The translations under genes were made by a program, and so were the position numbers. A stretch of DNA of 63,535 nucleotides, counting the filler, from Globobulimina sp. (Eukaryota): NCBI GenBank assembly GCA_003354225.1. It is 23 parts of 23 records of this genome, joined end to end, with 100 filler letters (N's around TTAATTAATTAA, not from the genome) between each part and the next. Parts side by side here need not be neighbours in the genome. Positions count along the whole stretch, not along the records: positions 30,442 to 33,108 come from PIVH01005450.1; 22 more parts are not named here. One strand, written 5' to 3'. Positions 1 to 63,535 of this stretch are shown piece by piece. How positions within the stretch are numbered: the first letter of the stretch is position 1; each line of letters begins with the position of its first letter. The notes beneath the pieces are model-generated. The model did not search any database. It saw nothing but the letters and a program-made list of their open reading frames with translations, and was not told the origin of the DNA.

Positions 1-2668
1 ATTGGCGATGCATACAAGAATTTGAAAGAACAAGTTAATGTGGAACAGGAACTGAAAAACCAATTAAGTCAACAAGATGTATGTAAGATATATGCAAAAA
101 AAATATAAATAATATAATAAACAAAATATGGCAACAATAAACCACCAAATCCATAACCTCCAACGTGTTGACAATGTATTGTGTGTTTAGGCGCTTTTAT
201 ACGTCCTCGCGGATTTGGATAATTTGTTGACGTTGGAAGGAAGGCAGTTTGTTCAACAACAACTTGGTTCTGGTCCGTCAAATCATTCTTTCCCTTCGCA
301 AATCTGCACAAGTAACAAAACAATAAATATTCAGTTGTCCATAACGATAATGAGTATGCTTCGGATGATTCCATTCCTTTAACACAAAATTATGGCAGAG
401 GTCCTCTTGTTTTTTTGTTTTTTAATTCTATGCTGTAAGTCAACAATAATAATAATAGTACCATGACCATCGCATTCCTAGCTCCTAAGCCTTGTTTTTT
501 GTAGATTTTATTTTTTTTTATTTGCACGCAACAATATAAAAAAAATTAAAAAAGGATTCCATCCGTGTTTTACAACAAATTGATCAATTTTTGCAATCTG
601 AGAACGAGGCCCAATCATTGCTTCGCCAACAACGCGAAATACAAAGAGTGCAATCGCAAAATGTAAACAGTCGCTCCCCGTCTTCTGTGCCATTGTTACA
701 AGTCACAGGTTTGTAATTTTGCAGACTTTCATAATTATAATAATTAAAAATAATAAATAGGACGAGATGAGAAAGGACTTATATGTGAGAGTTACTTTTA
801 ATTATTATTGTTGAGCATACACTGCAATTTCACTCAAAAAGCAATAGAAAATAGCTGTTTTTTTTGACTGAAATTGCTGTGGATACGCATTATATATATC
901 TGCTTTTATAAAAAAAAATATTAAAAATAACAACATATACAGATGCCTCCGATGTCGGTTTCAAATATTTCGCCGGCGTCGTGACCATTGGACAGCGCGT
1001 TTCTTTCGAAAGACAGATATTTTTAACGTCTCGCGGCAATTCCTTCATTCAATTCGATGAAAGCGGCCCCGACGACGATGAAAAGACACCGTTTGTTGTG
1101 TTTTATTTAGGAACTCAATTAAAGCGTTCTTTGCGGCGGTTGTGCCAATTTATGAACATCCAAATCTGCTACGAATCGGATGACAAACGGAGCCGCGAAG
1201 AGTTGTCCCAGGAAGCAAACAGTAAACGGAACGATTTCTATCGGATTCACTCTGCGACATCGAATCAGTTAGAAAGAGACATGAAAGCCATTTCGCGGCA
1301 GATCAAACCGTGGAAAATTGCTTTGTTGCAGGAAAAGGCCATTCGAATAACTTTGAATAAGTTCAGCATCAATCAGGGAAACAATTTCTTGCGCGCTGAG
1401 GGTTGGTGTCCCACCTCGTCGCAAGATATTATTCGGGAGATATTGGATGAAATCACCACCAATAAAGGTGTGGGCCGCCCGGTGGTTCAAGACGCCAATC
1501 CCCGCGGTTCACCCATTGTGCCCACACATTTTAGGACCAATTCCTTCACGGCTTCGTTTCAAGAAATTGTGGATACGTACGGCATCCCACGGTATAAAGA
1601 GTTCAATCCGGCGGTGCCGACCATTATGACCTTTCCTTTCCTGTTTGCGGTGATGTATGGCGATATATTCCATGGCTCGTTTATATTTTTGGGCGGTTTG
1701 ATGCTATGCATTGGGACAGCACTTCGGCAATGGGACAAATCTCGAAATGAAAATGTCAAATCGGCCGCAGATGCTCGGTATGTCATATTATTAATGGGCG
1801 CCTTTTCCATTTATTGCGGCTTGATTTATAACGATGTGATGAGTATTATGCTCAATGGCTTTAATAAAAGTCAATGGGGCTATGGCTATATCGGCGACAG
1901 TGATAATGGAGGTATGTTGAGGTGGATTTGCTTATTTATATTATTTATTTTTGCTGTTTGTTGAAAAAGGTGTGGTGTTATTTCAGGCGAAGGGAACTTA
2001 TGCTTTTGGCATCGACCCAGTATGGCACGCATTGGATAACCAGTTAACGTATGAAAACTCGCTAAAAATGAAGTTGTCAGTCATCATTGGCGTGACTCAG
2101 ATGACATATGGTTTATTTTTGAAACTATCCAACCACATCCAAGAAGGCGATATGATATCCGTATTTTTTGAGTTTGTGCCGCAATTTATTTTTCTGATGT
2201 CCTTTTTTGGATATATGATATTTTTGATTGTGTTCAAATGGTGCATTGATTGGCAAACATCTCCATTGCCGTCGACACCGTCTCTCATCACCGTATTAAT
2301 TAAAATGATTTTGGAGATTGGCAGCATCAACGACGAGACGCAAGTGTTTGAGAATAAATCTACGCAAGCTATGATACAGAAGATTGCCGTGGTTTTGATG
2401 GGGATTTCTGTGCCATGGATGTTGGTGTTTAAACCATTGTTATTGCGGAGTAAACATAATCGGGAGAGCGCCGCGCGAGAGTTTGTAATGGTGCATGATC
2501 ATGATATTGAACAAGGCGATGAGCAAAAGTATGAAGAAGAAAAGCATGGTGGTGGTGGTGGTGGGCATGGTCATGGCGATGAATTTGATTTTAGCGAAGT
2601 GGTTATCCATCAATTAATTCATACCATTGAATATGTGTTGGGCACCATATCAAACACTGCCTCTTATT
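1..2668 (+). CDS. ATP6V0A: V-type H+-ATPase V0 subunit a, partial, multi-exon
   Basis: Motifs FERQIFLTSRGN, AEGWCP, PTHFRTNSFTASFQEIVDTYGIPRYKEFNP, TFPFLFAVMYGDIFHG, GIDPVW, NSLKMKLSVIIG, HQLIHTIEYVLGTISNTASY; GT-AG introns upstream of 943 and near 1912-1969. Confidence 0.96.
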
Positions 2669-2768
2669 NNNNNNNNNNNNNNNNNNNNNNNNNNNNNNNN
2701 NNNNNNNNNNNNTTAATTAATTAANNNNNNNNNNNNNNNNNNNNNNNNNNNNNNNNNNNNNNNNNNNN
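2669..2768. other. Artificial contig linker N44-TTAATTAATTAA-N44 (first of 22; others start at 5437, 8205, 10973, 13740, 16507, 19274, 22041, 24808, 27575, 30342, 33109, 35876, 38643, 41410, 44176, 46942, 49708, 52474, 55240, 58006, 60771)
   Basis: Identical 100-nt spacer with a six-frame stop every ~2.77 kb; contig lengths fall from 2668 to 2665. Confidence 0.98.
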
Positions 2769-5176
2769 TAATTGTATTTCTTTTTTAACATAATTATTAT
2801 TTTGATAATCTCCCATCAACAAAGTATATTTGCCCGCAACAATTCTTTCTTGGCCCAATTTGTTTGTCAATGATATTGCTTCCGCAGTCACAGAGAATGT
2901 GACATTTACACTTTGTCCAATTTGAACATGCACCCTTTGAAAATCAAATAATTTTATTCTCGGTGATGTAGCATTCGCATTCTCCGATGTTACAAATCCT
3001 AATACAACACAGTCCGAATCCATATTCCCCGTATTTGTGACTTGCACAATATACTCAGTGGCACCATCACTATGAAAGAATTTATGACCGCGATACCAAT
3101 TTGCCAACTTAGCTGTATTTATCACCGAATTTGAATCCGAACCATTGAAATATTTGTACATCAATGCTGCGCAAATTGACCTATCATGGCCAAAAATAAA
3201 TATTCCAGCTATACTTGCTGCATTTTATCCTGGCGAATTGGGCGGCGATGCATTGATATCCATCTTGTATGGCGATTATAGCCCCGCTGGTAAACTGCCG
3301 TACACATTGTACAATATGTCGTGGATTTGCAGAATATATCTCCTGCAATAAATCAAATTGATAGCCTGGAAACGTCACATTCTCTCTGTCAAAATCCTCC
3401 GCCTCCAAAGCTTGACTATAATTCTGGTCCGGCATTGCATACTGCAATGGATATAAACCCATGAACATTATTACTGTATCAACTGATTTGGCCACATTCA
3501 CAGCATCAGCAAAACCTTTGTGTTTGTTTCATTTGCATGCGGATCCGGATGAATATATATATTATGAATTTAACCTGATTTAGCTTTGCATTCTACATCG
3601 CAGCCTAAGGAATATTTTATATTTATACCTTGCTGCATTCCAACCTGATACGGACTGTGCGAATCAACCAAGGTATTGTCGCCACGATAGGATGATAACA
3701 TATATTGCGTAATATTGAAATGAGGACCAATAAAAGCATATGTTTTTGAACGATCCTTGCTTAGCGGCAAAGTGTTATTATTCTTATTTTTCAGCAAAAC
3801 AATGCCTTGCTGTGCTGCATTCAGTGCTAATTCCCGATTGTAAGGAGAATCTACATACTCTTTACCATATTCCTTATATGCCACATTGGTGTCCATTTGA
3901 CCCAACATAAAGGATACTTTCATCCACCGTGAAATCGCTTGATTAACACTCGATATATTTATAACATTACTAACCACCGCATTTTCCATATATTGTGTAT
4001 AAAACGCATCGCCTAAATCAGCATCACAACCACTTTCAAGCGCAATTTTAGTCCGAATGAGCCGTAAATGCATCATCTACAATGGCATTGGCGTCGGATA
4101 TCACAAAGCCTGTAAAGTTCCATTCATTCCTCGCAATTTCATTCATGAATCCATGGTTACCGCAGGCTGGCACACCGTTGATCGCATTGTAGGAACACAT
4201 AATAGACTGAGCATTGGCCACTTGTATAGCACTGCGCCACGCAGGGAAATAATATTCAACCTGATCCTGAGCAGAAACAATGGCGTTGAAAGCGCCTCGA
4301 CACGGAATACCATAGCGACATCCTTCGAGATTGTAGTCTGCAAAATGTTTGACAGTGTTGCTCATTTTCAAGTATTTCCCCTTTGCTTCTCCCGGAGCTA
4401 TGCCATATTGTATGCCGGTTATATATTGCACCGCGTACTGAGAGGTTAGATATGGATCTTCCGAAGGAACTATACAAATAAATACATGACAAAGTGCAGT
4501 CTGCTCCAAAGTAAAAACGAAATATACCTTCCTGTCCCCGGCCCCATCGCGGATGAAGGAATAAGTTAATATCAGGACTGAAACAGTACAATCCGCCAAT
4601 GTTTTGGTTATCCAATGCTCGGCCTTCGTCACTGATGGCAATGCCAATTTTGTTCCACAGCGTGCGATTGAACGAAGCTCCTAAATTCAAGCCATTTGGG
4701 AACGATGTCGGACAGCCTGTGTTGCCATTGTATGCAGCACCGCATCCGCTGTATATACCATGTAAACATTCCAACACTTTATTTTTCGGAATGCCCAAGC
4801 GGGGAACACCACTGTTTGTCTCGGCTAAGTTGTCTATTTTCTCATAGATGGTCATCCTATTTATCAAATCAGCCACTCTGACATCGATATCTAATGCTTG
4901 GTTGCAATATGGATATGTATTGAAGGGAGCGTCTGAACAGTTTTTCAATGGGTAATAGGCTGCAGTTACGCATAGACTTTGATTGTTTGCTGTTATATAT
5001 CCTGTATTGGTGTCATAGTAGAATTCTTGTAATATGTTGTTGTCGTAGCCATAGTCACAGGGCAAGGTTTGAATTGGTGCATAAGCTCCAATACCAATGG
5101 TTTGTAAACATAGCCCATTTACTTTGATATTGACGGATGATTTGCCGGTAACTGGGGAGAAAGAAAATTGTTCCAT
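2769..5176 (-). CDS. GH3 beta-xylosidase/glucosidase with N-terminal ricin-B-like region and C-terminal FN3-like domain; multi-exon; internal segment 3155-3315 inverted
   Basis: TSFPNGLNLGASFN, PRWGRGQE..SEDPYL, KHFADY, IMCSYNAINGVPAC, GFVISD, GIVLLKN, EAEDFDR, VTNTG, LFDFQRV. Confidence 0.93.
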
Positions 5177-6451
5177 CCAATTTGAATCGCATTGGTTTGT
5201 GATTACTGGTTTTTACTACATTATGGCCACCAAATAAGTCATTTTTTTGCTTTGTGAACCGGAAAAGCGAATATTACGCGGTAATAATAGCACTTCGAGA
5301 GAGGTCGCATAATATCACATTGTTTGAGTGGGATCAGTCGGATCTATTAATTTAATTCAACCAATCGCGGCAATCGGACCGGACCATGTTTGTGGGCTGT
5401 CATGATAAAGATGAGAAAAACTACTGCTGAACTCAANNNNNNNNNNNNNNNNNNNNNNNNNNNNNNNNNNNNNNNNNNNNTTAATTAATTAANNNNNNNN
5501 NNNNNNNNNNNNNNNNNNNNNNNNNNNNNNNNNNNNAGAAGAATCTGGCAATAAATGATCCGATTTATTTGAATATGTTAATTGATGAATAACCAGATTA
5601 CGATTTCAATACTTTCAGACTTATGAAGCTATCGCTTGAAAGGGGGTAGTGTGGAGAATCGCTAATACCTTTATGACTATCCCCTTAAGCAGACTCTCAT
5701 TGTAACCCTTAATTAATGTTTAAACAAGTTTTTCGAGTTCTTTAGTCCTAACTAACTTTAAATAGAGGGAACCGTTTCCGTTCTAGCAAAACCAGCACAG
5801 ATAGCAACAAAAACTGGCCGGTTATCCACTGACTTTAGCAATGGCAACCTCTGAATAGATCAAATGATAACATCGCAACAAACATCCTGGAGGGGATCTA
5901 ATCTGCGTATTCTGAAATACGGCTTAGAAAATATCCCATAAGTGTAGATTTCCAGGAAATAAACACTATAAGAAGTAATTAGCATCCATGATGTCGTCAG
6001 ACAGTCAGACATGCAGAAAAAAGCCGTAAAACTGAAAGTAATCCACAGCCATTACCCAATGGATACTTATCGTGCGTTAAAACTGCAGTAAACGCCCGGA
6101 ATTTTGCATCAAAGCTAAATGCTCAAAATTATGATTTAAATAAAGATGTCGATTTCCCACCACATCCAATGCCTGGCTGGGCGTGGTATAATCACAGCAG
6201 ATATTATAATGGTGTTGGTCGATATGACCCTGTTCTTCCAGACCCATTTCGCTTCCTCGCAGTCAAAGTCATTCACATAATGTAACTGTGATGGATATGA
6301 TTATAAAGATGCAGCTGTGATTACGAACAAAGAATTTTAATTAATATATTTATAGCAAATTATATTTTTAGAGTCTATTTATAAATAATTAAATATCACA
6401 TCGCAACCATTTAATTTTGACGTTTAAGCTTAAATTAAATAAAATTGAAAA

Positions 6452-7565
6452 AATGGCTGACAATGAAGCACGATCTGATGTCTCTGCAGAATTAGATTAT
6501 GAATTAGAAAGATACAGCGAGGAGACAACATTAATAAAACATGTTGATGTCGAGTCAATATCCTGTGGAAGTGATAAAAAGCAGCGTAGTTCATCGGTAT
6601 CATTATCGGATATGATGATGTCAAAATACATAAAAACCAAACATCCATGCAAATGTGGTGCAAAATTGATATTTGTCAATGATAATAAATTATACGATGG
6701 TGATTTAGCATGTTGTGATGTTTGTAATCAAGAGATCGCTAAAAATACATCATTTTTTCATTGTGAACAAAATAATTCCTCACAACATCCACAAGGTTTT
6801 GATCTATGTACAAAGTGTGTAGTTCGTCGTCGACGGAAATCAAATCAGAGTTTGTATGTACAGCAAAAACGAAAGCAAATCTTATTTGATCCAACATCAA
6901 ATATCAGAGAAAAAAGAAAAAGAAGCAAACAGCAGAAAAGTAGACATAAAAGTAAATGTAAGACATTACACAAAGAGAAAAAATTATTATTAAAAGAGAA
7001 TAATAAGCAAACCGGGAAAATAAAATATTTACAACAGCAGTTACAATTAATTACAAAAGATAAACTTGAAAATGATACCACATTAAAATTTGTTAAGAAT
7101 CAAGTAAATGAATTGGTGACAAAGAATGAAAAAGTTAATAAAGCATTGAATAAACAACAAAAACAAAATGAGAGATTAAAGCCCGATGGTCAATGGAGAT
7201 TATTATGCAAATTAGAAGCAAAATTTAAATCTTTCAAAAAAGCGCAAGTCCAAACAAATAAAAGAGTGGAAAGCAGATGTGACCAAATTCAAAAAATGGA
7301 GAATATTTTAAGTAATTTATATCAAGTATTTAGCGATAAATTTGAAAAGCAACAATTGGAAATCAACCAATTAAAAAAAATGCATGCAAGCATTAAAACG
7401 AATGACAAGAAACATGGACAAGAAGAAGCTAAAAAACCAGCAAATATGGACATTGAGAAAGAATTTGAAGACATTGAGAAAGAATTTGACTTACTTGAGA
7501 AAAAAACGTTGGATTCGCAAAACAATGCAGCTTGCATCGACTTGGATGACTTAAACAAAACGTAA
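6452..7565 (+). CDS. Hypothetical protein with ZZ-like Cys/His zinc finger and C-terminal coiled coil
   Basis: CKCG..CCDVC..FFHC..HPQGFDLCTKC then a K/Q/E-rich heptad region. Confidence 0.6.
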
Positions 7566-7632
7566 TATGCAACTAAAACTCATACAAACTCATTGTACAC
7601 TATGACTATTGACTAAAATGACAGCCATTTAT

Positions 7633-8204
7633 TTAATTATTTTCTGTTTGTTTGAGTAATATCCCCAATCCAGAATTATCCCTTACAGTTTTTTCAACAT
7701 ATCGCTTGGTGCATTTTTTACAAAACAATATACACCGATTATCAAATGGATAACATAAACAATAATACCACTTTATCGCAAAATCAAATGATAAAAAAAT
7801 ACAAATTGAAGAAAGCACGCTGTCCACCGCCCAGAACAACAACCAAAACACCGATAAACTCCAGATAGTGTCGTTTGTGTAGAAAACAAGAACAAATAAA
7901 ATCATCAATGTCTGTGAGGACAACACGCTGATTATGCTTAAAATTGTCATACGCGACATTATACGCAATAACTTTATTTGACGGTTATTCAACGACAAAT
8001 CGAAATTATTTTGATTCAGAGTATGTAGATACTTTTCATTATTTTTTATTGTATGTACATAAATATCAAAATTCAATTGAAATAATTTGGATACAAACAG
8101 GTATATTAACGCAATGGATAGAAATGAATCAATTAAAAGACTGATTGCATAATCTGCGAGAACTAATTGATACGTAATTTTCCTGTCATGGTTGAACAAA
8201 ATAC
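7633..8204 (-). CDS. Multi-pass (GPCR-like) membrane protein, C-terminal part
   Basis: Three hydrophobic helices then a Cys-rich tail (WYYCLC..C..C); truncated by the linker. Confidence 0.55.
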
Positions 8205-8304
8205 NNNNNNNNNNNNNNNNNNNNNNNNNNNNNNNNNNNNNNNNNNNNTTAATTAATTAANNNNNNNNNNNNNNNNNNNNNNNNNNNNNNNNNNNNNNNN
8301 NNNN

Positions 8305-9199
8305 GCACTGTTCTCTCACCTTTACCATTTGTTAATTGTTCGAATTCGATAAGCATCTCAGCATCGTACTTCTCTTTCTCAGCCATTAATGTTTTATTCT
8401 CAATCTTCAATTGTTGAATATATGCGGTTTGTTGGTCCATTGTCTGCAACAATTCAACGTTTTTATCAATGCTAACTTCCATGTCTGATCTACAATTTTT
8501 AACATCATTTTTCAGCGACAAATATGCTTTCTGTTGTTTGTCTAAATTATTCGACAACATTTCAGCTGAATTCACTTTATCCTCCAACTCCATTCGTAAA
8601 TTTTCAATTGTTGCCTCAAGCTCCACTCTGTTTTTTAGCTCCTCTTCCAACATAGCTTCCGATTCGTTTTTCTGTTTTCGTAATGTTGCTAGAGATTGTT
8701 CCATAAAATTAGGTGAAGATTCGGATCGAAAATCGGAACATTTTCTGGATTGGTTGGGTTTAAATTGATTTAATTCATCGATTAGCACAGTATTCTCCAG
8801 TTGGAATTTAGTTATTTGCGATTTATAAATGTCGATATCTTCCAGTAATTGGGTGTTGTTCTCGTGCTCATCTTTGTAAACATTTAATTCAGTTTCAATT
8901 GTTGTTGTATAATGTACCAAGTCCGAATGTTTAGCTTTTAATACTTGTAATGCTTTAAATAACTCATGATTTTCATTTGCTAAAAGTGTGAATTCTTCAG
9001 CAGCAACAACTGCCATTGTATCGTCTGTTTTACCATTTGTCTGATCGTGTGGTTTGTTCTCGATTTGGACATCGAGGAGGGCGATTAATGTGGGTGCTTT
9101 GGTCAGATATTTGAGTGGTACTGACTGAGCAACAGACTCTCTACGTCTGTGTTGATTCTGTTTGGACTGTTTGGTGTTTGGAGCTGTAGTATTAAACAT
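8305..9199 (-). CDS. Coiled-coil hypothetical protein, 3' truncated
   Basis: Long open frame rich in E/K/L/N. Confidence 0.55.
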
Positions 9200-9804
9200 G
9201 TTTTCAATAGCTTCAGCTGAAGATGACTATTGAAAGATAACCAGAACAAATGTTAAATGAAAATGTTTTTTAAAGTTAGTTTAGAAATACAAATACAAAT
9301 GTTAGTTAACCACCCCCTCCATGTTTGGATAAATTCAATTGTGAAAATGATTTCTAACAATTAAACATTAAACTGTTTTGCTAAGGTGAACCTCCAGTGA
9401 ACCAAAATTGATTCACAGGACCAGATGGTTCCAGCGCGACAGGACATCACCTGTTACATCCGACGTGCAAAGCAGAAAAACATTTAATTGAAGAAAAACA
9501 CTTAATTGCAGAAAAACATTTAATTAATGTATTTTTAGTATAAAATTACCGACTTATGAAATTATGAACAAGCTACTGGATGAAGTCAGCTGCTGAATAT
9601 ATTTGATAATTCGAAGGTAGTTTTTTATTTTTTTTATTCAGAAAAATTATTTTTTTTATTCAAAGGTGTAGGTCTCATGTACCTCTCATGTACTTCATGT
9701 ACTTGTAAGAAACTTTCACACTAATATCTATGTTGTTCACCAAACATAGAAAACACCAAAGTACAATAATAAAGTTTAATATGTATAATATTTGCAAAAT
9801 ATTT

Positions 9805-10900
9805 TTAAGGTTCAAAATCTGCGCAAAATTCAACAATTGATTCCCTTCTTTGTGGCTTATGTGTCAAATTAACAAACGATGGTAATTTTTCATACATTTC
9901 CGACCATATCACATTTTTATTGCCAGTATCTCCTTGATTTCCATTTATAGCAATATCTACAATACGGCCCTCAATCATTGGTTCAATTTGCAATGCTTTG
10001 GGATTAATACTCGTTAATTTTAATGATTCATTAACCGTAGAAACTGCCCAAAAGAAATTCCTTAATAATACAGATAATGGCAAACCAGCATCGTCATCAA
10101 CAATAATTTTATTATTCGTATCCCTCAAACATTCAAAACCATCGCCACCATTCATCGTATATTGTCTTGATGCAATTGTATAATATTTATTTTCATCAAT
10201 ATCAGTAAATCGTAACTCTTTATTACATTTTTCTTCATCGTATACAATGTCATTGTATTTATTCACTTTGATATTAATTAATCTTTGCGTTGCTTCTTTT
10301 AATGAGTCATAAATATATTTCAATCCAGAAACTTGAGCAAATCTTCCGTCTAGTTTTGGTAAATTAAGAATGCTATGTTTTACTACATTGATTATGTTCT
10401 TCCCGCTAACTTTTTTAACTATAATCAGATCTTGAAATGGTACTAAATCTAATATGTCTTTGTATGAAATAATACCTTTTTTATGGATCTTATCAGAACG
10501 TATACCGCCACCACACAATAATACAACATCACACTTATATGCATTACGTACAATATCACATATTAAATTACATGCAGCCGATTCATATTTACGTATAATC
10601 GCAAACCGTGTATCTAAATTGCAATTAATTGAACCGATTGGTTGACATATTTCCGCTAAAAAGTATTACTTAATTTATTAACAATACTTAACATTTCAAC
10701 ATCTGCCTCAATTTTATCATTGATATTATAATGATATGTTTCATAATTATAATTCAAACCACTTAAATTTGTATTTACCACATTGTTTAATAAAATCTTT
10801 ATAAATTATACCGTTTTTTGGCTTTGTCGGTAGAGTATCGCACCAATTTTCAGCTATGCCAATAATTTCGATATTGAATATGCCAAAGTTGTTTTTTGCA
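9805..10900 (-). CDS. 5'-nucleotidase family protein (C-terminal domain), upstream part frameshifted or fragmented
   Basis: GGGIRSD, DILDLVPF, GRFAQVSGL, GGDGFECL; upstream LDTRF..IRKYESAAC is in another frame, with a shift near 10565. Confidence 0.85.
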
Positions 10901-11072
10901 TTTTCCTAATGGCTCTAAATTAGATTCGTCGTATTTTCTTTCATTTGCGTCTTGTTTTAATGTGAATATATTNNNNNNNNNNNNNNNNNNNNNNNNNNNN
11001 NNNNNNNNNNNNNNNNTTAATTAATTAANNNNNNNNNNNNNNNNNNNNNNNNNNNNNNNNNNNNNNNNNNNN

Positions 11073-11274
11073 CCTGTTCATTATGATTGCAGCCTAGTTC
11101 TACCGCATCGCAACAAACTGAACCACAATCATCGCATAGATATGCTCGTATTCTATTCTCATCTTTGAATAATTTACTACGCCATCCTTTATTATTTACC
11201 TTTATCAATGAAAGTACTTCATTCATGTGACTAGAATTCGAAACAGGAACGTTAAAATGCGACATGGTCACCAC
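11073..11274 (-). CDS. N-terminus of a RING/TRAF-type zinc finger protein, truncated
   Basis: YLCDDCGSVCCDAVELGCNH resembles a RING start. Confidence 0.45.
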
Positions 11275-11457
11275 TCAAAAACATTAAAAGCATGCATGCA
11301 GTCATGGAGTCGAAAACATTTAAAGCATAAAGTAAATTGATTATTGAATATACAACGCAAATATAAGCAAAAAAAATACATAATACAAATAAAGGCAATT
11401 AATTGCAACTTTAATAAAACTGTTTGCATCATCTTTTATTATACATTTTAACAAATT

Positions 11458-12466
11458 TTATTCAATTTGAGTGTCTTCGATTGCTAAATGTTGCTCTAAC
11501 TCATCACGCCCCGAAATTCCACCCATTCCCAATGACTCCTTTCCATTAAAAATATTAAACCACACTCCAGCAATAATACCACCTTTTTAATTAAATTGCA
11601 TATCAAATATACACTGTGCAGTAAATACAATTAAATCTGTACATACCTAAAAAAGTGCCAATCCAATAAACCCATAAATCAGTGATGCCATTTCCAGTCT
11701 GTCCACTAATGATCGCTGGAATAACCGCACCTAAATAAACCGCAGTATTTAAACAACATCCACTTATTGGCGCAATACATGCAATCGCCACTGACAGAGT
11801 CAAACCAATGCTTAATCCATAAAATTGATTCCCTGATTGCCGTTTATCAGTGGCAGTATAACACACTGTTCCCGCCAACAATGAGGTAAACAAAACCTCT
11901 CCGAAAAATGCCTGAAACACTAGATTTACATCATCATATTTGTCTGCATCTTGCCATACTGTGTGATATATTGCTGCTGCTTTGTCGCCACCTGTGTAAT
12001 CACACATTGTTACAGGCGCATAATTGTAAAAACGTATTGTATACAATTAATATATTATTCTACCTATATACCAAGCCATCAATCCTCCGAATATACCCCC
12101 AAGATATTGTGATACAAAATACATTAAAACCATTCCACGTTCAGACAATGGGAAATCAGGGATGTTTCGTATAATGAGAGCCATTGTGACCGATGGATTT
12201 AAATGGGCACCGGAGATGTAACCAAAATTATAAATTAATAATGCTAAACCTAAACCAATTGTTAATGAAGTTGTATAATCGTCATATGCCACTGCTAATT
12301 TTATAATCATTGTTAAAAACATTGTGCCGGTGAATTCCGCTGCATATTTCGCTCGATTCTGTAAAGTGGTTCGTTTTTTTTTATATTTAGTTTATGTTTG
12401 CATATAAATTAATTTGTGCAACAACAAATGTTTCCACCCAACTGCACGATTGAATGTAGTGCCCAT
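11458..12466 (-). CDS. Aquaporin/MIP family protein, about 4 exons
   Basis: AEFTGT, ISGAHLNPSVT, QYLGGIFG, FFGEVLFT, GLSIG, ISGCCLNTA, LWVYWIG; GT-AG introns. Confidence 0.92.
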
Positions 12467-12580
12467 TTTGGAATGATTGGCTTACTCCGTTGATTATAGA
12501 GTTTGGTGTTTGCAAAGAGGATGCTGTCAGTAATGAAATGTTGTCAGTAAAAAACTACAAGTTTTAATTATTAATTTTAA

Positions 12581-13739
12581 TTATGTATGTGTTCTATAAT
12601 AATATCTATACAATCCAACAAATAATTGTGAAAAAGTATAATTTTGTTTAACATAACTTCCCAAACCATGTTCCACACAAAATTCTTCATAAACCGGTTT
12701 TATATCTTTAACCAGTGACAAATCTAACGTAGGGAATAAATGATGAATCCTATGATCATTAAACATTTCATACAAAAACAACGATAAAATCAATGGATAA
12801 TTTACATTGTAATCAACAGTGGCTAACAATGTATGATGTAAGAAATCCTTTGTTCCATTTTTATCACCCTCAGTCCAACAATAATTGCTCCTATGCACCG
12901 GAGTCGATACTTGAAGCATTATATAGCCCACCACACCATGCATAACATACCAATACCAAACTAATAACAAATAACTATCACCATTCCTATTCACAGCGAT
13001 CAAAATAGCCAACTCAACCAATGGCACAATCCGATTTACTCCGACATAGCCCTTCAATGTATTGAGTAAATAATTCGCTCCTGGCATAAAAAAATGGAAT
13101 AAATGCACATAAATATAAATAAACGGATAATTTGCAGGAGAATTGGTCATGCAATAAATAATTGGCTCAATTCCACTGATTTCAAAGTCATCACTCAAAT
13201 TAATATCTAAATGGTGCGATATTGCATGGCTTAAACGCCAATCTTCAAAGGAAAACATGGTAAAATTAAAAAAATATCTCCAATACGTTTCCATATTCAT
13301 AAAACCTTTATGTTCTGCCTGATGAAAATAATTATGACCAATACCAATAAATGGATGTAAAAAACAGCCAGAAATGACTGCTGTGAACACGTTGGGATAT
13401 ATACACAAAATATAAAAGGAAAAACACCATATCACAAATGCTAAAAATGATAATAAATGCAAAGACCATCGATGTTGGTTATATTTAGCACCATGTTTAT
13501 TGACAAGAAAATGGTGAATTTTGCTTTGTAATTTAAAATAATTGCAATCTTTGTTCCATTTGAAAGTATGTAAATCATCAACGACCTCTGCAGGTTTTGC
13601 TAAATCTTTAACGTAATATGTCGACAATACACTTTGTACTTTTTTTTGATCCATATGATGCGTATAAAAATATCCCGTTATATCCATTCCTTTCGTATGT
13701 TTGAGCCATGGTTCGCCGCCGGGATGTTGCGAAAGAAAT
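12581..13739 (-). CDS. Cytochrome b5-fused fatty acid desaturase-like protein (cytochrome b5-related), 5' truncated
   Basis: HPGG heme motif near 13720, His boxes GHNYFH, HAISHH, DHRIHHLFP. Confidence 0.9.
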
Positions 13740-14225
13740 NNNNNNNNNNNNNNNNNNNNNNNNNNNNNNNNNNNNNNNNNNNNTTAATTAATTAANNNNN
13801 NNNNNNNNNNNNNNNNNNNNNNNNNNNNNNNNNNNNNNNCCAAAATAGAAATTAATTAAATCGGGTATTTCAAATCATGCTTCCAAAAGATAACCGATCC
13901 CCTGCGATAAGGTTTAGTTATACCTTATATACAGAAACGATTTGGAAACGGTATACAATTAATACAAAGGGTTAGGTTAACGTTTGGTCGGCCAATGCAA
14001 GAAAAAAAAATACTTGATTCAATTTAACTAAAATCACTAACTATTAAAAAAAATAACAAAAACAAAATATATAAAAAAAGAAGTATGAAAAAATGTAAAA
14101 ATGTAACTGAATTATAAAATTTGTAATAAAAATTATTTAATACAAAATAAATCAAAAAAACAATAACACAAAAAAGTCCATAGAAAAAAAAAATAATTAA
14201 AAATAACAATGGCATTTTATAAATT

Positions 14226-15925
14226 TTATAAACACGCAGCTCCGGCCACAGCACATTGACTACATCTCCCATCCAAAGAAACCGTACATCCCGGACACGA
14301 ACCCTCTTTGTCACAATGTATCTCACCGACATCCGTATAATAATAATCCAATTTCACATTAATACACGCATCCGACGAGGAACAAAACACCTCTCCAGCA
14401 TCAATTCTTTTATTTGCGTCATAATTAATAATCATAATATTCATATTGGTGCAACTAAACGGCGAGCCACATTTAATTCCTTTAAACGCAGTGGTCGGTG
14501 AAGTGCCATCCATCACAATGGTTAACGCAAAATTACTGCACGAACCCGCATCATTACAAACTAACTCAAAATCTTGTAACGGATTCGTAATCGTTTCCGT
14601 CATCCCCTTACATAGTCCCGACACACATTCTAATTTTTGTAGCCCCGACACACAGCCATCTACACCACGTAAATTATCACACGCCGAACTTAAGCCACCT
14701 GCACAGCGACAATTCTCTATAAATATATTTGGACCAATATCAAATACTGCATTCTTGCACGATTTCGAAGCCCCACACGATAACTCCTCAATATGTAGGT
14801 CCACACTGCCACCACTAATCATATGCGGGTTGGCAATCACTTTATGAATGGATATCTGCATTCCCTCGCAGGCATAGGCACTGTTACAGATTATGCCGCG
14901 AAACTCTTCGATTTCTGGGTCGGTGACAAGTATCTCAACATTGAGGTTCCTGCACGCTGCAAACCCCGCACATGATATAGAAAAACCATTTTGTGGGTTC
15001 GTCATTAATAAGTTTGCGTTATAACAACCAAACTCGCCGCCACATAATACACCCTCTACGTTATCGGCAGTGATGGTAGAATCGGTACACGCCGCTTCCG
15101 CGCCACATACAATGGCTCCGCCTACGTTGTTGTTTAAGTTAAAGGTGGCATCGCGACAGGAATCGTGCGAACAGAGCATCCCTAAAGAATTTGTCACGTC
15201 GAAATACGCGCGTTGCGTCGGGTCGGTTGGGTGTCCTTTGCAGGAATCATCACCCACACATTGGATGGGACAGCCTCGACTGATACATTCTAAATGGAAT
15301 CGACTATATGCACAGGAAAAATCACCTGGTTTTGTGTTGCGTGTTTTGTGAGGGTTTGTTGGTGCGACATAGCTACAATACCTGTACAACCCATTAAGTT
15401 TATATTTGTACCATGGATATTCGTTTGCATACAGGAAACATCTCCGTTGCAATCGATACGAGCGCCCATTGTTTTCTCTCCAATTAAATCGATATATTTT
15501 ACGCCAAAACACGAGGAATCTCCATTGCAAACTAAGTCGGTACAATCTGGACCACAGATCATTTGACCACAGATACAACAGTCATGGTTATGGATACATT
15601 GGATTTTGCCATGGGTGCCTCGCAAGGTTTGGCCGACTTGTTTACATTGGTCAGGGAAGTCACCTGATGCCGGAGTACAATCTTGACCGTAAAGACCTGC
15701 GATTGGTGGCGAGGTTGGTTCCATGGCAGGGGCGCCACCTAAATGTGCTGGTGGTACTGGCTCAGGTTGGCGTGGTCCAAAATGACCGGTGATTGGAGGT
15801 GGTGCTGGGGACACCGGTGGTTGGTCTGGAATAAGTAATACACGGCGGTTTCCACCTGCTTCTTTTGCACCGCGAACACTGTTATAAGTTATTAGAAATA
15901 GAAAGAAGGCGAAAATTCTGGCCAT
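14226..15925 (-). CDS. Secreted Cys-rich repeat protein with Pro-rich N-terminus, one intron near 15328-15381
   Basis: Signal peptide MARIFAFFLFL; many C-x4-[SA]C repeats; the two ORFs join via GTATTG...ACCAG. Confidence 0.75.
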
Positions 15926-16065
15926 ATTGTGGTGTTTATTTATGTTGATTGGTTTGTACAGTTGGTTTGGTGTTTGTCGTTTTTGTTAGGAGTTCACGGG
16001 ATGTTAGAACAAAGTAAAAGGTTTTGGATTGAGAATTTTCAGGATTTGATTTTTACAGTTTTTTA

Positions 16066-16506
16066 ATGGCAAATGTCAAGTCGCAACAAGAAAAACCAAA
16101 AAGTGAAATAAAAGAAGAGAAACTTGAAGAAAATATCGTAAATGATGATGAAGAAAAGTACTCAGTGAATTTGCCACGAGTCTATATTTCAGCCAACAAA
16201 GACCATGTCATTGATATTGATAATTTGGAGGTCAAAGTGGAACCAACAGATAATTGGAAGATATATCAACGGATAGGACGCGGTAAATATAGCGAAGTCT
16301 TTGAAGGTAAGAATCTAAATTCTGGCTTAACTGCTTGTGTCAAGATATTAAAACCATGCGTGCCGAAATTATTAAAATTAGAGATTTACGTATTGCAATT
16401 GCTCAGAAGTGGACCCAATATCATCCAATTATTGCATACTTTGAAAGATAATAAATCAAATTTATGGTGTTTGGTATTCGAGATATTGCAATGCAAGGAA
16501 TTGAAA
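16066..16506 (+). CDS. CSNK2A: Casein kinase II alpha-like, N-terminal part
   Basis: RVY..AN, IGRGKYSEVFEG, VKILKP, GPNIIQL, LVFE. Confidence 0.85.
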
Positions 16507-16719
16507 NNNNNNNNNNNNNNNNNNNNNNNNNNNNNNNNNNNNNNNNNNNNTTAATTAATTAANNNNNNNNNNNNNNNNNNNNNNNNNNNNNNNNNNNNNN
16601 NNNNNNAGAGGAAATATTATTGAAATACACTGAAGCTTTCGCACAATGCAACAAATACAAAAAATTATCTAAACACTTACGAGTCAAATTAGTGCAAAAA
16701 AATGAGGAGATAAAAAAAC

Positions 16720-17199
16720 ATAACGATGTAACCCTGTAAATGGTGGTGGTCCTGGTCCCATATAGGAGGCCAATGTTATTCCTTTCTGCAACTCATTTGA
16801 TGGAATGTTTATAACCATCCAATGCAATCTATATATATATGCAATTGTAAAATGCATTATAATTTATCAAAAACACTAAACATGTCCTTTAAAAATGGTG
16901 CCCTTCTTGATGGTGGGTCAGGATCCACCATCATCAATGTATAATGTTTATCTTTAACACATTTCCAGGCAACATGTGGTTGCATGGATGACTCTGAAGG
17001 TGATACTTCTTGTGCTGGTTTAATTAATTCAGTGTTAAATTTCACTTCTAACTGTTCCGTCGGTAATTCTGTTGTCAATATATCAGACATTATGCCAAAT
17101 TCAACAATTGGTTTGGAAATACCAACATAAGCATTGGATGCATCACTCAATGAGTTGGTTTTCATTCTCGCAACGGTACTGTAATATCCTAATCCCATG
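16720..17199 (-). CDS. PEBP/RKIP family protein, one intron, 3' end cut by a chimeric join
   Basis: YTLMMVDPDPPSR, then next exon LHWMVINIP..YMGPGPPPFTGLHRYVF. Confidence 0.9.
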
Positions 17200-17259
17200 T
17201 TTTGTTTTAGAAAAACTTTAAACTGAACTAAAGTTTTCATCTCAAATATTAATTAAAAC

Positions 17260-19088
17260 ATGGCACAACAGCAAAATATTCAAACATATCAGCACCTCTA
17301 CCAAGAAAACAACACTTTATCTGTCATGTACGAGGAAATATTATTGAAATACACTGAAGCTTTCGCACAATGCACCAAATACAAAAAATTATCTAAACAC
17401 TTACGAGTCAAATTAGTGCAAAAAAATGAGGAGATAAAAAAACTGCAAAAAATAATAAACAATCATCCTCAAATACCACCAAATTAAAAGCTCAAGTCAA
17501 TATTTTAAAATCCTACAACGAAAACATCAAACAACAAAATGAGAGAAACAAGGCAAAAATCGAGGAATTAACAAATGCCAATGCCAAATTACAAAGCAAT
17601 ATGATCACATTGACCCAAAAACATCATGCAAAACAAAGACAGCTAACCCGATCTAAACAAAAGTTACTCGGACAAACCGAAACTTTAAAAGCTGCCCTCA
17701 ATACCGAACAAACTAAAAACTTACAGTTATTGCAAAATGTCAAAACTATCACAGAACACCACACTGAACAAATAGCACAAATAGAAGCGAATACTGGCCA
17801 CACTGCACACACATGGCAGGAGAATGAGTTTTTGGCAGAAATTGGGCGTTTGAACAATGTGATTTATGCCAAGGATAAATTCCATGCTCAACTCCAATCA
17901 GACAATGATTTGTTTAGAAGAGAGCTCGACGACTCCAGACTGGAAATTGCTATATGTAACTCGCAAAAACAAGACAAATTGGTTTGTCGCTTGAATGAAC
18001 AGCTCGAAAGATTGCAGGGCGAAATTAAACAATACAAAGAGCAGCAACATAGTAACAGCAATATTCAAAGTCAATGTGGTGACTTATTGGAGGTACATAC
18101 TGAATGTGAGGAGACTATCCACTCTTTGACTGCTGACAAAGATGCGTTGGGCAAAGAGATAACTGCCATGAAACGGGAACAGATTGTGATTAGAGAGGAG
18201 AATAAAAAGTTAATGGCTGCTTTCGATGAATTTGAAGTCAAACTACAGATTCAAGAAAAGAGTGATGATGATACTGACCAAGGAAGCGTTTTTAATCCGT
18301 GCGATGATTACAGCGAGGAAAAGGGTGATATTTTAGATGGGCGTGACTTAATTTTGTTGGATGACGAATTGTGTATCAAATTGGAGGAAGATTTGGAAAA
18401 TTATAGGTCTGACCAGCGAAGGAAAAAGAAATTAAAAGAATTGCGACTATTTCATGAGAGAAAAAGGCAGGTTTTGAGGGATTGGAAACATTCGTTGTTT
18501 AATAATGGTTATAAGACATTGTGGGAGATAATGTTGGATAAATTGGAGGATAAATATGACGATTATGAAGGATTAGAGCATGCGGTATATCAGATATTAT
18601 TTTATGTTGTCATTGAATGTTATGAGGTATTACAGAGTGAATATAATAAAATGGCAGGAAACGAATATCTGAGTCCAAATGTAGTTGATATGGTATTGAT
18701 GAATATAGCGAATTTTTATGATTTGATGAAAAGAAATAAATTAACAAAACGGATTGTTAATATTTGTGCTTATATCAATGGTAAAGTTGAGAAAATATAC
18801 AAATGCGTTGAAGATAGACATGTACGTTATGTTGATATTGATTTTAAACCGGATTTGTGTCAATTTATAGTTGAATGTTGTGAAACAATATGGAGTGTAT
18901 TGCATTATCAATGTAATATTTATCCGGTGAATTGTGTAATGAATGGCAGTGATATAAAATATGATGATAAGATACATGAAAAGGAGGGGGATGCTGAAGG
19001 TGATAATATTGAATTTTGTGCATTTCCAGCGATAATGAAAGAAAATGAATATCAAACAAAAATGTGGGTTATTTGTGATGAGCTATAA
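17260..19088 (+). CDS. Long coiled-coil hypothetical protein; single-base frameshift in poly-A near 17450
   Basis: ORFs 17260-17487 and 17601-19088 join if one A is added at the A-run. Confidence 0.6.
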
Positions 19089-20062
19089 TTGTTGAAATAA
19101 GGCAATTGCCCCTTATGTACAGTTTAATTGTCTGTAATGGATTTGTAGAGGAGTTTGGGTGTATTCTCATTATAAAAGAATTCATAGAAGAATGAGAATA
19201 ACACGAAAACGAAATTTACATTCCATTCACAAGCGATTTCATCGTATATATACTATATATTTATTGTTCTTTTNNNNNNNNNNNNNNNNNNNNNNNNNNN
19301 NNNNNNNNNNNNNNNNNTTAATTAATTAANNNNNNNNNNNNNNNNNNNNNNNNNNNNNNNNNNNNNNNNNNNNAGAAAATATATAGAAATATAACTAAAA
19401 TATTAAGAAAGATCGCGGTAGAAATATAAGAGAAAGTAATATTTTTTTTTTTCTAAATTTCATATTTCTACAGCATATTTCTACCATAAATCGCTCAATA
19501 TTATTAATTTTCTATAATAAATATTGCATATTTCTCGAGTGTCTAAAAGCTATAGCAATATGGTAGAAAATGAATAGAAACATAAAAAAGAAACAACATA
19601 GAAATATGAATTATCTTCTTAATTTTCTTAACTTAATAATTTTCATTTAAGAATTTCATCATATTCATAAACATGATCATCAATTGTTCTCCCTCTTGTT
19701 TGTTTTCTTCACCATATCGCATGAAGAGTTTTAAAATGGTGTGTATGGTGTATAGGAGGTTGAAATAGGTGGTTTCACAGGTTCCATCCATAGTGGTAAC
19801 GATAGTGGCCCCTTTAATTGCTATATCATACATTACTGTGATTATTGTGTTAGTGTAACTTTGTTACTATACAACTCTCAAGGTTCCATGGTGCAAGGAG
19901 TCATATTACTGCAACAAATTGATGCTATTTTTTATTTAAAATATTTACATACAAAAAAAAAAATATAAAATTAATATCATTAATATAATATTAATGTAGC
20001 ATTAATATATCTTTAATATATCTTATATACGAATGCTATATTATTAGTCAGCGAACAGATAT

Positions 20063-20644
20063 CTATTCTTTTGATTTTTTATCTGATTTAGTATTTTTTG
20101 GTTCATTTTTTTCTTTAGAAGCTTTTGATTTTTTCTCTTCCTTATTTTGTGCTTCAATTAAATTCATTAATCCTTCCTCTTCCTGTGGACTAATACTTAA
20201 TAAACACTGCGTAATTTTAATAATTCTATCACTATCCCGATTTATAGCACGAGATCTTGGTGTTTTATCTTCAACATCTTCAGCTTCCATTGCATACGTC
20301 ATTGCGGCGCTAAATTCTTTCTCTTTGTAATGTATCGATGCCAACGTAAGATTCTTCGTCCTAATTTGAATTTTATCCTCCTCCACTAATATTAACTCAG
20401 CTGTTGCAATTTTATACATTGCATTAAGAGAGTCATGAGGATTTTCATTCATATGATTACGGGCCATATGTAAAAAACCATCTGCGCATTGTAAACGAAG
20501 TAAACGTGGTCCTTTTCGAAGACCTTCGATATATTTCTTAAATCCCTTATCGGTTTGCATTTTATTTTCAGCAATCATATGCCGCTTAAAATCCCATTTT
20601 AATCGTGGAATCATATCAATTTTCACAGGCCTTTGTTCTGCCAT
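20063..20644 (-). CDS. Hypothetical helical (TPR-like) protein
   Basis: 193-aa ORF with LTLASIHYKEKEFSAAMTYA, TPR-like. Confidence 0.45.
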   Translation of the reverse strand: MAEQRPVKIDMIPRLKWDFKRHMIAENKMQTDKGFKKYIEGLRKGPRLLRLQCADGFLHMARNHMNENPHDSLNAMYKIATAELILVEEDKIQIRTKNLTLASIHYKEKEFSAAMTYAMEAEDVEDKTPRSRAINRDSDRIIKITQCLLSISPQEEEGLMNLIEAQNKEEKKSKASKEKNEPKNTKSDKKSKE

Positions 20645-20888
20645 TCTTTTGTAGTCAGTCTTAGAGAAAGTGAAAAACTTGTGTTACTACCGAGATACTA
20701 CTGAGATACTATATTAGTAATATGTCACTAATATTGCAATAATGTACTAGTAATATGATTGCTTTCAATCTTATATATTTTGAAAGTATTACTAAGAAAA
20801 TCAAAAGTCAAATATTTTGAAATTTATTACAAATATACTAGAAATATGAAAGTAATATAATTAAACGAAAAATAGTACAAAAAAAAAT

Positions 20889-22040
20889 TTATTTATTAGT
20901 TCGTTTTTTCTTTTGTTTGTTTCCTCTGTATCTTTTATTTCCTTTCTTTCCTTTCTTTCCTTTATTTCCTTTCTTTGTCTTTGGCGAATACCTATATCCT
21001 GTCTTCAATTTTCTATTGCGACGGCTTCTTCCTTTATTATATGGTTTATTCTCTTTATTTGTTGTCATGATTGTATCATTATCCGACGCTGATTCTTCAT
21101 AATCACTCTCTTCTTTCTTCCTATTTTCTGACTCAGACTCCAAATCCGTTTTTTTATTTTCATCACTCTCTTCCCCAGGCTCATACATGCTTGTTTCTAA
21201 CTCTGTTCCATCTGTTTCTTCCAATTGATCACTACTTATATCATCAGTATCCACTCCCGCACCCGGCGATTTATTCTTATCACTTGGTTTTTTTTTCTTG
21301 TATTTGCTTCGTAGACTGCGATTGTGGGCTTGACTTGCAACTGACTCCCTCTCTGTACCCGACTGAGACGACTCTATCCCGCAATAATCATCTTCCGAAG
21401 TCAGAGTTTGTTTTTTCTTTTTTTTTTTCTTAGCTGCTTTAGAATTCGACTCATCCTCAGTTTCCTTATTCGAGTCATCCGCAGTTTCATCTCTTTCAGG
21501 TTCATTTCGAAAATCGTCTGGAAACCACTCTGCCTCATCAATATAGTTTTGCTGTCTTTTTAGCCCACAATGGTTGCAACAAAATGCTTCCTCGCATTTA
21601 GCACAAATCCAATAATATAAATTACGGTTTAACCGCGACTGAGCGTCATTCAGCATACGCGTCTCTAGACATCGTGTACAATAAAAATCATAGCATGGAG
21701 TTGGATAATCTAGGCGGAGACATTTGGTACTTTTTCTATGATAATAATGATGCGAACAATTTGTATAATCCAATAATATATCATCCGTATTTGTTGGTGT
21801 CGTTGCTGCGATAAGTGATGACGGTGGTTCTGCGGAACGCTCTGCTGAGTTTGATGTGGTTGCGATCTGTGGCGACGATTGTGCCACTGCGTTCTGTGGT
21901 TCATCTGTGTCCAGTGGTGGCGGTGTTGCATCCTTTTCTTCTGGTGGCGGTGTTGCATCCTTTTCTTCTGGTGGCGGTGTTACATCCTTTCGGTTACGTC
22001 GATGTCCACGTTTTGTTTTTTTAACACTCGGTTCATCTTT
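20889..22040 (-). CDS. Hypothetical low-complexity protein with a Cys cluster, basic C-terminus and 9-aa repeats; 5' truncated
   Basis: The frame stays open to the contig end; CTRC..CAKC..CCNHC. Confidence 0.5.
   Translation of the reverse strand, partial: KDEPSVKKTKRGHRRNRKDVTPPPEEKDATPPPEEKDATPPPLDTDEPQNAVAQSSPQIATTSNSAERSAEPPSSLIAATTPTNTDDILLDYTNCSHHYYHRKSTKCLRLDYPTPCYDFYCTRCLETRMLNDAQSRLNRNLYYWICAKCEEAFCCNHCGLKRQQNYIDEAEWFPDDFRNEPERDETADDSNKETEDESNSKAAKKKKKKKQTLTSEDDYCGIESSQSGTERESVASQAHNRSLRSKYKKKKPSDKNKSPGAGVDTDDISSDQLEETDGTELETSMYEPGEESDENKKTDLESESENRKKEESDYEESASDNDTIMTTNKENKPYNKGRSRRNRKLKTGYRYSPKTKKGNKGKKGKKGNKRYRGNKQKKKRTNK
21914..21990. repeat. 27-bp tandem repeat x~3 encoding EEKDATPPP on the minus strand
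   Basis: GGTGGCGGTGTTGCATCCTTTTCTTCT units. Confidence 0.85.
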
Positions 22041-22929
22041 NNNNNNNNNNNNNNNNNNNNNNNNNNNNNNNNNNNNNNNNNNNNTTAATTAATTAANNNN
22101 NNNNNNNNNNNNNNNNNNNNNNNNNNNNNNNNNNNNNNNNATTCATTTCATTACCACACACAAACACAATTAACACACATACAAACACAATTAACACAAC
22201 GCAAATGTGTTCGTTGTGGAGGATTATGTGTTCGTTGTGAAGGGTTGCACGTTGTTATAACACACTATACATCACGAAATTATTGCACAATCCGACACTA
22301 TACATCACAAAATTATTGCACAATCAGATTTGTATTTGTTTGTTATTGTTTTGTCCATTGATATTGATTGAATGGACATATTTCATTGATGTGCACAATG
22401 TTGTTTGCGTCGCACTTATTGGTTGCACATGTTCCAAGCCAAGTTGACTCAATTTTGAAAACTTTTCGCCCATTGTTTCGTTTCGGAAAAAGAATGAGAA
22501 ATTATAGCATGAATCAACACACACATTTAATCCGACACACATTTAATCCGACGTCATGATGATAACGTTAATATTCTGTTTGCTGCACCAAAAAAACAAA
22601 ATGGCATGGGATGTATTGGTTGTGGAGGATCAAATGCAATGTTAACTAAAAATAACAGATAAAAAATAGTGAATGATAAAAAATAGTGAATGACAATTTG
22701 AGAAAAATGTTAAAGGATGCGCAGACAAAAGAAGATATGTTAGCCACGGAAAGAGAGAAATTAGAGAACGAATGTAAACAAACGACATTAGAAAATTTTA
22801 AATTGAAACAAAAATACGCTCAACAGAAAATATTAAACGCAGATGATTGAGTCATTGATTGATTGTGATATTTTTTTGTGAGTGTAATTTAAAGACGTTT
22901 TTCAAAGTCCTAACGGAAAGTATTATGTT

Positions 22930-24060
22930 TTACTCTTTTTCATAATCTTTGAATGTATCAGCATTTATAATACCCAATTTAGATAATTTACCTTTTCCAA
23001 ATGCACCTAAATCTTCAATATTATATCCATGTTTGTAAATACACATTTGTGGATCATTAAAATTATTAAATATTGGTATGAATTTTGAAATGTTTGCATC
23101 AATTTTGAATGGAGTTCTTCTAAAATCTTTATTTCTCGGAAATAATAAATATCTTACACCAAATTTATGTATTTTCAATAAAAAATCAATCAAATAATAA
23201 TAAATAATCGATGATTTATGAGTCCACAATGCTCTTCTCAAATTTGGAGGCACCAAATGTTCCCACATTGACTTTAGTATGTGTTGAGCATGCCTATTTT
23301 GTGTTATATCCTTTACAAAAAAATCTTGTGCTACAGTCAGTTTATTATTGTATTCATCATATTTCATATGTTTATTTTCATATTTTTTAACCCATTTTAT
23401 ACATTGTATATAATTTATTGGAATATATTTAATATTCATAGCAATTCCCATTTCTTTTGTAATTTGATACAACGCTATTTTTTCAATTTCTAATAATGGT
23501 CTATAACAATATTTTGATAAATATAATGGACATACAATATATTGAAGCAATAAATACAAATATTCATCATTTTTAATAGTTTTGTATTGTGAATGAAAAT
23601 AATTGATTCGTTTAATTGCGGTTTGTCCACGTTTAGAATGAATACCATTTTCGAGATATTCTCGCATAAGAAAGTCTTGATCTTCTGTTCGTTTAACTAT
23701 ATTTTTTGGATTGAATTGTTTTGTTTTGTATAACAGTTTGGAAATACGCGGAATACCAAATGATTTATATAATGCTAATAACCAAGAAATGGACACTGTT
23801 TATAAACAAAGAAATAATAATTAATTTATTTGATTTTTTATAATATATATACATACATAACTTATAAATGGAAACTCTCGAAACATTACATTTGTGAAAA
23901 TAGTATAATATTGTGTGTATGTTAATTTTGTACCAGTTTTTGAAATATTGTCATGTAAAGTTTTGTATTTGTAACGTTTAATTCTAACAATAATAACATA
24001 AATACTCAATGTGAATATCAAAGCAAATGTTAGTGTTAACGTTGTTGTTGTTAGAATCAT
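22930..24060 (-). CDS. ER-bound oxygenase MpaB/DUF2236-like protein, one intron near 23797-23856
   Basis: N-terminal TM, REFPF, LYKSFGIPRISKLLYKTKQF, KRTED, AIKRINYFHSQY, IKNDEYLYLL, MGIAMNIKYIP. Confidence 0.85.
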
Positions 24061-25390
24061 TCTTGGTGGTTTGTTTCTTTAGAACTGGGCCAACTGGCTT
24101 CTTCAGTGAGGACAAGAATGATTGAGGGTGTGTAATTCCGATAGAAAAAAGGGTAAAGAATCTTAAAATAGAATCTAAAAATATAATAGCGATGCAAATA
24201 TAGAATATCGATAAAAATGTGGATTATGGAACTTTGAGCACAGCTACCAATGTTTACAATGCAGCTGACTTACACATCTAGTATTCACTCCGTTTTTTGT
24301 CTATTAAAGCTCTAGCTGGTAAACACGCCATCTGAATATACTGGAGATTTTTGTGTCAATTGCTTCCCATTCGTTTCTTAGCCGGCATTAGACTAGTACT
24401 ACGCTGGTTTTCTCAGTTATTTCTCATTAAATTCGATATCCAAATCAATTGACACAAAAATGACATTAATAACTTATCTTTTACACCGCAAGCAATCCCC
24501 GATACAGGATTATATGGAAGTGACGGCCTTTAGTTTTCATCTTGTGTCGACTCATCCCTCGACGTGTTAATAGAGTATACCATTATACTCCTCACTTGGT
24601 TAAAGGTTGACATTTCACAAAATAGTACATTTTGTAAGCTTTTGTCATTGTCATGTATGTGTTTTGTCTATCTATTGTCAAGTACTATATATACCACCCG
24701 AAATATCTCTCTAGTAGAAATAATTGTCATTTTGTCCACGTTGATGACAAATATGTCACAGTGTCATACATATTGTCTAAATCACAAATTATGACATGCC
24801 ACATCGTNNNNNNNNNNNNNNNNNNNNNNNNNNNNNNNNNNNNNNNNNNNNTTAATTAATTAANNNNNNNNNNNNNNNNNNNNNNNNNNNNNNNNNNNNN
24901 NNNNNNNATTTTTCATGATTTTTCTCATTTTTCAGGGATTTTCCTCATTTTCATCGATTTTTCTCATTTCCATGAAAATTGTTATATATATCCTAGATAT
25001 GAGATCCGAGATATGAGATATCATGTTATTTTCATGATATTCGATATTTCTGAAACTAACATATTCGTCTTCTTTTCAATCAAAAAGTGAGAAGTAATAA
25101 AACAATCGAAAAACGTATATTAGCGACGCTTCGGAGTAATACGTCTATACCAGTGGACACTTTATGCGACATGATGAAGGACAGAGAAGCACATTTTTTT
25201 TTAAGGAGGGGGTTACAAAAACACACAATCAAACACAAGTACATTTAACGGTCTGGAGTGCAAGTGACCAGTGCAACTAATGGGATATACCCGATAAAAT
25301 GTGTCATGAGAAGAGCAAAAGCAATTCCAATAATCTTTCATCTGGAGCGATACTTGTTCATGTATTAATTCTGTTGGTAGTTATTCGTTT

Positions 25391-25837
25391 ATGTTACGTT
25401 GGCGAGATTTTAAAGAGTTTTCAAAGGAAAACAAAAAAGATTGGAAACAAATTGGCATTCCAAATGTGGTTAGAGTGTGGGTGTGTCGTCAAGGAGGCGA
25501 TGAGTTTGCGATGGTGGTCAAAGGATATGCTCACAAAGAGTCGAGTCAACAAAAGTTATATGATTTATTGAAGAGTGAAGTGAATAGAAAAAGAATTGAG
25601 AATCCACAAAGAGTGAAAGGGATTGAGAATATTACAATCAGTGTTGGTGTCTGTCATGGATATGCAATCACAGATTATAAAGAATGCCTTAAAAAAGCTG
25701 ATGACGCTGCAGAAATCGTGAAAAAGAATGGCAGAAATGAAGTGAAATTGTATTTAAAATATGGTAATAAAATGGTATCAAATTTGAGCGACAAGCTAGA
25801 TTATCTGTTTCTGTATTGGATCAACGTGATATCATAG
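25391..25837 (+). CDS. GGDEF (diguanylate cyclase-like) domain, C-terminal half
   Basis: RQGGDEFAMVV, ITISVGV, LKKADDA..VKKNGRNEV; YVGEIL lies in the adjacent frame. Confidence 0.8.
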   Translation: MLRWRDFKEFSKENKKDWKQIGIPNVVRVWVCRQGGDEFAMVVKGYAHKESSQQKLYDLLKSEVNRKRIENPQRVKGIENITISVGVCHGYAITDYKECLKKADDAAEIVKKNGRNEVKLYLKYGNKMVSNLSDKLDYLFLYWINVIS

Positions 25838-26991
25838 TCAAAATAAACATATCTGACACATTGCCACCATGTAACATACTGATTGTGCTTTTCATACCAT
25901 GACATATTCCATAATGTTTGAAATGAATCGTAATAAGACATCAAATGAACATTTTTTAATCTTTTATCAAATTGACGTGTTTTACCATTATTTATTTTAT
26001 AGTTTAATTCATTTTCATTATGAATTCTATTGAAGTAATATTTCAATTTGTACCCAGGTATTTGGGTATCATAATGATGTAAATGATGATATTCAAGACC
26101 CATCGTAAAGAATGATATTATGAACGGTACTTTATGACAGCTTGAACCATAAATGCATGCGTCTTTCACATTGTAACCGGAATTAGAAGTCTTTTGGTAC
26201 GCTGGATTGGAGGAATGTTGAATATGAAACAACAAAACACCAAAAAACGAAATACAATAAGTGCGAATAAAGTTTATTATAAAATATGTAAAATACGTCG
26301 CTTCTTTATTTTCTGTAAGTTGAATAAATTGAAACAAAAATGGTATTATAATGAATCCCAACATCTTGGTCAGCAATGTTTGATACTGTTTTTGTTTTAT
26401 AGTGTAAATCAGAGATAGAATATAAAACAAAAGAATGGGTGTCGATAAAAAATATATTGGCGGAAATCTAAATATGATATACAATAATTTTGAATATTTA
26501 TTTTTTATCTTCTTAATATTATCTAAATTATCAATGTCTGATGCACTGATTGTTACAGATGCGTCATGAATATCTAAATTTCCTGAGACGGAATGATGAT
26601 GATGATGCTCTTTTCTCCATTCTGGAAATGAAATATTAATCGGGTTAACAAAGCCTACCACCTGACTAATGTAATTGTTTAGTTTTGAGTTATTGGTAAA
26701 TGAATTATGTGCACAATCATGCACTATGATAAATGCTTTGGTTGACACTAATGACATGGTTAAAATCCAACTTATTATCAATAAATTATTTGTAATACTA
26801 TTGACACTCCAATTGGGTTGAATTATACATAATAAAATGAACATAATAAATATTTGCAATAAATGAAACTGCCAATGCAGAGTGACTTGATTCCACTTGT
26901 ATCCACTTGGATGTACATTTGGAGAAACGTATGTTCCAAACAAATTTGTGTCCATTAATATTCCAATTGTTAAATTTGTTGCGATCTTCAA
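25801..26991 (-). CDS. Membrane fatty acid desaturase (delta12/Des-like)
   Basis: His boxes HDCAH, EHHHHH, YHHLHH; LFHIQH; TM segments. Confidence 0.9.
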   Translation of the reverse strand: MKIATNLTIGILMDTNLFGTYVSPNVHPSGYKWNQVTLHWQFHLLQIFIMFILLCIIQPNWSVNSITNNLLIISWILTMSLVSTKAFIIVHDCAHNSFTNNSKLNNYISQVVGFVNPINISFPEWRKEHHHHHSVSGNLDIHDASVTISASDIDNLDNIKKIKNKYSKLLYIIFRFPPIYFLSTPILLFYILSLIYTIKQKQYQTLLTKMLGFIIIPFLFQFIQLTENKEATYFTYFIINFIRTYCISFFGVLLFHIQHSSNPAYQKTSNSGYNVKDACIYGSSCHKVPFIISFFTMGLEYHHLHHYDTQIPGYKLKYYFNRIHNENELNYKINNGKTRQFDKRLKNVHLMSYYDSFQTLWNMSWYEKHNQYVTWWQCVRYVYFDYDITLIQYRNR

Positions 26992-28146
26992 TCTTTGTGT
27001 TCAGTTGATGTTTCTAAAGATAATGTAAGAGTGGTGGTGAATATGGGTTTCGATTTGTGTTTGAATCACCGTAATTACTGAATTATGATCGTACGTTTTC
27101 ACCGTAATCACTGAATCACCGTAATGACTGAATTATGAACTGGGAGTAGCTGCCTTACAAATAACAACACAAATTCACACAAATCATATATTTTTTGATT
27201 GTCTCTACAGTTGTTTGGTTGTTTTTGGTTGTTTCTATGCTTGTTTCATTTCATTGTTTCCATGGTTGATTGTTTTGATAATTTCTATGATAGTTTTGAG
27301 ATGATCAAACGATCATTACTGTCCCAACCCCTAAAATAGACATAACACATTATACATTGGATTTCAATACCTTTGAATGCCTTTGATATTGGGTATTGTG
27401 GGTTATATCTACAAAAAACTTGAATTTTCGATCTCAATATCCCTTAGGTAAATTCATTTAGGATTTCAAAAATTGAGATTTTCAGATTTTAGATGATTTT
27501 TAATGTCGAAGTGTTCAGACTAAAACAACTTTAAGTTGACTCAAAAACATTTGAATTCCTTTAGAAAAATCTAGNNNNNNNNNNNNNNNNNNNNNNNNNN
27601 NNNNNNNNNNNNNNNNNNTTAATTAATTAANNNNNNNNNNNNNNNNNNNNNNNNNNNNNNNNNNNNNNNNNNNNTTTTAATTTATTTTGTTTCAATTATT
27701 AAATGACGCAAACCGGCACAACCGGCAAACGAAATACTTTCCATGTAGATTGGTTAGAAATGATTTGGTTTTAGAATCCGTACATTGATTCAGAAAATTT
27801 AGTATTAGGAAAGTATTTATATTTAGACTACTGGTGGTGCGTAAGGGCGTGCTCCGCGGCAGTATTTATATTTAGAAGACTCAAGTTCAGAGTTCTTTTA
27901 AAAATCTGTAAAACTAAAACGTAATCCTTTCGAACCAATCTACAGGGAAAGTATACGTTTGACATCCGGCTTAGTAAATTCTGCATTGTTTTTCTGTGAA
28001 AACCTTTCAAGTAAAGTATAATTTAAGGGAATTGATCCGCTATTTTTTGTGTTTTTACCTGTTTTGTTTCTATCCATTGTATGTCTTTTTTCCATTTGAT
28101 TTCTTCATAATAACCAATACCAATACCAGTAATACAATATCCAATC

Positions 28147-28364
28147 TTTTGTTTTGCAAGAATTATTATTTCAGATTTGTTAAATGATATGATTTGCGCA
28201 GAAATGCTGCATTTTTTCTGATTATCCTTGCACTTTGTAACTACGAAAACAATTGTAATTATCCTTGCACTTTGCACGTAGCTTCATTGTTTTAAAAAAA
28301 TGCAGCATTTCTGCGCAAATCATATCATTTAACAAATATGAAATAGTAATCCTTGCAAAACAAA
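28147..28364. repeat. ~70-bp inverted repeat with ~77-bp spacer (MITE/hairpin-like)
   Basis: Arms 28147-28217 and 28295-28364 are reverse complements with about 3 internal mismatches. Confidence 0.85.
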
Positions 28365-28975
28365 CAAGTTAAATTATCGTAAACCAAATAACCAATCTAT
28401 ATTCTCCTACATTATCTTAAACAAATCTATTTTCTCATGAACCAATCGCCAAAAACAATCTATATTCTCCTAAACAAATATAAATTATCACTTTCCAACC
28501 GAATATGTTATCCAAATCCCCATAATTTAATTTAATTCAACCGACTAATTCTTCACAGATTATCCCATCCCAAATAATCAATCTTTAAACATATCTTATT
28601 GATTCTTGTTAAATGTGAAAATGAATACAAACATAAAAATAAACATATCTTTCTTTTCTTTTCTAACGCAGCCATTTACTCATTATGTTTGATGTTTGGT
28701 GATTTACAAGCTGAAAAACTGAAATCACTTCAAATCAAGTAGCAACAGCATGTCACATTGAGCCAATTTGCTCAAACGCTCTATAACAATGTGAATGCAT
28801 AAAGACCAACATTTGCAACAATATCCAATCACTTTTACCCGCCAAATCCATCGGCCTTTTCAGTTAATTCATTGTCCGTTTTTTGAATATGAAAACAACG
28901 AAAAACAAAAGGAAGTATTGGAGATATGGCCAAAATTATTGATGAAACACAATCTTATTTTGTGTCAAGAAACCA

Positions 28976-29963
28976 TTGGTCATATTTACAATTTATTTGA
29001 AACATATTTTTTTTGACATGAAAAGCTTTAAATATGAAACAGACGAAAAAGTCATTTATTTTATCCCCTCAATGGCAGCTAACTTAATATATATTGATCG
29101 AGTTGGAATCGTTAAATCCAAGATATCCAACATTGAATATCAGATTGAAGATATCGATAATGATATTATTTATAATGTTCCATGGTCCTTAATATTGAAA
29201 CATAATGAAAATAATAATAATAATTCAAACGATAGTGATCATGTACCCCTTATTGATCATGTACCCCTTATTGATCATGAACCCCTTATTGATCATGAAC
29301 AGATTGAAACAAATACAGCAAATAATGACAATGGTATTACTCCAATTTATTGCAATATGTGTGGAGAAAACATGGATAAATTATTGGCAATGGATGTTTA
29401 TAATGATTGTACTGCCTGTGTTTGTGATGAATGTAATGTTAAACTTTCAGGTTCTCAAATTGTATACCATTGCAATCATGATACGGATGGATATGATTTG
29501 TGTGCAAAATGTATTAATAATCCAATATCAAAAAATGGTAAATATAAAAGAATAAAAATAGCAGCGTCGAATGGCCTGAATCGTATGCAATGGAGAGAGT
29601 GGGAAACGAAATTTTTGTTAGAATGTTACAAAAAATGTCAAAATGATAATAGAACAGACGTAAGCAAATGCATTGAGATAGCATGTAAATTAAGTAAATA
29701 TACAGAAACAATGAGAACGGAAAATGAACCAAATGCTCCATGGAGAACAACTAAAGCCATCCAAAATCACCACGTTTTGTTCCATATATATGCATCAATA
29801 TATATATTTTAGTTATGTTAAACCATCATATTTAGTGTAAAAACAAAGTAAAGAAAAAATTTGGTAAAAAATCAAAATCAAAACGGAAAAGAAATATATC
29901 AGATTCTGATTCTGATTCTGATGAACAGTCTAATCCGCCTGTAAAAAAACATCGACACTCTTA
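28976..29963 (+). CDS. Hypothetical protein with ZZ-like zinc finger and Myb/SANT-like region; probable intron after ~29772
   Basis: CNMCG..CVCDEC..YHC..GYDLCAKC; WREWETKFLL..WRTTKAIQNH; DHVPLI x3 repeat. Confidence 0.5.
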
Positions 29964-30453
29964 AAAACTATAAGCTTTGTGTACATTTTATTAATTTATA
30001 ATTTTATTACCAAAAAACGCCATACAAGGTGAGAGCAGTCTTAGATGCACATACCACGGTCTACACTTTCTAAAATCTAACCGAACTAAAGAATGTTAAA
30101 CATGTGTTGGAATTAGTTTGAGCATAGGAACATGCTCTTTACATGCGATGATATCAAATAGGAGATTTGTTAAATATAGCACTGAATGCAAAGCAGTAAT
30201 TATACAGAAAGGAGTTGACGATGGAATTACTAAGTGTTTATGTGATGTTGTAACTGCCGCTCTGAACGGTGACAATGATAACAGTGATGTTGAATGGCCT
30301 TATTATGAGATTAAATTTATGATTAAAAAAGATGAAGATAGNNNNNNNNNNNNNNNNNNNNNNNNNNNNNNNNNNNNNNNNNNNNTTAATTAATTAANNN
30401 NNNNNNNNNNNNNNNNNNNNNNNNNNNNNNNNNNNNNNNNNTCAAGATAGAAT

Positions 30454-31749
30454 CTATCTATTTCTTCGTTGCTTCGTCTTGTTTTTGATTTGTTGATAGC
30501 AAAAACGTCGGTCTTCGGCTTTTGCCCAGGGGTCAAAGACAACACTGGTCTGTAAAAATAACCGGTTTTTAGTATTTAAATCATTGTGGGGGGGACCGTG
30601 TATGATATCGTGATTCATATGACTGAGGGCGATAGCATCCGGACGGATGTAACGCATACTAATGTCTGGTAGTTTGGCATCGCTCCATCCGACATATTTC
30701 AAAATAAGTCCATGAGCAATACCTACCTGCGATGCTCTGGTGGTGCCTCCAATTCGGGAACTATAAGCGGAGAAACGCTTTGGTTCCAAGATGTATCTGG
30801 AATTGGCCGCGACCACTTCTTTGATTATCTTAGCGAGAGAGGTTGTGTCCACCACTTTGCCACTCGACCATACAAAGACATTTTTGTTGGCTGATAATTG
30901 AAGACTGTTTTTTTGTTTGCCATCATGGAGAGTGGCTACTAATGTCTTCCTTCGTTGTAAATAAACTCTCAACAGTCGTAGTGGGCTCAATAGTTTGCAC
31001 GGACAGGAATGATTGGTTCGTAGTACGTTGGAACAGTAGGAATGGCCAACGAATACCAATTTGGAGTCATTGAGAGATTTCATGGATTTGTGTGACACAA
31101 TCTGCATTCTGAGGAAGTGAGTGGTTGCATCGGATTCATTTGGTTTGATGAAGGCAATGTGTTTGAATTTTACACCTCTTTTGGTATCAGAATAGCGAGA
31201 AAGGAGCAGTTCCGATGGACGGGACATGGTAAAGAAGTACATTTGGATTATCAGGACTTTTAATAAAGTATCCAATGGTATGGTTTGATAATGATTTATA
31301 ACACAATTGGATTGTAATGTATATCGGATTAAATGCTGGAGCTTCAATGGTAAGCGAGAATCGGACGGCGTATCAAAACGCTTTGTGGCGCTCAATTTAA
31401 ATCTTGTATATTCATTGTCGGTGTTGAACGTAGGATGAATGTCATCAATTTGATGCAACCATAATAACATTGATTGCGCTCCACGGATACATGTGGTTTT
31501 ATTGGTTTGTTGGATACGATCCGCTATCCAAAATAGGGCGAGTGAGGGATTGGTAGGTAGATGGAATGGATTTTCTTTCAATGTGACGCAATAAAACACC
31601 CAATTCCTCAAATGTGAGATGTATTGTACTTTCGTTCCAATACATTTGTCTAAAATGTTAGTTTCAACAATAAAATCCGCTGTTTTAGGTCGTTTGGCCG
31701 CGAGTTTGTGCGTTTTCCTAAATCTTTTAAGGTACCAAGCTACACACAA
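30454..31749 (-). CDS. Tyrosine recombinase of the YR retroelement
   Basis: SRLPL, FFTMSRPSELL (R), SHKS (K), AYSSRIGGTT (HxxR equivalent), VGWS, MRYIR (Y). Confidence 0.92.
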   Translation of the reverse strand: MCVAWYLKRFRKTHKLAAKRPKTADFIVETNILDKCIGTKVQYISHLRNWVFYCVTLKENPFHLPTNPSLALFWIADRIQQTNKTTCIRGAQSMLLWLHQIDDIHPTFNTDNEYTRFKLSATKRFDTPSDSRLPLKLQHLIRYTLQSNCVINHYQTIPLDTLLKVLIIQMYFFTMSRPSELLLSRYSDTKRGVKFKHIAFIKPNESDATTHFLRMQIVSHKSMKSLNDSKLVFVGHSYCSNVLRTNHSCPCKLLSPLRLLRVYLQRRKTLVATLHDGKQKNSLQLSANKNVFVWSSGKVVDTTSLAKIIKEVVAANSRYILEPKRFSAYSSRIGGTTRASQVGIAHGLILKYVGWSDAKLPDISMRYIRPDAIALSHMNHDIIHGPPHNDLNTKNRLFLQTSVVFDPWAKAEDRRFCYQQIKNKTKQRRNR

Positions 31750-31812
31750 AAACAGTTAACATGAAAGGAAAGGTAATGGCACAGTTAAAGAGACTGTTAG
31801 ATAGGGAGTGGA

Positions 31813-33108
31813 TTATAAGGAGAAATTGGAGGCATAATTGGGATAACCAATTCGTGCGCGTTCTTGTAACGGTAGACACAGAAAGTCAATAAACGCTTGA
31901 TACTCAGCGTCAATATATTCAACATCTTGGATAGGATTATCAACATTTAATTGCTTGTTCATGAATTTAAAATCTTCGAAATAAACTGTTTCTGTTTTTT
32001 TAATGGTCATTTCCAGATTAAAGTTGTTAACCATAGTCCAGAATGTATCAAATTTATTTCTTGACAGGGCATCGGACAATCCATTGGTTGATGAGGAAAT
32101 GGCATCGATCCAAACCAAGAACTTGTATTCCAACATCAAATGACATAACTCATATATGAAAAGCATTAAATTGTATGACGAGGACCATTTTCGTTTGAAT
32201 GCATAAAAGACAGATTCATTATCAATAAAAAGATGGACTGTTTTACCAGATAAATAATATCGGAATGTATAGAGGGCCGAAAGCATTACGTGGGCCTCTT
32301 TCTGGTTAATATGCCATTGTTTGGAATGGGTTTCATTGAACGGATAATGCGACCAATATCCTCCAACTACAAAGCCGCCGTTTGTGGAGGAGGCATCAGT
32401 GGAGGCTGAAATTGTCATATTGTGATGCATCAATATTTCGGACATTGGGACAGCGAGGATTTGGTCCGCAAAAAAGTACCAATACCTCAAATCATTTAAT
32501 ATGGACATTGGTAGAATGAAGTTGTGATTTTTGGGGTATTTACCTGAACGGATATTTTGATGGATGAATTGGAGGAGGTTCCAGCACAACGCCTTTGTTG
32601 GTTGTTTCAATTGGGCCCAATGCATAATTGTGCCACATATGGATTCCAACGCTGCTCCAGTAACAACTCTGTATTGCATTGTATATAGCAATAATTGTTT
32701 GAAATTTTTATATTTGATTGGCGGAATGCCGACCATTTTGGTTTTTAAATCAAAGAAAATGCCATATATTACTGCGGTTTGGCACGCATGAATATGTCCA
32801 GACGCTTTTAAGGAGACTTGGACGTTGAGTTCACGCATCAAATCATCGAAGCGTTTCTCCATTTCTATACACTCCGCTTCAGTCACTGCTCCTAACACAA
32901 AATCGTCAATATGGACAAGGGATTTGTTACGCCATTTATGGTCAAATACTTTGTTGTCTAAAATCCATATTAAAATCCGGGCAAAGTACTGTGAGTTTGC
33001 TGGCGCTGAAGCCACTCCGTAAGGTTGTTTACGATCACGCCAAACTAACCCAAATAAGGAGTAGCAAATAAAATTGCTATCTTCTTCACAAAGTCCGATT
33101 TGACGAAA
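31813..33108 (-). CDS. Reverse transcriptase + DIRS-type RNase H, 5' truncated
   Basis: FRQI..D..QPYGVASAP, VHIDDF, IYGIFFD; RNase H STDAS, HINQKEA, FIDNES, NGLSDALSR. Confidence 0.93.
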   Translation of the reverse strand, partial: FRQIGLCEEDSNFICYSLFGLVWRDRKQPYGVASAPANSQYFARILIWILDNKVFDHKWRNKSLVHIDDFVLGAVTEAECIEMEKRFDDLMRELNVQVSLKASGHIHACQTAVIYGIFFDLKTKMVGIPPIKYKNFKQLLLYTMQYRVVTGAALESICGTIMHWAQLKQPTKALCWNLLQFIHQNIRSGKYPKNHNFILPMSILNDLRYWYFFADQILAVPMSEILMHHNMTISASTDASSTNGGFVVGGYWSHYPFNETHSKQWHINQKEAHVMLSALYTFRYYLSGKTVHLFIDNESVFYAFKRKWSSSYNLMLFIYELCHLMLEYKFLVWIDAISSSTNGLSDALSRNKFDTFWTMVNNFNLEMTIKKTETVYFEDFKFMNKQLNVDNPIQDVEYIDAEYQAFIDFLCLPLQERARIGYPNYASNFSL

Positions 33109-33208
33109 NNNNNNNNNNNNNNNNNNNNNNNNNNNNNNNNNNNNNNNNNNNNTTAATTAATTAANNNNNNNNNNNNNNNNNNNNNNNNNNNNNNNNNNNN
33201 NNNNNNNN

Positions 33209-34382
33209 TATCACAAACCAATAACTTCTCTCTTTCCATTCTCTCATAAATATATTTAAATGCTTTATTTATTTCAATTACACTCAAAATATCGCCATTT
33301 AAATGACATTCTAATAAGTGATGGAAAGCATTTATTATTTGCTTATAATTATAATTATATTTTGATTTATCACTCTCATTATATTTTGAATACGATTTTA
33401 ATTCTTTAATCATTCGATTTAACGCCTCACATTTTTGAATATCATTACATCCATTCTCATATTTAGTATCTGCATCATTAGCACTTGCTTTTTCGTCATT
33501 TGCTTTCTCATTACCAGTTAATATCGTATATAATATACGAATGAAGGATTGACATTGTTGAAAATTCCAATTACATTTTGTGTGCATATGATCAAAAATA
33601 AAGCTATCATCATCTTCTTCAATGTCTTCCACTATGTTTGTTTTTTGAAACTGTATACAATGTAATAATATTATGTTTGTTACAGAGGTTAAATAGTTAT
33701 TATGCGGTACCTCTTGTTCTTGGCAGAAATCAACAAATATTTTCACTATTTCTGGTTGATAGAAAGTTGAAAGTGTATCCGCAATGGATTGCAATTCCGT
33801 AGATAGGACTGATAGGTTAACGTTGTTGTTCTCATATTTATCATATTTAGTATCTGCATCATTAACACTTGCTTTTTCGTCATTTGCTTTCTTATTATTT
33901 TCATATTTTGAGCAATAATCAATTGCATTATTTAAATCATTTGAAAATTTAATTGCAGCCTTCATAGAAATATTTTCATCAAATCCCTTACCGAGTAACT
34001 GTGGATACATAGAATATGATTTATTATTAGTATTATTTAAATAATTTAATACATTTTGTATATTATCAATCCAATCATTCATATCGTCCTCGGATTGTGC
34101 AGTAAAAAGACGTGTTGTACTTTTAGAGGTTAATTCAAATTGATTAAATCTGCTTTTCTTTGTATTTGATTTTTTAATTTCTTTAAACATTTTCAAATCG
34201 AAAATTTCCGTTTGTTTTGTAACTTTCTTTGAATATGAACATAAATAATATCCTTTTAATACCATCCATCTTCTTCTCCATTGTTTTAAATATTTTGATT
34301 GTTTTTCAAGATAACCTTGTTTTATGATGGCATCTGCTGCTTTTTGGTCGGCAACACTGCAGTCACTGCTCCCGGTTCCCAT
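33209..34382 (-). CDS. PH-domain protein, 3' truncated
   Basis: IKQGYLEKQSKYLKQWRRRWMVL..FTAQSEDDMNDWIDNI; internal duplication KANDEKAS.NDADTKY. Confidence 0.88.
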
Positions 34383-34424
34383 TTAAAACAAAACTGTTTT
34401 TTCCGGTTTTTTCACATCAGATAC

Positions 34425-35665
34425 ATGGACTTGCTCGTCTTTTTTATTTTGATCATTCCAATATTATTGTTTGGTTTTTGCAAACTATTCGGATTCACAT
34501 ACTTGATTGCATCATTATTGGTATTACTGTTGATTCTATTCATAATGCAAAAAATCATTAATAGAATTAGTAGCTCCTATTTTACTCATTCGGCACCTAA
34601 TCACCTCATTGTTATTCAACACGGATGGCTTGGTATGAGAGTATGTATTATGCTTTGAATATAAGCACATTGTCCCACTCCATTTCAGCTCCCTGGATCC
34701 GAGCAACTCCGTTGGGGAAAGGTTTAACAGAAATGGCATCTCAACAACACGTACTCAACAATAACAATCGATACTTGATACACATAATCCGTTCCAATTC
34801 CGACGATTATTTATTTGGTTGCATAAAAACGCAGGATGGGATAAACAAAGGTGGCCAACGAACATGCAATGAAATCAAAGCTATATTGGATAAACACCAA
34901 ACTATAAATAAACTATCATTGATAGGCCAATCATTGAGTGGCTTATATATAAGATATGCTCTCAAACAACTATATGACACTCAAAATCGTGCATTTTATA
35001 ATGACATTGAACCGCGCAACTTCATAACATTGGGCTCGCCTCATTTGGGCGCTGATGATTGGATGAGAGCCAAGAAAGCCTCATTGTTTGCATCAGCTAA
35101 ATATGCTGCAAAGCTTGGATTATTACCAAAGACAGTGACACAATTATTGAGATTGGATGAGGAATTATTGCTAAATGAACTGGCAAATAACAATGAATAT
35201 TTGTTGCCATTGAGTTTATTTAATAATCGATTGATTTATGCAAACGCTATAAATGATAATCGTGTTTCTTGCAGTTCAGGATTGCTGTTACCATCGTTTG
35301 ATTATGCTGAGGAAGAACAATTAATTCAAGATTTATTTATAGAGCATATTAATTATAGCACAAAGGAGAAAATATCGATTGTTAGACCGATAGTACGAGG
35401 GAATAAAAATGAGTGTGATGTTGCGATAGATGATATTTCAATGGTTTTGAATGAAAGGAAGAAAGATGGAGAGAATGAGGAGAATGAGAATAATGAATGG
35501 TACGATAAAATGAGTAATTCAATGGAATGGAAACGGTTTGTTGTTGCAATGAATTCAAATTTTATTGATAAACATATGGCACATGGATTGTTAGCAAATC
35601 CCATTCCATTCTATAGTTCTTGTCAACCTGTTTTAGATCATTTGAATAAACATTTTGAATGGTAA
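34425..35665 (+). CDS. DUF676 putative lipase (alpha/beta hydrolase) with N-terminal TM, intron 34633-34688
   Basis: HLIVIQHG, TQDGI..GG, LSLIGQSLSGLYIRYA, NFITLGSPHLG, YANAINDNRV. Confidence 0.9.
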
Positions 35666-36220
35666 TGTTCCTTCGGAATTGTCGGAAATTTCATCAAATT
35701 GAAATTTGCGAAAACCAGGCCGGCGGCGCAGGTTTTTTATATTCTCATTACATTTTGAATTAATATTCGAATACAATTTTAATTCTATAACCATTCCATT
35801 CCATTCTATAACCAGATTTAATACATTTTGTATATTATTAATCCATTCATTCATATCCTCCTCACATTGTGCAATNNNNNNNNNNNNNNNNNNNNNNNNN
35901 NNNNNNNNNNNNNNNNNNNTTAATTAATTAANNNNNNNNNNNNNNNNNNNNNNNNNNNNNNNNNNNNNNNNNNNNTATCATGCGAACAATATAACTACGG
36001 TTAAAAGGATTTAATTTCAAAAGTGCCTGGCAACCATGGCTAGAAATATCTAAAATTAAATTAAAATTAAGTATATCGCACAAGGAATAATATTATAGAA
36101 ATATGGGGAAAAGACAGAAAAAAAAAAGAGAACGTACATAAGTATACACCGTACGTACATAAAACATTTAAAAAAAATTAATAATTATTATTGCATTGTA
36201 ACAATTTGTATTCATCGCAA

Positions 36221-36517
36221 TCATCTGATAAAACTTGGATGAGCACAAATGTCTTCAAATTGAGGAGTTGAGACAACCTCAACATATGCTTCGATGTCAC
36301 CTAATTCGATATCATCCAAATCTATCGATATCGATAGATTTTTTGGTGTGAATTTTTTCGTTTTCTCATTTTTTTGTTTGGATTTTTCTGATTTTGCTGA
36401 TTTTTTGGATTTATATCTCCAAATAATGCAAAAAATAAATAATAAAATAACAACAGCAGCAGCAATAATAATTGATACGATGGTAAATGTGCTTAAATTT
36501 TGAAACCAGTTTCTCAT
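36221..36517 (-). CDS. Single-pass membrane protein fragment
   Basis: Hydrophobic helix followed by a basic stop-transfer segment. Confidence 0.4.
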   Translation of the reverse strand: MRNWFQNLSTFTIVSIIIAAAVVILLFIFCIIWRYKSKKSAKSEKSKQKNEKTKKFTPKNLSISIDLDDIELGDIEAYVEVVSTPQFEDICAHPSFIR

Positions 36518-36796
36518 TTGTTTGATAATTATATTAACATTATTTGGTTTACCACCGTGTCCTGCGAATACGACCTAGTTATATGTGTGTATACGTTAAC
36601 AATGTTCACATTTTAGCTCATATACATTGTGTACTATGCACCTGGATTGGAACTAATATCAATAATAATACTAATAATTGCATTTTAGTTGAATTTTTGT
36701 GGTGCTTTGTCTGATATTGCTACTGGAATGCTTGTGAATTGTGAAAGGAGTTTTAAGTTAGCGCACTAACAAAACCTTTAATCGATCACTCGGAGA

Positions 36797-38642
36797 ATGT
36801 CGCAATGCAAACCAAACCTACAACAGCAACCTCAACAACAAAGGGTACCTCAAATACAAAACAGATTTAATATCGAGATAATCCGATACAGACAATTTAA
36901 TACATTACAAGGGTATATACACATTGGCCTGTTTGGAAATGATAAGAAACAAATTGTAATCAAAGAAACACTAAAACAATTAGTACAGAAAAGAAAGAGC
37001 AGAAAAGGCCCTGCCGTGCATGAAAATTTTCTTGAAGAAAAACGTATTTTATTATATTTATCGAATCAGAGCGATTTTGATCTGGGAATATGCCGCATTA
37101 TAAACAAGATTGTATGGGAAGATAATAAAAGTTATTACTATGGAATGCAATTTTGCAAAGCCGGGTTATTTGAATATATTCATTCCGAATTTGATAAAAC
37201 AAACAAAAACAGCATTATGAGCAAAATAATGAGCAATCCATCGCTTAATACACGACCATACATGCCATGGATTACAAAAATACAAAATATATTTCGCCAA
37301 ATCTGTCGATCTGTCGCTTATTGCCATAGCAAAGGTACATATTGTTGACAATTATCTGATTTACATCAATTAATATGCAAATTGTAGGCATCGCGCACAT
37401 GGACTTATCACTAGAAAACGTTTTGTTATTTGACGCGACTGGACCTATGATCAAAGTAATCGGTATGCTAACAATCCCAAATAATGTGCTTTATATTTGC
37501 TAACATATTAATAGATTTTGGCGTAGCTCACGATATCTCGCAGCATAATGGTTCCTGGATCGCCAACAAACGCGTAGGAAAAACAAATTATATGCCACCA
37601 GAGGTGTATAATAGGTCAGATTACGACTGTCGTAAAGTAGATGTGTGGTGTCTTGGTGTCGTGTTATTTATGATGTTAATTGGTTCGCCGCCCTATGTAC
37701 GACCCGTTGTAAAGCGGCATGCTCGCGATGGCAAAGGGGACACTGGCTTCACTTTTTTAATTCATGGCAGGATTGAAACGATTTTGAAGGGCTGGGACAG
37801 GACATGGATGCTCTCCGATGATGCTCTGGATTTATTGAAGAAGATCCTGACTTTTGAGGGGAAAAGAATTTGTATGGATGAATTGTTATGTCATCCATTT
37901 GTGGGATTGCGATTAAATTGTTTGCAGTTAGATGTCCATAAATGTCCCCATATTGCCAGGACTGTACAGGTGTTGGTCGAGTATAATGATGGTTTGCTGA
38001 ATGAATATGACTTTGCTCCCGTTCGACTATTAAATGATTTCAATCATATTTTACAAGATCATATCCGGGCAAATGCGCAGCAGTTTGGGTTAATTTATGC
38101 GTTGTTGCTGAAGCAGGCGAGAGGTCATACTTTAATTGATATAAATGCATCGAATGTGTTCCAGCGGTTATATAGAGATAGAAATGTGGCAGGGAAGGAA
38201 TATGAGGATGAAGATATGCATTTTGATGACAAATTATATGAAATTACACAGATTGCAGTGTTGGATAAAATATATTGTTATTTTGCATACTCAAAGCAGT
38301 TGAATTTGGACACCAGAAATAAATTTGTAACGTTTGGTTGGGATCAGATTGATTTGGATATGGATGTTGATGAGGATATAAAAATGGAGAATAAGCAAGA
38401 AATGCGTGATGCAGTGGACATAGGTGGTGGTGGTGGGTTATTCGAACACGATGTTTATGATATTACCACTCCGATCTTTTATGATTTTAACTCAGCAATA
38501 GATTATGTTAATTCACTAAAAGAAAATCCGCCGCAAAAAATGAACTATAAAAACATTAGTTTATACGAAACAACTGATAAAATTTGTGTTCATTATGATT
38601 TTTGTAAAGAAAAATTTGTCACTCCAATGATTCAAGTATTTG
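36797..38642 (+). CDS. Ser/Thr protein kinase (CAMK-like, non-RD) with C-terminal extension, two introns
   Basis: TLQG, IVIKE, HMDLSLENVLL, DFG split by an intron, VGKTNYMPPE, DVWCLGV, HPF. Confidence 0.9.
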
Positions 38643-38930
38643 NNNNNNNNNNNNNNNNNNNNNNNNNNNNNNNNNNNNNNNNNNNNTTAATTAATTAANN
38701 NNNNNNNNNNNNNNNNNNNNNNNNNNNNNNNNNNNNNNNNNNTGTAGCTACCAATCAACAAAACAAAATTACTTAAGAAATATGAGAATTGCAATAGATA
38801 TTTTCCGTAAAATCTATTTTGTAACAGATTTTTAGGTAAATCTGCAGAAATGGGTAAGGATCAGGCATAAATGCAAAATAATAATAAAAAACTTCAACTT
38901 TTGAATATCATTATTCTGTAATCCATTTTC

Positions 38931-41409
38931 ATGGCAGCCAAAAAATTAGCTGCAATGTTTGAGAATAAGGAGCAAGAAGCAAAGGATTTTAACACTAAAA
39001 ACGTAGTGCAAAATTCATCCGCAGCAAAACCAGTAATTCTGAAAGAAAGAGTTGATGCCTCCGCCTCGCCATATTATCAACGAATGCTAAAACAACAACA
39101 AAAAAAACAAGCACAAGACGCTAAATATCAGCCACACCACAAACAAAATAATGATGCCACCGATACCAACACTAATTTAAACGATATCACATTTAACAAT
39201 GGAGACCATACAAACTCAAATAATGGGTTACCAACAGCGCAGTCTATAAATGCCACCACAAACGCACCAAAAACAAACAATGCATCAGGTTCCATTCCAT
39301 TCCATTGCAAAGTAAATGCGTTTTTGCGTCTCATATACGAACAATATGCAACATTTTCAGTTCAATTTATTACCACATTCCAGTGGAAATATTTCAGTTT
39401 GAAACTGAAAATGTTTGACGGTGGAATTTTATTTTTGACATATTCCAATGTATAACTTTTCAGTTTGAAACTGATTTATTTTTTACACATTATACAGAGA
39501 TTGAAAGAATGCGTCAATTTGAGGAGGATAAGCAAAGGCAAATAGAACAGGATAAAAAAAGGCAGCTTGAAATTGAACAAAGTGCAGCCAAACAAGCGCA
39601 ACAAAGCAAAAATGAGTGGGAAATGAGAATTGCAGAGCAACAGAAAGAGAAAGAAGAAGCAGAGAGACAGCGGAAATCGAAAGAGGCCAAAAATGAACAG
39701 TTAAGTAACTGAAAAACTTTTGAGTCACAATCATGTCATGACTGCACAGAGAGCGACAGCAGAAGTCCAAAGAAGACAGAGATAGAAAAGCAAAACAAGC
39801 TGAAGCTGAAAGATTACGCAAATTAAAAGAAGAGCAAGAGTTCTGTCACTAGTTTCAGTTTGAAACTGAAAATATATGAATGCAAAAGTTTCAATTTGAA
39901 GTTGAAAATGTATCCCATTTTTAGTTTAATTTGAAACTGAAATATATGACAAATCCGTATTTTCAGTTTGAAACTAACTGAAAATAATACTTATATCACA
40001 GACGTAAATTAAAAGCTGAAGCTGAAGCAGACAGACAACGACAGCAAAAATTGAAAGAAGAGCAAGACAGAAAAGCAAAACAAGCGGAAGCTGAAAGATT
40101 ACGTAAATTAAATCAAGAACAAGAGTTTAGTGATATGACTGGCCAAATGTTCTCGGAATATCCTAGACCAATTTTATTGTACTTGAAACTGAAAATTATT
40201 GTTATATCACAGGCGAAAATTGAGAGAAGAAGAAGAGCGAAAGAGACAGGAATATGAAGCTGAGAGACAGCGGAAATTGAAAGAAGAGCAAGACAGAAAA
40301 GCAAAACAAGCGGACGCTGAAAGATTACGTAAATTAAAGGAAGAACAGGAGTTTAGTAATATGACTGAGCAAATTTCTAGTTTCAAACTGAAAAATATTG
40401 TTATATCATAGGCGTAAATCGAGGGAGGAACAGGAACGAAAAAAACAGGAATATGAAGCAGATAGACAGCGGAAATTGAAGGAAGCGAAAGATGAACAGT
40501 TAAGTTACTAAGAATGTTTTCAGTGGAAAATGTTGAGTGCAACGCATGTCATGTCATGACATTTCAGAGAGCGACAGCAAACATTGAAAGACGAGCAAGA
40601 GAAACAAAGAAAGTTGAAAGAGGAACAAGATAGAAAAGCAAAGCAAGCTGAAACTGAAAGATTGCATAAATTAAAAGAAGAGCAAGAGTTCAGTTTGAAA
40701 ATGAAAATATATCCCATTGAATGAAAAAATTTCAGTTTCAAAACCGAAAAAAATATACCGTCACTATTTTTAGTTTGAAACTGAAAATATTACAAACTGC
40801 AAAATCCAGTTTCAAACTGAAAATATTTTCCATGACAGACGCAAATCGCAAGAAGAAGAGAGGAAAAAACAAGAATTAGAAACTGAGAGATTGCGAAAAT
40901 TAAAAGAAGAATCTGATAAAAAGGAAAAAGAAAAACGCATTGAATCTGATCAGCAAATACTTGAACAACAACGCCAAAAACAACAAGAAAGAGAGCGAAA
41001 ATTAGAAGAATCCCGTCGCAAATTAGAAGAAAGGAAAAAATCCCAACAAGCACAGAAACTGCAACAAGAACAAAAACCAAAACCAAAAGTAACAAATCCG
41101 CCGCAACCCACAAACAACACTCCTCCGCAAACTGCATTAATTCAAACCATTTTTAAAAATGACAACGACATCAAACCCACAACAAAACGAAAGTCAGTGA
41201 CCACTACAAAGCCTACAAACTCGCTCAAAAACCGCACAAAGTCCGGAAAATCTGCAAAATCCGATACCATAAATTCGCTCAAAAAACACCGAAAATCTGC
41301 CAAATCCGACACCTCTGCAAAATCCGCAAAGTCCGATAAATCCGAAAAGTCCGAATCAAAAACCATGGAATGGTCCGACGGTGACACATCGAGCAAATCT
41401 AAAAAAGGC
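38931..41409 (+). CDS. Charged coiled-coil (E/R/K/Q) protein built from duplicated exons, about 7 introns
   Basis: Recurrent exon text KEEQDRKAKQAEAERLRKLKEEQ bounded by GT..(C/T)AG. Confidence 0.75.
39392..40823. repeat. Dispersed 19-bp palindrome TTTCAGTTT(G/C)AAACTGAAA, about 11 perfect or degenerate intronic copies
   Basis: Perfect copies at 39392-39410 and 39853-39871; degenerate copies near 39458, 39889, 39925, 39961, 40180, 40374, 40689, 40730, 40768, 40805. Confidence 0.85.
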
Positions 41410-41509
41410 NNNNNNNNNNNNNNNNNNNNNNNNNNNNNNNNNNNNNNNNNNNNTTAATTAATTAANNNNNNNNNNNNNNNNNNNNNNNNNNNNNNNNNNN
41501 NNNNNNNNN

Positions 41510-43311
41510 GTCAAAGTATATCATGTCGATGAGTCCTTCTTCATTTAAGTCCTTGTATTCATTCTCTTCCCATTTTTGTTCTATTTCAAAATCATTGTGC
41601 ATTTGTTCCTTTGTTTCTGTATCAATCATTGATATTTCATTTTGTTTTTTCTCAGGTTTGTGTGGATGGAAAATTATGGAATTATTCATATCATTTTGCA
41701 GCATATTATGAACATTATTTATTTCGTTTATGTTTTCATTGGTTTCTATGGGTGGATCAGTTATGTCAGAACATATATTCTCATAATGCTTTCTGAGTGC
41801 TATGTTTTTGGGGGTTATTTCACCTTTATACATTAGGTAGGGTTCGTCAACAGTGTATTCATTGCGTTTGAAATGGTTTTTATACTGTTTCAATTTTTGG
41901 GAATTGTTCAGAGACTTAAATTTCTCCGCACTTTTCATTATATTCTCATTGCGGATCTCACGTGCTGAAATCTCCGTTTGTTTGAAATTATGCTCTGTTT
42001 GGTTGCATTATTTATGTTTTGGATATTTGTGAAAGTCCAATTGTTCATTGTCTCCATATTATATAGGCCAAATGCTTTGATCGTGGCGAGGATCATGGTA
42101 TAGTACGTTGCATATGTGGTCATTTTGGAGATGTATTTGCTTTCGTATCTATTTTGTGCAATTGGTGTATTTTTGCTGGAAAATTTGTGAATGTAATGAT
42201 ATCGTTTTGTGAGTATATGCTTATGTATTTGTATCAACTGTTTATTGGGCTGCTGAGTGCGGAAATTATAGTGCGCTTCTGCTGCTTTGTATTTGCAATG
42301 GACATTATTTATGGAGAGCACAATTGGTCGATGATCATAGTATACTGGGTGCGTTTCGATTTTCATACCGTGTATGGCATTATCATCATTTGTGAGGACA
42401 TAATCCACTATTGATCCTTTATTGTTTGTGTCTGTACCAAACGAGGTTGATATTCCATTGGTCCATTTACTATTTGCAACTGAGATATTTGTGGAATCTA
42501 TTAATTGTTCCATGATGGTACAGTATCTGTTTTTGACTGGTACTCCATCTTTGTTTTTATCCCCTGTTCTGTCGCCAGTTCGCGCATTGAAGTCCCCAAT
42601 TATTAGCATATCAGAGCAGTTATTTTTGTAGTTATTTATTGTATTTCCGAGTTTTTTATAGATCCGTTTCGTTTTCTCAAACGTATCATCATGGTACTGC
42701 CGTACATAGTTTATGGAGAGATAAATCGGTTTGTCATTCTCTTTTTCAATTTCAAACCACATTCCATCATATCCCTTTGATTTTGCCTTCAATTGTATTT
42801 TCGTTTTCAGTTTCCTGTTTTTGTAAACAATTATTCCTCCCACATAATTGTCCTTACCTACTGGTGCTTTGTGGCCAATCAATTCAAATCCATTGAGGTT
42901 CCATTTTGGTCTATCCTTCATGCCTGTGTCAACAAATGCTATTATGTCCAAGTGTTGGTTATTTCTCAAAAGTTGGTGGATCCATGGATGGCTATGATTT
43001 ATGACCGTTTTACATTTACTTTTTATGTTTAGAAATGCTATTTTCATTTTTTTAAGGGTCATTATTGTGGCTGTGTGTGGATATTTCTTTGGTGCAAAAA
43101 TTTGGAGGAAGGGGAATTGTTGGATGAGATGTGGGATATCTTTTTTACTAAAGTCTTTCATTATTTTTTTGAAAAGATATTCCTTTCTGTCATACAGGTC
43201 TGTGTTGTCTATGTAATATTTGTTTGTTGCATACATGAACAGGTTATTCAGCGCTATTATTGCATTGTTCTTCAATGTGGAAATGAATAAATTACTATTA
43301 CGTTTGTGCAA
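41510..43311 (-). mobile_element. APE-endonuclease-encoding (non-LTR/LINE-like) element fragment, with deletion/frameshift near 41985
   Basis: IAFLNI, DIIAFVDT, GGIIVY, IIGDFNARTG, SIVDYVL, DHRPI; RT not reached. Confidence 0.8.
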
Positions 43312-44275
43312 TGTTTGTCAGTGGGAAACAGTTTTTTATTGATTTATCTTACACATAAATTTAACGATTTTCAACATTCACACAATGGCAAACAAGTACA
43401 AAAGCAGATACCGTTCAATGTAAAATTACAAAGGATCAATAACACTCGTAAACAACCTTCAAACATCAAACAAATTTCCATCACATTTTTGGTTCTGTAA
43501 TAATTATTTTCGATATAATTTGATTGATTGGTTCCATATACATGTATTTCCCCCTTTATATTATAATAGAAATACTATTTGCTAGCACAATACTAGTTCT
43601 GTACTAGCACTGGGCTTACCAAGTTATGTAACTGGGAACTTAAATGCAAAAAGATTACTGTTACTTTCAATTTCAAAACTTGATTGGCACGGAAGAGCAG
43701 TCTAGGTACGTGCACGCCTGTAGCCAAAGGACCCATCTGAAAGAGGGTCAAATCCACTTGGCAAAGTTTTCTAGAAACAAAACAATGACTTTAAAGGAGT
43801 AGCAAATATATAATGTGAGATGTGATATGATCAAACTTTAATTGGATTTTTTTAGATTGTTTGGTGAAAACACCACGTGTATTTTAAATTCCGATAGTTT
43901 GTGTCTGGGAACGATTTGTAAATCAATTAAATTCAATTTAGAACATATCAACGCGGTTGCTGATGCTTTTTAGTTTTGAGTCTTTTGACAGGCATATTTT
44001 GCTCACTTTTTTGGAAGAAAATGTCACTTTGATCCTCAACATTCCAATATTCACGCTTACTGATTTTGGTTGAATACAAAATGAGCACCATCTTTGTAAA
44101 TTATATCCATACATATTTCCTAAAACAATAATATCTTTTTCTAAATTGACATCATTGACCATAAATGGATCCAACNNNNNNNNNNNNNNNNNNNNNNNNN
44201 NNNNNNNNNNNNNNNNNNNTTAATTAATTAANNNNNNNNNNNNNNNNNNNNNNNNNNNNNNNNNNNNNNNNNNNN

Positions 44276-44567
44276 GTGCGAAAACACCTGCGCCGTTGTT
44301 GTCATTTTTGGCAATGCATGTTTCTGCGCTGAGGGTGTTGGGATTTATGAAACTTCCTTCAAACTGATCGTCTCCGACATCTTTGGTTTCATAACCACAC
44401 GACACCAATGTGGGATAGTTGGCATTGTCACATTGTTGGGCTGCAACATCTCCATCTCCAACCCCAGACACATATGATTTTAAGGTTATACATTTAGGCA
44501 CAGAATTACTGGATACATTTTGTATATGATACAATATGAACAACTTGAACAGGACGAAAGTACGCAT
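44276..44567 (-). CDS. Secreted Cys-rich protein (PCSK9-C/resistin-like module), truncated
   Basis: Signal peptide; C..LVSCGY..EGSF..CIAKN..GVFA. Confidence 0.5.
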
Positions 44568-44614
44568 GATCCTTCAGTGACGAAACAATTTTTCAGTCGA
44601 AAAGCATTTTAATC

Positions 44615-46941
44615 ATGGATCCAACAAATCCTTTTGCTGGATTGCCACCTCCTGAATGGAGTGATGATGATAATGATAATGCACAATCACCTGATTCTCC
44701 TCGACCTCAGCTTGAACCAACCAATCCATTTTTTAGTAATAATCCACAACCTCAACAACAAACTCCTGGTGGTCCTCAATCACCATCAAATCCACTTTTT
44801 ACTGAACAACAAACCGCAATCCAGAAATTCAAACAGCAGCAAGCTGTACAAGAACAACAAGAATATCAACAGCAATACGCTCAGCAACAAGTATATGCCC
44901 AACAACAAACTGCTATGCAACAACATAACCAAGCAATGCAACAGCAATATTACAGAATGCATCCGATGCAACAAATGCAACACTCGATGCATAACATAAA
45001 TGTAATGCGTCAACAACAACAATCTCTAAATCTAAATGCAAGGAATATATCCAAACAAGCGTCATTTCACCAACAATATAGTCCAACAAATCCATTCTAC
45101 GCTCAACAACAACAATATTACAATCAGCAACCTGCACCGTTATCGCCCCACACCCAACAAACAAGAAACGATCAATTAAACGCATTCAAGCAATCTTTTA
45201 AACCGTCGCCAGACGAAAAAAAGGAAGAAGAAACCTCTGAGGAGAAGGCAGACGCAAAACGGCAAAGAAATCGTGTCCGAGCCGTGGATGAATTAATATC
45301 GACTGAGAAGACCTACACCACCAAATTACAAATGTTGAATGATTTATATGTGACTCCCATGAACAAAGGAGAAAAACATCACAAACTGTTAAAAAAAGGC
45401 CACCATCATTCCATTCTATTCCCCGTGGTCTTGCACACCATTCTAGCTTTAAACAAAAAATTATTAAACAGCATGGAAGCAAATACAAACGAGATTGGCA
45501 AAGCTATGATCGATTTTATTCCCTATCTCAAAATGTACCAAAATTACATGAACAACCACGAAGCGGCCAGCAGATTGATTAAACAATACAGAAACGAGAA
45601 AAACAGCGAATTTTCAAAATATTTGCTCTCCATTGAGTTGGAACAGAGTGGTTTTACATTGGAGTCCTATTTGATTTTACCCATTCAACGCATGCCGAGA
45701 TATGAATTATGTCTGAAGGAAATTATCAAATTGACCAAGGACGGACATAACGACAAAGCGAATCTGATTAAATGTTATGACTCTGTCTCTGCTGTGAATA
45801 AACAAATCAATATGCGGCTGAAAGACTATTCGACGCGACAAAGGGTCAAAGAGTTGGAAATGCGCATAATTAACTTAGAAATGAATGAGAAGACACTCAA
45901 TATATTCAATAAACTAAACAAACACCGTCGGAACAGTGCAGAACTACACATTGAACGCACTCGTTTGGTGACGCCGTCGCGTATATTCATCAAAGAAGGA
46001 TATTTAACCAAAGTGTCGAGGAAGAAGGAAATCAAATATCTGTTCGTGTTGTTTAATGATTTGCTAATCTATTGTTCCGAGACTGTGAATGACAAATTAA
46101 TATTGCATCAGAAGATTGATATAACGGACGAATTCTTCCGCATTGAAACTGCCGTGGTATTGGATGACGATATCGATTACGACGACGTGCAGGCGGATAA
46201 CAAGAAAAACACCGACAAATCGCGCGGGAATACCTTTGAGATTCATAGCATTGAAAAATCGTTTTTGTGCTATAGCGAGAATAACAAACAGCGCGAGGAA
46301 TGGATCCAAGCCATTGAACGCTGTCTGACTAACATAGCAAAGTCTGGCATTGAACAGTGCAAAAGCAAAAATAATTTGTCCGTGCAGGAGAACAGCAGCG
46401 ATATGGCACGCTTTAATTCTGCGCCCGTCTCCACCGGATCGGGCAGGTTCGACAGGATGATGATGGCTGCGAGTCAGCCGAGTGCGGTGGACGCGGTCGA
46501 AGACGAAGGACGCATATTGGAGACGGCGCCGATGTGGGTACCTAACGACTGGAGCGATGAATGTATGAAAGTATCTGTGTATTAAAAGCAAATTAAACGA
46601 TATATATGTTGTTTTTTAACAATAGGTATGATGCCGGATTGCGAGAATAAGTTTAGTATACTGAAGAAACGCAACCATTGCCGGTATTGCGGCAAGTTAG
46701 TCTGTAACCAATGTTGCACGAATACGTTGCCACATTACGAGCCGAAGCAGAGGAACTCCGGAGTGCACGTCAAAGTGTGTAAGTTCTGCCATGATAAGTA
46801 TAAAGTAAAGCCGTTGATGAATATGGAACAGTTGCATTCAGCGGGAAAGAGTATCAATGGCCGGGTATCGAAGCACATTGAGGAGGAGGAGGAGGAGAGC
46901 AAAAGTAACTCATCGCAGGAACGGACTGGTTTTTATGATAA
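44615..46941 (+). CDS. FGD-like RhoGEF (DH-PH-FYVE), intron near 46571-46625
   Basis: ELISTEKTY, YLILPIQRMPRY (DH); FIKEGYL..LFNDLL (PH); WVPND..C, KRNHCRYCGKLVC..VC (FYVE). Confidence 0.93.
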
Positions 46942-47041
46942 NNNNNNNNNNNNNNNNNNNNNNNNNNNNNNNNNNNNNNNNNNNNTTAATTAATTAANNN
47001 NNNNNNNNNNNNNNNNNNNNNNNNNNNNNNNNNNNNNNNNN

Positions 47042-47829
47042 ACGTGCACTCGCCGTACGATCAACAGATAAATAGACCGGAGTTGAGCGACGAGAACGGG
47101 ATAAATGGCGGCCATTCCACGCAATCTTCGCGAAATTACTCATTGAAATCCAAACGCAGCCATAGGTCCTCGTCCTCCTCGCGAGCGTCGAAGCGAAACA
47201 GTACGCACAATAACGGCAATAACATACGGCGCAAATCTAAAAATAATAAACGACATCGCAAGCACCATCACCACAAAAATAAAAAAGGCGGCACATCCTC
47301 GTCGTCCTCGTCAACGTCGCATTCACACTCAAATGAGAACGAACAAAGAGACACAGATTCAACCTCACATTCATCGTCGCACAGAGAGCGCCGAGCGAGT
47401 AAAGGCAAAAAAAAATATCAACAGCAGGCACTACAACAACAGCAACAGCAGCCGATGTATTATATAAATAATAATGGACAGCCACAGCCTGCACAATTTA
47501 TGGGTTACCATCCGCATCCGGCACAAATTGTAAATACTGCGGGACATTTGCAACACTCGCATTCCATGTCGCATTTGCCACAAATGATGCCGTCGCCGCA
47601 TGGCTTTGAGTCTGCGCAGCAATATCAACAGATAAATTATAATAGGAACCAGACGCCGATGCACGGCTCGTCGGTGAGTGTGGGCGCCATTGATTTCCCG
47701 ATGAATGCAAATATGTTTCAGACGCAGGCCTCGCCGCATCCGCATCCACCGCAATACATTCAACACACACCGACTATGCAACAAATGCACCAAATGGCCA
47801 CTTCTCCGCATCCGCAATGGCCACAGTGA
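47042..47829 (+). CDS. Low-complexity S/H/Q-rich protein, C-terminal part
   Basis: Open frame from the contig start. Confidence 0.5.
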
Positions 47830-48409
47830 GTATATAGATTTTTTGTTTTTCTTTCTTTTTTTCTTTTTTCTTTTTTCTTTTTTCTTAAACGAGTAACTAA
47901 TTTTGTTTTTTCATTCAATTCATTATTTTTCCATTTTTTTGGTTGAGTTTAATATATTTAATGAGTTAATGAACAAATCAGATTCTTTTCAAGTGTTTTT
48001 ATCATTATATTTTATTAATTGTTGCTATTTTCTGCATTGTTTTTGTGTTGCTTTACTTTGAATAACTAATTAATTTCTCGCACAATCTTGTCGCAATATT
48101 ACCATTTCTATTCCATCGTCGTGCAAAGTCACACTCTTCCGTCAATATTGACTTTTATCAGAGGTGATTCAAAGCTTTGGATATAGCTTAGAAGTTAGAA
48201 GTATGAGACCTTTACTTTTCAAATATCAATACGTGTTATGTGCATCATTAACAAATAGTAATAAAACAGTTTGGTCAGAACACTTTGGTCAGAAATTAAT
48301 ATTTTCTGAATTCAGAAAACGATCAGATGTAATGGTCAGATAAGTCAGTAAATCTTTTTATAAGTCAGAATTTGAAAATGCAGCCTTGTATGTACTGTAC
48401 ATCATAAAA

Positions 48410-49707
48410 TCAATCACCAAATTGCAGGTATTGATTTGTACCGTCAATATTGATATCTATTATATCATGATCACCACTAAAATTGACAACATTATTTTGT
48501 TCCATTTCATTATCATTAGTTTTATCTACGATTTCAATTTCATTTTCTTTTATTTTTTCCTTTTTTTTTACTTTTTTTGATACATTTGTGTGTGATACAT
48601 TTGTGTTTGTATTCTGTGATTTACGTGTATTTCCACCACCAATTCCTGTAATGCCACCACTTTGTTTCCCCATTCTCCGTTTTTTAGTCATTTTATGGTG
48701 TTTTGTTTTTTGTGGATATGTTTTACTTCTGGGCAAAATTGCATTTTCTTGCGAATCACTCATTGCTCCTGAATTTGATTTGTTTTTTGAATCCATATCG
48801 CAATCAGAATTATCAGAATTATCATTATTATAAAATTGATGAATACTTTCTTGCGTTAATTCAATATTATTTGCTGGAGTATATTCAAATAATATTTTAT
48901 CATTCCGTTCAACTGAATCCTCAGAAAATAATGATAAGAATTTACTGTTTTTTCGTTTTCTATCATTTAAATTGATTGATAGTTTGCGTTGATTAATATT
49001 TTTTCTTTCTTCTCTCTTATCATTATATTTATATAATTTCATACATTTGTTTATTTCTTCATTCATTGCTTTCCAATTTTTAGGATGTTCCACCGCTAAT
49101 ACTTCCTGCAAATCTATTTTGGACAATGAATAAAACTCACTCCATGTCTCACAATACAATGTTCCATTTCTTTTACCTTTCACAAATCCAATATGACCAA
49201 AAATATCACCACGTTGCAACTCAGTACGCGTTCCAATGTCAGGCAAATCCTCCAATGGCATCAATAATGTTTCATCAATGCCGGTATGATCACTGTTATC
49301 CGGAATTATCAAACACGAACTCCCAGTTCTTTGAATATAAAATTCTTTGGCTATATCACCATGGTTATAAAGCGTACATCCTTTATTCATTGAAAACTGT
49401 TTCAATTTAAGCGCTAATAAACCTTTTGTTGTATTTGGCAAACTATCGAATGCTTTAAATGTTTTAAATACTTTGTTGCCATAATATGACAATATCTCAT
49501 ACTGCAGACCAAACGGCAGCGATTGTAATATTTCCAAATCATCATAAACAAAATTGCGTTTCCAAAAATATGACGTATGCGTCATAACAGCTCGCGATAG
49601 ACTCGCTGGCAAATGCTTAGCTGCACAAAATGCTTGCGCTTCTTCGAATTTTTGTTCACGAATACTGCGTATTCTGTCACCTTCGGCAACTAAAGACCCC
49701 ACAGCCC
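48410..49707 (-). CDS. Cyclic-nucleotide-binding-domain ion channel (CNG/HCN/EAG-like), C-linker + CNBD + tail
   Basis: AVGSLV, LPASLS, ILQSLPFGLQYEI, GDIAKEFY, RGDIFGH, YSLSKIDL. Confidence 0.85.
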
Positions 49708-49907
49708 NNNNNNNNNNNNNNNNNNNNNNNNNNNNNNNNNNNNNNNNNNNNTTAATTAATTAANNNNNNNNNNNNNNNNNNNNNNNNNNNNNNNNNNNNN
49801 NNNNNNNTGCAACAAAAAAAAAACATAGTTATATGACACACAAAAAATAATTGAGAGAAAAAAAAGCAGTTACAATATATATTCGTTATACAATATAAAA
49901 ATTACAA

Positions 49908-52473
49908 TCATTGAACTTTTTTATGTGAATGTCGTGAAGACTGTCTATACCGTTTATTCCTCGATTTGTGATGATTATTATTATTGTAAACCTCATCACT
50001 AATATGCGAATTGTGATGGTTTACATGTCTATTATGTGAATTGTGCGCATTGTACCCTCGACCTCGACCGCCATCGCCATGCATCTCCTCATACTTCTCG
50101 TACTTCTCGTACTTCTGCGGTATATATTTCCCACTGTTACGATTCGGCAAATAATTATTAATGCTGTGATGCCTCTGTCCATGTGGATGGCCATGGTGTT
50201 GATTATGATAACCGGTCTGTTGCAAATACGGATCACTGTGCATAGACACATTGCTATGATGCGAATGCAAGCTGGCATTGCTATGATGTGAGCTGGGCAT
50301 GGAATAAAACGAATTGCCGCGTCCACCCACACCCAATGCGCCCCCTACACCGCCCACGCCCACATTGCCCATATTCACATCGCTAACGTCCGTCCCCGTA
50401 TACGTCGCAGTAGACGCATTGGATAAATGTGGAAAGTACACAGCATTGCTATGCTCATAAGTGGGGGTGGGCGTCACCGACGATCTATGTCGACTCGGTC
50501 CAGGCCCATTATGCGCACTGTGTGCCCCATGCGAGCGTGGCGCTCCATAATGCCCATAATATCCACTACCATAATGTACCTGCGAATTTGCGATACTCGA
50601 ATGGCGCGATTTGCCATCAGATAACTTCCCATTCGGCGTATGGTGGTTATGGTTGTGGTCATACACTACGGGCTGTGGTTGCGGTACGGGCTCCGGTACC
50701 GGCGGCTCATCGAACGCATATTTAGGCACATTATTGTGCGTATTTGCGGTGCCGCTGCTAAAACGTATACGTTTATCCGTATAATTGCTCTGCGAGCGAT
50801 GTACATGAGACTGTGGCTGCGGTTGTGCTCCGTATTGGTGGTTGGAATTTGGCTGCGTGTGTTGCGGATGCATGGCATGGCCACTATGCGTGTTATAAGG
50901 GTGCGAGCTGCGATGTGTGCTGTTATGTGTCTGCTGATGATGGCGGATATTATGTATGTTATGATGCGAGGCATGGTGCGATACGGCATGTTTCGCGTTG
51001 TTAGCCGTATTGGGCGAGGGTTTGCTGTTGATCGCCGGCGAGGATTTGTGACTCATTTTGTTGCGCAATAAGAGCTCCTTTTGCTTGGCGTGGTAGTCGG
51101 CAATGCGAGATTGCAGATATTCTTCCAAGATCTTGGGACCGTGCGTTCTTTTCTTGCCTTTACTGTTTTTAGCTATTAATATTTTCGCTTTGCTGTCTTT
51201 TAGATTTTCGTCGCTCGTCTTTCTGTCCAGTTCGGCTTCGGTTTTGTTGTGCTTTTTGGGCCATTTCTTGTAGTTAAAATATTCCATTCCTAATAATAAC
51301 CGGCAATGCGCCAAATCGCCGCGGCAATATAAATACGCATCGTTGTTGTGCAACTTTTTCGCGTTATTTGTCTCCTCATTTTGTTTGGCGTCCTGATGCG
51401 CATAAAACAACTCAAAAAACTGTCGATCGGTGCTATAATAATTGCCAATTTTGGCGATTTTCTCAAAACCCAGACTCTCGTATAATAGCTGCGCTTTTTT
51501 GTGATAGTACGGCGCGTAAATCCCAATGCCTTTGTCCCGCGGCGCCTTTTTCTTGTTTTTATTCTTGACGAAATTGGGAATGCTCGAACTCACCGACGGG
51601 GACTGGATTTGAATGGCGCTGTTCTTGGAGTCTTGTATGTTTTGTATGGTTAATTTATTGAGTTTCAAGTATTTGTGCAAACCATTCACATCGATTTGAG
51701 GGAGATAATTCGTTTTCGAATTTGGGTTGATTTTGATGTGCGAGGCACGTAACAGGGCCTCCAACACCTGATACTGCGAAGGAATGTGTTTCATTCTATG
51801 CGTGTCGCAGCAGAGCCAGCCAATCATCCACACACTGTCGGGATATGGCCGACAATTACTATGCGGATAACAGACACTGAAACCAATGACATTGTTGAGG
51901 AATATCTCGCTTTTCTCACTGCGATACGAGTGCAATAACGGCTTGTTTTTGTGTGTATTTGTTTTGAGATTGGTGGTGTTGAGCGAGTAGGACACCGGCA
52001 CGGCTTTGTGCTTGTTTTCGTGCAGGATGGCCACTACGCATTTGATTTCATTGTGCGCCAAGAAGATGGACGGGGAGAGGACGTCGGGCCCGATGTTGAG
52101 GCATTTGATGGCGAGCTCGATGAGGAACTTATAATGGAGATGGAAGTCAAAGGCTTGGATGGAAAATTGGAAGTTGTCCAGGATGAAATAGTCGTTTTTG
52201 TCCAGGGAGAGAGGCGAGGATAAGGCGGAGGCGCTCGCTTCACCCGCTTTGTTTGTAGGTATATTGTTTGTATGTGGATGGCTGTGGGGGTCGCCGCGAG
52301 ATTTGTAAGGGTGGGTTTTCTTGCGGCTGTGTTTGGGTACGAAGGAGATGATGTTGTTGTGTGGACTCATTATATTGCCGTTGTTTTGGGGTACAGTCAC
52401 ATTGACAGTGTTGGTGTAGTGGTTGGCCGGCGACGGTGTGGTGGCACCTGATACTGAACGGATTTTCTTCATC
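49908..52473 (-). CDS. Protein with a divergent GNAT acetyltransferase domain and His/Asn-rich tail, 5' truncated
   Basis: VIGFSVC, WMIGWLC, KKAQLLYESLGFEKIAKIGNYYS, DAYLY. Confidence 0.6.
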
Positions 52474-52573
52474 NNNNNNNNNNNNNNNNNNNNNNNNNNN
52501 NNNNNNNNNNNNNNNNNTTAATTAATTAANNNNNNNNNNNNNNNNNNNNNNNNNNNNNNNNNNNNNNNNNNNN

Positions 52574-54810
52574 AATGAAATATTATATTACGCATCAATT
52601 CCCCCAACATATTGCTATCCGTTTTAAAAAAATACCATATAACAAACAAACAGTGGAACAAACTATTTTCAAACAACTGCACGCTTTTGACAAAAGTCCG
52701 GCAAATATACTGAAACTATATGACTTTATCAACAAACACCAATATGTAGAAAATGACCCTATACTGCAGCAATCCGTAACAAATAATAAATACCACATAA
52801 AATGGTTTGTTCCTGAAAATAAAAACACAAATGATATCATAAACCATTGGCAAGGGACTAATCATAGTCTCAACTTAAATATACACACATTACACAGAAA
52901 TAATTGGATAAATAATCAGAAGAATAACGCCATATTATCCCTAAATCAAATGTATAAACACGCAATCAATTCGCATAAAACTAATAATGATGAATTAAAA
53001 CGTTTTAAAAACTTCCTGTTAAGTAAAATAATACAGCAACACGTAAACAATGAGCAATTTCCAGATAAAGATATCCCTAATATAATCCTTCGATATCCAT
53101 TCATGCAAATTTACACTCCACACATTGAGCCTTGACATCCACTCAAATCCGAATCAGAAACATAAAAATTGGCTTCCTAAATATAAACGGCAATGCCAAA
53201 ATAAAAATAAATCAAATACACCCATATATGCAGCAGTTAGTGCTCCACCATAAATTAGACATTATCCTCCTCGTTGATACCAGAAGAGTCAGTCGACCCA
53301 ACTGGAACCTGCCTGGATATAAATTGGTTGTCCATAAATCGCCAGTCACCACCAACAACCCCAGGAATGTAGGTGGCATCCTAATATATTATAAAAACAC
53401 ACTAAAAAATAAAATACATCTAATCAAAAAGACAAGAGGCCATAACACTGCCTGGATCTCCATAGACATCACTGACCAGGCAAAACCAACATATATTGCC
53501 ATAAATTACGCCCGCACCTACAAACCCAAAATAAGTAACAGAAGCCACAACTTCTATGACCTCCTGACCAATGATATAAATAATTACAAACCACTCTGTC
53601 ACAGCATGTATGTCCTCGGAGATTTCAATGCGAGAATGGGTTCACTCACAATGGACCATAACACGAATGGGCACTACCGTTATATGAAAAAATGTTAGAC
53701 GACACCAATCTGAAAATTGCCAACCCTCAATTTGCCCCCAAATTCCTGACCTGTCTGGCTAAAGGCACTATGAATGAAGGTGGCTCCATAATTGATTATG
53801 TAATAACTGATAAGTTAAACACAATAAAATCCATGAATGTCGACACGCATCCGGTGTTTACTGACCATAGACCAGTAGTATTCACCCTAAATAACATCAA
53901 ATGTGAAACACATACCATCGACAAACACCTAATCCTAAGGGCCTACAAACCCAATGATGAACTAATAAAAATACATGAACGTATCTTAAGTCGCTCCACA
54001 GTACACCTCGACAAATTTGCTGCCAATATAAATAATGTCGACACTGACCAAGAAAGAGAATACATTTCCCATATAGCGTCCATTTCTGCCACCTACATCC
54101 TGCATCTTGCGACCATAAAAGCCTTCGGATTATCGGATTTCAATGCGGCCAACAGATGGTCCCAAATCACCAGAAAGCAGGTCACCTTAAACATAAAACA
54201 GCGCCTTTTAATAAATACCAATAGCAAAACAGATGAAGGCAGCAAATTAATTAAGGCCGCGGAGAATGAATACCTACAAACTAAACAAAATATGTTGACA
54301 CAAAACACCATAAAATTTAATAACCTGAATAACTGCAACAAATTAAAAACGTTTAAAATGTATAACAAGAAAACAGATTACATACTCGACGAACCCCATC
54401 TCCGCTATAACGACACCATAATGGATAAAAACAAAGCCCTCTCACACTTCTTTTGCAAAATAAATGGACCCATAACAGATCCTGATAATAACCCTAAAAT
54501 TGACGAAATAAATCAGTTCAACGATGAATTGAATAAACACTGTAATAACACCTTAACATTCATACCACACAAACCAGGAGACGATGACCAAAATATGTCC
54601 CCAAATTGCCCCCTTCACACCATTATGAACGCTGACAATAATCCCAATATACATTATGACTCAGACAATGATCCAATCACTGTCCCACACTATGACCCGA
54701 ACTATGTACCACCTACGCAACCATTGATGGACGAACTATATAATCTTGAACATAATAATGATTCCTCAGACAGTGATGATGATGTTTTAATAGATATGAA
54801 GCAACAACCT
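52574..54810 (+). mobile_element. Second APE-endonuclease (LINE-like) element fragment, homologous to 41510-43311, two frameshifts
   Basis: IGFLNI, DIILLVDT, VGGILIY, VLGDFNARMG, SIIDYVI, DHRPV, LATIKAFGL, DEP, ITDP. Confidence 0.8.
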
Positions 54811-55239
54811 CCTTATTTCCTTTTTGCATTATCAACTTTTTCTCTATTAACGGGCTGTGAAGAAGATAGCAATACAAAAACGGGCGTGTTTATTGATAGC
54901 CCTGTCGCCAATATAGCCTATAGTACGCAGTCTAAAGGCGGATACACAGATGTGAATGGGAAATTCAAATATGAAGAAGGCCAAAAAATAGTTTTTAGTA
55001 TTGGTGGTATAGAGCTTCCACAAGTTCAAGCTGAAAGCGTTATTACTGTGTTGGACCTTCTGGGAACTGGTAATGTTAAAAATACAGCTATATTAAATAT
55101 TGCAAGGCTGCTTCAAACACTTGATGTAGATGGCGACCCAGACAACGGTATCGAAATTTCAGACCAGGCTCATTCATCTGCTACAGGTATGTCAGTTTCT
55201 TTCGAAAGTGAAAGATTTGATGATGATGTTGTAAATCTG
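54811..55239 (+). CDS. Bacterial-type lipoprotein N-terminus joined in frame to the element
   Basis: Hydrophobic stretch + lipobox LTGC, TGVFIDSPV, YTDVNGKFKY, FSIGGIEL, NIARLLQTLDVDGDPDNGIEI. Confidence 0.7.
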
Positions 55240-55339
55240 NNNNNNNNNNNNNNNNNNNNNNNNNNNNNNNNNNNNNNNNNNNNTTAATTAATTAANNNNN
55301 NNNNNNNNNNNNNNNNNNNNNNNNNNNNNNNNNNNNNNN

Positions 55340-58005
55340 ACACAAACAGAACCACAAACAACTGAAGCTGGCTCACTTCCAACTGCGCTAAAAACGGTAA
55401 CCGATACAGCAACAACCGGAACAGAGCTAAGATACAAAACAAATGAATATAATGATGTACCATTGGAACCATTTGAGGTTCTTACCACAGATATCTCATT
55501 TCGTACTAAATTTAAATTATTATTCTGGAAGAATTTTACCATTCAATGTGTCCGATACCCAAAAGGATTATGTCTTACCTATGGCATACCTTTCGTAGTT
55601 ATGCTAATCTTAGTCTGTCTGAGCACAATTGAAGGATTACAAGAATCGCATGGTGATGCATATGGGGTTGAATATGATTATATTGTATCAAATACTGGCG
55701 ATGCCGCTGATTTTACAGTGAATTACCCAATCAAGAAAGAAATGCCATGGCCTGATACTGCAATCGCACATAAATGGATGAAATATTTTATTTGTGTAAG
55801 AAATCCGTTTTATCCAACACAATATGATAAGCACCTACCTGGTTATTTAGCTATTGTACATCCTGATATTACAGCAAATTTGTCATCAAATTCTACTATT
55901 GATCAATTGTTACGTTTAATGCAGAATAAATATGGCGATTCGTCTAAATATGAAGCAGAGTTTTATAACAACTCGTTAGGAGAAGGTACGTGGTACAGTC
56001 AGGCACAGAAAACAAGTCCAAATGAGTATGATGTGGTTTCCTCTACAAATGATTTTGAATATGAACGGTGTTGGAGGGATGCAAATGTTACATCCTTTCT
56101 TAATTTCACTCAAGGCTCATTGTTGAAGTTTTTCAAAACTGAACTAGAATTGGAAGAATATGTCAAAGATATTAAATATTCAGCTCCAGGATTTACGTTT
56201 GAGAATGACAACCCTAATGCAACCAGACCAGGTAAGCTATTGTAGCTCGTACAAGTTTATTATGTATGCAGTTTTGTCAATATATATATAGTTGGTGCTG
56301 CGATTGTATTTAATGATTTGGGTAATAATAATGGATTAAAATGGAATTATACGCTTAGAATTAATAGCTCAACAATGCCACCTACTACTACTCCATTGAA
56401 TATATTTGAAAGGAATTACAATATATTGTACACTCTGGGAATGTATTATTATATCGAATATACTGCAGTCATACAATTACAAACATGGATCGATGAAGCT
56501 ATTATCGAATATATGATACGGTATGGAAACTTTACCAAGAATGGAAGTTCGACCTCGACGGCGGATCCAAGTGTTAAACAGGATTTGTTGGATAAATTTT
56601 ATTCGTTTACAGCTTCGTACAGCAAAGGTTTGTATGCGTTTTTTTATGCTTTTGTATGTTTGTATTACAAATCTGAAAAAAATGTTTGTATTTGCAGGTG
56701 CTTTTATGTTTCCAACCTACGGTTATGTGCAGGATACATATTGGACATTTATTGGAATTATTTTTGGCTTTTTCTTGTTTATAATGTTCGCTTATCCAAT
56801 CACTGAGATATTGACAATTTTAGTGGATGAAAAAGCTAAGAAAATTAAAGAACAGTTAAAAATGATGGGCGCCACAACCACAACATATTGGTTAAGTTGG
56901 TATTGTTGGTTTGTTATACATTTTAGCGGCATTACTCTTGTTATTACCATCATGGGTACGGCTGGAAACGTGTTTCGATATTCTAGTTTTGGTGTAATCT
57001 TTTTGTGGTTTTGGCTCTTTTGTTTGTCGACGGGAATGATGTGTTGTTGGCTGTCGTGTTGCTTCGATAATCCTAAAACCGCATCATTGGTTGGAGTTGT
57101 ATTATTTTTAATCTTTTTATCTGTTGGCAATCTAGCAACCAATTTAAGTGATGGCGGAAAACATGGTGTTTGCCTAATTGCACCGGCATGTTTTACGTTG
57201 TCTATCCAGAATATAATCCAATATGAATCTGGACAGATTGGTATTAATTGGGCCAATATTAATGACGAATACAATGGTTTTGCATTTAGTTCCTGTTTAT
57301 ATATGATGGCTATTGATATATTTATTTATATGATATTGAATATATATTTTGATCAAGTATTCCCTTCAAACTATGGTCAGAAACAAGTGCCATGGTTCTT
57401 TTTATTACCAGATTACTGGAGAGAAAAATGTAGTTTTTGTTGTGGCGGAAGAAGTGATATAATTGTTCAAGAAAAGAATACAATTCGACGAACAGTAACT
57501 TCCGTATTAGATTTTGGTGCTCAGTATCAACATTTTGTGGAAGATGGAGATGAAGCTCAATTAATTACAATCCGCCAATTGACAAAAACATTTAAACATG
57601 GAATCTTTGGAATGTGTTCAAGAAAATACAAAGATGTGTGTGCAGTGCAAGGAATATCGTTGGATGTTTATAAGGGCGAAGTGTTTTGTTTGCTCGGTCA
57701 TAACGGAGCAGGCAAATCGACCACTATTAATATGATGACTGGTCTTTTACCCATCACCTCTGGGCATGCCTGGGTGTTGAATCATGACATTAAGGATGCA
57801 GTTGAAATGGATGAGGTGCGTAAACATTTAGGTGTATGTCCCCAACATGATGTGTTATGGGATCGCATGAGTACGGAGGAGCATTTATGGTTCTTTGCGA
57901 GATTGAAAGGTGTACCAAAAGATAGAGCAGAAACAGAAGTTGATATAATGCTTAAAAAAACACATTTAGATCGTGACCATAATAAAGATAAGTTTCCAAC
58001 AGAAA
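55340..58005 (+). CDS. ABCA: ABC transporter subfamily A, N-terminal half, introns near 56232-56291 and 56628-56698
   Basis: LLFWKNF, EKAKKIKEQLKMMG, YGQKQVPWF, LLGHNGAGKSTT, LGVCPQHDVLW. Confidence 0.95.
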
Positions 58006-58568
58006 NNNNNNNNNNNNNNNNNNNNNNNNNNNNNNNNNNNNNNNNNNNNTTAATTAATTAANNNNNNNNNNNNNNNNNNNNNNNNNNNNNNNNNNNNNNN
58101 NNNNNGGGCAGATTTTTCATCCAAGTAAAAGTTTAACTGATTTGCAAATGGATTTTTATGCAATTAAAAGAGAGTTGTCTTATAAATATTTGTGTGCCGA
58201 TGAAAAAAATAAAAATAAATACAATCGAGAATTTATTGATATTATTGAAAGAATAATTTATTTGTCAACTCCAAACCAACAAGAAAATTTATTGAAATCC
58301 GTTCGGAATTTAGCATTTCCATCCGTTGTTTGTTAATTTTTTTAATGTTTTTTGTACACTGTTTAATTATATTGTTTTTCTCCGCATTGTTTTATATATT
58401 CGTATTGTATTAAACAAAATTAATAAATAATAATGTGACAAAGATTATGGGTTATATCCGAACAGTCAGTCAGCGATTTTTAGAAAATGCAATCATTTGA
58501 ATTAGCTTATCCTTGCACTCACCACTCGGTGCTAGTAAGTCAAATATGAATCACATGGAACAAAGAGG

Positions 58569-59824
58569 TCATTGAATAACATTCTTAGAATGAATGCCTT
58601 GCGTCACCCACAATTTAACCAAAGCTTGCATGATATTGGTCTCCACCTCCTGGCAATATTCATTCATCTGCGCAGTCAACGTCACAGATTCGAACCTTTC
58701 CGGCTCTTCCTCCGCAGGAAACATTTTCGCCGTTTCCGGCATTGGCCTTGGTTTCTGTCCACGCGATCTCAATTTCTTATTTTCCTCATTGAACTTCGTA
58801 ATGAAGGCCTCCCTTTTATTCTTATTCTTCAATGACTTGCCATAATAACTCCGAAACTGCTGCGTCTGCTCTGCATAGTCGTCAATGGACGCACTCAATT
58901 GCTGCAAGTTGGTTTGTAGCGAGCGTTCGTGCGAATGATGCAACCTCGCAAAGCCCCCATTGCCTCGAAATGATTTTAACTGCGCAATTTCATACAAAAA
59001 CGCATGCACCAAATGCGAATTATGAATCTTCACATCCAGCTCTTGAAAAATGTCCATGTCGTCTTGTTGCGCGATGTGAGAAGCTCCAAAGCTTTGCAGC
59101 GCATAAAATTTCATAAACGAGTCCCTTAATCGAAAGGCCCGCACAACTAAGCGGCCACGGATAGACGCGTTCGGGTCATAGATGATGCAGACAGAGGTCG
59201 ACGACTCTCGCTGATGTCTGAACAATGCGTCGATGGTCTGGGCGCTCAGAAAGGCGCCGTTTAGCGCCGAACGATAGAATCCAATGGTTAGGTTATCTTC
59301 GCGTATTCTGCTCATCAAACGGATCATGTCTCGGGCATAGCCGTCTGCTTTTTTATGCGCTTTGGCTTTGGCTTTGTCATTGATTTCATCCGAATCCGGC
59401 TAATTATGTCATTTATATATTTCACAATTAAAGTCATCAAATTTGCATTTTATTTATTTGTTTATTTAACTGCGAATGGTGTGTTAGGCTCAGGGAAACA
59501 ATTTGTGATTTCGACGGTATTTTTGCCAGTTGGCAAACCCAATAATTTGCCGCTTACCGCTTGGCGTTGGGATAGATATTCCCCGCAATGCTTGATTATT
59601 TTCAATAGGACTAAGCCTTCAATTTGCACTCCGGTTATTTTGCGAATCACTCGCTTTAACAGTGGCCGTTTGCCTTTTTGTAGTGGTCTTCGTGTTTGTG
59701 TTTGTGGCTTTTTTTGGTTGTTTGGTTTTTGTGGTGGTTGTTGTTGTTGTGGTGGTTGTTTTGGCGGCGGCCGGCTTTGTGGATTGTTTTTGTTTTGTTC
59801 GGGGCGGCGAAAAGGTTGTGCCAT
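58569..59824 (-). CDS. EIF3H: Eukaryotic translation initiation factor 3 subunit H, intron near 59400-59470
   Basis: VQIEGLVLLKIIKHC, GKLLGL, VEITNCFP, IIYDP, RAFRL, IHNSHLV. Confidence 0.92.
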
Positions 59825-59943
59825 GCGGATTTAATACGTATCAGACTTAGTAAGTTTTTTGCAACAAACATCAACATCCTCAGTAAAAAGAAAGAATCCT
59901 TGAGTACAAACCAACAAACACATTGAAAAAAGCAAACTCAAGC

Positions 59944-60770
59944 ATGAGAATATTTTGTCTTTTAGCATTGCTTTTATACGCAGTGGATGCTCAGCAGTAT
60001 GTGCTCTGATCCATTGTCTCTCCATTTAGTAAATAAACATCCCAAAACCTACAAATCCCAAAAAAAACATATAAAGAGTATGCTCAGATTTTGGAAACGC
60101 CGTAGATTGTTCTACGTCGCCAACGGCGGCCTGTGCCTGGATTGGAGGCCTCGATGGAGACTGTCGTTGCGCCTCCGAGGTGAAATTAGATATCTTATTT
60201 GGTGTAGATGCATCCGGTTCCATTGGTAACGACAATTTTGAAATCCAGCGCCAATTCCTGCATGATTTAGTGGCGCGCGGTGTGGCCAACGAATCGCGTG
60301 TAGGCTTTCTCCCCTTCAGCACCAATGTGTACACCGTAGATCGCTCTGCGCAGACCACAGTAAACTACTATCGAACTAAAGCCATGTTGGGCCAGCTCCC
60401 CATCGATTTTTGGGATGAAGACGAGTTGTTTATGTATGTGGAGAATTTATATTGGCTCCGGCAATGGACCAATACGCCGCAATTAATCATCGAAGGACTC
60501 AAACTATTTGATGCTTTGCCTGACAAAGCTGGCCGGCAGTCCGTGTTCATCATCCTTACCGACGGCAATCCGTGTTTAGAGGGTGCCTGCGGAGCGGACG
60601 TCCCCGTCTGTCAATTGGCGCCAGACTTAAAAAATGCAGGTAACACATATATATACATATAATTGTACGCAATTTCGCACTGCGCTCATTCGCACCTCGC
60701 ACTGCTCACTACTCACAGGTATCCGGGTCATGATCATCGCGGTGGGCACAAATATCAAAAAGGGTTTGCT
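59944..60770 (+). CDS. Secreted von Willebrand factor A domain protein, multi-exon, truncated
   Basis: Signal MRIFCLLALLL; LDILFGVDASGSIG (MIDAS), TNT, IILTDGNP, IRVMIIAVG. Confidence 0.88.
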
Positions 60771-60870
60771 NNNNNNNNNNNNNNNNNNNNNNNNNNNNNN
60801 NNNNNNNNNNNNNNTTAATTAATTAANNNNNNNNNNNNNNNNNNNNNNNNNNNNNNNNNNNNNNNNNNNN

Positions 60871-61352
60871 CCGAATCGCAATACTTGATAATATCGGCCA
60901 TAAATCTGTCTTCGCTTCGAAATAAAATAGACATCGCTCGCCATTGTCATTTACATCTTCATTCGCGCCAATTGCTGGATATCGATCGAGGCGATAAGCC
61001 TCCCATTCCCGTTGCAATTGCATTTGATCTCTAATATTATGCCCCCACGGAATATATTTCGTCGCCTCCTTAATCTCCGCCGGTTTCACTGTATTGATAT
61101 CGATATTGAACCACCGGGCGCAGCTAAAAAATTGCATCGTTGGATGCGAATCTCTAAATGCCCGACAATAATATGTATGCAGCGACCATCTCAATTTATT
61201 AAATTCCCGCACCAACAGATCCTTCCGCGATACTGCCGCCAAATCATCGAATACAATCCTTGTCGCGTAATGATCCATAATATGTTGTAAATAATCATAA
61301 GCCAAATGCGACCCAATTCGTCGCCCCTCAAACCATAAAATCCCCTTTTTGT
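60871..61352 (-). mobile_element. Possible hAT-family transposase-derived fragment (approaching the C-terminal dimerisation domain)
   Basis: REWEAY..CLFYFEAKTDLWPILSSIAIR resembles hAT L.[FW]W..[WF]P.L..IA; cut before SERxFS. Confidence 0.45.
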
Positions 61353-61373
61353 TTGTGTGTGTTTTGTGTGTGT

Positions 61374-61485
61374 TTTCAGTTTGAAACTGAATATTTGTTA
61401 TTTGCAAATTCAGATTCAAACTAAAATGCGTATTGCAAAATCAGTTTGAATCCGTAAAATTTATATAAATAGTTTGAAACTGAAA
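61374..61485. repeat. Further copies of the TTTCAGTTTGAAACTGAAA palindrome
   Basis: Copies near 61374, 61408, 61441 and 61470. Confidence 0.75.
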
Positions 61486-61558
61486 GGGGGCGGCTTCGAA
61501 AATGAAAAGCAATGAATCACAGGTAAATTCGTAGTTGCAATGAAAAGAAATGTAAAAA

Positions 61559-63184
61559 GTGGGGTCATTCTCTTGCACTCAGTTAATCAGTGAAGCTTTT
61601 CCAACTCTAAACATGTTTAATGGCAGTGACAGTTATCTAGTTGTAATTGGGCATAATGAGTATGGTGAATTAGGTTTAAATCATACAGACGATGTCCACC
61701 GACTAAATTGCGTGGAAAATAAAATGAAAATGAAAAGTATTAACACTGGCTATCGATTCACAATTTACTGTGATGAAAGTAACAATTATTTTGCATGCGG
61801 TTGCAATGAAAATGGTGAATGTGGCCTTGATAAACAGGATGAAAAAATCACACAATTGACACAAATTGATTATTTTAAACAAAACAATATGAAAATTACA
61901 AAAGTATTCAGCAATCCGCGGGGCTCTGCAATATTTTGGCTGTCAGATAACAACAAATTATATGGCAATGGCTCTAATTATATGTCTAAATTGGGCATAA
62001 AGACGGAAAATAGAAATTATTTTCAACCACATTTCGTGAAACAAATCCCTCGAAATCTAGACGTTATTTCGGTGCAAACAGCGTTTGGTTACAGTCTTAT
62101 TTTATGTCACGAATCGAATATTGGTTTGATTGTAGCGGGTTGGTTAAGAAATAATTTATTAATCACAATACCAAAAGACATTTCTATTGTAATTACAATG
62201 TTTTATGGTATAATATCCACAGTGTATGCCACAAGAAAAAGTGGTGATGGTGGCAATGGATTGGGAAGTGCCATAATTCCAATTTGGAAGAAAAACGTTG
62301 CTGAAACGTATTGGAAAAAGATAGAAACACTAAAAAATAAACAGATTGTCACAATAAAAACGGGTTCCGCACACTCACTATTTTTGGATATTTTTGGTAG
62401 AGTTTATTGTTGTGGCTGGAACAGATTCGGTCAGCTTGGTTTGGCTCACACGAGAACTCAGACTGTACCTCAACGAATTGAATACTTTGTAGAGAATAAA
62501 ATAAATATTGTTGACATTGCATGTGGTTCACGCCATAATTTAGCGATTGATGACAAATATAATTTATATTCATGGGGCAATAACATAGCAAAGCAATGCG
62601 ATCCCTGTTCGAATGACCGGTTTTTTTCAATTCCGATGTTTGTGGAAAGGTTTAGGAATTTAAAAATAAAAAGTATTCAATGCGGTGCCTGGCATTCGTG
62701 TGTTGTTACAAATGATAATGAATATTTTCTGTTTGGTTCTGATGAGAAAAATATGTGCGGCAAATCAGAGGATGATACGGATGGCGTTTCTTCAATAAAT
62801 GATAAAATCTGTAAGTTGTTGGATGATAAGGAAGCTCAAATTGTGGATATTTATTTAGGATGGAATAATACGCATATTATTGCAAATAAATCGCATAAAA
62901 GCATTTTAAAGCAAACGCGCCAACAAATTGAATGTAAAATGGATGAAAGTAATAATAGTGAAACCATAATGGAATATGAAGCAAATGATTATGATCAAGT
63001 AATACCAGATAAGAACAATGGCACAGAAGGAATAACGTTAATGGGATCAGTCACAGATTTAAATGAAAAAGTTGCTTTTAATAATTGTGATGAAGAGAAC
63101 GAGTGCAATATGAATACGAATGGAGGCGAATCATTATTAGGATACACTGATTTTACTTTGATTAAAAATGTAAAACCTGAATGA
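61559..63184 (+). CDS. RCC1-repeat protein
   Basis: GHNEYGELGL, GCNENGECGL, GSAHSLFL..GWNRFGQLGL, IACGSRHNLA, CGAWHS. Confidence 0.92.
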   Translation: MGSFSCTQLISEAFPTLNMFNGSDSYLVVIGHNEYGELGLNHTDDVHRLNCVENKMKMKSINTGYRFTIYCDESNNYFACGCNENGECGLDKQDEKITQLTQIDYFKQNNMKITKVFSNPRGSAIFWLSDNNKLYGNGSNYMSKLGIKTENRNYFQPHFVKQIPRNLDVISVQTAFGYSLILCHESNIGLIVAGWLRNNLLITIPKDISIVITMFYGIISTVYATRKSGDGGNGLGSAIIPIWKKNVAETYWKKIETLKNKQIVTIKTGSAHSLFLDIFGRVYCCGWNRFGQLGLAHTRTQTVPQRIEYFVENKINIVDIACGSRHNLAIDDKYNLYSWGNNIAKQCDPCSNDRFFSIPMFVERFRNLKIKSIQCGAWHSCVVTNDNEYFLFGSDEKNMCGKSEDDTDGVSSINDKICKLLDDKEAQIVDIYLGWNNTHIIANKSHKSILKQTRQQIECKMDESNNSETIMEYEANDYDQVIPDKNNGTEGITLMGSVTDLNEKVAFNNCDEENECNMNTNGGESLLGYTDFTLIKNVKPE

Positions 63185-63342
63185 GTCGTGTTTTAATAGC
63201 AAACTTGTCCTTTATTACTATTTTTGAAACGGTGTGGTATTTTTTTTCTGCAAATAATGCAAATTTACCAGTTTTCCTAAAACCTGGAATTTCCGAAAAT
63301 TTCAAAAATGAGCAATTTTATTAAAATGACAAAATAGTCGTT

Positions 63343-63360
63343 TCTCTCTCTCTCTCTCTC
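63343..63360. repeat. (TC)n microsatellite
   Basis: About 9 TC units. Confidence 0.8.
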
Positions 63361-63535
63361 GCTTGTGTAATGATCTATAGACGAGCCCAATGTTTGTTAT
63401 AAAGTTTATAAAATGTTTTTATTGTTTAAACTAAAATCTTACCTTACCTAAACTCTGACTTTCTAACAACGCCTATAAACGAAATTATAATTGGAGGGTG
63501 TGACCTACTATTTGTAGAGAATTACTTTTCTTTCA

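Follow-up and report, generated by a model that had tools for sequence, protein, structure and literature searches.

Avian leukosis and sarcoma viruses splice the AUG of gag, together with a few codons, onto env. In Ogre, a Ty3/gypsy LTR element of legumes, the inter-ORF region is described as an intron that is spliced from only some transcripts (PMC6317226), and copia and BARE1 are described as partially splicing their own RNA, which regulates the ratio of their products (Gag:Pol) and leaves the unspliced RNA as replication template (PMC3735527). For tyrosine recombinase (YR) retrotransposons, the YR and RT/RH ORFs are said to be often extensively overlapped (PMC6681497), and DIRS-like elements often to have a methyltransferase domain, together with inverted terminal repeats and an internal complementary region (PMC13465315). 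How YR retrotransposons express separate or overlapping ORFs is not stated in the accessible portions of PMC3783388 and PMC6681497, which give the layout only. The DIRS-1 introns met with in the literature are engineered reporter introns, as described in the available text of PMC7192593. A full-text literature search, run on partial texts and on sources other than the original Ngaro papers, brought up neither a naturally occurring intron in an element of the DIRS, Ngaro, PAT or VIPER type nor a description of ATG-less ORFs for the Ngaro group.

The element studied here lies in a window of 63,535 nucleotides from Globobulimina sp., the window being the whole stretch of DNA that was analysed. 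A map of the N-runs showed that the window consists of 23 separate contigs of ~2.67 kb each, chained by 22 N44-TTAATTAATTAA-N44 linkers. The element occupies a separate contig of 2,667 bp (30442–33108, minus strand, as are all features below), flanked by artificial linkers at 30342–30441 and 33109–33208; the PH-domain ORF that appears to be "upstream" of it is on another contig. What the contig holds is the 3' two-thirds of an Ngaro-like YR retrotransposon (the 3' part of RT, RNase H, a spacer and YR): the RT is cut by the contig end, the element's 5' region lies outside, and the contig ends 12 nt past the YR stop. RT-RNaseH (RT-RH) is followed by YR with no methyltransferase domain, the layout of the Ngaro type. 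Long repeats, which bear on the split direct repeats of Ngaro (A1 ... B1 A2 B2), were not found within either of two full-length relatives, L001 and L002. The contig matches only itself within the window, and no related loci were recovered in genome-contig and viral-contig searches. In sequencing run X1, 108 contigs match (8 at ≥99%, 11 at 90–95% and 89 at <90%), compared with none in X2 and one in X3; the element family is multi-copy and diverse in run X1. The joint of 31848 to 31739 is absent among the 15 joints listed, a result that, the kind of run not being given, speaks neither for nor against splicing.

By translation, the RT-RH ORF (5' end cut) spans 31813–33108 and ends with a TAA at 31815–31813, about 75 residues after the RNase H end motif. 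It matches Pfam RT_RNaseH (E 9.7e-05) and RVT_1 (E 0.043), both under the curated cut-offs, and is 73% identical to residues 207–639 of the 640-aa RT-RH ORF of L002. The YR frame is open from 31755 down to a stop at 30456–30454. As the earlier note on this DNA had observed, the two ORFs share one frame, with two TAA codons between them (31815–31813 and 31758–31756), and YR has no ATG near its start. No further stop interrupts the frame between the two TAA codons. If YR coding is counted from the AG discussed below (30454–31739), no ATG occurs in the first 90 codons; the first of the frame is codon 96 of P0001, which is codon 91 from the AG codon.

In comparisons of the window, L001 and L002, these first 90 ATG-less codons have pN values of 0.157–0.237 versus pS values of 0.731–0.826, and the rest of YR is similar (pN 0.179–0.222). 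Judged by these substitution patterns, the ATG-less YR start is under purifying selection and translated. An AlphaFold2 model of YR (pLDDT 90, pTM 0.87) folds the first 90 codons as confident helices. When the model was searched against the PDB with Foldseek, 45 matches were obtained at E ≤ 0.001, the top-ranking ones being to Cre recombinase (E 2.4e-07, target-normalised TM 0.72); on this predicted structure, the window YR is a Cre-like two-domain tyrosine recombinase. Across 70 YR sequences, R179 and K223 are invariant and R334, W357 and Y369 are at least 90% conserved, residues that we take to be the catalytic R..K..R..H/W..Y set. Sequence searches were less informative: Pfam gave no match for the window YR protein and a Phage_integrase match for 2 of 13 relatives (best E 7.7e-05), and a sequence-profile search of the PDB returned no recombinase and one chance match (E 0.25).

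The earlier note had proposed that a 108-nt phase-1 intron fuses RT-RH to YR. The candidate intron (31740–31847) contains both in-frame TAA codons, two branch-like motifs (CTAAC at 31800–31796, the one pointed out before, and TTAAC at 31759–31755) and, as described, a T/C-rich tract ending in TGTGTAG that is 73% pyrimidine over positions -32 to -3. At the candidate 5' splice site (ATT G/GTTATC, the slash marking the junction; GT at 31847–31846), the exon G at 31848 and the following GT form a GGT codon split after its first base, that is, phase 1. The candidate 3' splice site (TGTGTAG/CT; AG at 31741–31740) is also in phase 1, and conserved coding begins with the codon that holds its G. Removal of the 108 nt would create a junction codon G+CT (Ala), the agreement in phase being partly a result of site choice. 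Since xGT codons make up 110 of 2287 background codons (4.8%) and 171 of 2871 codon boundaries (6.0%) carry a phase-1 AG, the chance of a usable GT/AG pair in the last 15 plus the first 5 codons is roughly 0.5 × 0.27, about 0.14 (~1 in 7). A GT/AG pair in one copy alone is not beyond chance; related loci decide.

Only four host introns, a tiny sample, could be placed in the window by Pfam continuity. They are GT-AG introns of about 62–80 nt, as against 108 nt for the candidate, with donors GTATGT, GTAGAA and, twice, GTTAAA; no further ones came from scanning 74 short ORFs against Pfam. The earlier statement that GTT donors are common in host genes agrees with two of these four, a number too small to carry it further. 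The candidate donor GTTATC resembles the host GTTAAA donors.

The acceptor side is conserved among related loci. In 7/7 loci, the pyrimidine tract and AG are kept in place and phase, with a phase-1 AG 16–18 codons (counted manually from the translations) before a conserved P(K/H/A) position, compared with the background of 6.0% per codon boundary. In the seven loci an in-frame stop lies 0–8 codons upstream of the AG, with no ATG between. Several homologues whose called ORF runs upstream of the acceptor point (P0046, P0039, P0092 and P0097) are F/L/C-rich there, which is how a translated pyrimidine tract would look. We consider the AG at 31741–31740, with its T/C-rich tract, to be probably a genuine 3' splice site.

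Six of the loci have a spacer, with donor-to-acceptor intervals of 108 (window), 117, 125, 103, 99 and 128 nt (modulo 3: 0, 0, 2, 1, 0 and 2); the spacer cannot be aligned between copies, whereas both flanks are conserved. In three of the six (L002, L003 and L006), the RT-RH and YR frames differ and the ORFs do not overlap; therefore only removal of the spacer can join RT and YR in these loci, readthrough and frameshifting are impossible in them, and readthrough is excluded as a family-wide route. The seventh locus, L004, has no spacer; there the RT-RH ORF runs 85 nt into that of YR and includes the AG.

The donor side is less constant. A GT is found 11 or 12 codons before the RT-RH stop in five of the six spacer loci, including a phase-1 GT at exactly 11 codons in L003 (GGT, frame assumed), L005 (CGT) and L006 (TGT), which encode G, R and C, against the background of 4.8%. 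The pair is GT-AG in L001 but GC-AG in L002, which has GGC at the donor codon and yet three intact ORFs (362, 640 and 429 codons). Across the window element, L001 and L002, variation at the donor T is that of an ordinary synonymous site. Residues encodable by xGT (G/R/C/S) are not enriched among 47 RT-RH homologues (7/47 at -11 and 4/47 at -12, versus a background of 16%). Six relatives with the tail motif have G (four), K (one) or P (one) at the donor codon, and no xGT codon encodes K or P; at the position of the L006 Cys, its near relatives carry Y, T or I. The donor-equivalent residue is K, P, Y, T or I in five of P0160, P0161, P0190, P0194, P0196 and P0200, P0161 keeping G. The candidate 108-nt phase-1 intron is as described in its dinucleotides, length and phase, and the related copies support its acceptor more firmly than its donor.

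Use of the local donor would place the last 11 RT-RH codons (G-YPNYASNFSL; 31816–31848), as aligned between the window element, L001 and L002, within the intron. The first 10 of them are identical in the three elements, with pN = 0 and pS of 0.32–0.63. Because pN = 0, the 10 codons behind the candidate donor (..YPNYASNF) are translated, a finding that counts against the local donor; no other peptide of the RT-RH C-terminus is as conserved as the one encoded by the first 30 nt of the candidate intron. A conserved tail under selection behind the donor would fit an unspliced product that is functional.

The reading we prefer, offered tentatively and as a whole somewhat short of probable, is that YR is the 3' exon of a spliced message, its AG being joined by partial splicing to the local GT donor, the weaker of the two sites. 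In the window copy, the likeliest 5' partner would be the GT at 31847–31846. Excision of the 108 nt in phase 1 would remove both TAA codons and link RT-RH, after ..RARI, to the N-terminus of YR through an Ala codon. The RNA left unspliced would yield RT-RH with the conserved tail ..GYPNYASNFSL and would also be the template for reverse transcription, while a weakly spliced fraction would give an RT-RH-YR fusion, so that splicing efficiency would set the amount of recombinase. We infer from sequence each of its parts, namely splicing at all, the local GT as donor and partial splicing, and the intron interpretation of the earlier note is in this form partly supported.

The same acceptor could instead be served by a distant upstream donor, or by one on a second RNA molecule: a leader, either 5' or trans-spliced, that carries an AUG and one extra base would be joined alternatively to phase-1 acceptors before ORF1, RT-RH and YR, producing separate subgenomic mRNAs and a free-standing YR with a leader peptide of 2–4 residues and no fusion. 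We judge this to be on the unlikely side, though several observations suit it. In L001 and L002 all three ORFs are ATG-less over 77–100 conserved, selected codons, RT and ORF1 over 99 and 77 codons, respectively, with pN about 0.21 and pS about 0.79. Conserved coding restarts at a phase-1 AG before RT (..TTCAG/AG in L001, ..CTTAG/AA in L002) and probably also before ORF1, where homology starts at ..ACAG/T in both; equal phase is required by a shared leader, whereas serial introns would give it by chance in only 1 in 3 to 1 in 9 cases. L002 lacks a local GT at both junctions (no xGT codon is found within 47 codons of its ORF1 stop) while its ORFs are intact, and in L004, which has no spacer for a local intron, the AG lies within the RT-RH ORF. 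One shared upstream donor would also be more economical than serial local introns.

A possible source of such a leader is a 67-nt block, ~90% identical between L001 (1–67) and L002 (2216–2285), that holds an ATG followed by ..ACG/GTACTGCAG and gives, in both, an ATG-started mini-ORF ending in a phase-1 G/GT. However, the phase match is weak, with an estimated chance of about 0.2: the shared ATG is in phase 1 in L001 but in phase 2 in L002, in which a second ATG lying 5 nt further upstream has the right phase. The block could just as well serve as a recombinase site or as some other cis element; it folds into two hairpins whose loops hold all of the differences, its 31-nt pattern matches L001 and L002 only and is absent from the window, and Rfam found nothing at E ≤ 1 in the two relatives. 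A distant donor would, moreover, require introns of 0.4–3.8 kb, long for a host whose four visible introns measure 62–80 nt, would leave unexplained why L003, L005 and L006 have a phase-1 GT at 11 codons from the stop, and cannot be checked in this copy, the 5' region lying outside the window contig.

No fused RT-RH-YR ORF was found among 143 YR representatives (none >463 aa) or among 47 RT-RH homologues (none >646 aa in a search up to 1120 aa), and 2785 longer candidates gave 0 matches, which is weak evidence. The absence of fused ORFs, which the leader arrangement would lead one to expect, counts against the earlier proposal. A broader form, which we hold to be doubtful, is that all three genes lack a start codon and are expressed through splicing only: a short upstream exon would supply the AUG, and alternative phase-1 acceptors (before ORF1, RT-RH and YR), retained short inter-ORF introns, or both would set the ratio of structural protein to polymerase to recombinase. 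Splicing would then replace frameshifting or readthrough, and only fully unspliced RNA would be copied.

It is likewise unlikely that no splicing occurs at all. On that view, YR would be translated from an unconventional start (a near-cognate codon, reinitiation or internal ribosome entry), or else the window element and those nearest to it would have lost activity, with an AG arising as a by-product where TAA/TAG stops terminate the spacer. Many relatives do have an ATG of their own shortly past the acceptor-equivalent point: the inferred first Met falls at query positions 6–40 in 42 of 76 YR representatives, and L003 and L004 have an ATG at codons 7 and 26, respectively. The 76 are those whose match starts at query residue ≤96, the other 67 being set aside, and positions were taken from phmmer coordinates, as the MAFFT alignment stacked initial Mets in one column. 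TAA is the nearest upstream stop of the YR frame in 7/7 loci, and its final A doubles as that of the AG (TAA/G) in L001, L003 and L005, as the by-product account would have it; published YR ORFs are described, in the accessible parts of PMC3783388 and PMC6681497, as separate, overlapping or frameshifted. Against this stand the 90 ATG-less codons under purifying selection in three elements with saturated synonymous sites, and at least five further 50%-identity YR clusters whose sequences begin no earlier than the Met corresponding to codon 96. An ATG is likewise missing from ORF1, a gag-like gene whose product is presumably required in large amounts. No near-cognate codon is shared, and the first conserved codon of L001 comes immediately after a stop.

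Readthrough of both TAA codons, or a code in which TAA is sense, would give a continuous RT-RH-YR protein from the window and L001, where just two stops separate ORFs that share a frame, but we reject both as extremely improbable because they are contradicted by the relatives' frames and stops (TGA as the first stop of L001, differing frames in L002, L003 and L006 with remainders of 2, 1 and 2, five in-frame stops in L005), by the long ORFs without in-frame TAA and host ORFs open under the standard code, and by a spacer that diverges beyond alignment between conserved flanks.

A conserved acceptor before an ATG-less, selected recombinase gene offers a concrete and testable answer, for one family, to the question of how such a gene is expressed. 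If confirmed, the preferred reading would add another order of retroelements to those, represented by Ogre, copia and BARE, in which splicing controls polyprotein expression. If it were true that all three ORFs lack starts, this would be an unusual mobile element, wholly reliant on the host spliceosome for translation. There is also a consequence for annotation: ORF callers cut these recombinases at an internal Met, and at least five public protein clusters begin at the codon-96 Met.

The element resembles the Ngaro group, as far as the available text describes it, in the order ORF1, RT-RH, YR, in having no methyltransferase between RNase H and YR, and in a YR that may be in the same frame as RT-RH or a different one (PMC3783388, PMC13465315). 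Like DIRS-1 of Dictyostelium, it is a YR retrotransposon with three ORFs. A retroviral env mRNA is similar in that the acceptor lies just before the preceding ORF or, as in L004, inside its end, and in that a leader donor supplies the AUG in the rival model; here, however, the leader donor is hypothetical, there is no env, and such a donor would have to serve three ORFs instead of one. Ogre, according to the portions available, also has two ORFs parted by a short non-coding region, and its splicing rests on cited experiments (PMC6317226), whereas splicing in the window is inferred from sequence comparison only; the window element is, moreover, a YR retrotransposon, and its interval lies between RT-RH and YR. 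Copia and BARE1 are like the proposed mechanism in that partial splicing sets a product ratio, but their splicing, as described, removes or truncates pol and leaves a Gag-only message (PMC3735527), whereas here it would add a downstream enzyme.

The N-run map resolves the 63,535-base window into 23 contigs of 2,665–2,668 bp in falling length order, joined by 22 linkers (N44-TTAATTAATTAA-N44). Since separate contigs have been joined, genes on either side of a linker are not genome neighbours. The element is confined to the contig at 30442–33108 (minus strand; flanking linkers at 30342–30441 and 33109–33208), the PH-domain ORF lying 'upstream' of it sits on another contig, and no second copy of the element contig was found within the window. 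Elsewhere in the window, ORFs with endonuclease/exonuclease/phosphatase domain matches, a type carried by non-LTR retrotransposons (41941–43317, minus strand; 53129–55239, plus strand), point to further retroelements in the same assembly. A GGDEF diguanylate-cyclase ORF (25334–25834, plus strand; E 2.8e-09), which adjoins a fatty-acid desaturase ORF on an AT-rich contig, is unusual for a eukaryote if its contig is the host's.

On the minus strand, the RT-RNaseH (RT-RH) ORF, truncated on its 5' side where the contig ends, has its stop at TAA 31815–31813; a second TAA follows in the same frame at 31758–31756, after which the tyrosine recombinase (YR) frame is open to its stop at 30456–30454. A candidate donor GT (31847–46) supplies the last two bases of a GGT codon, so that the cut would fall behind the first, and the G of a candidate acceptor AG (31741–40) is the first base of a GCT codon. 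The junction thus matches its description in an earlier note, namely one frame, two TAA stops and a GT/AG pair delimiting a 108-nt phase-1 interval, with CTAAC and a pyrimidine-rich tract before the AG and no ATG near the YR start. The tract is 73% pyrimidine, TTAAC is also present, and the first ATG of the YR ORF is codon 91 counted after the AG. From measured background frequencies (xGT codons, 110/2287; phase-1 AG, 171/2871), the chance of a usable GT/AG pair near both ORF ends in a single copy is about 1 in 7, and the pair is, from one copy alone, weak evidence. The sequence was traced to one sample and to no RNA run; that sample, sequencing run X1 of unspecified library kind, contains about 100 diverged contigs of the element's family, and the predicted splice joint is absent from the joints listed for these contigs. 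The two error-free X1 contigs over the junction end at 31740 and 31768, so that neither spans the T/GT run 5' of the AG; these ends are most simply explained by a run of varying length.

Scanning of metagenome contigs yielded seven loci. Two of them, L001 and L002, are nearly full length, with YR identities to the window of 74% and 68%, and carry a Cys/His-rich ORF1 (∼365 codons), RT-RH and YR, in that order; all three ORFs are intact in L002, and the L001 RT has a frame break near 2460–2500. Four distant loci (L003–L006, 27–39% identity) span the RT-RH/YR junction. In L004 the spacer is absent, the two ORFs being in different frames and sharing 85 nt (304–389), and the conserved YR N-terminus begins 25 codons ahead of the first ATG. 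Upstream of the L002 element lies a 701-codon ORF with an open 5' end (2–2104), for which no family match was obtained (only HSBP1, E 0.0025, below cut-off) and which has no counterpart in L001.

The window RT-RH ORF is 73% identical to residues 207–639 of the 640-residue RT-RNaseH ORF of L002, which scores above the Pfam cut-off for RT_RNaseH. The window YR protein has no Pfam match, and only 2 of its first 12 homologues touch Phage_integrase. An AlphaFold2 model of YR built on 70 relatives (pLDDT 90) has Cre recombinase as its top structural matches, across both domains (E 2.4e-07); R179 and K223 are invariant, and R334, W357 and Y369 nearly invariant, in the 70 sequences. Compared on gene order, the element resembles Ngaro-like elements, which in the excerpts of PMC13465315 and PMC3783388 have RT-RH followed by YR and lack a methyltransferase domain, as it does.

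In 7/7 loci a phase-1 AG (TAG or AAG) precedes the conserved P(K/H/A) residue pair in the YR N-terminus by 16–18 codons. Upstream of the AG even close copies cannot be aligned, and alignment picks up again at the AG itself. Several YR homologues with an ORF called further upstream are rich in F, L and C there, like a translated T/C tract. Because the background is 6% and four or five independent lineages are involved, conservation of the AG is unlikely to reflect chance, and AG 31741–40 is probably a real 3' splice site.

Results for the donor are mixed, the GT being kept in L001, whose site is identical to that of the window (G/GTTATC), but replaced in L002, where the codon is GGC. In the window, L003, L005 and L006 the distance from a phase-1 GT to the RT-RH stop is exactly 11 codons (the L003 frame is assumed, its contig carrying only 38 nt of the RT end), and in L001 it is 12; the donor codons GGT (L003), CGT (L005) and TGT (L006) differ in residue and keep the GT. 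The Cys of L006 is replaced by Y, T or I in three of its close kin, and six members with the tail motif have G (four), K (one) or P (one) at the donor codon. Among 47 RT-RH homologues, xGT-encodable residues are not enriched at position –11 (7/47) or –12 (4/47) relative to a background of 16%. In the window, L001 and L002 the ten codons that follow the donor encode the same peptide (non-synonymous change per site, pN, 0) and synonymous differences, donor T included, are ordinary, indicating that these codons are translated and that the donor T is without visible constraint. Host introns placed by Pfam continuity in V-ATPase a, aquaporin, eIF3h and GH3 genes (approximately 1909–1986, 11990–12062, 59400–59480 and 3530–3592) are short GT-AG introns of ∼62–80 nt. 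Two of the four begin with GTTAAA, the +3 T being unusual, which agrees with the claim that GTT donors are common in host genes, but only four introns were placed. At ∼4040–4080 (minus strand) the GH3 gene shifts to another frame with nothing resembling an intron in between, indicating an assembly indel or a pseudogene.

A local 108-nt intron would be removed from the message, joining RT-RH to YR. We favour this reading tentatively; it agrees with the short introns of the host, with the GTT donor and with the recurrence of a GT at position –11. Against it, no continuous RT-RH-YR ORF was seen: the 143 YR representatives reach at most 463 aa, and the 47 RT-RH homologues at most 646 aa in a search extending to 1120 aa.

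A distant or trans donor, shared upstream and joined to the same acceptor, fits L002, L004, the equal acceptor phase and the absence of fused ORFs. In L001 (328–2553) and L002 (2743–5929) the RT ORF lacks an ATG over 99 conserved codons and ORF1 over 77, and these codons are under purifying selection (pN ∼0.21; synonymous change per site, pS, ∼0.79). Conserved RT coding restarts directly after a T/C tract and phase-1 AG, and ORF1 homology starts in both loci at ..ACAG/T, where the phase-1 AG again follows T/C-rich sequence. Given this pattern, a donor shared upstream has to be taken seriously as an alternative to the local intron, albeit one we consider rather doubtful. A phase-1 GT lies five codons before the ORF1 stop in L001, and none within 47 codons of it in L002. 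A 67-nt block (L001 1–67; L002 2216–2285), ∼90% identical and far over coding identity, has an ATG and ..ACG/GTACTGCAG, from which a mini-ORF of 2–4 codons followed by a phase-1 donor would result; however, the phase match needs different ATGs in L001 and L002. The block, which is absent from the window and has no Rfam match, folds as two hairpins with every L001/L002 difference in loops, and may serve another purpose.

Expression of YR without splicing is unlikely. In 7/7 loci an in-frame stop lies 0–8 codons upstream of the AG with no ATG between, so no in-frame start further upstream is possible for YR. Synonymous sites have reached saturation in comparisons of the window, L001 and L002 (pS 0.73–0.83), and pN over the 90 ATG-less YR codons (0.157–0.237) equals that elsewhere in YR; in the AlphaFold2 model this segment forms helices (pLDDT 72–90). 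These comparisons, made on sequence, indicate that the ATG-less YR start is translated. The state is recurrent, since at least five more clusters in a library of 1.84 billion proteins start only at the Met that corresponds to codon 96. Readthrough yielding a continuous RT-RH-YR product is highly improbable, readthrough and frameshifting being contradicted by the candidate-site intervals of six loci (108, 117, 125, 103, 99 and 128 nt; mod 3 = 0, 0, 2, 1, 0 and 2), by their non-overlapping ORFs and by five in-frame stops in the L005 spacer.

Taken together, the observation in the earlier note is confirmed and its interpretation as an intron partly supported: the acceptor holds across loci, but the local donor is challenged by L002 and by the shared-donor alternative. 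In the literature searched, seen in part and with the original Ngaro papers outside its scope, we found no natural introns described for YR retrotransposons. The nearest precedent is Ogre, whose inter-ORF intron is, according to PMC6317226 (section 13), spliced from only some transcripts, whereas the intron considered here is predicted from sequence; next come copia and BARE (PMC3735527). If borne out by RNA, the intron would add to the known splicing-controlled retroelements such as Ogre.

Follow-up and report, generated by a model that had tools for sequence, protein, structure and literature searches.

Foldback transposons and MITEs are recognised by long inverted repeats with subrepeats, shared termini and a target-site duplication, and introners by whole introns that are homologous end to end at unrelated positions and reflect recent intron gain. 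The target motifs of VANC proteins, in the VANDAL transposons of Arabidopsis, are 8-9 bp, non-palindromic, true tandem repeats that are largely confined to transposons; their arrays occupy introns and further non-coding stretches within certain subfamilies and also in an unrelated element, and a transposon-encoded protein binds such a target and removes silencing marks (Hosaka et al., 2017; PMC5735166). The PATCs of C. elegans are described as extended periodic DNA and not as short binding motifs (10.64898/2026.08.08.743475). Lastly, d(GCGNAGC) mini-hairpins, whose stability is reported to be far higher as DNA than as RNA, occur at phage single-strand origins and N4 promoters (PMC13037366).

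We hypothesise that, in the foraminifer Globobulimina sp. (assembly GCA_003354225.1), the palindrome AGTTT(G/C)AAACT with its flanking A/T runs is a putative two-fold symmetric site on duplex DNA, with a sequence-specific and probably dimeric reader, found in a minority of genes, whose introns hold arrays of 1-12 copies; we give this reading about an even chance of being right. What is new here is that one fixed motif occurs both in host housekeeping genes and in transposon-like genes, and is phased only in the host genes. A literature search, made without most subscription papers or bioRxiv supplements, returned no description of the motif or of such arrays in foraminifera, and almost nothing on cis-acting DNA in this group.

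An earlier note on a window of 63,535 nucleotides, composed of 23 unrelated contigs of ~2.67 kb with N spacers between them, had described an intron-confined 19-bp palindrome with perfect arms, in about 11 perfect or decayed copies. The palindrome is real, but perfect 19-mers number just 2 in the window, and the conserved unit is a core of 11-13 bp flanked by A/T runs, beyond which the flanks of the copies have nothing in common. A window scan that allowed up to 3 mismatches to the 19-mer gave 12 sites where 0.09 would be expected, 10 in one gene and 2 in a cluster near 61.4 kb. Far from being restricted to these loci, the motif is found in hundreds of copies over the 70-Mb eukaryotic assembly (48,370 contigs), where exact matches, with the reversed pattern as control, were 50 against 0 for the 19-mer, 337 against 2 for the 13-mer and 709 against 111 for the 11-mer core. 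A 13-mer with A/T at its centre occurs at just 4 sites (control 2), compared with the 337 that have G/C.

Most window copies lie, as had been claimed, in introns of a single gene (Table 1), which runs off the end of its contig (G000:C5453, 38743-41409). Contigs from two runs of two studies, X3 and X6, skip six of its GT..AG introns, with 3 joints found in both and 3 in X3 only, and intron 1 is read from adjacent pieces; these runs are called RNA-like solely because their contigs skip GT..AG introns, and such contigs cannot reveal rare splice forms. Contigs of a third, DNA-like run (X2) cover the introns as DNA. Five of the seven introns carry copies, 12 in total within 39289-40838 when one half copy and one copy with 4 mismatches are counted, and in each of the five a stretch of 14-20 nt separates the end of the last copy from the acceptor AG, which agrees with the 10-25 nt proposed earlier. 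The tendency of longer introns to hold more copies (209 nt, 2; 162 nt, 4; 151 nt, 4; 50 nt, 0) extends to 79 motif introns (rho = 0.62). Copy number in this gene is in part inflated, because its exon-intron units are internally duplicated. None of the RNA joints listed ends at the CAG of a motif, whereas a plain TTTCAG serves as the acceptor of intron 6; the acceptor-like word in the arms is thus skipped, as the note had supposed. Introns 2 and 6 carry CATGTCATG repeats. In a single observation, one X2 contig (depth ~5) lacks 13 bases at window position 39414, which would change the spacing of the intron 1 copies from 66 to 53 bp (five turns).

Table 1. Features of the window, and loci of a separate minisatellite family; positions are those of the whole window.
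Feature	Position	Strand	Basis or remark
Host gene: spliced, internally duplicated, E/K/R/Q-rich coiled-coil-like protein, 7 introns	38931..41409	+	Reading frames, spliced X3/X6 contigs, internal repeats; start ATG inferred
Intron 1, 209 nt, 2 copies	39289..39497	+	Pieces 39283|39495 in X3 and X6; gene model agrees
Perfect 19-bp palindrome, centre G (intron 1)	39392..39410		Motif scan
Copy with 2 mismatches, end 19 nt before AG (intron 1)	39458..39476		Motif scan
Intron 2, 50 nt, 0 copies	39700..39749	+	Joint in X3
Intron 3, 162 nt, 4 copies at 39853 (perfect), 39889, 39924, 39961	39840..40001	+	Joint in X3 and X6
Intron 4, 88 nt, right-half copy at 40176-40194	40125..40212	+	Joint in X3 and X6
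Intron 5, 61 nt, 1 copy at 40375-40393, centre C	40351..40411	+	Joint in X3 and X6
Intron 6, 69 nt, 0 copies; acceptor is plain TTTCAG (40562-40567)	40499..40567	+	Joint in X3
Intron 7, 151 nt, 4 copies at 40688 (overlapping donor), 40730, 40768, 40804	40688..40838	+	Joint in X3
Second cluster: 61374-61392, 61408-61426, core 61471-61481	61374..61485		Modelled intergenic, immediately upstream of RCC1-repeat gene
GC-rich half of mini-hairpin apex, as in long palindromes elsewhere in the genome	61486..61498	+	Sequence comparison
Minisatellite family loci: G000:C724, C4264, C5941, C22280, C27710 and others (L103-L124)			

The earlier note had also placed a second cluster at 61374-61485 before an acceptor-like site on the minus strand. 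This cluster is present, but the gene model puts it in intergenic DNA, with a minus-strand ORF on one side and the RCC1-repeat gene on the other, and "intron-confined" is for this reason too strong a term, although intron enrichment is strong.

The location of 398 copies (≤1 mismatch) in 81 motif-selected contigs was read from a home-made gene model in which the motif counted neither for nor against an intron; the majority of intron calls depend on this model, which recovered 6 of the 7 RNA introns exactly. It places 234 copies in internal introns (28 kb of sequence), 111 in edge or weakly supported introns (16 kb), 36 in intergenic DNA (16 kb) and 17 in exons (132 kb). Predicted introns thus hold 345 of the 398 copies, both in unrelated housekeeping genes (Ku70, PFOR, Vps41, helicases) and in some Harbinger-like transposase genes, and the palindrome is confirmed as recurrent, genome-wide and strongly intron-enriched. 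Pfam profiles or domain order run on across the motif introns of PFOR, a PALP enzyme, Vps41, Ku70 and two DEAD helicases; 94 exons were scanned, the majority having no family. The locus L051 (G000:C4282) is a pyruvate:ferredoxin oxidoreductase gene with the motif in three introns. Within 61 baseline contigs (40 systematic and 21 from the window) the exact core is found in 0 of 102 internal introns, compared with 17 of 96 introns of motif contigs once the richest intron of each contig is dropped, and therefore the mark clusters by gene. GC3 is higher in motif contigs (0.37 vs 0.32), a difference that may stem from the level of expression or from a mixed assembly.

Among paralogs the core is kept longer than synonymous sites are. 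Paralogs of a Harbinger-like DDE_Tnp_4 family, which carry 0-3 copies, have one intron position in common, and there the core is identical at 9-10 of 10 positions, against an identity of 47-54% at third codon positions and ~50-80% in the intron flanks; among the paralogs in this genome the first DDE intron is shared down to 54% identity and the second is missing in L174. Whole copies are gained or lost between paralogous introns. Symmetric double changes that would preserve the palindrome are not enriched (1 of 35 variants), therefore it is the sequence itself that is kept and not symmetry alone, and self-correction of the palindrome as the sole keeper of the motif is ruled out. Aligned homologous centres, in comparisons that are not independent, were the same in 94 cases and swapped between G and C in 16 of 110, with 0 changes to A/T (background 201 vs 619); we read the swaps as in-place inversions. 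When 113 motif-bearing intron records were compared, similarity was confined to paralogs or to the inner part of palindrome families, and most host-gene introns have only the motif in common.

Neighbouring copies 16-46 bp apart are randomly oriented (91 same, 103 opposite), which rules out an origin by tandem duplication. Their spacing peaks near 21, 31, 42, 52, 62 and 71-72 bp. Of 266 pairs among those listed (one class being represented by 50 of 57), 216 are left once paralog duplicates are removed, and these give a best period of 10.4 bp, with a mean cosine of 0.34 against a null of 0.07 (sd 0.047); the value is again 0.34 with one pair per contig family, and the G-then-C class by itself shows no significant phasing (p = 0.18). 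Phasing is strong in 23 host-gene contigs (mean cosine 0.55 vs 0.03, n=59) and in 25 other singleton contigs (0.39, n=46), whereas none is seen in the 34 contigs of the multi-copy or palindrome class (0.05, n=146), where the peak is at 24 bp instead, in a division into host and multi-copy classes that was made partly by hand after the 24-bp peak had been seen and in which L089 was assigned to the host genes by reading its translation. Copies show no phase relative to splice sites (p 0.50 and 0.35). On the sense strand the centre is G in 97 of 136 host and singleton copies (97 G : 39 C) and in 61 of 107 multi-copy ones.

The earlier note had offered a tiny mobile element, a dimeric protein-binding site or an RNA hairpin, and of these the dimeric site is the best fit. 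We propose a putative symmetric protein site on duplex DNA because the G:C centre is required, the sequence is fixed even in diverged paralogs, orientation is indifferent and spacing in host genes follows whole turns of the B-DNA helix. Set against this are the bias of the centre on the sense strand, which would not be expected of a purely symmetric DNA site, and the phasing, which is absent in multi-copy contigs and poor in the window gene (spacings of 66; 36, 35, 37; and 42, 38, 36 bp). Slippage and fold-back template switching may multiply the copies, because each pair of them forms a direct and also an inverted repeat. Fold-back copying would flip the centre in place and could account for copy turnover, centre flips and concerted arms, and whole-turn spacing in host genes would be kept by selection for binding on one helical face, or on nucleosomal DNA.

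Both the putative reader and its function are inferred, and protection from silencing is our leading guess for the latter. A bound factor may protect gene bodies from silencing, with some transposon subfamilies having supplied the system or exploiting it by means of dense 24-bp arrays and long palindromes; this is a tentative proposal, possible but not favoured. More doubtful is the fuller picture of a foraminiferal code for gene-body licensing, in which a symmetric protein site, either born in DNA transposons or imitated by them, would have been spread through introns as GNA-capped palindromes were copied by fold-back, and would have been tuned to the helical repeat in host housekeeping genes. 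If true, it would unite, in a third supergroup of eukaryotes, the specific motif and transposon link of the VANC logic with the helical phase and host introns of the PATC logic, and a protective mark common to transposons and host genes would bear on how genomes distinguish self from invader and on the co-option of transposon signals. The word is defined (11-13 bp) and present in ~600 copies beyond expectation, its helical phase can be measured, and natural alleles differ in copy number, so that tests of binding and chromatin can be designed directly.

As with the VANC targets, a short motif has accumulated in introns and other non-coding parts of certain transposon subfamilies, here some DDE_Tnp_4 lineages. 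Out of 38 DDE_Tnp_4 matches, 25 contigs were examined and 9 of these have the exact core, mostly in introns, a biased share as several of these contigs were reached via the motif or a motif-bearing query. Unlike those targets, the foraminiferal motif is an odd-length palindrome with unrelated spacers, helical phase and random orientation, and it occurs in single-copy housekeeping genes (Ku70, PFOR, Vps41, helicase). As with PATCs, it is intronic, clustered by gene and ~10-bp periodic in host genes, with another unit length in transposon-borne versions and a strand bias that suggests coupling to transcription. Unlike PATCs, the ~10-bp signal in the introns of a subset of genes belongs solely to the copies of a fixed palindrome; arrays are shorter than ~450 bp, and in place of extended motif-free An/Tn clusters the share of AA/TT against distance between copies is near flat after the copies are masked, with no clear periodicity in the spacers. 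The motif therefore falls outside both classes, because it is neither transposon-confined nor tandem-repeated and shows no motif-free An/Tn periodicity.

A related explanation is that the arrays are a neutral or structural relic of a PATC-like kind, derived from transposon-borne 24-bp subrepeats that, once in transcribed genes, were reshaped toward the helical repeat as indels and transcription-coupled mutations accumulated; any effect would be mechanical, with no need for a reader. The 24-bp spacing in transposon-like families, as opposed to the 10.4-bp phase and strand bias in host genes, would follow from such a history; it would mirror the reported trajectory from 35 bp to 10 bp of C. elegans Helitron minisatellites (10.64898/2026.08.08.743475), and the GNA mini-hairpins described below suggest single-stranded DNA intermediates. 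The core is, however, conserved base for base while the spacers diverge, the flat AA/TT profile shows no evident phasing once the copies are masked, and most host-gene introns share nothing beyond the motif, and we consider this explanation unlikely.

An RNA hairpin that aids or guards splicing is in our view quite improbable. Here copies would pair with themselves or with each other, shorten long introns and hide the internal CAG, with the right arm as branch point. Such hairpins can form, introns 1 and 7 folding better than their shuffles (z -4.4 and -5.1), and the motif CAG goes unused in the listed joints; motif introns are longer than others (154 vs 98 nt), the centres of last copies concentrate 22-31 nt from the acceptor, and the sense-strand bias of the centre would also be accommodated. 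However, a hairpin needs neither a G/C loop base nor one fixed sequence, there is no reason in RNA for a 10.4-bp phase, first copies lie at similar distances from donors, apex loops occur on either strand, and intergenic clusters exist. The branch-point reading of the right arm was rejected, as CTRA shows no enrichment close to the acceptors in 190 plain introns (0.11, against 0.22 after shuffling). Near the acceptors of plain introns in the sampled contigs no canonical branch-point word is enriched, and the words TGCA, ATGCA and CATG are.

Long palindromes accompany the motif, with 16 of 152-457 bp in 82 motif contigs against 0 in the 61 baseline contigs, and 14 of them contain the exact core. 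In 12 of the 16 a hairpin of the form C-GNA-G or C-GNNA-G sits close to the apex, on one strand or the other, and GC-rich hairpins of these two types number 26 in motif contigs compared with 0 in the baseline. This recalls the d(GCGNAGC) mini-hairpins of phage origins and N4 promoters, although the hairpins here cap intronic palindromes in a eukaryote. The palindromes occupy most of their introns and most are located between collinear exons of paralogs; their arms are 81-94% alike, and changes between paralogs are mirrored in both arms (21 vs 2, 34 vs 0 and 24 vs 0), therefore the arms have been homogenised in place. Such concerted, GNA-capped palindromes point to active fold-back copying inside introns. 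Inverted repeats that lack the motif were also seen (L117, ~1450-1560; L057, 4175-4529; one with a GAA apex), so a palindrome does not strictly need the motif to form.

These structures could be taken for a mobile foldback element, MITE or introner, with the long palindromes as its complete form, the motif as a subterminal transposase site and the short arrays as decayed copies. One palindrome family is indeed dispersed over ~11 loci with apparently unrelated exons, shares its apex and inner subrepeats (inner part 75-97% alike) and recurs in another public record, L147; half apices are present (window 61486-61498; L079; L128), and the core is carried by the DDE_Tnp_4 contigs counted above, in that biased sample. 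Like foldback elements, MITEs and introners, these are long, subrepeat-bearing palindromes that fill introns, with a common inner part in the dispersed family. Unlike them, they have outer arms that are locus-specific and concerted and intron positions that appear to be old, being shared by paralogs with 0-3 copies. At 11 internal palindromes the termini are unrelated between families and the target-site duplications that the earlier note had suggested seeking were not seen in the flanks, and the 113 intron records include no introns homologous end to end at unrelated positions. Of the mobile element put forward in that note, there remain local gain and loss of copies and their presence in some Harbinger-like transposase genes, without common flanks, and we regard a mobile origin of this kind as highly improbable.

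Several long palindromes lie on contigs with DDE_Tnp_4 genes, and the L071, L053 and L085 groups are confirmed as DDE_Tnp_4. L080, near a long palindrome, gives a hAT-like lead (0.84-0.87) and has 3 genomic matches; L066, also with 3 genomic matches, was assigned no family by search, the L073 ORF had no match, and a second ORF of the Harbinger-like element had no Pfam or Atlas match. Tyrosine recombinases (PF00589) gave 73 matches in the assembly, and the motif is absent from the 15 of these loci examined, so that no link to such elements was found there. A separate ~40-bp minisatellite family is built on the GGCGGCGAAGCCGCC mini-hairpin (97 sites vs 2 in the control), within a longer repeat with common flanks, and looks Helitron-like from its sequence. 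A link between the motif and this GCGAAGC minisatellite was rejected, there being just 1 near-match in 12 loci.

It is also possible to see the motif as a CHR-like site for a LIN54/tesmin CXC protein (MuvB/DREAM), as the core contains TTYRAA and the crystallised CHR13 duplex agrees with the 13-mer at 12 of 13 bases (PMC4974476). However, TTYRAA permits an A/T centre and needs no outer AG/CT, both of which are fixed here, and the CHR is a promoter element, whereas the foraminiferal palindrome is longer, requires G/C at its centre and forms intronic arrays. A search of this incomplete assembly for a CXC (TCR) protein, which recovered no control, gave no match. The resemblance to CHR13 is probably incidental, and we hold a CHR-type site to be a very remote prospect. 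An artefact of amplification, assembly or a mixed-species bin, which might be suspected from the fragmented assembly, the 5 of 16 long palindromes that touch contig ends and the GC3 shift, is scarcely credible, as the DNA-like run X2 reproduces introns that RNA-like runs skip, the palindromes have imperfectly matching arms and are mostly flanked by exons that are collinear among paralogs, no Ku70 was found other than the one with the motif (the one gene tested) and the palindrome family recurs in L147.

Elsewhere in the window, an ORF at 41938-43317 (-) has an Exo_endo_phos_2 (endonuclease/exonuclease/phosphatase) domain and possibly comes from a non-LTR retroelement. An eIF3h exon of the window, the one gene compared, has its best relatives in Nonionella, Elphidium and Bolivina, which indicates a probable benthic foraminifer. 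Of 32 metagenome stretches, only L147 belongs to the foraminifer motif family, and by our reading of their sequences the others are bacterial operator-like pairs or unrelated repeats. In the bacterial-looking L137, L141, L143, L158 and L168, pairs of palindromes 29-30 bp apart lie directly upstream of start codons, in the manner of dimeric operators, and are presumably convergent with the foraminiferal motif.
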